From positions 930,001-962,000 of the forward strand of contig NZ_CP066019.1 in NCBI RefSeq assembly GCF_016127575.1: a stretch of DNA of 32,000 nt, read 5' to 3'. A program made the position numbers and the translations under genes. Shown here piece after piece: positions 1 to 32,000 of the stretch. The number at the start of each line of letters is the position of its first letter. The stretch's first letter is position 1. The notes beneath the pieces are model-generated. The model searched no databases. It worked only from the letters and a program-made list of their open reading frames with translations, and was not told the origin of the DNA. The DNA comes from Cupriavidus necator. GTDB lineage: Bacteria > Pseudomonadota > Gammaproteobacteria > Burkholderiales > Burkholderiaceae.

Positions 1-791
1 GCCTGAACTACGACATTCAATGGACCGAGTTCCCTGCCGCGGCACCGCTTGCCGAGGCGCTGAACGCGGGCGCGGTCGACAGCGGCCCGATCGGCGATGC
101 CCCGGCGATCTTCGCGCTGGCTGCCGGCACGCGGATCAAGCTGATCGGCGCCAACCGCTCTGATCCCTACGGCACGGCAATCCTGGTGCGGCCCGACTCG
201 CCGCTGCGGCAGGCGGCCGACCTGAAAGGCAAGAGCATTGGCACCAACCGTGGCTCGATCGGCCACCTGGTGACGCTCAAGGCGCTGGAATCCGCGGGGC
301 TGAAGCCGGAGGACGCCAACCTCCGCTTCCTGCCGCCGGCGGATGCCAAGCTCGCATTGAGCAGCGGCTCGGTGGACGCGTGGGCGACGTGGGAACCCTA
401 TACCGCGATGGCGGAAACCAGCGGCCACGCGCGCGTGCTGGTCAGCGGACGCGGGCTGTGGTCCGGCCTCAGCTACCTGGCAGCCACCGATGCCGCGCTG
501 GCGGCCAAGCGCGCGGTGCTGCAAGACTTCCTGCGCCGGGTGGTGCGTGCGCAGCAATGGTCCTACCAGCACGTGCCGGAGTTCTCGGCGGCCCTCGCCC
601 GCATCATCGGGATCCCGCCGCAGGCGGCACGGCTGCAGTTCGAGCGGCGGCACACGCAATGGCGGCAGATCGATGCCGAACTGATCGCCGAGCAGCAGCG
701 CACGGCGGATTTCTACCAGAAAGCTGGGTTGCTCAAGCAGCGGCTCGATGTGCGGCAGACCTTCGACTCCGGGTTCTCCCTTACCGCCTGA
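1..791 (+). CDS. SsuA/NMT1-type aliphatic sulfonate ABC transporter substrate-binding protein, 5' end outside window
   Basis: Frame 3 is open from the window edge (codons from nt 3) to TGA 789-791. The translation (LNYDIQWTEFPAAAPLAEALNAGAVDSGPIGD...VDAWATWEPY...QQRTADFYQKAGLL) aligns by eye along its length with E. coli SsuA-type binding proteins. Track ORF 186..791 is only the GTG-delimited tail. Confidence 0.75.
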   Translation, partial: LNYDIQWTEFPAAAPLAEALNAGAVDSGPIGDAPAIFALAAGTRIKLIGANRSDPYGTAILVRPDSPLRQAADLKGKSIGTNRGSIGHLVTLKALESAGLKPEDANLRFLPPADAKLALSSGSVDAWATWEPYTAMAETSGHARVLVSGRGLWSGLSYLAATDAALAAKRAVLQDFLRRVVRAQQWSYQHVPEFSAALARIIGIPPQAARLQFERRHTQWRQIDAELIAEQQRTADFYQKAGLLKQRLDVRQTFDSGFSLTA

Positions 792-1061
792 CTGCCGCGG
801 GCGGCGCCAGGCCGTGCACTGAGTCCATCGACGGCCTCGGCAAGCGCCTCCGGCACGACCATGGCCTCGCCGGAGGCCGCTAAGGATTTCCATGATTGAC
901 GCCGACCCGCGCCAGCCCATTTCACGGCCTGGCGCGGCCTGCGCCGGCGCGGACCGTTCTGGTCCCAGCGAATCCGGGCAACTGGTCCTATAGGCCCGGA
1001 ATGGCCCTCACCTATAAAGCCGTGACCCCCAAACATATTTCCCGTTCCGAGGAGCAAAACC

Positions 1062-2060
1062 ATGCGGTGGATCAAGCAGATAGCGACGTATTTCGCCCTG
1101 GTGGCCGCGCTGGCGCCAGCCGCACACGCCCAGAGCAAGAATGTAGTAATTGCTTACCAGGACATGGTGGTGCCCTGGCGCTACGCGCAGGACATGAAGG
1201 AGCTGGAAAAGCAGACCGGCTACACGGTCTCGTTCCGGCAGTTCGGCGGCGGCGGGGACGTGATCCGCGCCATGGCTTCGGGCCAGATCGCCATTGGCGA
1301 GGCCGGCACCTCGCCGATTGCGTCGGCGCTGTCGCAAGGGCTGGATGTCGAACTGTTCTGGATCCTGGACGATATCAACGCGGCCGAGGCGATGGTCGCG
1401 CGCAATGGCAGCAAGATCGCCAGCGTCGCCGACCTGAAGGGCAAGCGCGTCGGCGTGCCCTTCGTGTCGACCACGCACTACCACACGCTGGTCGCGCTGG
1501 AGCGCGCCAGGATCAATCCGAAGGACGTCCGCATCGTCAACATGCGCCCGCCCGAAGTAGCCGCCGCCTGGGAGCGTGGTGACATCGACGCCACCTTTAT
1601 CTGGGACCCGGTGCTGGCCAAGCTCAAGCAGTCCGGCACCGTGCTGATGACCTCCGGCCAGATCGCCGCCGACACCGGCAAGGCCACCTTCGACGGCATG
1701 ATCGCCAACAAGAAGTTTGCCCGTGAGAACCCGGAGTTCATGGTCAAGCTGGTGCGCGTGCTGGCCGCCGCCGATGAAAACTACCGCAAGAACAAGGCGT
1801 CCTGGACCCCCGATTCGCCCATGGTGAAGGCGGTGGCCAAGGTGTCTGGCGCCAAGCCCGAGACGGTACCCGCGAGCATGGCGCTGTACGCCTTCCCCAC
1901 GCTGCAGGAGCAGGTGTCGGAGCGCTGGCTGGGCGGCGGCGCGGCGCGCGCGCTGCAGTCCGCGGCGCAGTTCCTCAAGGAGCAGGGCACCATCCAGACC
2001 GTCCTGCCGGACTATGGCCCGGGCGTCAATGCGGAATGGGCAAAGCGGGCGTTGCGCTGA
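1062..2060 (+). CDS. tauA: Taurine ABC transporter periplasmic substrate-binding protein
   Basis: 332 aa with ATG 1062 preceded by GAGGAG (1049-1054). Signal peptide MRWIKQIATYFALVAALAPAAHA. Blocks shared with E. coli TauA as recalled: VPFVSTTHY, AAWERGDIDA, AAQFLKEQG. Followed directly by tauB and tauC. Confidence 0.85.
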   Translation: MRWIKQIATYFALVAALAPAAHAQSKNVVIAYQDMVVPWRYAQDMKELEKQTGYTVSFRQFGGGGDVIRAMASGQIAIGEAGTSPIASALSQGLDVELFWILDDINAAEAMVARNGSKIASVADLKGKRVGVPFVSTTHYHTLVALERARINPKDVRIVNMRPPEVAAAWERGDIDATFIWDPVLAKLKQSGTVLMTSGQIAADTGKATFDGMIANKKFARENPEFMVKLVRVLAAADENYRKNKASWTPDSPMVKAVAKVSGAKPETVPASMALYAFPTLQEQVSERWLGGGAARALQSAAQFLKEQGTIQTVLPDYGPGVNAEWAKRALR

Positions 2061-2143
2061 CGCCGCGCCCATCGCGCTGAAGATGGCCGCCGCGCTCAAG
2101 CCAGTCCCGCGCGGCCCCGAAAGTCCTGTTGCGGAAGCCCATC

Positions 2144-2920
2144 ATGTACAAGCTTGAAATCGATAATCTCAGTGTCAACTACGGCGTCGCGGGCGGCGCC
2201 AAAACGCTGGCCCTGTCGCAAGTCAACCTCACCATGGAGCGCGGCGATTTCGTCGTGGCGCTCGGTGCCTCGGGCTGCGGCAAGACCACCTTGCTGTCGT
2301 GCATCGCAGGCTTCATGGAACCCTCGGAAGGCGAGATCCGGCTGTCCGGCAAGGTGGTGCGCGGGCCGGGTGCCGAACGCGGCGTGGTGTTCCAGAAGCA
2401 CGCCCTGATGCCGTGGCTCAGCGTGGCGGACAACGTCGCGCTGGGGTTGCGCCTGCGTGGGGTGTCGCGTGCCGAACGGATGCGGGTCGCGCATGAGAAG
2501 CTGGCCGCGGTCGGGCTGGAAGATGTCGCCGGCAAGCCGGTCTATCAGCTCTCGGGCGGCATGCAGCAGCGCGTCGGGATTGCCCGCGCGCTCGCCTGTG
2601 ATCCGGCGGTGATGCTGATGGACGAGCCGCTGGGCGCGCTCGACGCGCTGACGCGCGAATCGATCCAGGCGCTGATTCTCAAGCTCTGGGCCAAGGAACA
2701 GAAGATCGTCTTCTTTATCACGCACAGCGTGGAAGAGGCGCTGTTCCTGGCCACGCGGCTGATTGTCATGACGCCGTCGCCTGGCCGCATCGCGCACACC
2801 TATGAACTGCCGTTCGCGCGGCGCTTCATCGAATGCGGGGACGCCCGTGCAGTCAAGGCCGACCCGGAGTTCATCCGCTATCGCGAAGAGATCATTGATC
2901 TGATCCATGCCACCGCTTGA
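2144..2920 (+). CDS. tauB: Taurine ABC transporter ATP-binding protein
   Basis: Walker [10 protein letters not shown], signature LSGGMQQR, Walker B MLMDEP. TauB-like blocks [11 protein letters not shown] and [25 protein letters not shown] 2144 was chosen over the track TTG 2129 (GGAAG lies 6 nt upstream). Confidence 0.85.
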
Positions 2921-2930
2921 GGAACACGAG

Positions 2931-3806
2931 ATGCCCGCTTCCGTCCAACGCATCGAACCCACGCCGCGCGTCACCAAAGCCGCCGCGGCCGGGGCCAGCC
3001 AGCAAATGAAGACCGTCTCGGGCTACCGCCTGCCCGGCGAGGGGTCAAGCTCACGCATCTCCACCATCACCGTGGTGCTGCTGCTCGCACTGTGGTGGCT
3101 CGCCAGCCACCTGCGCTGGCTGCCGCCGCTGTTCCTGCCCACGCCTGAGTCCATCGTCACCGCCTTTATCGATGCCTGGCAGGGCAACCTGCAAGGCGGC
3201 CAGCCGCTGACCGAGCATTTCGCGGCCAGCATGATGCGCGTGTTCGGCGCCTTCGGGCTGGCGGTGGTCACGGCGGTGCCGGTCGGCGTGATGATGGGGG
3301 TGTCGCGCATCGCACGCGGCGTGTTCGATCCGCCGATCGAGTTCTACCGCCCCTTGCCGCCGCTGGCCTACCTGCCGCTGATCGTGATCTGGTTCGGCAT
3401 CGACGAGACCTCGAAGGTGCTGCTGATCTTCCTGGCCTGCTTCGCGCCGCTGGCCATGTCGGCCCAGGCCGGCGTGCGCTCGGTCACCATCGAGCAGATC
3501 AACGCGGCGTACTCGATGGGCGCCACGCCGTGGCAGGTGGTCCGCCATGTGGTGATCCCCGCCGCGCTGCCCGATATCCTGACCGGGATGCGCATCGCCA
3601 TCGGCTTCGGCTGGACCACCCTGGTTGCCGCTGAAATGGTGGCCGCCACCGCCGGCCTTGGCCAGATGGTGCTCAATGCCTCCAACTTCCTGCGTACCGA
3701 CGTGGTGATCATGGGCATCGTGCTGATCGGGCTGATCGCCTACGTGTTCGACCTGCTGATGCGCAAGCTGGCGAAGGTCCTGGTGCCCTGGAAGGGACGG
3801 ATGTGA
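2931..3806 (+). CDS. tauC: Taurine ABC transporter permease
   Basis: Multi-TM BPD-type permease in frame after tauB. ATG 2931 has GAGGAA (2919-2924) 6 nt upstream. Alternative ATG 2907 would overlap tauB by 14 nt. Stop TGA 3804-3806. Confidence 0.8.
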   Translation: MPASVQRIEPTPRVTKAAAAGASQQMKTVSGYRLPGEGSSSRISTITVVLLLALWWLASHLRWLPPLFLPTPESIVTAFIDAWQGNLQGGQPLTEHFAASMMRVFGAFGLAVVTAVPVGVMMGVSRIARGVFDPPIEFYRPLPPLAYLPLIVIWFGIDETSKVLLIFLACFAPLAMSAQAGVRSVTIEQINAAYSMGATPWQVVRHVVIPAALPDILTGMRIAIGFGWTTLVAAEMVAATAGLGQMVLNASNFLRTDVVIMGIVLIGLIAYVFDLLMRKLAKVLVPWKGRM

Positions 3807-3841
3807 GGTGAGGGCGTAGTCAGCCCGCGACCGGCGTGTCG

Positions 3842-3878
3842 GGCAAGGACGGGCTGATGGCCAGTCCTTGCCGTTTTC
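3842..3878 (+). terminator. Rho-independent terminator candidate after tauC
   Basis: Perfect 9-bp stem GGCAAGGAC (3842-3850) / GTCCTTGCC (3864-3872) with a 13-nt loop, followed by GTTTTC. A second small GC hairpin plus TTTT lies at about 3888-3905. Confidence 0.5.
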
Positions 3879-3941
3879 AGGCGTTACGCCCGTCGGGCGC
3901 CTTTTCGCTCCGTGAAGATGAGCTCCGGCTGCTCGGCCTAG

Positions 3942-4097
3942 TCAGTGAATCCAGTCCCAGTCGATGCTCAGCTCACAGTGGCAAGCGGGACAAGCCAGCG
4001 GCTCAGGCAGCTTTCCCGAGACCATATCCTGCAGGATTTCGGAGTGGATGTTCCCGCACGCCGTGCAGGTGACGAAGAGTGGGACAGGAGGTTTCAT
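3942..4097 (-). CDS. Unannotated 51-aa zinc-ribbon-like small protein (hypothetical)
   Basis: Hand translation of the - strand gives MKPPVPLFVTCTACGNIHSEILQDMVSGKLPEPLACPACHCELSIDWDWIH, then TGA (3942-3944). Two CxxC pairs lie about 24 residues apart. Mostly G/C-ending codons. It starts 27 nt after the DapA-like stop on the same strand. No clear SD. Below the 60-aa cut-off of the ORF track. Confidence 0.35.
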   Translation of the reverse strand: MKPPVPLFVTCTACGNIHSEILQDMVSGKLPEPLACPACHCELSIDWDWIH

Positions 4098-4124
4098 CGT
4101 CGCCATCGCAAGGATGGCCAGCCT

Positions 4125-5093
4125 TCAGGCCGCCAGATGCTCATCCCGTGCAACAGTATGCGGAGGAAGCAGCGCCATGGCCTCTTCCAGCCTCTGGACC
4201 AGCGCGGGACTTGCCGGCTGCAACGGCAGGCGGGTTTCCGGGGAGATCACGCCGGAGAGCGCCAGGGCAGCTTTCACCGGTGCCGGATTCGGCTCCGCGA
4301 ACATGAGCGAGATCAACGGCGCGAGCTTCGCGAACAAGGCGCGGGCCGCGCGGAAGCGTCCTGTCTGTGCCAGATGCAGCAGGCGCACGAACAAGTCCGG
4401 ACGAATATGCGAGGACGCGGCGATCACGCCGGCGCCTCCCGCAAGCAGGTGATCCAGCAGGGCCGCATCCTCGCCGCACAGCACGGTGACATGCGGATCG
4501 TTGACAAGGACCCCGAGATTGCCGGCGCCGCACTCCTTGACCGCCGAGATCTGCGGCTGCGCGAGCAGAGATCGGATCAGCGCAGGCGACATCGCACAGC
4601 CAGTTCGCTTCGGCACGTTGTACAGCATCAGGGGGCGTTCGGTTGCGCGCGCCACTTCATTGAAATGCCACACGATACCCGCATCGGAGGGCCGCAGGTA
4701 GCAGGGCGGCGGCACCAGGTAGCCGGCAAGATCAAAGCCGTCCAGTTCGGCAACTTGCGCGCACACCGCGCGGGTATCGATCGCGCCGACGCCAGCCATC
4801 ACCGGCAGCTCGCCGTGGACGGCCTCGAGCACTGCCGCCGTGAAGACTTGCCGCTCGTGGGTGGAAAGCAGGCTTCCCTCTCCGGTCGTGCCCAAGATGA
4901 TCAGGCCGTTCACGCCTGCCTCGAGGTAACTCTCAGCCAGCCTGGCGGCGCCCGGCAGGTCCAGCGAGCCGGCACGCATCGGCGTGACCATGGGCACCCA
5001 GATGCCCCATGGCGTCTGGCGGGAAGCCGCTGCGATACCGGTGCAGGCATGCACGGCGGCGCCGGAAAAGCTCTCTTCCTCAGTGCGCCACAT
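4125..5093 (-). CDS. Dihydrodipicolinate synthase/N-acetylneuraminate lyase (DapA) family class I aldolase
   Basis: 322 aa with family motifs GTTGEG, LYNVPKRTG (Tyr and Arg retained) and Schiff-base Lys context ISAVKECG. GGGAGA SD 5 nt upstream of ATG 5093. The start overlaps the upstream ORF by 14 nt. Confidence 0.8.
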   Translation of the reverse strand: MWRTEEESFSGAAVHACTGIAAASRQTPWGIWVPMVTPMRAGSLDLPGAARLAESYLEAGVNGLIILGTTGEGSLLSTHERQVFTAAVLEAVHGELPVMAGVGAIDTRAVCAQVAELDGFDLAGYLVPPPCYLRPSDAGIVWHFNEVARATERPLMLYNVPKRTGCAMSPALIRSLLAQPQISAVKECGAGNLGVLVNDPHVTVLCGEDAALLDHLLAGGAGVIAASSHIRPDLFVRLLHLAQTGRFRAARALFAKLAPLISLMFAEPNPAPVKAALALSGVISPETRLPLQPASPALVQRLEEAMALLPPHTVARDEHLAA

Positions 5094-5478
5094 GGTTGTC
5101 TCCCAGGGCTGTCGTGACGCCGAACTCCGCCGCCGGAAAGGCCGTCATGATGGCGTGCATGGCCGCGTCGCGGTCCGCGCGTGCGATCTCCACGTGCAGC
5201 GTGGTTTCGCCGTGCCGGTAGTCCACGTTCACCACATAGACGCGGGCCAGTTCACCGAGCACCCGGTGCATGGTCTGCCGCAGGCCGAACACCTCGGTGG
5301 ATGCCACCGCAAGATGCATGCGGATCCAGGCCGGTGCGGGCTGGGAGACCGCGCGCAGCACGGGCATGGTGGCCTTGCTGCTGCGCAGGGCGGTACGTCG
5401 GGGAACGGTATCAACGGCCAGGCTTGACTGTCGCATGATTGGATGGACCGGCGCGGTAGCGGGTCGCGTGTTGGACAT
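5080..5478 (-). CDS. Hypothetical protein (about 95-132 aa, start uncertain)
   Basis: ORF whose stop (5080-5082) overlaps the DapA-like start, which suggests coupling. The C-terminal about 85 aa (IRMHLAVASTEVFGLRQTMHRVLGELARVYVVNVDYRHGETTLHVEIARADRDAAMHAIMTAF) looks like a compact alpha/beta domain. The N-terminal 40 aa are low complexity. ATG 5478 has no SD. Internal ATG 5367 has AAGG 5 nt upstream. Confidence 0.4.
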   Translation of the reverse strand: MSNTRPATAPVHPIMRQSSLAVDTVPRRTALRSSKATMPVLRAVSQPAPAWIRMHLAVASTEVFGLRQTMHRVLGELARVYVVNVDYRHGETTLHVEIARADRDAAMHAIMTAFPAAEFGVTTALGDNHVAH

Positions 5479-5578
5479 GGCTTTATGCTAGCCAGCGCCG
5501 TCTAAATTTGATGCAAGGATGTTGGGCCTTGGCGTTAAATCCGCATCAAAATCAGCGACGCTGGCAAGGCGCTCGCGC

Positions 5579-6364
5579 TCAGAACGTCTTCGTCAGCGAC
5601 GCCCAGGCCGCAGCCTTGCCGAGGTAGCGGCCCCGGTTGGCACTGGTGTAGGCCACTTCCTTGGCGTTGGTATCGACATAGGCAATCGCCAGCGCGAAGC
5701 CCTTGCCCAGGTCCTTGGTCAGGCCGATCTTCCAGTCGGTGTACGAGGCGTCGCTGTTGTGCTTGACGCCCTGGTAGCCGACGTGCGCGTTCAGTGTCAG
5801 GTCCCAGAAATTCAGCGGGACATTGGCGCTCAGGTCGACGTAGTAGCTGTTCTTGCTGTCGGCCCAGCCAAACAGGTTGGTGACCGAGTGCGAGTACTTG
5901 AGCATGACCGGGCCCCAGCCGATGCCGGCGTACAGCTCGGTGGTGTACGGGCGCGGGTTGTTGTAGCCGCCCGGGTAGTAGTACTCGAGCACGCCCAGGT
6001 CATAGTTGAACTCGGTGCCGGCGACCTTGAAGGTGTTCTTGAAGCCGCCGTAGAAATCCATCTCGACCGCGGCCGAGACCGCCGGGTTGGCATCCTCGAG
6101 CCAGCTGATGCCGGAGTTCCAGTTGCCCAGATAGAAGCCGCTTTCGTGGGCGTAGTCAAAGCCACCCTGGATGGCCGGGCGCAGGTTGGTCTGGCTGATG
6201 CCGCGATAGCGGTAGTCCGAGACCAGCGACACGTTGGCCGTGAACGTATGCGGGGACGGCGCGGCGTCTGGCTGGGATTGCGCCATGGCCGGCATGGCAG
6301 CGAGGAAGATGGAAGATGCGGAACATGCGAGCAGCGTGGCCGCGGTTTGGCGCAGGTCAGTCAT
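5579..6364 (-). CDS. TorF-family putative outer-membrane porin
   Basis: Signal peptide MTDLRQTAATLLACSASSIFLAAMPAMAQ. Family-typical N-terminal block FTANVSLVSDYRYRGISQTNLRPAIQGGFDYAHESGFYLGNW. Beta-barrel-like alternating aromatic pattern and C-terminal F. ATG 6364 was chosen over the track GTG 6415. Confidence 0.7.
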   Translation of the reverse strand: MTDLRQTAATLLACSASSIFLAAMPAMAQSQPDAAPSPHTFTANVSLVSDYRYRGISQTNLRPAIQGGFDYAHESGFYLGNWNSGISWLEDANPAVSAAVEMDFYGGFKNTFKVAGTEFNYDLGVLEYYYPGGYNNPRPYTTELYAGIGWGPVMLKYSHSVTNLFGWADSKNSYYVDLSANVPLNFWDLTLNAHVGYQGVKHNSDASYTDWKIGLTKDLGKGFALAIAYVDTNAKEVAYTSANRGRYLGKAAAWASLTKTF

Positions 6365-6384
6365 TGTTGTTGTGGCGAGAGTTG

Positions 6385-6405
6385 AAAAAATCCCCGTTGC
6401 AGGGA
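6385..6405 (-). terminator. Weak terminator/attenuator candidate between kdpE and the porin gene
   Basis: The - strand reads CUCCC-UGCAAC-GGGGA followed by UUUUUU (plus-strand A-run 6385-6390). The stem has only 3-4 GC pairs, so at best partial termination. Confidence 0.25.
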
Positions 6406-6496
6406 GCCTCGCCACGATATGGCCTGACGCGTAAAAACGGTATCAAAAGCCGCGGTGCCCGCGTACAAATCCAATCAATGCGCCTGGATTTCGGCG

Positions 6497-7192
6497 CTAC
6501 CCGGCAAACCGGTAGCCCAGCCCGATTTCCGTCAGCAAGTGGGCGGGCCGCGCCGGGTCCGCTTCGAGCTTGTGCCGCAGATGTCCCATATAGACGCGCA
6601 GGTACTGGCTGCTTTCGGCCTGGGAGGGTCCCCACACCTCCCGCAGCATCTCCCGGTGCGTCATCACCTTGCCGCGGTGGGCGATCAGAACCGCAAGCAG
6701 CCGATACTCGATCGGCGTCAGGTGCACGGCCTGTCCCGAACGGGTGACGACGCGGCTGGCCAGGTCAACCTGCACGTCGCCGAACAGGATCTGGTGGGAA
6801 CCGCGAGCGTTGGCCCTGGCATGCCGGCGCAGCAGCACGCGCAGGCGCGCGACCAGTTCACCGACGCCAAAGGGCTTGGTCAGGTAGTCATCCGCGCCGG
6901 CATCCAGCGCACCGATCTTGTCGGCTTCTCCGCTACGTGCCGACAGGACCAGCACCGGTACGTCAGTCCACGTACGGATCTCGCTGATCAATCGCACCCC
7001 GTCTCCGTCCGGCAAACCCAGGTCGAGAATGACGAGGTCAGGTTGCCGGGTGCCTGCCTCGATCAGTCCGCGCTTGAGCGATTCCGCCTCGTGCACCGTG
7101 CAACCTTCGGACTCCAGGGTCGAGCGGACAAAGCGCCGGATATGCGGCTCATCCTCAACCAGCAGGACTGTCGGGGAAAAATCAAATGGCAT
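6497..7192 (-). CDS. kdpE: Two-component response regulator KdpE (OmpR family)
   Basis: Receiver domain (DLVILDLGLPDGDG) plus winged-helix output (LTPIEYRLLAVLIAHRGKVMTHREML). Lies directly after kdpD. ATG 7192 has AGGAAG upstream. The track start is TTG 7195. Confidence 0.9.
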   Translation of the reverse strand: MPFDFSPTVLLVEDEPHIRRFVRSTLESEGCTVHEAESLKRGLIEAGTRQPDLVILDLGLPDGDGVRLISEIRTWTDVPVLVLSARSGEADKIGALDAGADDYLTKPFGVGELVARLRVLLRRHARANARGSHQILFGDVQVDLASRVVTRSGQAVHLTPIEYRLLAVLIAHRGKVMTHREMLREVWGPSQAESSQYLRVYMGHLRHKLEADPARPAHLLTEIGLGYRFAG

Positions 7193-7219
7193 CAACTTCC
7201 TCTCTTCTTGCGTGAGACC

Positions 7220-10078
7220 CTAGGCATCAGTCTGCTCCGGCTCCACCGCCGGCGGATTTCCACGCGGCAACGCTACCAAGAAGCGCGCGCCCGCCTGGCC
7301 GCCGGGCCGGTCCGGGCGTTGCGCGGGTTCCACCCAGATGCGCCCGCCATGGGCTTGCACGATTGCCTCGCATACGGCGAGACCCAGGCCGACACCCGCG
7401 GTCGCGGATTCGCGCTCACCGCGCGTGAATTTCTCGAAGATCTGCCGTTCCTTGCCCTTGGGCACGCCGGGGCCATCATCCTCTACCGCAATCCTGATCT
7501 CGTCGTCGACCGGCGCGGCCGAGAGCCGGATCTCTGTGCCGGCAGGCGTGTATTTGGCGGCATTCTCCAGCAGGTTGCACAGCACGCGCTCGATCAGCAC
7601 GGCGTCGCATTCGACCAGGGGTACCCGGGACAAGTCGACGACAACCACGCGGTGGTGCTCGAGCGCCTCGCGCATGGCAGCCAGGCTGGCGCCAACGAGC
7701 TCCTCCACCGATTGCCACTCCTTGCTCATCCGGACTTCCCGGCCCTGCAGCTTCGCCATGTCCAGCAGATTCACCACCATGGTCCGCATGCGCCTGGCCT
7801 GTTCCAGCATGGCGGCCACGGTCTCGGCCAGTGACGGCGCCAGCCCGGGATCGCTGCGCTGCATGGTTTCCGCCATGCCGATCAGGCTGGTCAGCGGGGT
7901 GCGCAGGTCATGGGAGACAGCGGCCAGCAATGAGCTGCGCAGGCGCTCAGACTCCATCGACAGCAAGGCCAGCTGCGCCACTTCGACGTAATGCAAGCGC
8001 TCGATGGCGATCGCGATCAGCGTGCAGAACACATCGACCTGGCGCCGTAGCGCAGGTTGCGCAAAGGCGCGTGATACCGCAGGCTCGACCGCCAGCACGC
8101 CACGGGTCTGCATCGGCGCCTTCAATGGCAGATACAGCACGGTGCTGCCGGGCAAGGTATGCGTGCCGGTGCCTGCGGGCTGGCCGTGATCGAATACCCA
8201 CTCTGCCAGTACACGGTCGATCGAGTCGGTTCGCGCCCCGGTGTCATGCTGCTCGACATCGGACACGGGCGGCAGCAAGCGGCCTTCCGCGGAAACCAGG
8301 AAGAAGGCTGAATTGGCATCGAAGGCAGCACGCAGGAAACGGCTGGCGATCGAGACAATCTGGTTCGGCACCAGCGCCGCGGAGAGTTCACGGGCCAGTT
8401 CGTACAGCGTGCGGGCATCGTTCTCGCGCTGCACCGCCACCTGCGCTTGTTCGCGCAAACCGGCCGTCAGTTGCCCGATGACCAGCCCCACGGATAGCAG
8501 CACGAGGAACGTCAGCAGATACTGTACGTCGCTGACGGCGAACGACAGCCGCGGCGGTACGAAGAAGAAGTCGAAGGCGGCCACGGCCAATACCGAAGCC
8601 AGCGCCGCCGGTCCGCGGCCATGACGAAGCGCGACGCCGACCACTGCCGCCAGAAACAGCATGGCAATGTTGACGACGTCGAACCATGGAAATGCGAGGG
8701 CCGACAGTGCCGTGGCACCGGCGCACCATGCCGCCGCCCACAAATAATCTTTGCGCGTGGCCCCGTCGCCTGGCGCTGGGGCGTCTGGCGCTTCAGTGCC
8801 ATGGCGCGGGCGAAGATCCACCCGCGTCGTGTCTGCCGCCACGCGGATGATATCGATCTCCGGACACCCGAGCGCCAGCGCATCGGCAAAACTGCGGCGG
8901 CCGAACAGCCAGGCCGGCGCGTTCACAAATGGCGTCAAGGCCAGGCCGAGAAGGGAGCGGGCCCGCTCCGCAACGGAGGCGCCGCCCCGGCGCCAGTCTG
9001 CCGGCGCCCGGCCGATGACCACCTTGGTCAGGTTGTGGCGGCGCACGTACCCCACGATTGCCTGGACCATGTCGTTGCCCGCCAGGGTCTCGGTGCGTGC
9101 GCCCAACTCCTCTGCGAGACGCATGGCCGTCTGCAGGCGAGTCTTTGCGAAATCGGACGGGGGTGCCAGCCTGGGGGTGGCGATGGTCACCACATGCCAG
9201 TCGCAATCGAGCTGGCCGGCAAGCCGGCGCGCACTCCGGACGACCTGCTCGGCATCGTCACCACTACCGATGCAAGCCAGCACCGCCTCCCGGGTCCGCC
9301 ACACGCCTTGAACGGCTTCGGACTGACGCCATGCTCGGACATCGGAGTCCACCCGGTCGGCGGTCCGGCGCAGCGCCAGCTCGCGCAGGGCGATCAGATT
9401 GCCTTTCCGGAAAAAGTTGCGCGCCGCGTGTCGCGCCTGCTCCGGCAGATAGACCTTGCCTTCCTTCAGCCGGCGCAGCAGCTCGTCGGCCGGCAGGTCC
9501 ACCAGCACGACTTCGTCGGCGCTGTCGAACACAACGTCCGGCACGGTCTCCCAGACGCGGATGCCGGTGATGCCGCCCACCGCCTCGTTCAGGCTGTCCA
9601 GATGCTGCACATTGACCGTGGTCCAGACGTCGATCCCGGCAGCCTGCAATTCCTGGATATCCTGCCACCGCTTCGGATGGCGACTGCCCGGTGCGTTGGA
9701 ATGGGCCAGTTCGTCAACCAGGACCAGGGCCGGTCGCCGGACCAGCGCCGCGTCCAGGTCGAACTCCTGCAGAACCCGCTCGCGGTACGGCACGTCCTTC
9801 ATTGGCAAGCGCTCGATACCGGCGATCAGCGCTTCGGTCTCGGCGCGGCCGTGGGTCTCCACGATGCCAATGACAGCATCGGTGCCCCGTGCAGACGCCG
9901 TCCGCGCCGCGGTGAGCATGGCGAAGGTCTTGCCGACCCCGGCGGAAGCGCCAAAGTAGACCCTGAGCTTGCCGCGCGAAGCGCGAGCGCCTTCTTCCTG
10001 CACCATCTGGAGCAGGGCATCGGGGTCGGGGCGCGAGCCGGCTTCGCGCAATTCGGCATCAGGCATCGGTCGGCTCAC
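7220..10078 (-). CDS. kdpD: Sensor histidine kinase KdpD
   Basis: 952 aa. N-terminal KdpD domain with P-loop-like GASAGVGKT, a central 4-TM block, H-box SHDLRTPL, and ATP-binding boxes NLLENAAKYT, DDGPGVP, GVGLGLAVC. The start is either GTG 10078 or ATG 10066. Confidence 0.9.
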   Translation of the reverse strand: MSRPMPDAELREAGSRPDPDALLQMVQEEGARASRGKLRVYFGASAGVGKTFAMLTAARTASARGTDAVIGIVETHGRAETEALIAGIERLPMKDVPYRERVLQEFDLDAALVRRPALVLVDELAHSNAPGSRHPKRWQDIQELQAAGIDVWTTVNVQHLDSLNEAVGGITGIRVWETVPDVVFDSADEVVLVDLPADELLRRLKEGKVYLPEQARHAARNFFRKGNLIALRELALRRTADRVDSDVRAWRQSEAVQGVWRTREAVLACIGSGDDAEQVVRSARRLAGQLDCDWHVVTIATPRLAPPSDFAKTRLQTAMRLAEELGARTETLAGNDMVQAIVGYVRRHNLTKVVIGRAPADWRRGGASVAERARSLLGLALTPFVNAPAWLFGRRSFADALALGCPEIDIIRVAADTTRVDLRPRHGTEAPDAPAPGDGATRKDYLWAAAWCAGATALSALAFPWFDVVNIAMLFLAAVVGVALRHGRGPAALASVLAVAAFDFFFVPPRLSFAVSDVQYLLTFLVLLSVGLVIGQLTAGLREQAQVAVQRENDARTLYELARELSAALVPNQIVSIASRFLRAAFDANSAFFLVSAEGRLLPPVSDVEQHDTGARTDSIDRVLAEWVFDHGQPAGTGTHTLPGSTVLYLPLKAPMQTRGVLAVEPAVSRAFAQPALRRQVDVFCTLIAIAIERLHYVEVAQLALLSMESERLRSSLLAAVSHDLRTPLTSLIGMAETMQRSDPGLAPSLAETVAAMLEQARRMRTMVVNLLDMAKLQGREVRMSKEWQSVEELVGASLAAMREALEHHRVVVVDLSRVPLVECDAVLIERVLCNLLENAAKYTPAGTEIRLSAAPVDDEIRIAVEDDGPGVPKGKERQIFEKFTRGERESATAGVGLGLAVCEAIVQAHGGRIWVEPAQRPDRPGGQAGARFLVALPRGNPPAVEPEQTDA

Positions 10079-10135
10079 CCTCTATGCTGGCATTGGCAAA
10101 CCGGTTCTGCTTCGCATCCGCGTCCCGGCACTGGG

Positions 10136-10759
10136 CTATTTCCGTGCAATGGCATCCAAGCCAAGGTTCAGCTTCAGGACATTGACTCCCGGACCGCCCA
10201 GGACCGACAGTAGCGGCGTTTCGGTATTTGCCGCAATCAATTGCTTCACCTGTTCGATCGGAATCCCCCTGGCGCGGGCGATGCGCGCCGCCTGGTACTC
10301 AGCGGCCGCAGGGCTGATGTGCGGGTCGAGCCCGCTGCCGGAGGCAGTGACCAGGTCCACCGGAACGGGGGCCTGGTTGTCCGGATCCGCGGCGTGCAGG
10401 GCGACGACGCGCGCGCGCGCGGCATCGGTCAGCGCCGGATTGGTGGGGCCCAGGTTGGATCCCGCCGAAGCCGCGGCGTTATACGGCATCGGCGCCGTGG
10501 CCGACAGCCGGCCCCAGAAGTACTTCGGGTCGGAGAACGGCTGGCCGATCAGTTCCGAGCCAACTGTCCTGCCATCCTTCTCGATCAGCGAGCCGGCTGC
10601 CTGATGCGGGAACACGGCCTTGGAGATTGCCGTGATCGCGCCGGGATAGAGCAGGCCGGTCACCAGCGAAAGACCAACGAACACCACCAACATTGGCCGC
10701 AGCAAGCCACCTTGCACGGGTGCCGGCGACGGCTGCGGGGACTGCACTTGCGTATTCAT
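10136..10759 (-). CDS. kdpC: K+-transporting ATPase subunit C
   Basis: 207 aa with a single N-terminal TM helix and conserved KdpC blocks ([23 protein letters not shown]). ATG 10759 has GGAG 6 nt upstream, 25 nt after the kdpB stop. Confidence 0.9.
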
Positions 10760-10784
10760 GAGCGCTCCGAATCGTGGCAGAAAA

Positions 10785-13010
10785 TCAGACCCAGCCAAAC
10801 AGGGCCAGGATCATGTCGATCAGCTTGATGCCGGCAAACGGCACCAGGATGCCGCCCAGGCCGTAGACCAGCAGGTTGCGGCGCAGCAGCACCGCGGCGC
10901 CCAGCGGCCGGTAGACCACGCCCTTGAGCGCAAGCGGGATCAGCACGACGATGATGAGCGCGTTGAAGATCACCGCCGACATGATGGCCGACGCCGGCGT
11001 GGCGAGCCCCATCACATTGAGCAGGTTGAGCTGCGGATAGGTGGTGGCAAACGCCGCCGGGATGATCGCGAAGTACTTGGCGATGTCGTTGGCCACGCTG
11101 AAGGTCGTCAGCGAGCCGCGCGTCATCAGCATCTGCTTGCCGATCTCGACGATCTCGATCAGCTTGGTCGGGTTGCTGTCGAGGTCCACCATGTTGCCGG
11201 CTTCCTTGGCCGCCTGCGTGCCGCTGTTCATCGCTACGGCTACGTCGGCCTGGGCCAGTGCCGGCGCGTCGTTGGTGCCGTCGCCGGTCATCGCGACCAG
11301 CCGCCCGTCGGCCTGGTACTGGCGGATCAGCTTGAGCTTGGCTTCCGGCGTGGCTTCGGCCAGGAAGTCGTCAACGCCGGCTTCCGCCGCAATCGAAGCC
11401 GCCGTCAGCCGGTTGTCGCCGGTGATCATCACGGTCTTGATGCCCATCTTGCGCAGTTCGCCGAAGCGCTCGCGAATGCCGGTCTTGACGATGTCTTTCA
11501 GCTCGATCACGCCAAGCACGCGTACCGAACCGCCGTTGGCGTCGGCTACCACCAGCGGCGTGCTGCCGGCGCGGGCAACCTCATCGACGGCTTGCAGGAC
11601 AGCATCGGGGAACTTGCCGGCACGTTCCGTGACGTAGCGGCGCACGGCATCGGCCGCACCCTTGCGCACGTGACGCTCGCCGCCGCCATCGCTCAGGTCA
11701 ACCCCGCTCATGCGGGTCTGGGCGCTGAACGGCACGAACTCCGGCTTCAGGCTCGCCATCACCGGCGCCGCCAGCCCCGGCAGCTGGCGTGCCAGCGTGA
11801 TGATGCTGCGGCCTTCCGGGGTCTCGTCGGCCAGCGACGACAGCCACGCCGCTTCCGCGAGCTGCAGCGGCGACACGCCCGGGGCCGGGATGAAGCGCGA
11901 TGCCTGGCGGTTGCCATGGGTAATGGTGCCGGTCTTGTCGAGCAGCAGCACGTCCACGTCACCAGCGGCTTCGACCGCACGGCCCGAGGTGGCAATCACG
12001 TTGGCTTCCATCATCCGGCTCATGCCCGCCACGCCAATGGCTGACAGCAGCCCGCCGATGGTGGTGGGAATCAGGCAGACCAGCAGGGCCACCAGCACCG
12101 TGATCGTCACCGGAACGCCTGCCTTTGCCACCAGCACGCTGTAGAGCGAGAACGGCTGCAGCGTGGCCGTGGCCAGCAGCAGCACAATGGTCAGCCCGAC
12201 CAGCAGGATCGTCAGGGCCAGTTCGTTCGGCGTCTTCTGCCGCTTGGCGCCTTCAACCATCGTGATCATGCGGTCGATGAAGCTCTCGCCCGGGTTGGTC
12301 GTGATGCGCGCCACGATCCAGTCGGACAGCACGCGTGTACCGCCGGTCACCGACGAGAAGTCGCCGCCCGACTCGCGGATCACCGGCGCCGATTCGCCGG
12401 TGATGGCGCTTTCGTCGACCGAGGCCACGCCGTCGATCACTTCGCCGTCGCCGGGGATCATCTCGCCGGCCTGTACCAGCACCACGTCGCCACGGCGCAG
12501 CGCCGTGGCGGGGCGCGCTTCGGTGGCACTGCCACGCTTGCCGTCCTTCAGCACACGTGCGGTGACGGTGGTCTTCAGGCCGCGCAGCGCTTCCGCCTGC
12601 TGCTTGCTTCGGCCTTCGGCAAGTGCCTCGGCAAAGTTAGCGAACAGCACCGTGAACCACAGCCACACCGACACCGCCAGGATGAAGCCCGCGGATTCCC
12701 CACCGGGGGCTGCCGCCGGCGCGGCCATGGCCTTCAGGAAAAGGATCGTCGTCAGGATGCTGCCCACGTAGGCCACGAACATCACCGGGTTGCGCAGCTG
12801 GTCGCGCGGCGACAACTTCCCGAAGGCCGCGACCAGCGCGGGCTTCACCAGCTCCGGCGCGAACATGCTGCGCGCCGGCGGGCGATGATGGTGGGAGCCG
12901 TGTTGGCGGTCGGACACCGGCGCGCTCTTTGCCTGAATCGTGTTGGAGGAAGACGCTTCAGCCGTGTTGGCGCCGCGCTTGGCCACCGGGGCCATCGAAT
13001 CTTGTTGCAT
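10785..13010 (-). CDS. kdpB: K+-transporting P-type ATPase subunit B
   Basis: P-type ATPase motifs DKTGTIT, MITGDN and [18 protein letters not shown] 13010 is preceded by GGAGA (13015-13019). This gives about 45 extra N-terminal residues relative to E. coli KdpB as recalled. Confidence 0.9.
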
Positions 13011-13113
13011 GGTTTCTCCGCAATCCGCTAGAGCCATCCGGCACCTGCATCGGTGAGGCAGGGCAGGGTCCGGACGTGTAGGAATGCTCGATATTTCGTC
13101 GTCAGTCGTCGCT

Positions 13114-14934
13114 TTACTTCGCCGCGGTTGCCGTCACCGCGCCCTGGAGTTGCTCGGCGACTGGCCCCAGCGCCAGCGCCGGGACATAGGTCAGCGCACC
13201 GACCAGCAGCACGGTGCCCACCAGCAGGACGACGAACAGCGGGCCGTGCGTCGGCATCGTGCCGCCGCTCACGGGCACGCGCTTCTTGGCTGCCAGCGAG
13301 CCCGCCAGCGCAAGCACCGGGATGATGATCCAGAACCGGCCGAACCACATGGCCGCCGCCAGCAGCGTGTTGTAGAACGGGGTGTTGGCGGACAAGCCCG
13401 CAAAGGCGCTGCCATTGTTGTTGGCCGCCGACGAGAGCGCGTACAGGATCTCGGAGAAGCCGTGCGTGCCGGGATTGAACACACCGGCGCGTCCGGCCTC
13501 GGTCATCACCGCCACCGACGTGCCGAGCAGCACCAGCAGGGGCGTGACCAGGATCGCCACGGCCGTCATCTTCATCTCGTAGACTTCGATCTTCTTGCCG
13601 AGGTACTCCGGCGTGCGCCCGATCATCAGTCCGGCGATGAACACCGCGAGCACGGCGTAGACCAGCATGCCGTACAGCCCCGAGCCGACGCCGCCGAACA
13701 CGACCTCGCCCAGCTGCATCAGCAGCATCGGCACCAGGCCACCGATGGCGGTGAAGGAGTCATGCATGGCATTGACCGCGCCGCACGACGCCGCGGTCGT
13801 GATGGTGGCGAACAGTGCCGAAGCGGCGATGCCGAAGCGCGTTTCCTTGCCTTCCATATTGCCGCCGGCCTGCAGCAGCGACGCGGCGTGATCCACCGGC
13901 AATCCGGCCAGCGCCGGGGTCGCCATCTGCTCGGACATCGCCGCCACGCAGGCCATCGCGACAAAGATGACCGTCATGGAAGCCAGCACCGCCACACCCT
14001 GTCGCCTGTCTCCCACCATTTCGCCAAAGGTGAAGCACAGCGCCGCCGGGATCAGGAAGATCGCCAGCATCTCGAGAAGGTTGGCCAGGCCATTCGGGTT
14101 CTCGAACGGATGCGCCGAGTTGGCATTGAAGAAGCCGCCACCGTTGGTGCCCAGCATCTTGATGGCCTCTTGCGAGGCAACCGGGCCCATCGCCAGCGTC
14201 TGCCTGTCGGTCTTCAGGTCTTCCGTCACCGGCTTGCCTTGTGCATCGAGCACCGGTTGCCCGGCCGCATCGAGCTTAGGCTGGCTGTACTCCACCGGCG
14301 TGACCAGGCTGGCTTCCTTGTAGGCATCGAAGTTCTGGGTCACTCCCTGGCTGACCAGGGCAAGTGCAATCACGGTCGCGATCGGCGCCAGCACGTACAA
14401 CGTGACCCGCGTCATGTCGACCCAGAAATTGCCGATGGTGGCGGCGCTCTGGCGCGCGAATCCGCGCATCAGCGCGAACACCACGGCGATGCCGGTCGCC
14501 GCGGACAGGAAGTTCTGCACGGTGAGCGCGAGCATCTGCGTCAGATAGCCCATGGTCGACTCGCCGCCATAGCCTTGCCAGTTGGTGTTGGCGACAAAGC
14601 TGATCGCCGTGTTGAAGGCCGAGTCCGGCGAAACCGCGCCAAAGCCCTGCGGATTGAGCGGCAGCATGCCTTGCAGGCGCTGCAGCGCATAGACTGCCAC
14701 CACGCCAAGCAGGTTGAATGCCAGCACCGCGACGGCGTACTGCGTCCACCCCATCCCGGCATCGGCACGCACGCCGCCCAGGCGATACAGCAGCCGTTCC
14801 AGCGGCCGGCCCCAGGCGGTCAGCGAATAGTTGCCATCCTCCACCGCACGCCGGATATAGCGTCCGAGAAAAGGGGCGCACGCCAGCAGGATGGCGAGAT
14901 AGAGGACCAGCAGGCCCACGAATTGGGAGGACAT
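13114..14934 (-). CDS. kdpA: K+-transporting ATPase subunit A
   Basis: 606-aa polytopic protein, KdpA-like throughout. ATG 14934 overlaps the kdpF stop (TGATG). The 665-aa track ORF is an upstream over-extension through kdpF. Confidence 0.9.
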
Positions 14935-15023
14935 CAGAATTTCTCCGGCCGGAACAACGCAATGAGGAGGTAAACAAAAATGGCAATGGCCAGCACGCCG
15001 CTCAACAGATCGGTCCAGCTCAT
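14934..15023 (-). CDS. kdpF: K+-transporting ATPase subunit F (29 aa)
   Basis: Hand translation gives [29 protein letters not shown], then TGA overlapping the kdpA ATG. AGGAGG lies 5 nt upstream of ATG 15023. Size, single TM helix and position match KdpF. Confidence 0.8.
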
Positions 15024-15187
15024 CACAGCCTCCTGTCCGACGCGCTGTTCTTTGCCGCCATCTGGTCATGCGCGCCGCCGTGGCCGCTGCCTGCCGGAGA
15101 TTTCGGCGCAAGCACGGCGCAAAGCCCCAGCAGGGCTGCGCTCAGCACGGCGAAGCCAATCAATACGATCAAATAGATCCCGTCCAT
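15023..15187 (-). CDS. Unannotated 54-aa single-TM ORF at the head of the kdp operon (hypothetical)
   Basis: [54 protein letters not shown]. Its TGA (15023-15025) overlaps the kdpF ATG as TGATG, the same junction as kdpF/kdpA. AAGGG lies about 9 nt upstream of ATG 15187. It sits where the first cistron is expected relative to the KdpE box. It is part of track ORF 15023..15316. Confidence 0.35.
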
Positions 15188-15263
15188 AACAAAGCACCCT
15201 TGAATGGTTTCGGCTTGCAGATTAGCGACGGGGTCGTAAAAACAGGGTAGAAAGATGGCCGGT

Positions 15264-15285
15264 GCGTATAAAGAACGTATAAAGA
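15264..15285 (-). promoter_or_regulatory. KdpE-type binding site (tandem 11-bp direct repeat) of the kdp promoter
   Basis: The - strand reads TCTTTATACGT TCTTTATACGC. This gives two TTTATA half-sites with 11-bp periodicity (plus-strand TATAAA at 15267-15272 and 15278-15283), like the E. coli TTTATA-N5-TTTACA KdpE site as recalled. A -10-like GCTAAT (15221-15226) lies 37 nt downstream and the -35 is weak, as expected for an activator-dependent promoter. Confidence 0.6.
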
Positions 15286-15435
15286 TTCGGGCGATCAGCA
15301 TGCGCGCGGGAGCCAAGGTGCACCTTCTTGGCCGCTGGCGATCGTGATGCGTGGTGGTAAGGCTGCCGCTGTTGGCGGAGATGCTGCGCCGGCGCGACGC
15401 TTCTCTTTCGGATCTTTACGCGACGGCCCGGCGCG

Positions 15436-16692
15436 TTAATCGAGGGGCTTGACCCGCCGGAATGCACCAAGGAGTGCGAGGTCGTAGGCGATCTTGAGCA
15501 CGCCGCAGGCAACCAGCGGCGTCCCGACCCAGCCCATCGCCAGCAGCGCGCCCGCCAGGGTCGGGCCGAATGCGGCAGCCAGGCTCCTGGGCACGGCAGT
15601 CAGGCTTGCCGCCGCCGGCCGCTCGGGCGGCGTCACCACGGCCATGACATAGGCGGTCCGGGTCGGCACATCCATCTGCGACAGCGCGCTGCGTACGAGC
15701 AGCAGCGCCAGCGTCGCCGGCAGGGAGGGGGAGAACGCGGCCGCGATCAGGCAGAGGCTGGATGGGATATGGGTGAACACCATCGTGTTCAGCAAACCGA
15801 ACCTGCGAGCCAGCGGTGCGGCCACGAGCTGGGAGCCGGCGCTAAGCAGCCCGGCCCAGAAGAAGAACTGCCCGGCGGCACCAATGGAAAGGCCGAAGCG
15901 CTGCATCAACCATAGCGCCAGCAGGGAATTCACCACCAGGCCGCCGGCAAATGCGTCGACGCTGAAGAGCAGGGCAAGGCGGGTAACGATCCGGCGAGAC
16001 GGTCCCAGCGGGACTCTCGCCGTTGCCAGGTGCGGTGGCGGCTCCGGCATGCGGGCATAGAGGAACCAGAGTGCGGCACCGGTCAGGGCATAGACCATGA
16101 ACATGGCGCGCAGCGCGCTGAGGACAGGAACCCCAAGTTGCGCCGCGAGCCAGTCCGGCAGCGCCGCCGCCAGCGCACCAATGGCCGCGCAGAGGGCCCC
16201 GGTCAGGCTGTAGCGGGCGAACAGGGCAGTGCGGGCATCGGCGCAGGCTGAATCGGCAAGACCGGCATGCTCAAGCGGCAGGAAGACGCTGACGTCGCCG
16301 GAACTGGGGTTGAGCGTGCCGACGAATGCGACCAGCAATAGCGGCCAGAGGGAGGACAGTCCGGCGAAGCCTATGCCGGTGGCGGCCATCAACGCGGCCG
16401 CCGACATCAGCAGCCTGCGCTGCGGATAGCGGTGGCCGATGATGCCCACCAGGACCGTCGCCAGCGCCGAGCCGATCAGGGTTGCGCTGCTGACCAGCCC
16501 CACTGCCAGCTGCGCGAAGCCCAGAGCCAGCAGGTACGCCGGCAACAGCACGGCGATAAAGCCGTCACAGAAGCCGCGCAGCGCGCGGCCAACGAGAAGC
16601 GGCAAGGCGCCGGGATGAATGCCTGCGGGCAGGACCAGGCGCGCTAGCCAGCCTCTGCTGACAATCATGGCCGGGTCTTCAGGTGTGCGCAT
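15436..16692 (-). CDS. MFS transporter
   Basis: About 410 aa and 12-TM-like, rich in hydrophobic G/A/L residues. The start is ATG 16692 or ATG 16668. No specific substrate can be inferred. Confidence 0.8.
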   Translation of the reverse strand: MRTPEDPAMIVSRGWLARLVLPAGIHPGALPLLVGRALRGFCDGFIAVLLPAYLLALGFAQLAVGLVSSATLIGSALATVLVGIIGHRYPQRRLLMSAAALMAATGIGFAGLSSLWPLLLVAFVGTLNPSSGDVSVFLPLEHAGLADSACADARTALFARYSLTGALCAAIGALAAALPDWLAAQLGVPVLSALRAMFMVYALTGAALWFLYARMPEPPPHLATARVPLGPSRRIVTRLALLFSVDAFAGGLVVNSLLALWLMQRFGLSIGAAGQFFFWAGLLSAGSQLVAAPLARRFGLLNTMVFTHIPSSLCLIAAAFSPSLPATLALLLVRSALSQMDVPTRTAYVMAVVTPPERPAAASLTAVPRSLAAAFGPTLAGALLAMGWVGTPLVACGVLKIAYDLALLGAFRRVKPLD

Positions 16693-17023
16693 CGCAATGG
16701 CATCCGTGTTCCGGTGGTCTCATGCCGTCAGTGAAAGCCCGTGGCGATCCCGCCGTACAAGAACACAGTATGCGCCGGACTCGAAGGCACCGGCTTGGGC
16801 GACACGGCAAAGGCTGGCATGGCGCCATGTTAGATGGCCCCGCAGATGGTGGCATCGGCCGCATCTGCGCCGCGCGCCGCCTTGGTATGGCGTTCCAATC
16901 AGTCCTTGAGCGCGAGCGCAGCTTCCGGCGCGCGGAGGAAGCTGATCGCCAGGCGATTGAACGCATTCATCAGGCTGATGGCGGGGGCAGGGGGGATCAC
17001 TCCGAGCGGATTCATCGATGCAC

Positions 17024-17051
17024 TTGACAAAAATACCAATTGGTATATTCT
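17024..17051 (+). promoter_or_regulatory. tetR promoter with embedded 14-bp palindromic operator
   Basis: TTGACA (17024-17029), a 16-nt spacer, then TATTCT (17046-17051). The perfect palindrome ATACCAATTGGTAT (17033-17046) fills the spacer. The tetR ATG (17059) lies 7 nt after the -10 with no SD, suggesting a leaderless mRNA. Confidence 0.55.
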
Positions 17052-17058
17052 GGCTTCC

Positions 17059-17643
17059 ATGAATAAAGCTCAGCGAACCCGCCAGTTCATCGTCGAGAAG
17101 ACAGCCCCGATCTTCAACGTCAAAGGCTATGCCGGTACGTCCCTGGCCGATATGACGGAGGCCACCGGGCTGACGAAGGGCAGCGTCTACGGCAACTTTG
17201 CCAACAAGGAGGAAGTGGCCCTGGCTGCTTTCGATCACAACTGGAAGCAGGCGCAGGCGGCAGTCCGGGCCGTAATGGCCACGAGAGAAACCAGCAAGGA
17301 GCAGCTGCTCGCATTGACAGGCGTGTATGAAAGCCTGCCTGAGGAATTCCCCGTGGGGGGATGCCCGCTGCTCAACACAGCGATTGAAGCCGACGACACG
17401 CACCCGGCCCTGCGCGAGAAAGCCATGGAGGCTTTCCGGGGCTGGAAGACGCATCTTGTCAAAGTCATCAAGGCAGGGATTGCTTCGCAGGAGTTCCGCA
17501 AAGACGTCGATGCCGAGCAGACTGCCGTCACGCTGATTGCATTGATCGAGGGCGCCATCATGATCTCTCGCCTCACAGGCAACGCTGGCTACAGCAAGGC
17601 CGTGATGTCGGCGGTAGAAAAAACCATCGTCGATCTGAAGTGA
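17059..17643 (+). CDS. TetR/AcrR family transcriptional regulator
   Basis: 194 aa. N-terminal TetR HTH (FNVKGYAGTSLADMTEATGLTKGSVYGNFANKEEVALAAF). The track ORF 16834.. is an upstream over-extension. Confidence 0.85.
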   Translation: MNKAQRTRQFIVEKTAPIFNVKGYAGTSLADMTEATGLTKGSVYGNFANKEEVALAAFDHNWKQAQAAVRAVMATRETSKEQLLALTGVYESLPEEFPVGGCPLLNTAIEADDTHPALREKAMEAFRGWKTHLVKVIKAGIASQEFRKDVDAEQTAVTLIALIEGAIMISRLTGNAGYSKAVMSAVEKTIVDLK

Positions 17644-17648
17644 TTTTT

Positions 17649-17677
17649 TCGACCAAAAATATACCAATTGGTATTCT
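17649..17677 (+). promoter_or_regulatory. Second copy of the same operator inside a promoter-like context upstream of the DUF2798 gene
   Basis: TCGACC (17649-17654), a 17-nt spacer, then TATTCT (17672-17677), with the identical palindrome ATACCAATTGGTAT at 17661-17674. AAGGAAG SD (17686-17692) and ATG 17698 follow. Confidence 0.55.
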
Positions 17678-17697
17678 ATCTGCCAAAGGAAGCAACC

Positions 17698-17919
17698 ATG
17701 AGCGTGCAGCTGAAACGGAAAGTCGCATTCGCCCTGTCGATGGGAGTCGTGACGACAGGGATCATTTCCTTTGTCCTCCTTACTCTCAATCTCGGATTCT
17801 CGGAAGGATTTGCCCTGACGTGGCTGCGTTCCTGGGGCATCGGATATGTGATCGTCATTCCCGCCATCCTCCTGGTCGGTCCGCGTTTGCAAACGCAGGT
17901 CGATCGCCTGATTCACTGA
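17698..17919 (+). CDS. DUF2798-like small membrane protein (73 aa)
   Basis: MSVQLKRKVAFALSMGVVTTGIISFVLLTLNLGFSEGFALTWLRSWGIGYVIVIPAILLVGPRL... Two TM helices with the pattern I recall for DUF2798. Strong SD. This family is commonly next to TetR genes. Confidence 0.6.
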   Translation: MSVQLKRKVAFALSMGVVTTGIISFVLLTLNLGFSEGFALTWLRSWGIGYVIVIPAILLVGPRLQTQVDRLIH

Positions 17920-17949
17920 GCCGGCAGGCCCGCATCGAGGACCACTGAC

Positions 17950-18906
17950 ATGTCCAGGTCATTCCTGCCGCGGCTGCTTGCCTCCGTTCTCGTCCTCGGC
18001 GCTTTGATTGCGTCGGGATGCGCCCACCACGCCAACAAGCCGGTACAGAAAGCCGAGATCGGATTCATCAAACTCGACTCGGACATCTCGCTCAGGACGA
18101 TGGTGGTGCACAACCCCAGTCCGAGAGGGACCGTTCTCTTCCTGCATGGATTCCCGGAGACCCTGTACGCCTGGAAGGACATTGCCCTGACTCTCGGCGA
18201 TGACTACGAAGTACACGCCATCGATTGGCCTGGCTACGGCCTCTCATCACGACCAACGGCCGACAAGTTCTCCTATGCGCCCAGAGACTATGCCCGGGTT
18301 CTGAAGGAGTACATCCGCAAGGCGGGCATCGGCACGTCAAAGCTCACGATCTACGCAACGGATATCGGAGCCTTGCCTGCCCTTCTCCTGGCTCTCGAGG
18401 AGCCGGACATTGCCAGGACGATCATCGTGGGCGACTTCGCCCCGTTCAACAGACCTCGTTACATGTACGAAAGCCTGCAGAGCCTGAAGTCGCAACCTTC
18501 GGCCGAGCTGGCTCGTGTTCAGTTGAACAAGAATCGCGAGGATGTTCTCCAGAATGCCTACAGGCGCGGCTTGGCCAGGGAAGCGCAGTTCGACATATCC
18601 GGCGAACTCAAGGACGACATGTCACGCGGATGGAGCCATGGGGAGATGACGTCAGCGGACGCCTTCTATCACTACTACTTGCACTTCACGCGGGACCAGG
18701 AGTATTTCGAGGCGAACCTGGGCCGGCTCAAGACGCCCGTGAAGGTAGTCTGGGGTGAGAAAGACATCTACATCAATAAGGACATGGGCATCGAGTTCGC
18801 CGAGAAGGCCCATGCAGCGTTCACCCTGCTTCACGGGGTTGGGCACTACCCGCACCTGCAGGACCCCCAGCAAACCGTGGCAGAGATTCGCGCTTCATTC
18901 CGGTAA
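17950..18906 (+). CDS. Alpha/beta hydrolase, epoxide hydrolase/haloalkane dehalogenase-like, probable lipoprotein
   Basis: 318 aa. Lipobox-like signal (LVLGALIASGC), oxyanion motif HGFPE, Asp nucleophile elbow IYATDIGA, C-terminal GHYPHLQDP. GAGGA SD 8 nt upstream. Uses AGG/AGA/ATA codons that are rare in the flanking genes. Confidence 0.8.
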   Translation: MSRSFLPRLLASVLVLGALIASGCAHHANKPVQKAEIGFIKLDSDISLRTMVVHNPSPRGTVLFLHGFPETLYAWKDIALTLGDDYEVHAIDWPGYGLSSRPTADKFSYAPRDYARVLKEYIRKAGIGTSKLTIYATDIGALPALLLALEEPDIARTIIVGDFAPFNRPRYMYESLQSLKSQPSAELARVQLNKNREDVLQNAYRRGLAREAQFDISGELKDDMSRGWSHGEMTSADAFYHYYLHFTRDQEYFEANLGRLKTPVKVVWGEKDIYINKDMGIEFAEKAHAAFTLLHGVGHYPHLQDPQQTVAEIRASFR

Positions 18907-18972
18907 GCCCGCATTGCGAGCGGGGCCCGGGCAGCCGACCTCGTCTGAGGACGACGGGATCCCGCACGACAC

Positions 18973-19836
18973 ATGAGCGCCCCTCTGCCACGGACCTTTG
19001 GCCCGCTGGCGGACCCCACCGCGCACGGCGGCACTGCGAACGACGCGTTTCATCTGGTGATTCCGTCGATTCCCGGCTTCGGCTTTTCACAGAAGCCCGC
19101 AGACACTGGCTGGAATCCGGATCGCATCGCACGCACCTGGGACGTGCTGATGAAGCGGCTCGGATATGCGCGCTACGTTTCGCAGGGAGGCGACTGGGGC
19201 GCCATCATCTCCGACGCACTTGGCCGTCTGGCGCCTGAAGGACTGCTTGGCATCCACGTCAGCCGCATCGAGCGCGCCACGACGTTGCCACCAGCAATAG
19301 CCATGGCGCTGAAAAGCGGGGAGCCTGCGCCGGCAAACCTGACCACCGAAGAAAAGCAGGTGTTCGATGAGGCGAGGGATTTCCTCAACAAGGGATTCGG
19401 TTACGCGGCCATCATGCAAACGCGGCCGCAGACCATCGGCTTTGGCCTGGCCGATTCGCCAGTGGGGCTGGCAGCGTGGATCTATGACAAGCAGGCCGAC
19501 TGGGTATTCACGCGTGGCGATCCTGAGCGGTCACTGGACCGTGACGCGATCCTTGACAACATCTCGCTCTACTGGCTCACAAATACAGGCGGGTCGAGCG
19601 GACGGATCTACTGGGAAACCAGTGCCGCCCCGGCAAGGAATTCCCCCATCACCGTTCCAGTGGCAGTGACCGTCTTCCCTGGCGAGGTCTACCGGCCACC
19701 GAGGCAGTGGTTGGCACGAGCCTATCCAAACCTGATCTACTACAACCGCGTTGCCAAAGGCGGTCACTTCGCGGCTTGGGAAGAACCGGAGCTGTTCAGC
19801 GCGGAGCTACGATCTGCGTTCCGATCGTTGCGCTGA
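18973..19836 (+). pseudogene. 5'-truncated epoxide hydrolase (EH N-terminal domain and HGWP oxyanion motif missing)
   Basis: The 287-aa ORF starts at the equivalent of ...FGPLADPTAHGG. It retains the nucleophile motif GGDWGA and the C-terminal GGHFAAWEEPE. It lacks roughly 110-120 N-terminal residues found in full-length members as recalled. An in-frame TGA lies at 18946-18948, and only 66 nt separate it from the upstream gene. Confidence 0.6.
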
Positions 19837-19932
19837 GCGGAAGACGCTGTGCAGGAACGGTGTCGGCCCACGGTGGACGTTGCGCAACTCGCGTCACGCT
19901 GCTTGCCGTTTGGCCGGCACAACCGTTCCTAT

Positions 19933-19961
19933 GTACACCGCCGGCACATCGAGCGGTGTAC
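19933..19961. terminator. Hairpin between convergent genes (possible bidirectional terminator)
   Basis: 9-bp stem GTACACCGC (19933-19941) / GCGGTGTAC (19953-19961) with an 11-nt loop. No U-tract on either strand. Confidence 0.25.
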
Positions 19962-19986
19962 CGGACGGACTCAGCGGGTACCTCGT

Positions 19987-20427
19987 TCACCGATGCCGAA
20001 ATGGAGCGTCACGAGCGTTCTCTGCTCTCATGTTGGCAGACAAGGTGTCAATCAAGGGACAAGAAGCCTCATTGCCATTGGCGTGGCATTGCCCAATGAG
20101 ATTCTTCAGTTCCGCTCGCATTCGTCGCAGATCCTTCATTCTTTCCTCAACAAGACTGAGCTTTTGCTCGGCCAGCGCGCGGGCTGTACTGCACGTGCTG
20201 CCATCGTTCTGTCGCAGCAGTACCCGGATTTCATCCAGGGTGAACCCGAGCGACTGGGCCTGGCGAATGAAATGAAGCCGCTGCAAGCTCTGCTGCGAAT
20301 ACTGTCGAATGGCGCCATAGGCACGCTCCGGCACCGGCAGCAGGCCGCACCGATGGTAGTAGCGTACCGTCTCCACGCCAACACCAGCCGCCTTGGCCAG
20401 CTTCCCGATTGTTAGTGTGTGCTCCAT
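19987..20427 (-). CDS. merR: MerR-family regulator of the Hg(II)-sensing MerR type
   Basis: 146 aa with N-terminal HTH (LTIGKLAKAAGVGVETVRYYHRCGLL). Cys79, Cys114 and Cys123 have spacings of 35 and 9, identical to Cys82/117/126 of Tn501 MerR. Their contexts (GSTC, QCH, SCPLI) resemble MerR. The gene is divergent from a mer-type operator. Confidence 0.8.
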   Translation of the reverse strand: MEHTLTIGKLAKAAGVGVETVRYYHRCGLLPVPERAYGAIRQYSQQSLQRLHFIRQAQSLGFTLDEIRVLLRQNDGSTCSTARALAEQKLSLVEERMKDLRRMRAELKNLIGQCHANGNEASCPLIDTLSANMRAENARDAPFRHR

Positions 20428-20430
20428 CGC

Positions 20431-20461
20431 TTGACTCCGTACCTTGGTACGGACCTACGCT
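20431..20461 (+). promoter_or_regulatory. mer-type operator/promoter (19-bp spacer, 7-4-7 dyad)
   Basis: TTGACT (20431-20436), a 19-nt spacer, then TACGCT (20456-20461). The dyad TCCGTAC-CTTG-GTACGGA (20436-20453) matches the Tn21/Tn501 operator TCCGTAC-ATGA-GTACGGA as recalled. The merR ATG (20427) lies 3 nt from the -35. Confidence 0.75.
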
Positions 20462-20575
20462 ACGCCTAAACCGCACATACGGGAAGGGCGGATTGCGTTT
20501 CGATGGGTAACGACAGGGATCGGAGCGCCAGGCACGGTGACCGTCTGCTGCCCATCGGCCGTGAGGCAAAGAGAA

Positions 20576-20845
20576 ATGATGAGCGCCGTCAAGCTGCAGT
20601 CAATCATCACCTGCCCCAAGTGCGCGCATGCAAAAGAAGAAACCATGCCCATCGATGCCTGCCAGTGGTGCTATGAGTGCGAGTGCTGCCACGCGATGCT
20701 AAGGCCCAAGGCCGGTGATTGCTGCGTCTTCTGCTCATACGGCAGCGAAAGGTGCCCGCCCATGCAGCAGCATTCCTGCTCGTGTGTTCGCCGACGCAGG
20801 TACAGCGATGCACGACGTACCCTCGATTCGGTTCCCCCCGGATGA
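20576..20845 (+). CDS. Cys-rich GDCCVxC-motif small protein (89 aa, 13 Cys)
   Basis: MMSAVKLQSIITCPKCAHAKEETMPIDACQWCYECECCHAMLRPKAGDCCVFCSYGSERCPPMQ... It contains the literal GDCCVFC motif of the family I recall being named 'GDCCVxC domain (seleno)protein'. GAGG lies 9 nt upstream of ATG 20576. An in-frame GTG at 20537 is an alternative start. No TM helix or signal peptide. Confidence 0.7.
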   Translation: MMSAVKLQSIITCPKCAHAKEETMPIDACQWCYECECCHAMLRPKAGDCCVFCSYGSERCPPMQQHSCSCVRRRRYSDARRTLDSVPPG

Positions 20846-20945
20846 TCCCGCCTCTTACCCAGCTCCGCTTGCCAGCGGAACATGTTTTTGCTCGACATTA
20901 CGCGACGCCCGTTATACGTCGCGGGGAATTCAGAGAGGGGTCATT

Positions 20946-21170
20946 ATGCAATCGCGGATCATTCGCGTTCTGCCCGCAGAAGATGGCTGGGCATTGGAGT
21001 TCGGCGGCCTCAATATAAAGGCCCAGAAATTTCCGACCATGGAGGCGGCAATCGCTGCGGGTTGGGGGGTGGCCAGACGAGAGAACGCCGAATTGCACAT
21101 ACATCGTCACGACGGGGACGTGCAATTGCGCAACGCGTGCGGCGACGAGCAACAGGAGGCGCGGCGGTGA
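20946..21170 (+). CDS. DUF2188-like small protein (74 aa)
   Basis: MQSRIIRVLPAEDGWALEFGG...FPTMEAAIAAGWGVARRENAELHIHRHDGDVQLRNACGDE follows the DUF2188 pattern (GW...T..eAi..a..iAr....eL.iH..dG.i) as recalled. GAGAGGGG SD 5 nt upstream. Confidence 0.6.
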   Translation: MQSRIIRVLPAEDGWALEFGGLNIKAQKFPTMEAAIAAGWGVARRENAELHIHRHDGDVQLRNACGDEQQEARR

Positions 21171-21350
21171 CGCCGTACTAGCTGTGAAGCGGCGAAAAAG
21201 GGCAAGGAGAACGCCTGGGAAAGGGTGGTGAGCTCAAGTGATGTTTTGGGCGCACATTTGCCAGGCAGTGCCTGCCAAATTCCTTGAGGGGAGATACTGT
21301 GCGGCAGATCCGCTCGAACGGCCACGCTTGATGCGGCTTCCACGAGGACT

Positions 21351-21378
21351 GTCTGGCGGTGCCGAAGCACCGCCAGAC
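21351..21378 (-). terminator. Strong stem-loop 3' of the 60-aa ORF (UUCG tetraloop, no U-tract)
   Basis: Perfect 12-bp stem GTCTGGCGGTGC (21351-21362) / GCACCGCCAGAC (21367-21378). The loop reads UUCG on the - strand. It begins 12 nt after the TAG (21390-21392). Confidence 0.45.
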
Positions 21379-21389
21379 CAGAGGCATTG

Positions 21390-21572
21390 CTATCCCGCAA
21401 GCGGCCCGGCCGCCATCAAGGCATCCAGCTTTGCCTTCACCATTTCAAGCAGGCAGAGCGCGCTGAAGCACGCTTCCGAGCGCACGCTTTGCTGCTCCAG
21501 CAGTACGAGTACGCCATCAATGCCGGCACGCACTTCATGCAGGCACGCGTTGGTTTCGATTGCATCGACCAT
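21390..21572 (-). CDS. Hypothetical 60-aa protein (possibly DUF3077-like, weak)
   Basis: MVDAIETNACLHEVRAGIDGVLVLLEQQSVRSEACFSALCLLEMVKAKLDALMAAGPLAG. Perfect AAGGAG (21579-21584) lies 6 nt upstream of ATG 21572. The C-terminal EMVKAKLDAL resembles the end of DUF3077 proteins as recalled. The antisense 118-aa track ORF looks non-coding. Confidence 0.5.
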   Translation of the reverse strand: MVDAIETNACLHEVRAGIDGVLVLLEQQSVRSEACFSALCLLEMVKAKLDALMAAGPLAG

Positions 21573-21621
21573 TACTGACTCCTTAGCAGGTTAAGGCGCG
21601 CCACTCATTTGAAGGTGAAGG

Positions 21622-21700
21622 TGGCGGGCCAGACTGCGAGGGTGGAAACCAGTCTCCGGGAAAACCAGCCAGCCTTGCGGCTGCCTCGCCTGGCCCGCCA
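21622..21700. other. About 79-nt GC-rich nested inverted repeat (structured RNA or REP-like element candidate)
   Basis: The outer arms TGGCGGGCCAG (21622-21632) / CTGGCCCGCCA (21690-21700) continue with GCGAGG (21636-21641) / CCTCGC (21684-21689) after a 3-nt bulge. The inner hairpin is AGCC-TTGC-GGCT. It lies in a 379-nt non-coding gap. Confidence 0.3.
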
Positions 21701-21951
21701 TGGAACGATGCGTTCATGCGAGCACGCAGGAGTGCCGTATGGGATGCGACTCTCCTGCCCGGAGACACCTCGGGTTTCCACGCCCGGTCACCGGCGATCC
21801 GATGACGCAACCAGTATTTCCTGCCAGAGTCATGCAGGCGATAAGAGATGTCGCATTCGGAAGAGGCGCGCGAAGCTTGCGGCAACTCAGGCGAGTCGGA
21901 AATCGTTGAGTCTTGGAATGCGAGGTGGTCGCGGCATGGAACTAAGCCAAA

Positions 21952-23094
21952 TTATGCGTTCCCGATCCCGCCAGCGAAGATCTTTGGCAGGGATCCGTCC
22001 ACACTATGCTCCCCCACCTGAGCCACAAAATCCTCCCCCTCCGGCAACCCCAACGAAAACTTCACCGGAAAATTCACAGCAATCCCGCCTTCCGCGGGTA
22101 CGGACCGCACCACCTCCCGCGCCTGCACATGCGGATCCTCAAACAGCGCCGTCGCCCCCAGCAACGGCGAGAACGGAATATCCAGCGGCCCGAAGAACGC
22201 CTCCCACTCGGCCAGGTCGCGCGTGCGGAACACCGCCGCCATCAGGTCATTGACCTCCACCTTGTGCCCGTACCGTCCGGCACGCGTGGCAAAACGCGGA
22301 TCGCGCAGGGCCGGGAACTCATCACCCAGCGCCTCGCACAGGTTGACCCAGAACTTGTTCTCGAGGATGCCCATCGCCAGATGCAGGCCATCGCGCGTCT
22401 CGAAGAGATCGTTCTCCGGCATCACGGTAGGGGATGCCTGCGGCGATGCCTCATGCCCGCGGGCGGCCCAGACGCCATGGGCGGTCCACGACAGGATCGC
22501 GTCATGGATCGAGACATCCAGATGTTGCCCCTGCCCGTTCTGGTGCGCACTCATGATCGCCACTGCAAGCGACAGCGCCGCGTAGCCGGATGCGGCGTAA
22601 TCCGACACCCGCACGCGCGGGCGCGAGACCTTGTCGTGCACCTGCACCGGCGTCGCCCAATAGCCGGCCAGCGCCAGGTAGTTCAGGTCATGCCCGGCGT
22701 GGCTGGCATAGGGGCCAGTCTGGCCGAAGCCCGAGACCGAACACAGCACGATGGCCGGATTGACCGCCGCCAGTGCTTCATAGCCCAGCCCGAGTCGCGC
22801 CATCACGCCGGGGCGGAAGCCTTCCACCACGGCATCGGCATTGCGGACCAGGTCAAGGAAGGCTTCGCGGCCAGCATCGGTCTTCAAGTCCAGCGCTACC
22901 GAGCGTTTGCCGCGATTGAACTGTGCAAACACCGTCGGACCAAGCTGCCGCGCAGTGTCGCCGGTGCCGGGCTGCTCTACCTTGATGACATCGGCACCCA
23001 GTTGCCGCAGCAGGCTGCATGCGTGCGGACCGGGCAGCAACTGGCTGACGTCGATGATGGTGACGTCCTTGAGGCAGGACCATTCTGGCTTCAT
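21952..23094 (-). CDS. Family III (CaiB/BaiF) CoA-transferase
   Basis: 380 aa. N-terminal IIDVSQLLPGPHACSLLRQLGADVIKVE motif, and catalytic Asp context RVSDYAASGYAA. Confidence 0.85.
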   Translation of the reverse strand: MKPEWSCLKDVTIIDVSQLLPGPHACSLLRQLGADVIKVEQPGTGDTARQLGPTVFAQFNRGKRSVALDLKTDAGREAFLDLVRNADAVVEGFRPGVMARLGLGYEALAAVNPAIVLCSVSGFGQTGPYASHAGHDLNYLALAGYWATPVQVHDKVSRPRVRVSDYAASGYAALSLAVAIMSAHQNGQGQHLDVSIHDAILSWTAHGVWAARGHEASPQASPTVMPENDLFETRDGLHLAMGILENKFWVNLCEALGDEFPALRDPRFATRAGRYGHKVEVNDLMAAVFRTRDLAEWEAFFGPLDIPFSPLLGATALFEDPHVQAREVVRSVPAEGGIAVNFPVKFSLGLPEGEDFVAQVGEHSVDGSLPKIFAGGIGNA

Positions 23095-23173
23095 ACAGCG
23101 CCCTGGGGGGAGAACGAAAGAAGGGGTGCCGCACGTGCGGAAGGTGGCGTGCGGCGCGGGGCGGACCGGACGC

Positions 23174-24166
23174 TCACCCCAGGTCGCCGAGCATGCCGAT
23201 CGACTTCATCAGGTCGCCGTAACGCGCGTTGTCGCTGGCGACAATGGTGCCGAACTGCGCGGGCGAGGCGCTGCGGCGCAGTTCGCCGGCATTGGCCTTG
23301 AGCTGGGCATCAAACACGCCGGCCGTCTGCAGGGCGCCGACGGCGGCATGCAGCTTCTGGGTCAGTTCGGCCGGGAAGTTGGCCGGTGCGAACAGGCCGC
23401 TCCAGTTGTCGATGACAAAGCCCGGGGGCAGGGCTTCGGCCATGGTTGGCACGTCCGGGAAGAACGGCGAACGGGTGGCCGCAGTGACGGCAAGCACCCT
23501 GACCTGGTTATTGCGCACGTATTGCGTTGCGGTGCCGAGCACCGGCATGCCGAACTGGGTTTGTCCGGTCAGCATGGCGGTGATGATTTCCGGCGCACCC
23601 TTGTAAGGGATATGCACGGCGTCACAGCCGGTCTGGTGCAGCATGGTTTCCACCGCAAGATGGGCGATGCTGCCCTTGCCGCCGGAGCCGTAGTTGAACT
23701 TGCCCGGCGCTTTCTTCATGGCGGCGATCAGTTCGGCAGCGGTCTTGTAGGGCGACGAGACCGGCACCACCAGCGCGGACGGTCCGCCGGACAGGGCCGT
23801 GATCGGCGTGAAGTCGTGGATCGGATCGTATGGCATCTTGCGGTACATGTGCACGTTGATCACGTGCGCATTGGCCAGTATGCCCAGCGTATAGCCATCG
23901 GGCGCGGCCCGGCGCAGCGCGCTGGCGCCGATGATGCCGCCGGCGCCGGGCATGTTCTCGACCACCAGCGGCTGGCCGAGCTTCTTGCCCAGCTCCGCCG
24001 ACAGCGTGCGGGCCACGTTGTCGGGCGTGCTGCCGGCGATAAACGGAACGATCAGCCGGATCGGGCGGCTGGGGTAGCTGGATGAAGCGCTGGCGGCGCG
24101 GGCCGGCAGCAGCAGGCTGCCCAGCGCGGCGGCGCCGGCGGTGGCAAGCCAGTTTCGGCGGTTCAT
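23174..24166 (-). CDS. Bug-family (TctC) tripartite tricarboxylate transporter substrate-binding protein
   Basis: 330 aa. Tat-like signal MNRRNWLATAGAAALGSLLLPARA. Family block YPSRPIRLIVPFIAGSTPD. GGAGA SD. Confidence 0.85.
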   Translation of the reverse strand: MNRRNWLATAGAAALGSLLLPARAASASSSYPSRPIRLIVPFIAGSTPDNVARTLSAELGKKLGQPLVVENMPGAGGIIGASALRRAAPDGYTLGILANAHVINVHMYRKMPYDPIHDFTPITALSGGPSALVVPVSSPYKTAAELIAAMKKAPGKFNYGSGGKGSIAHLAVETMLHQTGCDAVHIPYKGAPEIITAMLTGQTQFGMPVLGTATQYVRNNQVRVLAVTAATRSPFFPDVPTMAEALPPGFVIDNWSGLFAPANFPAELTQKLHAAVGALQTAGVFDAQLKANAGELRRSASPAQFGTIVASDNARYGDLMKSIGMLGDLG

Positions 24167-24229
24167 GCTTGGTCTCCGTGGTCTTGTCTTATGGTGTTCA
24201 TGCCGGCGGCGACCGTGCCGCCGGCACGG

Positions 24230-25414
24230 TCAGGCCTTCTGCTGCTGCAGCGGTTCAAGGATAGCGCGCGCAATGGTGTTGCGCTGGATCTCGCTGGTGC
24301 CGGTGAAGATGCGGAACATGCGCAGCTTGCGGAAGGTCTGCTCCACCGGATGGCCGCGCGTGACGCCGACGTTGCCGTGGATCTGCACGGCCTTGTCCGC
24401 CACCTCGAAGCAGCGCTCCGAGACAAAGAGCTTGCACGCCGCAGCCTTCATGCGCAGGTCGGCGCCGGCATCGGCCAGCGCGGCGGTGTGCGTGATCATG
24501 CTCTCGCAGGCCCACAGCGCGGCGGCCATGTCGGCCAGCATGTGCTGGATCGCCTGGAAGCGCGCGATCGGCCCGCCGAACTGGCGGCGCTGGCCGGCAT
24601 ATGCCACCGACGACTCATATGCCCTGGTGGCCAGCCCCAGCATGCTGGGGCAGTGCAGCAGGCGGTTCACGTTGATGCGCGACATGCCCAGCTTGAAGCC
24701 GTTGCCTTCGCCGCCAAAGATATTGGCGCGCGGCACGCGCACGTTCTCGAAGCGGATGTCGCCGTCGATATGCTGGCCCGACATCGGCACGTACTCGTTG
24801 CTTACCGTCACGCCGGGCAGGTCCAGGTCGACCAGCACCGCGGTGATGGCCGGCGGCGTGGTGGTGGCGTCGGTCACGCACATGACGATGGCAAAGTCGG
24901 CGAACGGCGCGCCGCTGATGTAGTGCTTGCCGCCGTTGATGACCAGCTCGTCGCCATCGGCCACGGCCGAGGTCCTGATGCTTTGCGCGTCGGAGCCGGA
25001 ATGCGTTTCCGTCAGTGCGAAGCAGGTCGACTTCTCGCCGCGGATCACGGGCTCGAAGTAGCGCTTGAGCTGGTCCGGCGTGGCGTACTTGAGCATGTTG
25101 CCCACGCGCGGCGGGCCGCCCAGGTCGCCCAGCACGTGCGCGGCCAGGGTGGAGCCGCTGGCGGCCAGGTCGGCCTTGAGCGCGCATTGCTCCTGGATGT
25201 TCAGGCCCTTGCCGCCGAGCGATGTCGGCAGGCACGCGGCGTAGAAGCCCAGCTCGCTGGAGCGGCGCCAGACCTTGCGCAGGGTCTCGCGCGGCCACGG
25301 GTCTTCAGAGCCCAGGCCGAGTTCCTGTTCCAGCGGGCGCAGTTCTTCGTCGATAAAGCGGCGGATGCCGGCGCGGGTTTCCAGCAGTACGGGATTGGTC
25401 AGGTGATCGAACAT
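24230..25414 (-). CDS. Acyl-CoA dehydrogenase family protein (atypical active site)
   Basis: 394 aa from ATG 25414 (AAGGAG upstream). ACAD fold motifs are present throughout. The C-terminal motif reads [11 protein letters not shown] instead of IYEGTSEIQR. The track ORF 24230..25567 is over-extended. Confidence 0.85.
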
Positions 25415-25425
25415 GGCGGGCTCCT

Positions 25426-26979
25426 TCAATTCACACGGCGCCCGACGCCTTGCCAGTAGCGTTCGCGCACGATCTTGCGGGCCAGCTTGCCGCTGGCGTT
25501 CTTGGGCAGCTCGGCGACGAAGTCCACCGAGCGCGGCGACTTGTAGTCGGCAATGCGCTCGCGGCAATGCGCGATCAGCTGCTGCGCGGTGGCCTCGCGC
25601 CCGGGGCGCAGCGTGACCACGGCCTTGACGCTTTCGCCCCAGGTGTCGTCCGGCACGCTGATGACGCAGGCTTCCAGTACGTCGGGGTGCTGGTACAGCG
25701 TGGCTTCCACTTCGGTCGGATAGACGTTGAAGCCGCCGGAGATGATCATGTCCTTCTTGCGGTCGACCAGGTACAGGTAGCCGGCCTCGTCCACGCGCGC
25801 CATGTCGCCGGTGTGCAGCCAGCCATCGATGATGGTCTCGCGCGTCAGCGCGGGCTCGTTGAAGTAGCCGTGGAACACGTCTTCGCCGCGGATCACCAGC
25901 TCGCCGATCTCGCCCACGGCGACCTCCTTGCCTTGCTCGTCGACCACGCGCACTTCGGTCTCGCCCAGGGCGCGGCCGCAGGAGGCCAGGCGCTCAGGGT
26001 GGTTGGCAATGGCGTCGGCATGGTCGGTGGTGGACAGACGTGTGACGCCCGAGGTCGATTCGCTGGCGCCATAGCCCTGCGACAGGATCGGGCCGATGCG
26101 CTCCCAGGCCTCGCGGATGCGTGCCGGCGCCATTGGCGCGGCACCGTAGGCCAGAGTCTTCAGGCTGGACAGATCGGCCTGGGCCAGCGTGGGCTCGGCC
26201 AGCAGCATGTTGATCATGGCCGGGACCATGAACACGTGGGTGATGCGTAGCCGCGCCACCTCGGCCAGGAAGTGCGCGGGCTCGAATTTCTCGAACAGCA
26301 CCAGCGTGGCGCCCTGGTACAGGTAGGGCTGCATCAGCATGCCGGAGGCGTGCGTGACCGGCCCGATCAGCGCCAGCCGGTCGCCGGGGCGGGCCGGGCG
26401 GTCCATGCCGGACACCATCTTGCGCAGCGCCGCCATGCGGTTGCCGTAGCTCTGCATGGCAGCCTTGATCTTGCCGGTGGAGCCGGACGAGAAGTGCAGC
26501 ACGGCCAGGTCGTCGGGGGCGGGGGTGATGTCAGGCGGCGTGGTGCCGGCATTGGCCAGCAGCGCTTCATACTCGACATAGCCCGCCGGCGCATCGCCGA
26601 TGGCAATAAAGGTCTCGATGCTGCCGAAGCCGGCCGTGGTGCGCGCATGGCCGGTGTAGCCGGGGCCGGTGATCAGCACGCGCGGGGTGCAGTTCCCGAC
26701 CACGTCGCTGGCCTCGGCCGCGGTGAAGCGCGGGTTGAGCGCCGCCTTGACCAGGCCGGCCTTGTACAGCGCGCATTCCAGTTCGACCAGCTCGGGCCGG
26801 TTGCGCGACTGCACCGCGACGCGGTCGCCGGGCTGCAGGCCCAGTGCCAGCAGCGCATTGGCCAGGCGCGTTGAGCGTTGGTCCAGCTGGCGATAGGTCA
26901 CCACCCGGTCCTGGTAGAGGATGGCGGGCTGGTCGCCCCAGTAGCGCGCGGCGCGGCGCAGGAAATACGCGAAACCCAT
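25426..26979 (-). CDS. AMP-dependent acyl-CoA synthetase/ligase
   Basis: 517 aa with adenylate-forming motifs [49 protein letters not shown] and [17 protein letters not shown]. Confidence 0.85.
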
Positions 26980-27076
26980 GCTGTCTCCGTTGATGCCTGT
27001 TGATTCCGGTGAGCGCTTTTACGTGTGCTCGTGCGCCGTAGTCTGTAAGATGGCTGGCATCACCACAATGAAGTAT

Positions 27077-27090
27077 TGGCTATAAAGCCA
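27077..27090. promoter_or_regulatory. LysR-type dyad in the divergent intergenic region
   Basis: TGGCT-ATAA-AGCCA (5-4-5 inverted repeat), 23 nt upstream of the lysR ATG and about 100 nt upstream of the divergent acyl-CoA synthetase start. The position is typical of an LTTR recognition site. Confidence 0.4.
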
Positions 27091-27112
27091 TAACCATCAG
27101 GAATGTGAGGCA

Positions 27113-28006
27113 ATGGAGACGCGGGATATCGAATACATCCTCGCCGTGGCGGCGCACGGCGGCATCGGCCGTGCCGCCGACGCGCTGGGAATCAGCCAGC
27201 CGGCGCTGACCAAGGCGGTGCAGCGGGTGGAGACCCAGGCCGGGCTGCCGCTGTTCGAGCGCACCGCCAACGGCATGACCGCCACCTACGCCGGCACGCG
27301 CTTCCTGGAGCGGGCGCGGCGCATCCAGCTGGAATACGAGGACGGCATCAAGGAGATGCTGGGCATCCGCACCGGCGAGCAGGGCATCCTGCGCGTGGGC
27401 TATTCGCCGTCGATCCCGGGCAACGTGATCCTGGGCGCTTGCCGGCAACTGGTGCGCGAGCGTCCCGTGGCACGGCTGCGGCTGCGCCGCAGGCTGGCGC
27501 GCGACCTGCTGGACCTGCTGGCGGCGGGGGAACTGGATGTGGCGGTGGCACCGGCGCCGTTGGCAGCCTCATCGACCGGCCTGGCGGTGCAGCCGCTCTT
27601 TGACGACCGGCTGGTGGTGGTGGCGGACGAGGGCCATGCCTTGCTGCAGCGGCGCAAGCTGCGGCTGGCGGACCTGGCGGACCAGGAATGGCTGCTGCCC
27701 GAAGGGCATATCACGCTGCGCCAGCAGGTGGACGCGGCGTTCCGCCAGCGCGGCCTGCCGGAGCCGCAGCCGCGCATCGAGATCGACTTTGGCAGCAGTT
27801 CGCTGTTTGCGCTGATGCAGGGCACGCAGATGCTGAGCATCGCCAATGAAGGCGGCGATGCCATGCAGCACGGCCTGCGCGTGCTGCCGCTGGGCGTGGA
27901 GGAGCTGGACCTGCGCCGGAACATCGGCGTGATCTCGCGCGAGGGCGCCTACCTGTCGCCGCTGGCGCAGCGCCTGACGGTGCTGCTGAGCGAGCACAGC
28001 CGCTGA
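27113..28006 (+). CDS. LysR-family transcriptional regulator
   Basis: 297 aa. N-terminal HTH (IEYILAVAAHGGIGRAADALGISQPALTKAVQRVE). Divergent from the synthetase-led operon. Confidence 0.85.
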   Translation: METRDIEYILAVAAHGGIGRAADALGISQPALTKAVQRVETQAGLPLFERTANGMTATYAGTRFLERARRIQLEYEDGIKEMLGIRTGEQGILRVGYSPSIPGNVILGACRQLVRERPVARLRLRRRLARDLLDLLAAGELDVAVAPAPLAASSTGLAVQPLFDDRLVVVADEGHALLQRRKLRLADLADQEWLLPEGHITLRQQVDAAFRQRGLPEPQPRIEIDFGSSSLFALMQGTQMLSIANEGGDAMQHGLRVLPLGVEELDLRRNIGVISREGAYLSPLAQRLTVLLSEHSR

Positions 28007-28027
28007 GGCAGCGGCAGGGCCACGCGG

Positions 28028-29032
28028 TTATTGCAGCGGGATCTTGGCCACCTCCGCCAGCCGCTTCCAGCGCTGGATCTCGTCCTTCTGGTACTGCAGC
28101 ATTTCGGCAGGCGATGACAGGATCAGCTTGGTCGACTGGCGCGTGTAGTACTCGCGCACATCCGGGGCCCTGCCGGCCTGCGCAAACAGGTCCTGCAGCC
28201 GTTTCACCACTGCCGGCGGCGTCTTTGCCGAGACCGCCGCGGCTACCCAGTTGTAGGCCAGGAAGTCCGGCAGGCCGGCTTCGGCGATGGAGGGCACGTC
28301 CGGCAGCAGCGGCGAGCGCTGCGGTGCGGTGTAGGCCAGCGCGCGGACCTTGCCGCCGCGGACCAGTTCGATGGCGCCGGTGGCATCCACCACGGCGAAG
28401 TCGACATTGGCCGCCATCACGCCGTTGATGGCATCGCCAGCGCCCTTGTACGGCACGGCGGTGGTCTTGATGCGGGCCAGGTCGTTGAGCCACTCGGAGT
28501 AGAGCGTGTAGGAGATCGAGCCCGAGCCGTAATTGAGCGCGCCGGGGCGCTTGCGGGCATCTTCCAGCAGTTCCGTCAGCGTGCGGTAGGGCGAGCTTGC
28601 CGGCACGATGATCACGCATGGCCCGCGCGACAGCAGCGTGATCGGCGCAAAGTCGGTCAGCGGGTCATACGGCAGCTTGCGGAAGGTGGCGGCGTTGGTC
28701 GACAGCGTGGAATTGCTGCCGATAAAGACGGTGTAGCCGTCTGGCGGCGCGTTCAGCGCGGTCTGCACGCCAATGAAGCCGTTGCCGCCGGGCTTGTTCT
28801 CCACCACCACGCCCTGGCCGGTCAGCTCGCCGATCTTCTTGGCGAACATGCGCGCGGTGGTGTCGGTGCCGCTGCCGGAAGGGAAGGGCACGACAAAGCG
28901 GATCGGGCGGGACGGGAAGGCGTCGGCGGACTCGGCGGCGGGCGCCGCCAGCGGCGTGGCGGTGCCGATGGCCGCCAGTGCGGCGGCAGCCAGTCCAAGG
29001 AAGCGGCGGCGGGAACGGAAAACCTGTTGCAT
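28028..29032 (-). CDS. Bug-family (TctC) substrate-binding protein
   Basis: 334 aa from ATG 29032 (AGGAGA upstream). Tat motif SRRRFLGLAAAALAA. Family block FPSRPIRFVVPFPSGSGTD. The 490-aa track ORF is over-extended. Confidence 0.85.
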   Translation of the reverse strand: MQQVFRSRRRFLGLAAAALAAIGTATPLAAPAAESADAFPSRPIRFVVPFPSGSGTDTTARMFAKKIGELTGQGVVVENKPGGNGFIGVQTALNAPPDGYTVFIGSNSTLSTNAATFRKLPYDPLTDFAPITLLSRGPCVIIVPASSPYRTLTELLEDARKRPGALNYGSGSISYTLYSEWLNDLARIKTTAVPYKGAGDAINGVMAANVDFAVVDATGAIELVRGGKVRALAYTAPQRSPLLPDVPSIAEAGLPDFLAYNWVAAAVSAKTPPAVVKRLQDLFAQAGRAPDVREYYTRQSTKLILSSPAEMLQYQKDEIQRWKRLAEVAKIPLQ

Positions 29033-29094
29033 GGTGTCTCCTGAGCGTGGAATGCCCGGCGTGTTCCCGCCGGTGCAAGGGGATAAGCGGGGGC

Positions 29095-30261
29095 CTAACG
29101 GCGCAAGCCGAGCAGGTCGCGTGCGATGACCCAGCGGTGCACCTCGCTGGGCCCTTCGTAGATGCGCATCAGGCGGGTCTCGTTGGCCATCTGCTGCAGC
29201 GGCAGCTCCTTGGTCATGCCCATCGCGCCGAAGGTCTGCATGGCGTGGTCGATCACGTCCCACGCCATCTCGGTGGCGAATACCTTGATCATCGATACCT
29301 GCGTGCGGGCCTCGTCGCCGGCGTCGATGCGGCTGGCGGCTTCGTAGGTCATCAGGCGGCACGCGTGGATGCGCGTGGCGGCGTCGGCCACCCACCACTG
29401 GATCGCCTGGCGCTGCGCCAGCGGCGCGCCGAAGGTCTGGCGCTGCGGCGCGTACTCGCAGATCATGTCCAGCGCCCGCTGCGCCCGGCCGATGCACCAC
29501 GCGGCCATCTGCACGCGGCGCGTGGACAGCCGCGCCTGCATCGGCGCAAAGCCCTGGCCCTCGGTGCCCAGCAGCTGCGAGGCGGGGATGCGGCAGTCTT
29601 CCAGCACCACCTCGTAAGTCGATGCGCCGCCGATCATCGGGATGCGGCGCTCCACCCGGAAGCCCGGCGTGCCGCGCTCGACGATAAAGGCCGAGATGCC
29701 GCCGCGCGCGCCCTTGGCCTTGTCGGTCACGGCCATGACGATGGTCCAGTCGGCGCGTGCCGCGCGGCTGATCCAGATCTTGCGCCCATTGAGCACCCAG
29801 TGCTCGCCGTCGCGTTCGGCGCGCGTGGTCATCATGGCGGGGTCGCCGCCGGCGCCGGGTTCGGAAATGGCGATGGCCGACACGGTCTCGCCGCGCGCGT
29901 AAGGGGCCAGGTAGCGCTCACGCTGGGCCTCGCTGGCGCTCAGCATCAGCATGCGCAGGTTGGGCGAGTCCGGCGGCAATTCGTAGGGCGTGATGGTCTT
30001 GCCCAGTTCTTCGTTGACACCCACCATGGCCACCGTGGGCAGGTCGGCGCCGCCCATCTCCGTGGGCGCATCCAGGCCCCACAGGCCCAGTTCGCGCGAC
30101 ATCGCGTCGAGCCGCGCATGCTCTTCCGGCAGCAGCGTCATCTGCCCGCCGGCGGCTTCGCGCGCCAGCACCGCGGGTTCCAGCGGGATCAGCTGCTCGC
30201 GCACAAAGCGCGCGACCAGGTCCTTGAGCATCCGGTGTTCGTCGTCCAGTTCAAAGTTCAT
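29095..30261 (-). CDS. Acyl-CoA dehydrogenase (canonical MCAD-type catalytic Glu)
   Basis: 388 aa. AGGAGA SD 6 nt upstream of ATG 30261. The C-terminal motif RIYEGPSEVH retains the catalytic Glu. Confidence 0.85.
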   Translation of the reverse strand: MNFELDDEHRMLKDLVARFVREQLIPLEPAVLAREAAGGQMTLLPEEHARLDAMSRELGLWGLDAPTEMGGADLPTVAMVGVNEELGKTITPYELPPDSPNLRMLMLSASEAQRERYLAPYARGETVSAIAISEPGAGGDPAMMTTRAERDGEHWVLNGRKIWISRAARADWTIVMAVTDKAKGARGGISAFIVERGTPGFRVERRIPMIGGASTYEVVLEDCRIPASQLLGTEGQGFAPMQARLSTRRVQMAAWCIGRAQRALDMICEYAPQRQTFGAPLAQRQAIQWWVADAATRIHACRLMTYEAASRIDAGDEARTQVSMIKVFATEMAWDVIDHAMQTFGAMGMTKELPLQQMANETRLMRIYEGPSEVHRWVIARDLLGLRR

Positions 30262-30282
30262 GCCCTGTCTCCTGCTGATTCG

Positions 30283-31473
30283 TTATGGTTGGCTGACGCC
30301 TTGGGCGAGGCCCAGCTCCTGCAGGACTTCGGCGGTGTGTTCGCCCAGTCCCGGCGCATGGCGGCGCAGCGACAGCGGCGTGGCCGAGAAGCGCGCGGCG
30401 GGGCGCACTTCGCGCAGCGGGCCTTCGGTGGGGTGCTGCGTTTCCTGGAACAGGCCGACGGCGCGCAGGTGCGGGTGGTCGACCAGCGCGTCCAGGCCGT
30501 AGATCGGCGTGGCGGGGATGTCGAGCGACTCGAACAGCGCCATCCATTCATCGGTGGTGCGCGCCGGCGTCAACTCGGCCAGGTGACCGTACAGCGCGCG
30601 GATATTGGCGTTGCGCTGCGCGCGGTCGGCCACCTCGTAGCGCTCGGCCAGGTCGTCGCGGCCCACGGCGCGGAAGAAGGCTTGCCAGTGGCGCTCGGTG
30701 TAGGGCAGGGCGCAGATCCAGCCGTCGCGGGTCGGCGCGGGTCGGCGCCCGCCCTGCAGCAGGCGGGCGTAGCCGGCGCCTGTGGGTGCGGGCTCGAAGG
30801 TCAGGCCGCCCAGGTGCTCGGCCATCACGAACGCGGTCATGGTCTCCAGCATCGGCACCTCCACCGACTGGCCGACGCCGTGGCGCTCGCGGCACAGCAG
30901 GGCTGCCAGCACGGCGTTGGCCAGGGCCAGCCCGGTAGTCTTGTCGGCGATCAGGCTGGGCACGTACTCCGGGCGATCGCCGGTGGTGGAACCCAGCGCG
31001 ACCAGCCCGCAGCCGGCCTGGATGATGTCGTCGAAGGCCGGCTTGTCGCGGTGCGGACCGTCCTGGCCGAAGCCGGTGGCCACGCAGTAGACGATGCGCG
31101 GATTGATGCGCGCCACTTCGGCATAGCCGAAGCCCAGCCGCTCGATCGCGGCTACGCGCATGTTGTGCACCAGCACGTCGGCGCTGGCGATCAGCCCGCG
31201 CAGCGCCTCGGCGCCCTCGGGGGTCTTCAGGTCGAGCACGACCGAGCGCTTGTTGCGGTTCAGCGCCAGGTAGATCGAGCTCATGCCGGCGTGCTGCGAG
31301 ACGCCGTTGGCGCGCATCAGGTCGCCCTCGGGCCCTTCGATCTTGATCACGTCGGCGCCAAAGTCGGCCAGCACCTGCGTGGCCAGCGGCCCGAGCACGA
31401 CCGCGGTGAGGTCGAGCACGCGGATGCCGTCCAGCGGGCCGGCCGGCGTGGCGCGGGTGTCTTGTTCGCTCAT
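30283..31473 (-). CDS. Family III (CaiB/BaiF) CoA-transferase
   Basis: 396 aa from ATG 31473 (AAGGAG upstream). Motifs VLDLTAVVLGPLATQVLADFGADVIKIE and Asp context SLIADKTTG. The 482-aa track ORF is over-extended. Confidence 0.85.
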   Translation of the reverse strand: MSEQDTRATPAGPLDGIRVLDLTAVVLGPLATQVLADFGADVIKIEGPEGDLMRANGVSQHAGMSSIYLALNRNKRSVVLDLKTPEGAEALRGLIASADVLVHNMRVAAIERLGFGYAEVARINPRIVYCVATGFGQDGPHRDKPAFDDIIQAGCGLVALGSTTGDRPEYVPSLIADKTTGLALANAVLAALLCRERHGVGQSVEVPMLETMTAFVMAEHLGGLTFEPAPTGAGYARLLQGGRRPAPTRDGWICALPYTERHWQAFFRAVGRDDLAERYEVADRAQRNANIRALYGHLAELTPARTTDEWMALFESLDIPATPIYGLDALVDHPHLRAVGLFQETQHPTEGPLREVRPAARFSATPLSLRRHAPGLGEHTAEVLQELGLAQGVSQP

Positions 31474-31486
31474 CGGGGCCACTCCT

Positions 31487-32000
31487 TCAACGGCGCTTGA
31501 AAACAGGGGCGCGGCGCGCGGCCATGGCGGCGACGCCCTCGCGGAAGTCTTCGCTGCGGAACTGTCCGTGCTGGATTGCCAGTTCGCGCTGGTTGATCTC
31601 GGCGATGCGGTCGGCCAGCCCTTCGCGCAGCGTGGCGCGCGTGGATTCCACGGCCAGCGGGGCAGAGGCGGCGATCTCTTGCGCCAGGGCCATGGCGCGG
31701 GCATTGACCTGCGCCTTTTCCACCAGTTCATCGGCCAGGCCGATCTCGACCGCGTCGGTGCCGGTGATGCGCCGGCCGGTATAGAACAGCAGCGCGGCCT
31801 GCTGCTCGCCCACCAGCCGCGGCAGCGTCAGGCTCATGCCGAAACCGGGGTGAAAGCCCAGCCGGTTGAAGTTGGCGCTGAAGCGTGCCTCGGCGCAGGT
31901 CACGCGGAAGTCCGCCACCAGCGCCAGCCCCATGCCGGCGCCGATGGCGGCGCCTTCCACCGCGGCCACGATCGGCTTGCGGTTGCGGTAAAGCCTCATC
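31487..32000 (-). CDS. Crotonase (enoyl-CoA hydratase/isomerase) superfamily protein, N-terminus outside window
   Basis: KPIVAAVEGAAIGAGMGLALVADFR... is the crotonase oxyanion-hole region. The frame is open to the window edge. Stop at 31487-31489, 13 nt before the CoA-transferase start. Confidence 0.8.
   Translation of the reverse strand, partial: MRLYRNRKPIVAAVEGAAIGAGMGLALVADFRVTCAEARFSANFNRLGFHPGFGMSLTLPRLVGEQQAALLFYTGRRITGTDAVEIGLADELVEKAQVNARAMALAQEIAASAPLAVESTRATLREGLADRIAEINQRELAIQHGQFRSEDFREGVAAMAARRAPVFKRR

Follow-up and report, generated by a model that had tools for sequence, protein, structure and literature searches.

A mer-like module of a predicted mercury-type regulator and a cysteine-rich GDCCVxC protein in Cupriavidus necator H16

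On the chromosome of Cupriavidus necator H16, a gene for a predicted mercury-type MerR regulator lies divergent from a mer-type promoter that opens straight onto the gene of a soluble, very cysteine-rich protein of the GDCCVxC family, and this family, some members of which contain selenocysteine, is a regular member of mer operons without a reductase, which is new. It is on balance likely that the H16 locus is a derivative of such an operon that has neither transporter nor reductase, and that its MerR-activated GDCCVxC protein serves in the cytosol as an acceptor of, or sink for, Hg(II) or a different soft metal. To our knowledge, the textbook list of mer genes (merR, T, P, C, F, E, A, B, D, G) has been taken to be essentially complete. 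No description of the family was found in the literature on GDCCVxC, on Cys-rich mer-operon genes, on merT/merP selenoproteins or on mercury in H16, in agreement with the sequence-only reading, according to which no function is established for it.

Layout of the locus and its predicted regulation

The features of the locus are listed in Table 1, with positions in the window, i.e. the whole stretch of 32,000 nucleotides that was analysed. The module is found in a low-GC stretch outside any Tn3-family transposon, and there is no merT-merP between the promoter and the GDCCVxC gene. Searches of the whole window with Mer proteins gave no match at E<0.02 for MerT, MerP, MerC, MerA and MerE, and none at E<0.03 for the Hg(II) uptake genes merT/merP, merC, merF and merE; the best match to MerA had E=0.023 over 48 aa, and neither a mercuric reductase nor merD was found in the window. 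The absence of merT, merP and merA from the window, which had been claimed before from the sequence, thus holds. On merA or merTP elsewhere in the H16 genome, Janssen et al. 2010 gives no answer.

Table 1. Features of the merR-GDCCVxC-DUF2188 locus (positions in the window)
Feature	Position	Strand	Remarks
merR-type regulator gene	19987..20427	-	ORF, 146 aa; C114-x8-C123-P metal loop and Cys79
mer-type operator-promoter (predicted)	20431..20461	+	sequence motif, perfect inverted repeat
Leader, 114 nt, -10 hexamer to first ATG	20462..20575	+	
GDCCVxC-family gene	20576..20845	+	89 aa (ATG 20576) or 88 aa (ATG 20579, NCBI annotation)
Weak hairpin, then T-run, between GDCCVxC and DUF2188 genes	20864..20879	+	
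DUF2188 gene, 74 aa	20946..21170	+	PF09954, 54.4 bits

The predicted MerR-binding operator is a sequence element identical to the mer consensus, in a promoter of which the -35 hexamer TTGACT (20431-20436) and the -10 hexamer TACGCT (20456-20461) are 19 nt apart. The dyad TCCGTACC/GGTACGGA sits in the spacer region (20436-20453), with perfect 8-nt arms (20436-20443 and 20446-20453), the merR ATG is only 3 nt away from the -35 hexamer, and the Shine-Dalgarno sequence GGAG of merR falls within the dyad on the opposite strand. A single match to TTGACTCCGTAC-N4-GTACGGA is found in the window and none in 100 shuffles, and as the motif is shared with the Tn21-type operon L081, with Tn5563 of pRA2 and with about 28 merR/merTP-GDCCVxC loci, the element had rightly been called a canonical mer operator-promoter. 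Also in the mer operons of Tn21 and Tn501 (merR, O/P, merTP(C)ADE), a divergent merR abuts the -35 hexamer of a promoter with this pattern and a 19-bp spacer, and the Tn21-type MerR is 52-54% identical to that of H16 with conserved Hg ligands, whereas the window has no merT, merP, merA, merD or merE and instead has the soluble Cys-rich protein and DUF2188, preceded by the leader of about 114 nt. The leader is about 85% conserved in the closest relative (L001) and missing in C. campinensis. An RNA element in this leader was considered and rejected, with no match in Rfam and a fold stability no better than that of shuffles (z-score -0.61).

The regulator reaches 150.4 bits with the MerR profile TIGR02051, 0.45 bits under the curated cutoff of 150.85 bits, and the sensor models that follow, ZntR, CueR and CadR, reach 97, 94 and 91 bits, respectively; MerRs that adjoin merT-merP score 141-146 bits, and the MerR of pRA2 scores 178.8 bits. 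In a neighbour-joining tree, the Cupriavidus MerR clade nests among merTP-linked MerRs. Cys79, Cys114 and Cys123 align with the Hg ligands of Tn21-type MerR, and the metal loop CHANGNEASCPLI has the C-x8-C-P pattern, matching the ligand set C82, C117 and C126 of Tn501. The spacings of 35 and 9 residues, on which the sequence-only reading had relied, are confirmed by the alignment, but their value as a mercury marker is not, because non-Hg paralogues also carry the three aligned cysteines, and the set is thus necessary and not sufficient for a mercury-type MerR. It is the profile, with a margin of more than 50 bits, together with the position in the tree and the mer operator that supports the assignment of the H16 regulator to the mercury-type MerRs, and its expected grouping with these was found.

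The GDCCVxC protein and the DUF2188 gene

The protein is 100% identical to the C. necator H16 protein, is the same in 15 C. necator contigs, and matches the GDCCVxC domain model NF041374 with 99.2 bits (cutoff 40 bits) over positions 1-57 of 58. It is hydrophilic, with a maximum Kyte-Doolittle 19-residue score of 0.56, and neither a signal peptide nor a transmembrane segment was found, so that the earlier description of a 114-nt leader and a soluble 89-aa ORF with 13 cysteines is borne out. While the count of 13 is correct, only nine of these cysteines are family-invariant in alignments A1 and A4 (C12, C15, C28, C34, C37, C48, C49, C52 and C59, which take in those of GDCCVxC and CPP), and C31 and C36 are lineage-specific. 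The conserved domain comprises residues ~6-69 and is followed from residue ~72 by an unconserved tail; the last 17 residues of the H16 protein are not conserved, L001 having a stop codon there and ending after SCSCVR, and H16 continues after ...SCSC. A vicinal CC near the stop, which about 85-90% of the family have at the C-terminus, reads CSC in H16.

No Pfam family matched the protein at E<=0.01, including the metallothionein, HMA and TRASH/YHS profiles, a sequence search of the PDB gave nothing below E=0.1, and Foldseek with the AF2 model (core pLDDT above 80) gave nothing below E=1. Since no structural analogue reached significance, the sequence pattern is the sole basis for the assignment of the metal sites. 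The weak best resemblances in sequence and structure are all zinc ribbons and rubredoxin knuckles, as would be expected if the GDCCVxC protein were a zinc-ribbon module with a regulatory or sensing task (for example as a MerD-like co-regulator, in the modulation of MerR, or in metal or redox sensing) and not a sink, and P0231, a PAS-GGDEF diguanylate cyclase, carries GDCCVxC as its C-terminal domain, which is a typical position for a sensor domain. However, every one of the structural matches has E>1, DNA-binding features were not found in the GDCCVxC protein, and the fusions with MerT-like and HMA modules described below point to metal trafficking, and a sensor function is therefore quite improbable.

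The DUF2188 gene is found downstream also in L001 and L083, and in C. campinensis (L082), which has the same merR and operator, it is the first gene behind them. C. campinensis has lost the GDCCVxC gene, whereas DUF2188, merR and the operator were kept. Purifying selection acts on all three genes, with dN/dS values of 0.13-0.22 for the GDCCVxC gene, 0.21-0.27 for merR and 0.24-0.33 for DUF2188. In Cupriavidus, the DUF2188 gene is a conserved partner on the downstream side, and possibly the second member of the MerR-controlled unit. Sensor, operator and GDCCVxC effector had been taken together as a single-effector unit; these three parts stand, whereas the single effector is doubtful, since the conserved DUF2188 gene follows the GDCCVxC gene and the unit may therefore have more than one effector. 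The hairpin between the two genes, with a stem of 6 bp, could act as a partial terminator; in L001 it is not conserved, and the number of hairpins is not above that of shuffles.

The loss in C. campinensis would also agree with an H16 module that is an evolutionary remnant of a merR/merTP-GDCCVxC operon and has no physiological role any more. The absence of merT and merP from the window, the altered C-terminal CC with an unconserved tail added by read-through, the low-GC stretch around the module and an IS element that interrupts the promoter in WKF15 could all be understood in this way. Yet dN/dS values of 0.13-0.27 for the GDCCVxC gene and merR, the perfect operator dyad and the identity of the protein across the 15 C. 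necator contigs speak against this, and it is very unlikely that the module is such a remnant.

Genomic contexts, fusions and selenocysteine variants of the family

The GDCCVxC family has about 3,100 representatives at 50% identity clusters; members are encoded in 598 or more species genomes and on 352 plasmids. Contexts were counted over 80 homologous genomic loci by tblastn with Tn21 proteins. In 37 of these, merT-merP is immediately upstream on the same strand, and the GDCCVxC gene comes third, and usually last, in merR/merT-merP-GDCCVxC operons, with a gap of about 10-15 nt; a MerR is nearby in about 29 and the same operator is present in about 28 of the 80 loci, so that the supposed enrichment of homologues near mer genes does exist. 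A canonical MerA was found in none of the 37 merTP-GDCCVxC loci, 26 of which extend for 5 kb or more on the downstream side. MerA-like matches in L002, L004, L068 and L075 were ruled out as true MerA, as all are without the C-terminal CC and NmerA. Further mer-linked loci contain MerC (L024), a MerT-like gene (L077), MerF (L103) or a degraded mer operon (L052). The usual arrangement is merR/merT-merP-GDCCVxC and not merR/GDCCVxC, which only a few Cupriavidus genomes have and which is probably derived. As the family usually is the extra gene in reductase-less mer operons, the GDCCVxC protein is probably a cytosolic mercury-binding protein.

In the other 43 loci, merT-merP is not immediately upstream, and mer genes are absent from most of them. 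In Cupriavidus sp. IDO (L084), an arsR-arsC-acr3 cluster ends with the homologue, and elsewhere ArsP, a multicopper oxidase, a CsoR-type repressor, CusB or a P-type ATPase are neighbours; because of these loci with ars and other metal genes, the family may not be specific for mercury. When the neighbouring genes at the 43 loci and the genes downstream in the merTP loci were scanned with Pfam, no second dominant partner emerged; all that turned up were metal-related genes here and there and three Tn3 transposases. The contexts just named would fit a module that handles another soft metal or metalloid (As(III), Cd(II), Au(I/III) or Cu(I)) under a diverged MerR paralogue of altered specificity, as would the score slightly under the TIGR02051 cutoff and the absence of an Hg transporter or reductase near the H16 module. 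Such a switch of specificity has a low probability, however, as the metal loop C-x8-C-P-L-I and the operator are of the mercury MerR type, the profile separates this MerR from the others by the margin given above, and merT-merP is the dominant context of the family.

Natural fusions add to this picture. P0138 and P0264 consist of a two-helix MerT-like module with CC in the first helix and a C-terminal GDCCVxC domain, which is thereby placed at the position of the cytoplasmic Cys pair of MerT, and the gene of P0264 is divergent from a merR-family gene; in P0122, an HMA domain is fused to GDCCVxC. In several lineages, full-length homologues have an in-frame TGA at the second cysteine of GDCC and thus are selenocysteine variants (GDCUVxC), one of which is encoded downstream of merT-merP (L085). 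The CU dipeptide has been associated with the handling of heavy metals in a preprint that does not mention the GDCCVxC family (Haft and Gwadz, bioRxiv 10.1101/2022.07.06.499078).

The selenocysteine variants also bear on another explanation, which we consider unlikely, namely that GDCCVxC is a redox-active partner whose CC or CU dyad cycles between thiol and disulfide or forms a split Hg reductase with a flavoprotein disulfide reductase, to which it might supply in trans the C-terminal CC that canonical MerA has in cis. Selenocysteine is typical of catalytic redox sites, and its replacement of the second GDCC cysteine in several lineages would be in line with such chemistry, as would the flexible ...CC tail at the end of nearly all family members. 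A pyridine-nucleotide disulfide oxidoreductase of about 450 aa adjoins the gene in L004, L075 and L068, and this enzyme has a CxxxxC site (GGTCALRGCDPKK) and is without a C-terminal CC. But such an oxidoreductase is present in only 3 of the 80 loci and is not found within 5-6 kb of most merTP-GDCCVxC operons, and in H16 there is no oxidoreductase in the window and no CC tail on the protein.

Proposed function and relation to known systems

For the preferred acceptor or sink role, we infer that the gene is inducible and that its product binds the metal. In analogy to MerR of Tn21/Tn501, a mercury-type MerR dimer would sit on the dyad inside the 19-bp-spacer promoter, and once Hg(II), or possibly another very thiophilic metal, fills its three-Cys site, the dimer would distort the DNA and thereby switch on transcription, the transcript giving rise to the soluble cytosolic GDCCVxC protein and probably also to the DUF2188 protein. 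The GDCCVxC protein would fold with a zinc-ribbon-like core (CPxC...CxxC) and a second Cys cluster of C28, the GDCC-V-x-C motif and CPP, to which normal members would add the flexible C-terminal CC tail. In the usual setting, it would accept Hg(II) on the cytoplasmic side of importers of the MerT or MerF type and so spare cellular thiols, in a role analogous to that of the NmerA domain or of a metallothionein. As there is no dedicated importer in the H16 locus, the protein would here buffer metal that enters by other routes. This reading is weakened by the MerR score just under the TIGR02051 cutoff, by the loci of the family in which no mer gene is seen, by the CSC and unconserved tail of the H16 protein, by the loss of the gene in C. 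campinensis and by the promoter interrupted in WKF15.

Like NmerA, the N-terminal HMA domain of MerA, and like MerP, GDCCVxC would be a small soluble thiol module exchanging Hg(II) with the MerT pathway, and this shared pathway is supported by the existence of natural HMA-GDCCVxC and MerT-like-GDCCVxC fusions. It is not related to these in sequence or fold: it has no HMA Pfam match and no GMTCxxC, and its predicted fold is zinc-ribbon-like and not ferredoxin-like. The archaeal MerH is a small soluble Cys-containing TRASH-domain metallochaperone of the mer operon in Sulfolobus, an operon that has merA, and is a presumed carrier of Hg(II), but it belongs to a different domain family, and the GDCCVxC protein has no TRASH/YHS match in Pfam. 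A coupling of MerT/MerP import to a cytosolic thiol-rich sink would resemble that of the engineered strains with MerT-MerP and a metallothionein which were reportedly constructed by Chen and Wilson in 1997 for the bioaccumulation of mercury. Bacterial metallothioneins (SmtA/BmtA) are similar to GDCCVxC in size and Cys content, but GDCCVxC has no sequence similarity to metallothionein families. Also in Pseudomonas aeruginosa, a MerR-family metal sensor activates a small Cys-rich protein, namely the CadR-regulated, previously unannotated zinc-ribbon protein Zrd, which its authors proposed to be metallothionein-like (PMC12301328), but there the sensor responds to Cd/Zn, and Zrd has a different Cys pattern with two CXXC-N10-CXXC motifs.

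Close parallels are Tn5563-type loci, as on pRA2 of P. alcaligenes and on IncP-6 KPC plasmids, which have an effector of the same family (64.6% identity) and the same operator type, are without merA, and represent the commonest context of the family, whereas H16 has no merT-merP and carries its module on the chromosome and not inside a Tn3-family transposon. The RefSeq annotation of Tn5563 in pRA2 shows merR/merT-merP-GDCCVxC; in the literature, the mer region of Tn5563 consists of merR, merT and merP only and is called "defective", and the GDCCVxC ORF is not listed. If GDCCVxC is a cytosolic acceptor of Hg(II), this would account for the persistence and spread of loci with only merRTP, the description of Tn5563-type loci from clinical plasmids as "defective" would need revising, and bioaccumulation and biosensing of mercury would gain a natural part. 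The question is directly testable, as H16 is genetically tractable and its locus has sensor, operator and effector but no transporter.

More tentatively, it is possible, albeit rather doubtful, that GDCCVxC stands for a MerA-independent way of mercury handling, in which import by MerT/MerP (or MerF/MerC) would be followed by transfer to a high-affinity cytosolic Cys/Sec protein and then by sequestration or by split reduction with a non-canonical flavoprotein. If true, the many merRTP loci called "defective", among them that of Tn5563 on clinical IncP-6 carbapenemase plasmids, would be complete and functional four-gene systems, and merR-GDCCVxC-DUF2188 of H16 would be the minimal sensor-plus-sink form of these systems.

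A mercury-type MerR and operator with a GDCCVxC gene directly downstream

In C. necator H16, a mercury-type MerR and its operator are directly followed by a real and conserved gene for a soluble GDCCVxC protein (NCBIfam NF041374). The sequence-only reading had noticed this module at 19987-20845, and its coordinates are exact. The motif TTGACTCCGTAC-N4-GTACGGA has one copy in the window and none in 100 shuffles. The comparison operon L081 (Tn21-type merR|merTPCADE, K. pneumoniae plasmid) reads cgcTTGACTCCGTACATAACTACGGAAGTAAGCT at the equivalent site, and therefore the merOP sequence given in that reading is correct. Also the reported absence of merT, merP and merA holds, as tblastn with Tn21 MerT, MerP, MerC, MerA, MerD and MerE gave no credible match in the full 32 kb.

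Features of the H16 locus and of the compared loci
Feature	Source	Position	Strand	Details
alpha/beta hydrolase	window	17950-18906		complete
287-aa ORF	window	18973-19836	+	partial alpha/beta-hydrolase fold, profile positions 26-136 of 245
merR	window	19987-20427	-	146-aa ORF
-35 TTGACT	window	20431-20436	+	three bases from merR ATG
promoter spacer	window	between -35 and -10	+	19 nt, contains dyad
operator dyad TCCGTACC/GGTACGGA	window	20436-20443 and 20446-20453		perfect inverted arms, in spacer
-10 TACGCT	window	20456-20461	+	
leader	window	after -10	+	114 nt
Cys-rich GDCCVxC ORF	window	ATG 20576 or 20579, to 20845	+	
hairpin	window	20864-20879		weak, not conserved
DUF2188 gene	window	20946-21170	+	PF09954, 54 bits
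C4 antisense RNA	window	21617-21705	-	Rfam RF01695, 56.6 bits (gathering score 45)
DUF2188 gene	L082, C. campinensis MJ1	4620-4832	-	
IS630-family (DDE_3) element	L083, Cupriavidus sp. WKF15	4740-5868		
ars cluster with GDCCVxC	L084, Cupriavidus sp. IDO	3182-6228		
flavoprotein gene	L004	5408-6706		
flavoprotein gene	L075	6280-7626		
flavoprotein gene	L068	4616-5971		
merR, MerT-family, merP, GDCCVxC	pRA2 (L102, NC_005909.1)	3882-5213		RefSeq annotation

The regulator is closest to the Hg(II) MerR model TIGR02051 (150.4 bits, cutoff 150.85), the next NCBIfam models being ZntR (97 bits), CueR (94) and CadR/PbrR (91), and it is 52-54% identical to Tn21-type MerR. MerRs adjoining merT-merP in other genomes reach 141-146 bits and are likewise below the cutoff; the MerR of the P. 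alcaligenes plasmid pRA2 scores 179, and where a MerR-family gene is linked to merF or to a CDF transporter, its scores are ambiguous between CueR and MerR. In an NJ tree (no bootstrap) built from every MerR-family gene of the fetched loci, the window MerR forms a Cupriavidus clade with those of L001, L082 and L083, which is nested among merTP-linked MerRs, apart from second-copy paralogues. In agreement with the sequence-only reading, three Cys correspond to C82, C117 and C126 of Tn501 MerR; the loop reads C-x8-C-P-L-I as in Hg MerR. As paralogues also have Cys in those columns, the Cys pattern alone is weak evidence for a Hg-type regulator. It is the HMM margin and the operator that argue for the assignment. 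The borderline HMM score would also fit a module serving a different soft metal, and so would the genome of Cupriavidus sp. IDO, where GDCCVxC closes an arsR-glyoxalase-arsC(LMWP)-acr3-DUF190 cluster.

The layout of Cupriavidus sp. UYPR2.512 (L001) is as in H16. In strain WKF15, the IS element interrupts the mer-type promoter exactly at its -10 hexamer and splits merR and the operator from the GDCCVxC and DUF2188 genes. C. campinensis has a 78% identical merR and an intact operator but no GDCCVxC gene, and its promoter runs directly to the DUF2188 gene. The latter, 3' of GDCCVxC in H16, L001 and L083 and at about 400 bp on the other strand in strain IDO, is the constant partner of the Cupriavidus merR and belongs to the Cupriavidus unit; it may be co-transcribed with GDCCVxC in H16, so that the module may have more than the single effector first described. 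The transporter-less arrangement is thus limited to a few Cupriavidus genomes. The nearest relatives of GDCCVxC outside Cupriavidus (L002-L004, 69-75% identical) are ordinary merTP-linked genes.

About 450 nt 3' of the DUF2188 gene is a C4 antisense RNA, within a stretch of lower GC content (17-22 kb, 0.57-0.63 versus 0.64-0.71 elsewhere in the window), a sign that this segment may be mobile or of phage origin. The ORF downstream of the complete alpha/beta hydrolase may be a divergent or truncated paralogue.

GDCCVxC as the last gene of compact mer units

A profile search of 1.84 billion representatives gave 3,098 proteins at E<=1e-3, of which 1,983 also pass E<=1e-10, and at least 598 species have a homologue (scan of one genome per species). 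Among 80 fetched loci, analysed by tblastn with Tn21 proteins, merT and merP are immediately upstream on the same strand in 37, with about 10-15 nt between merP and the GDCCVxC start. As a rule, merR lies divergently ahead of merT, and about 28 loci share the operator motif of H16. Behind GDCCVxC, most loci have a gene on the other strand, which differs from locus to locus (Tn3 transposases, RND or OEP components, GSTs, FTR1, others); GDCCVxC is therefore the final member of a compact merR|merT-merP-GDCCVxC unit. This unit, and not merR|GDCCVxC as in H16, is the normal home of the family, whose genes are enriched in mer contexts.

Variants are a MerC (L024) or, on a Sulfitobacter plasmid (L103), a merF upstream of GDCCVxC, a MerT-like gene of 123 aa that separates merR from GDCCVxC (L077), and a degraded operon with the operator kept and merP truncated (L052). 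The other loci, about 40, share no neighbour; metal genes such as those for ArsP, a multicopper oxidase, CsoR and DsbA are merely scattered among them. A canonical MerA is found in none of the 37 merTP-linked loci, the downstream sequence being 5 kb or longer in 26 of them. 'MerA-like' matches in L002, L004, L068 and L075 are flavoprotein disulfide reductases that lack NmerA and the C-terminal CC; in the latter three loci they have about 450 aa, contain the site GGTCALRGCDPKK and directly adjoin the GDCCVxC gene.

By tblastn, 352 PLSDB plasmids carry a homologue, many being small IncP-6-like plasmids of Pseudomonas, Klebsiella, Aeromonas, Enterobacter and Citrobacter, and many of them clinical. 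On pRA2, RefSeq annotates behind the unit a Tn3-family transposase in convergent orientation, then a PIN toxin and a recombinase; this region is Tn5563. Its published gene list is tnpR, orf2, pilT, tnpA, merP, merT, merR, with a mer locus labelled 'defective' or 'incomplete' and no gene named between merP and tnpA (PMC4785139; PMC4133298). The fourth gene has therefore been overlooked in the literature, and the name GDCCVxC occurs in no paper of the library searched.

The protein, its fusions and its selenocysteine variants

The protein of the window is 100% identical to that of H16 and scores 99 bits against NF041374, the model named 'GDCCVxC domain-containing (seleno)protein' (cutoff 40); no Pfam family matched. 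The sequence is hydrophilic and has neither a signal peptide nor a transmembrane segment. The ORF and its 13 Cys are as the sequence-only reading had them, but only nine define the family (C12, C15, C28, C34, C37, C48, C49, C52 and C59, invariant in alignments of 25 and 116 homologues). Nearly all homologues end in a short variable linker and CC. The H16 protein has the extra Cys C31 and C36, and CSC at the place of the terminal CC, and a nonconserved tail of 17 residues, where a stop codon is found in L001, the closest relative. This altered tail, the gene loss in C. campinensis and the IS insertion in WKF15 could all reflect decay of the H16 copy; against this, dN/dS versus L001 and L083 is low (0.13-0.22; merR similar, 0.21-0.27), which indicates a real gene.

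An AlphaFold2 model (116-sequence alignment; mean pLDDT 76.6, above 80 over residues 10-60) has two short helices and two beta-hairpins typical of a zinc ribbon. Foldseek found nothing below E=1 in the PDB, the best weak matches being zinc ribbons (among them LysW, the MCM zinc finger and RNA polymerase I subunit A12), and a PDB sequence search had no significant match.

Fusions occur among the longer representatives. In P0138 and P0264, two-helix MerT-like modules (helix 1 with SCCWLP and SSCCVVP, respectively) carry a C-terminal GDCCVxC domain. The topology of MerT is known, and MerT has its own cytoplasmic Cys pair; by this analogy, the GDCCVxC domain would be on the cytoplasmic side, at the place of that pair. 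The P0264 gene (L101) is divergent from a merR-family gene, and the P0138 gene (L100) has CusB, Fur and a P-type ATPase around it. In P0122, GDCCVxC is joined to an HMA domain. P0231 (793 aa) is a PAS-PAS-GGDEF diguanylate cyclase with the domain at residues 719-786, C-terminally, which suggests that GDCCVxC can also feed a metal or redox signal into c-di-GMP signalling, and a sensory or regulatory zinc ribbon would agree with this fusion.

A metagenome scan with the pattern GD-C-TGA-V-[FY]-C-S-[YF]-G gave 15 contigs, of which at least six (L085, L086, L087, L089, L090, L095; L086 and L090 identical in sequence) encode full-length members with a frame that is open and conserved across TGA up to the terminal CC; L088, L091, L093, L097 and duplicates appear frameshifted or truncated upstream. 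The conserved frame implies that the dyad has Sec in place of its second Cys and so becomes a CU dipeptide (GDC-U-V-x-C). L085 is preceded by merR|merT-merP, and L086 and L095 have hairpins about 18 nt after UGA that are compatible with bacterial SECIS elements. CU dipeptides are described as rare and tied to proteins that handle heavy metals, for example HgcA and MerT-family selenoproteins (Haft and Gwadz, bioRxiv 10.1101/2022.07.06.499078).

A proposed role in the cytosolic handling of mercury

The linkage of the GDCCVxC family to Hg(II) uptake genes is strong and specific, in some organisms the domain is physically fused to their products, and the family has a CC/CU dyad. By analogy to Tn21/Tn501, Hg(II)-bound MerR would activate the H16 promoter, and the GDCCVxC protein would then bind Hg(II) in the cytosol as an acceptor or sink. 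Such a role would resemble that of NmerA, of archaeal MerH, or of the metallothionein in engineered MerT-MerP accumulator strains. A recent functional precedent for a sensor with a small Cys-rich protein is CadR-Zrd of P. aeruginosa, where a MerR-family sensor drives a small unannotated Cys-rich zinc-ribbon protein (PMC12301328). The Sec variants and the flavoproteins adjoining the gene in three loci would fit also a redox role, and as these flavoproteins lack the C-terminal CC that the GDCCVxC family has as a tail, a split mercuric reductase is conceivable.

With its three corrections (family home, DUF2188, nine of the 13 Cys), the initial observation is confirmed, and its interpretation as a thiophilic-metal-inducible cytosolic protein is supported. 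GDCCVxC is not a new kind of system, but an uncharacterised and largely overlooked component of the classic mer system, here in an unusually simple configuration.
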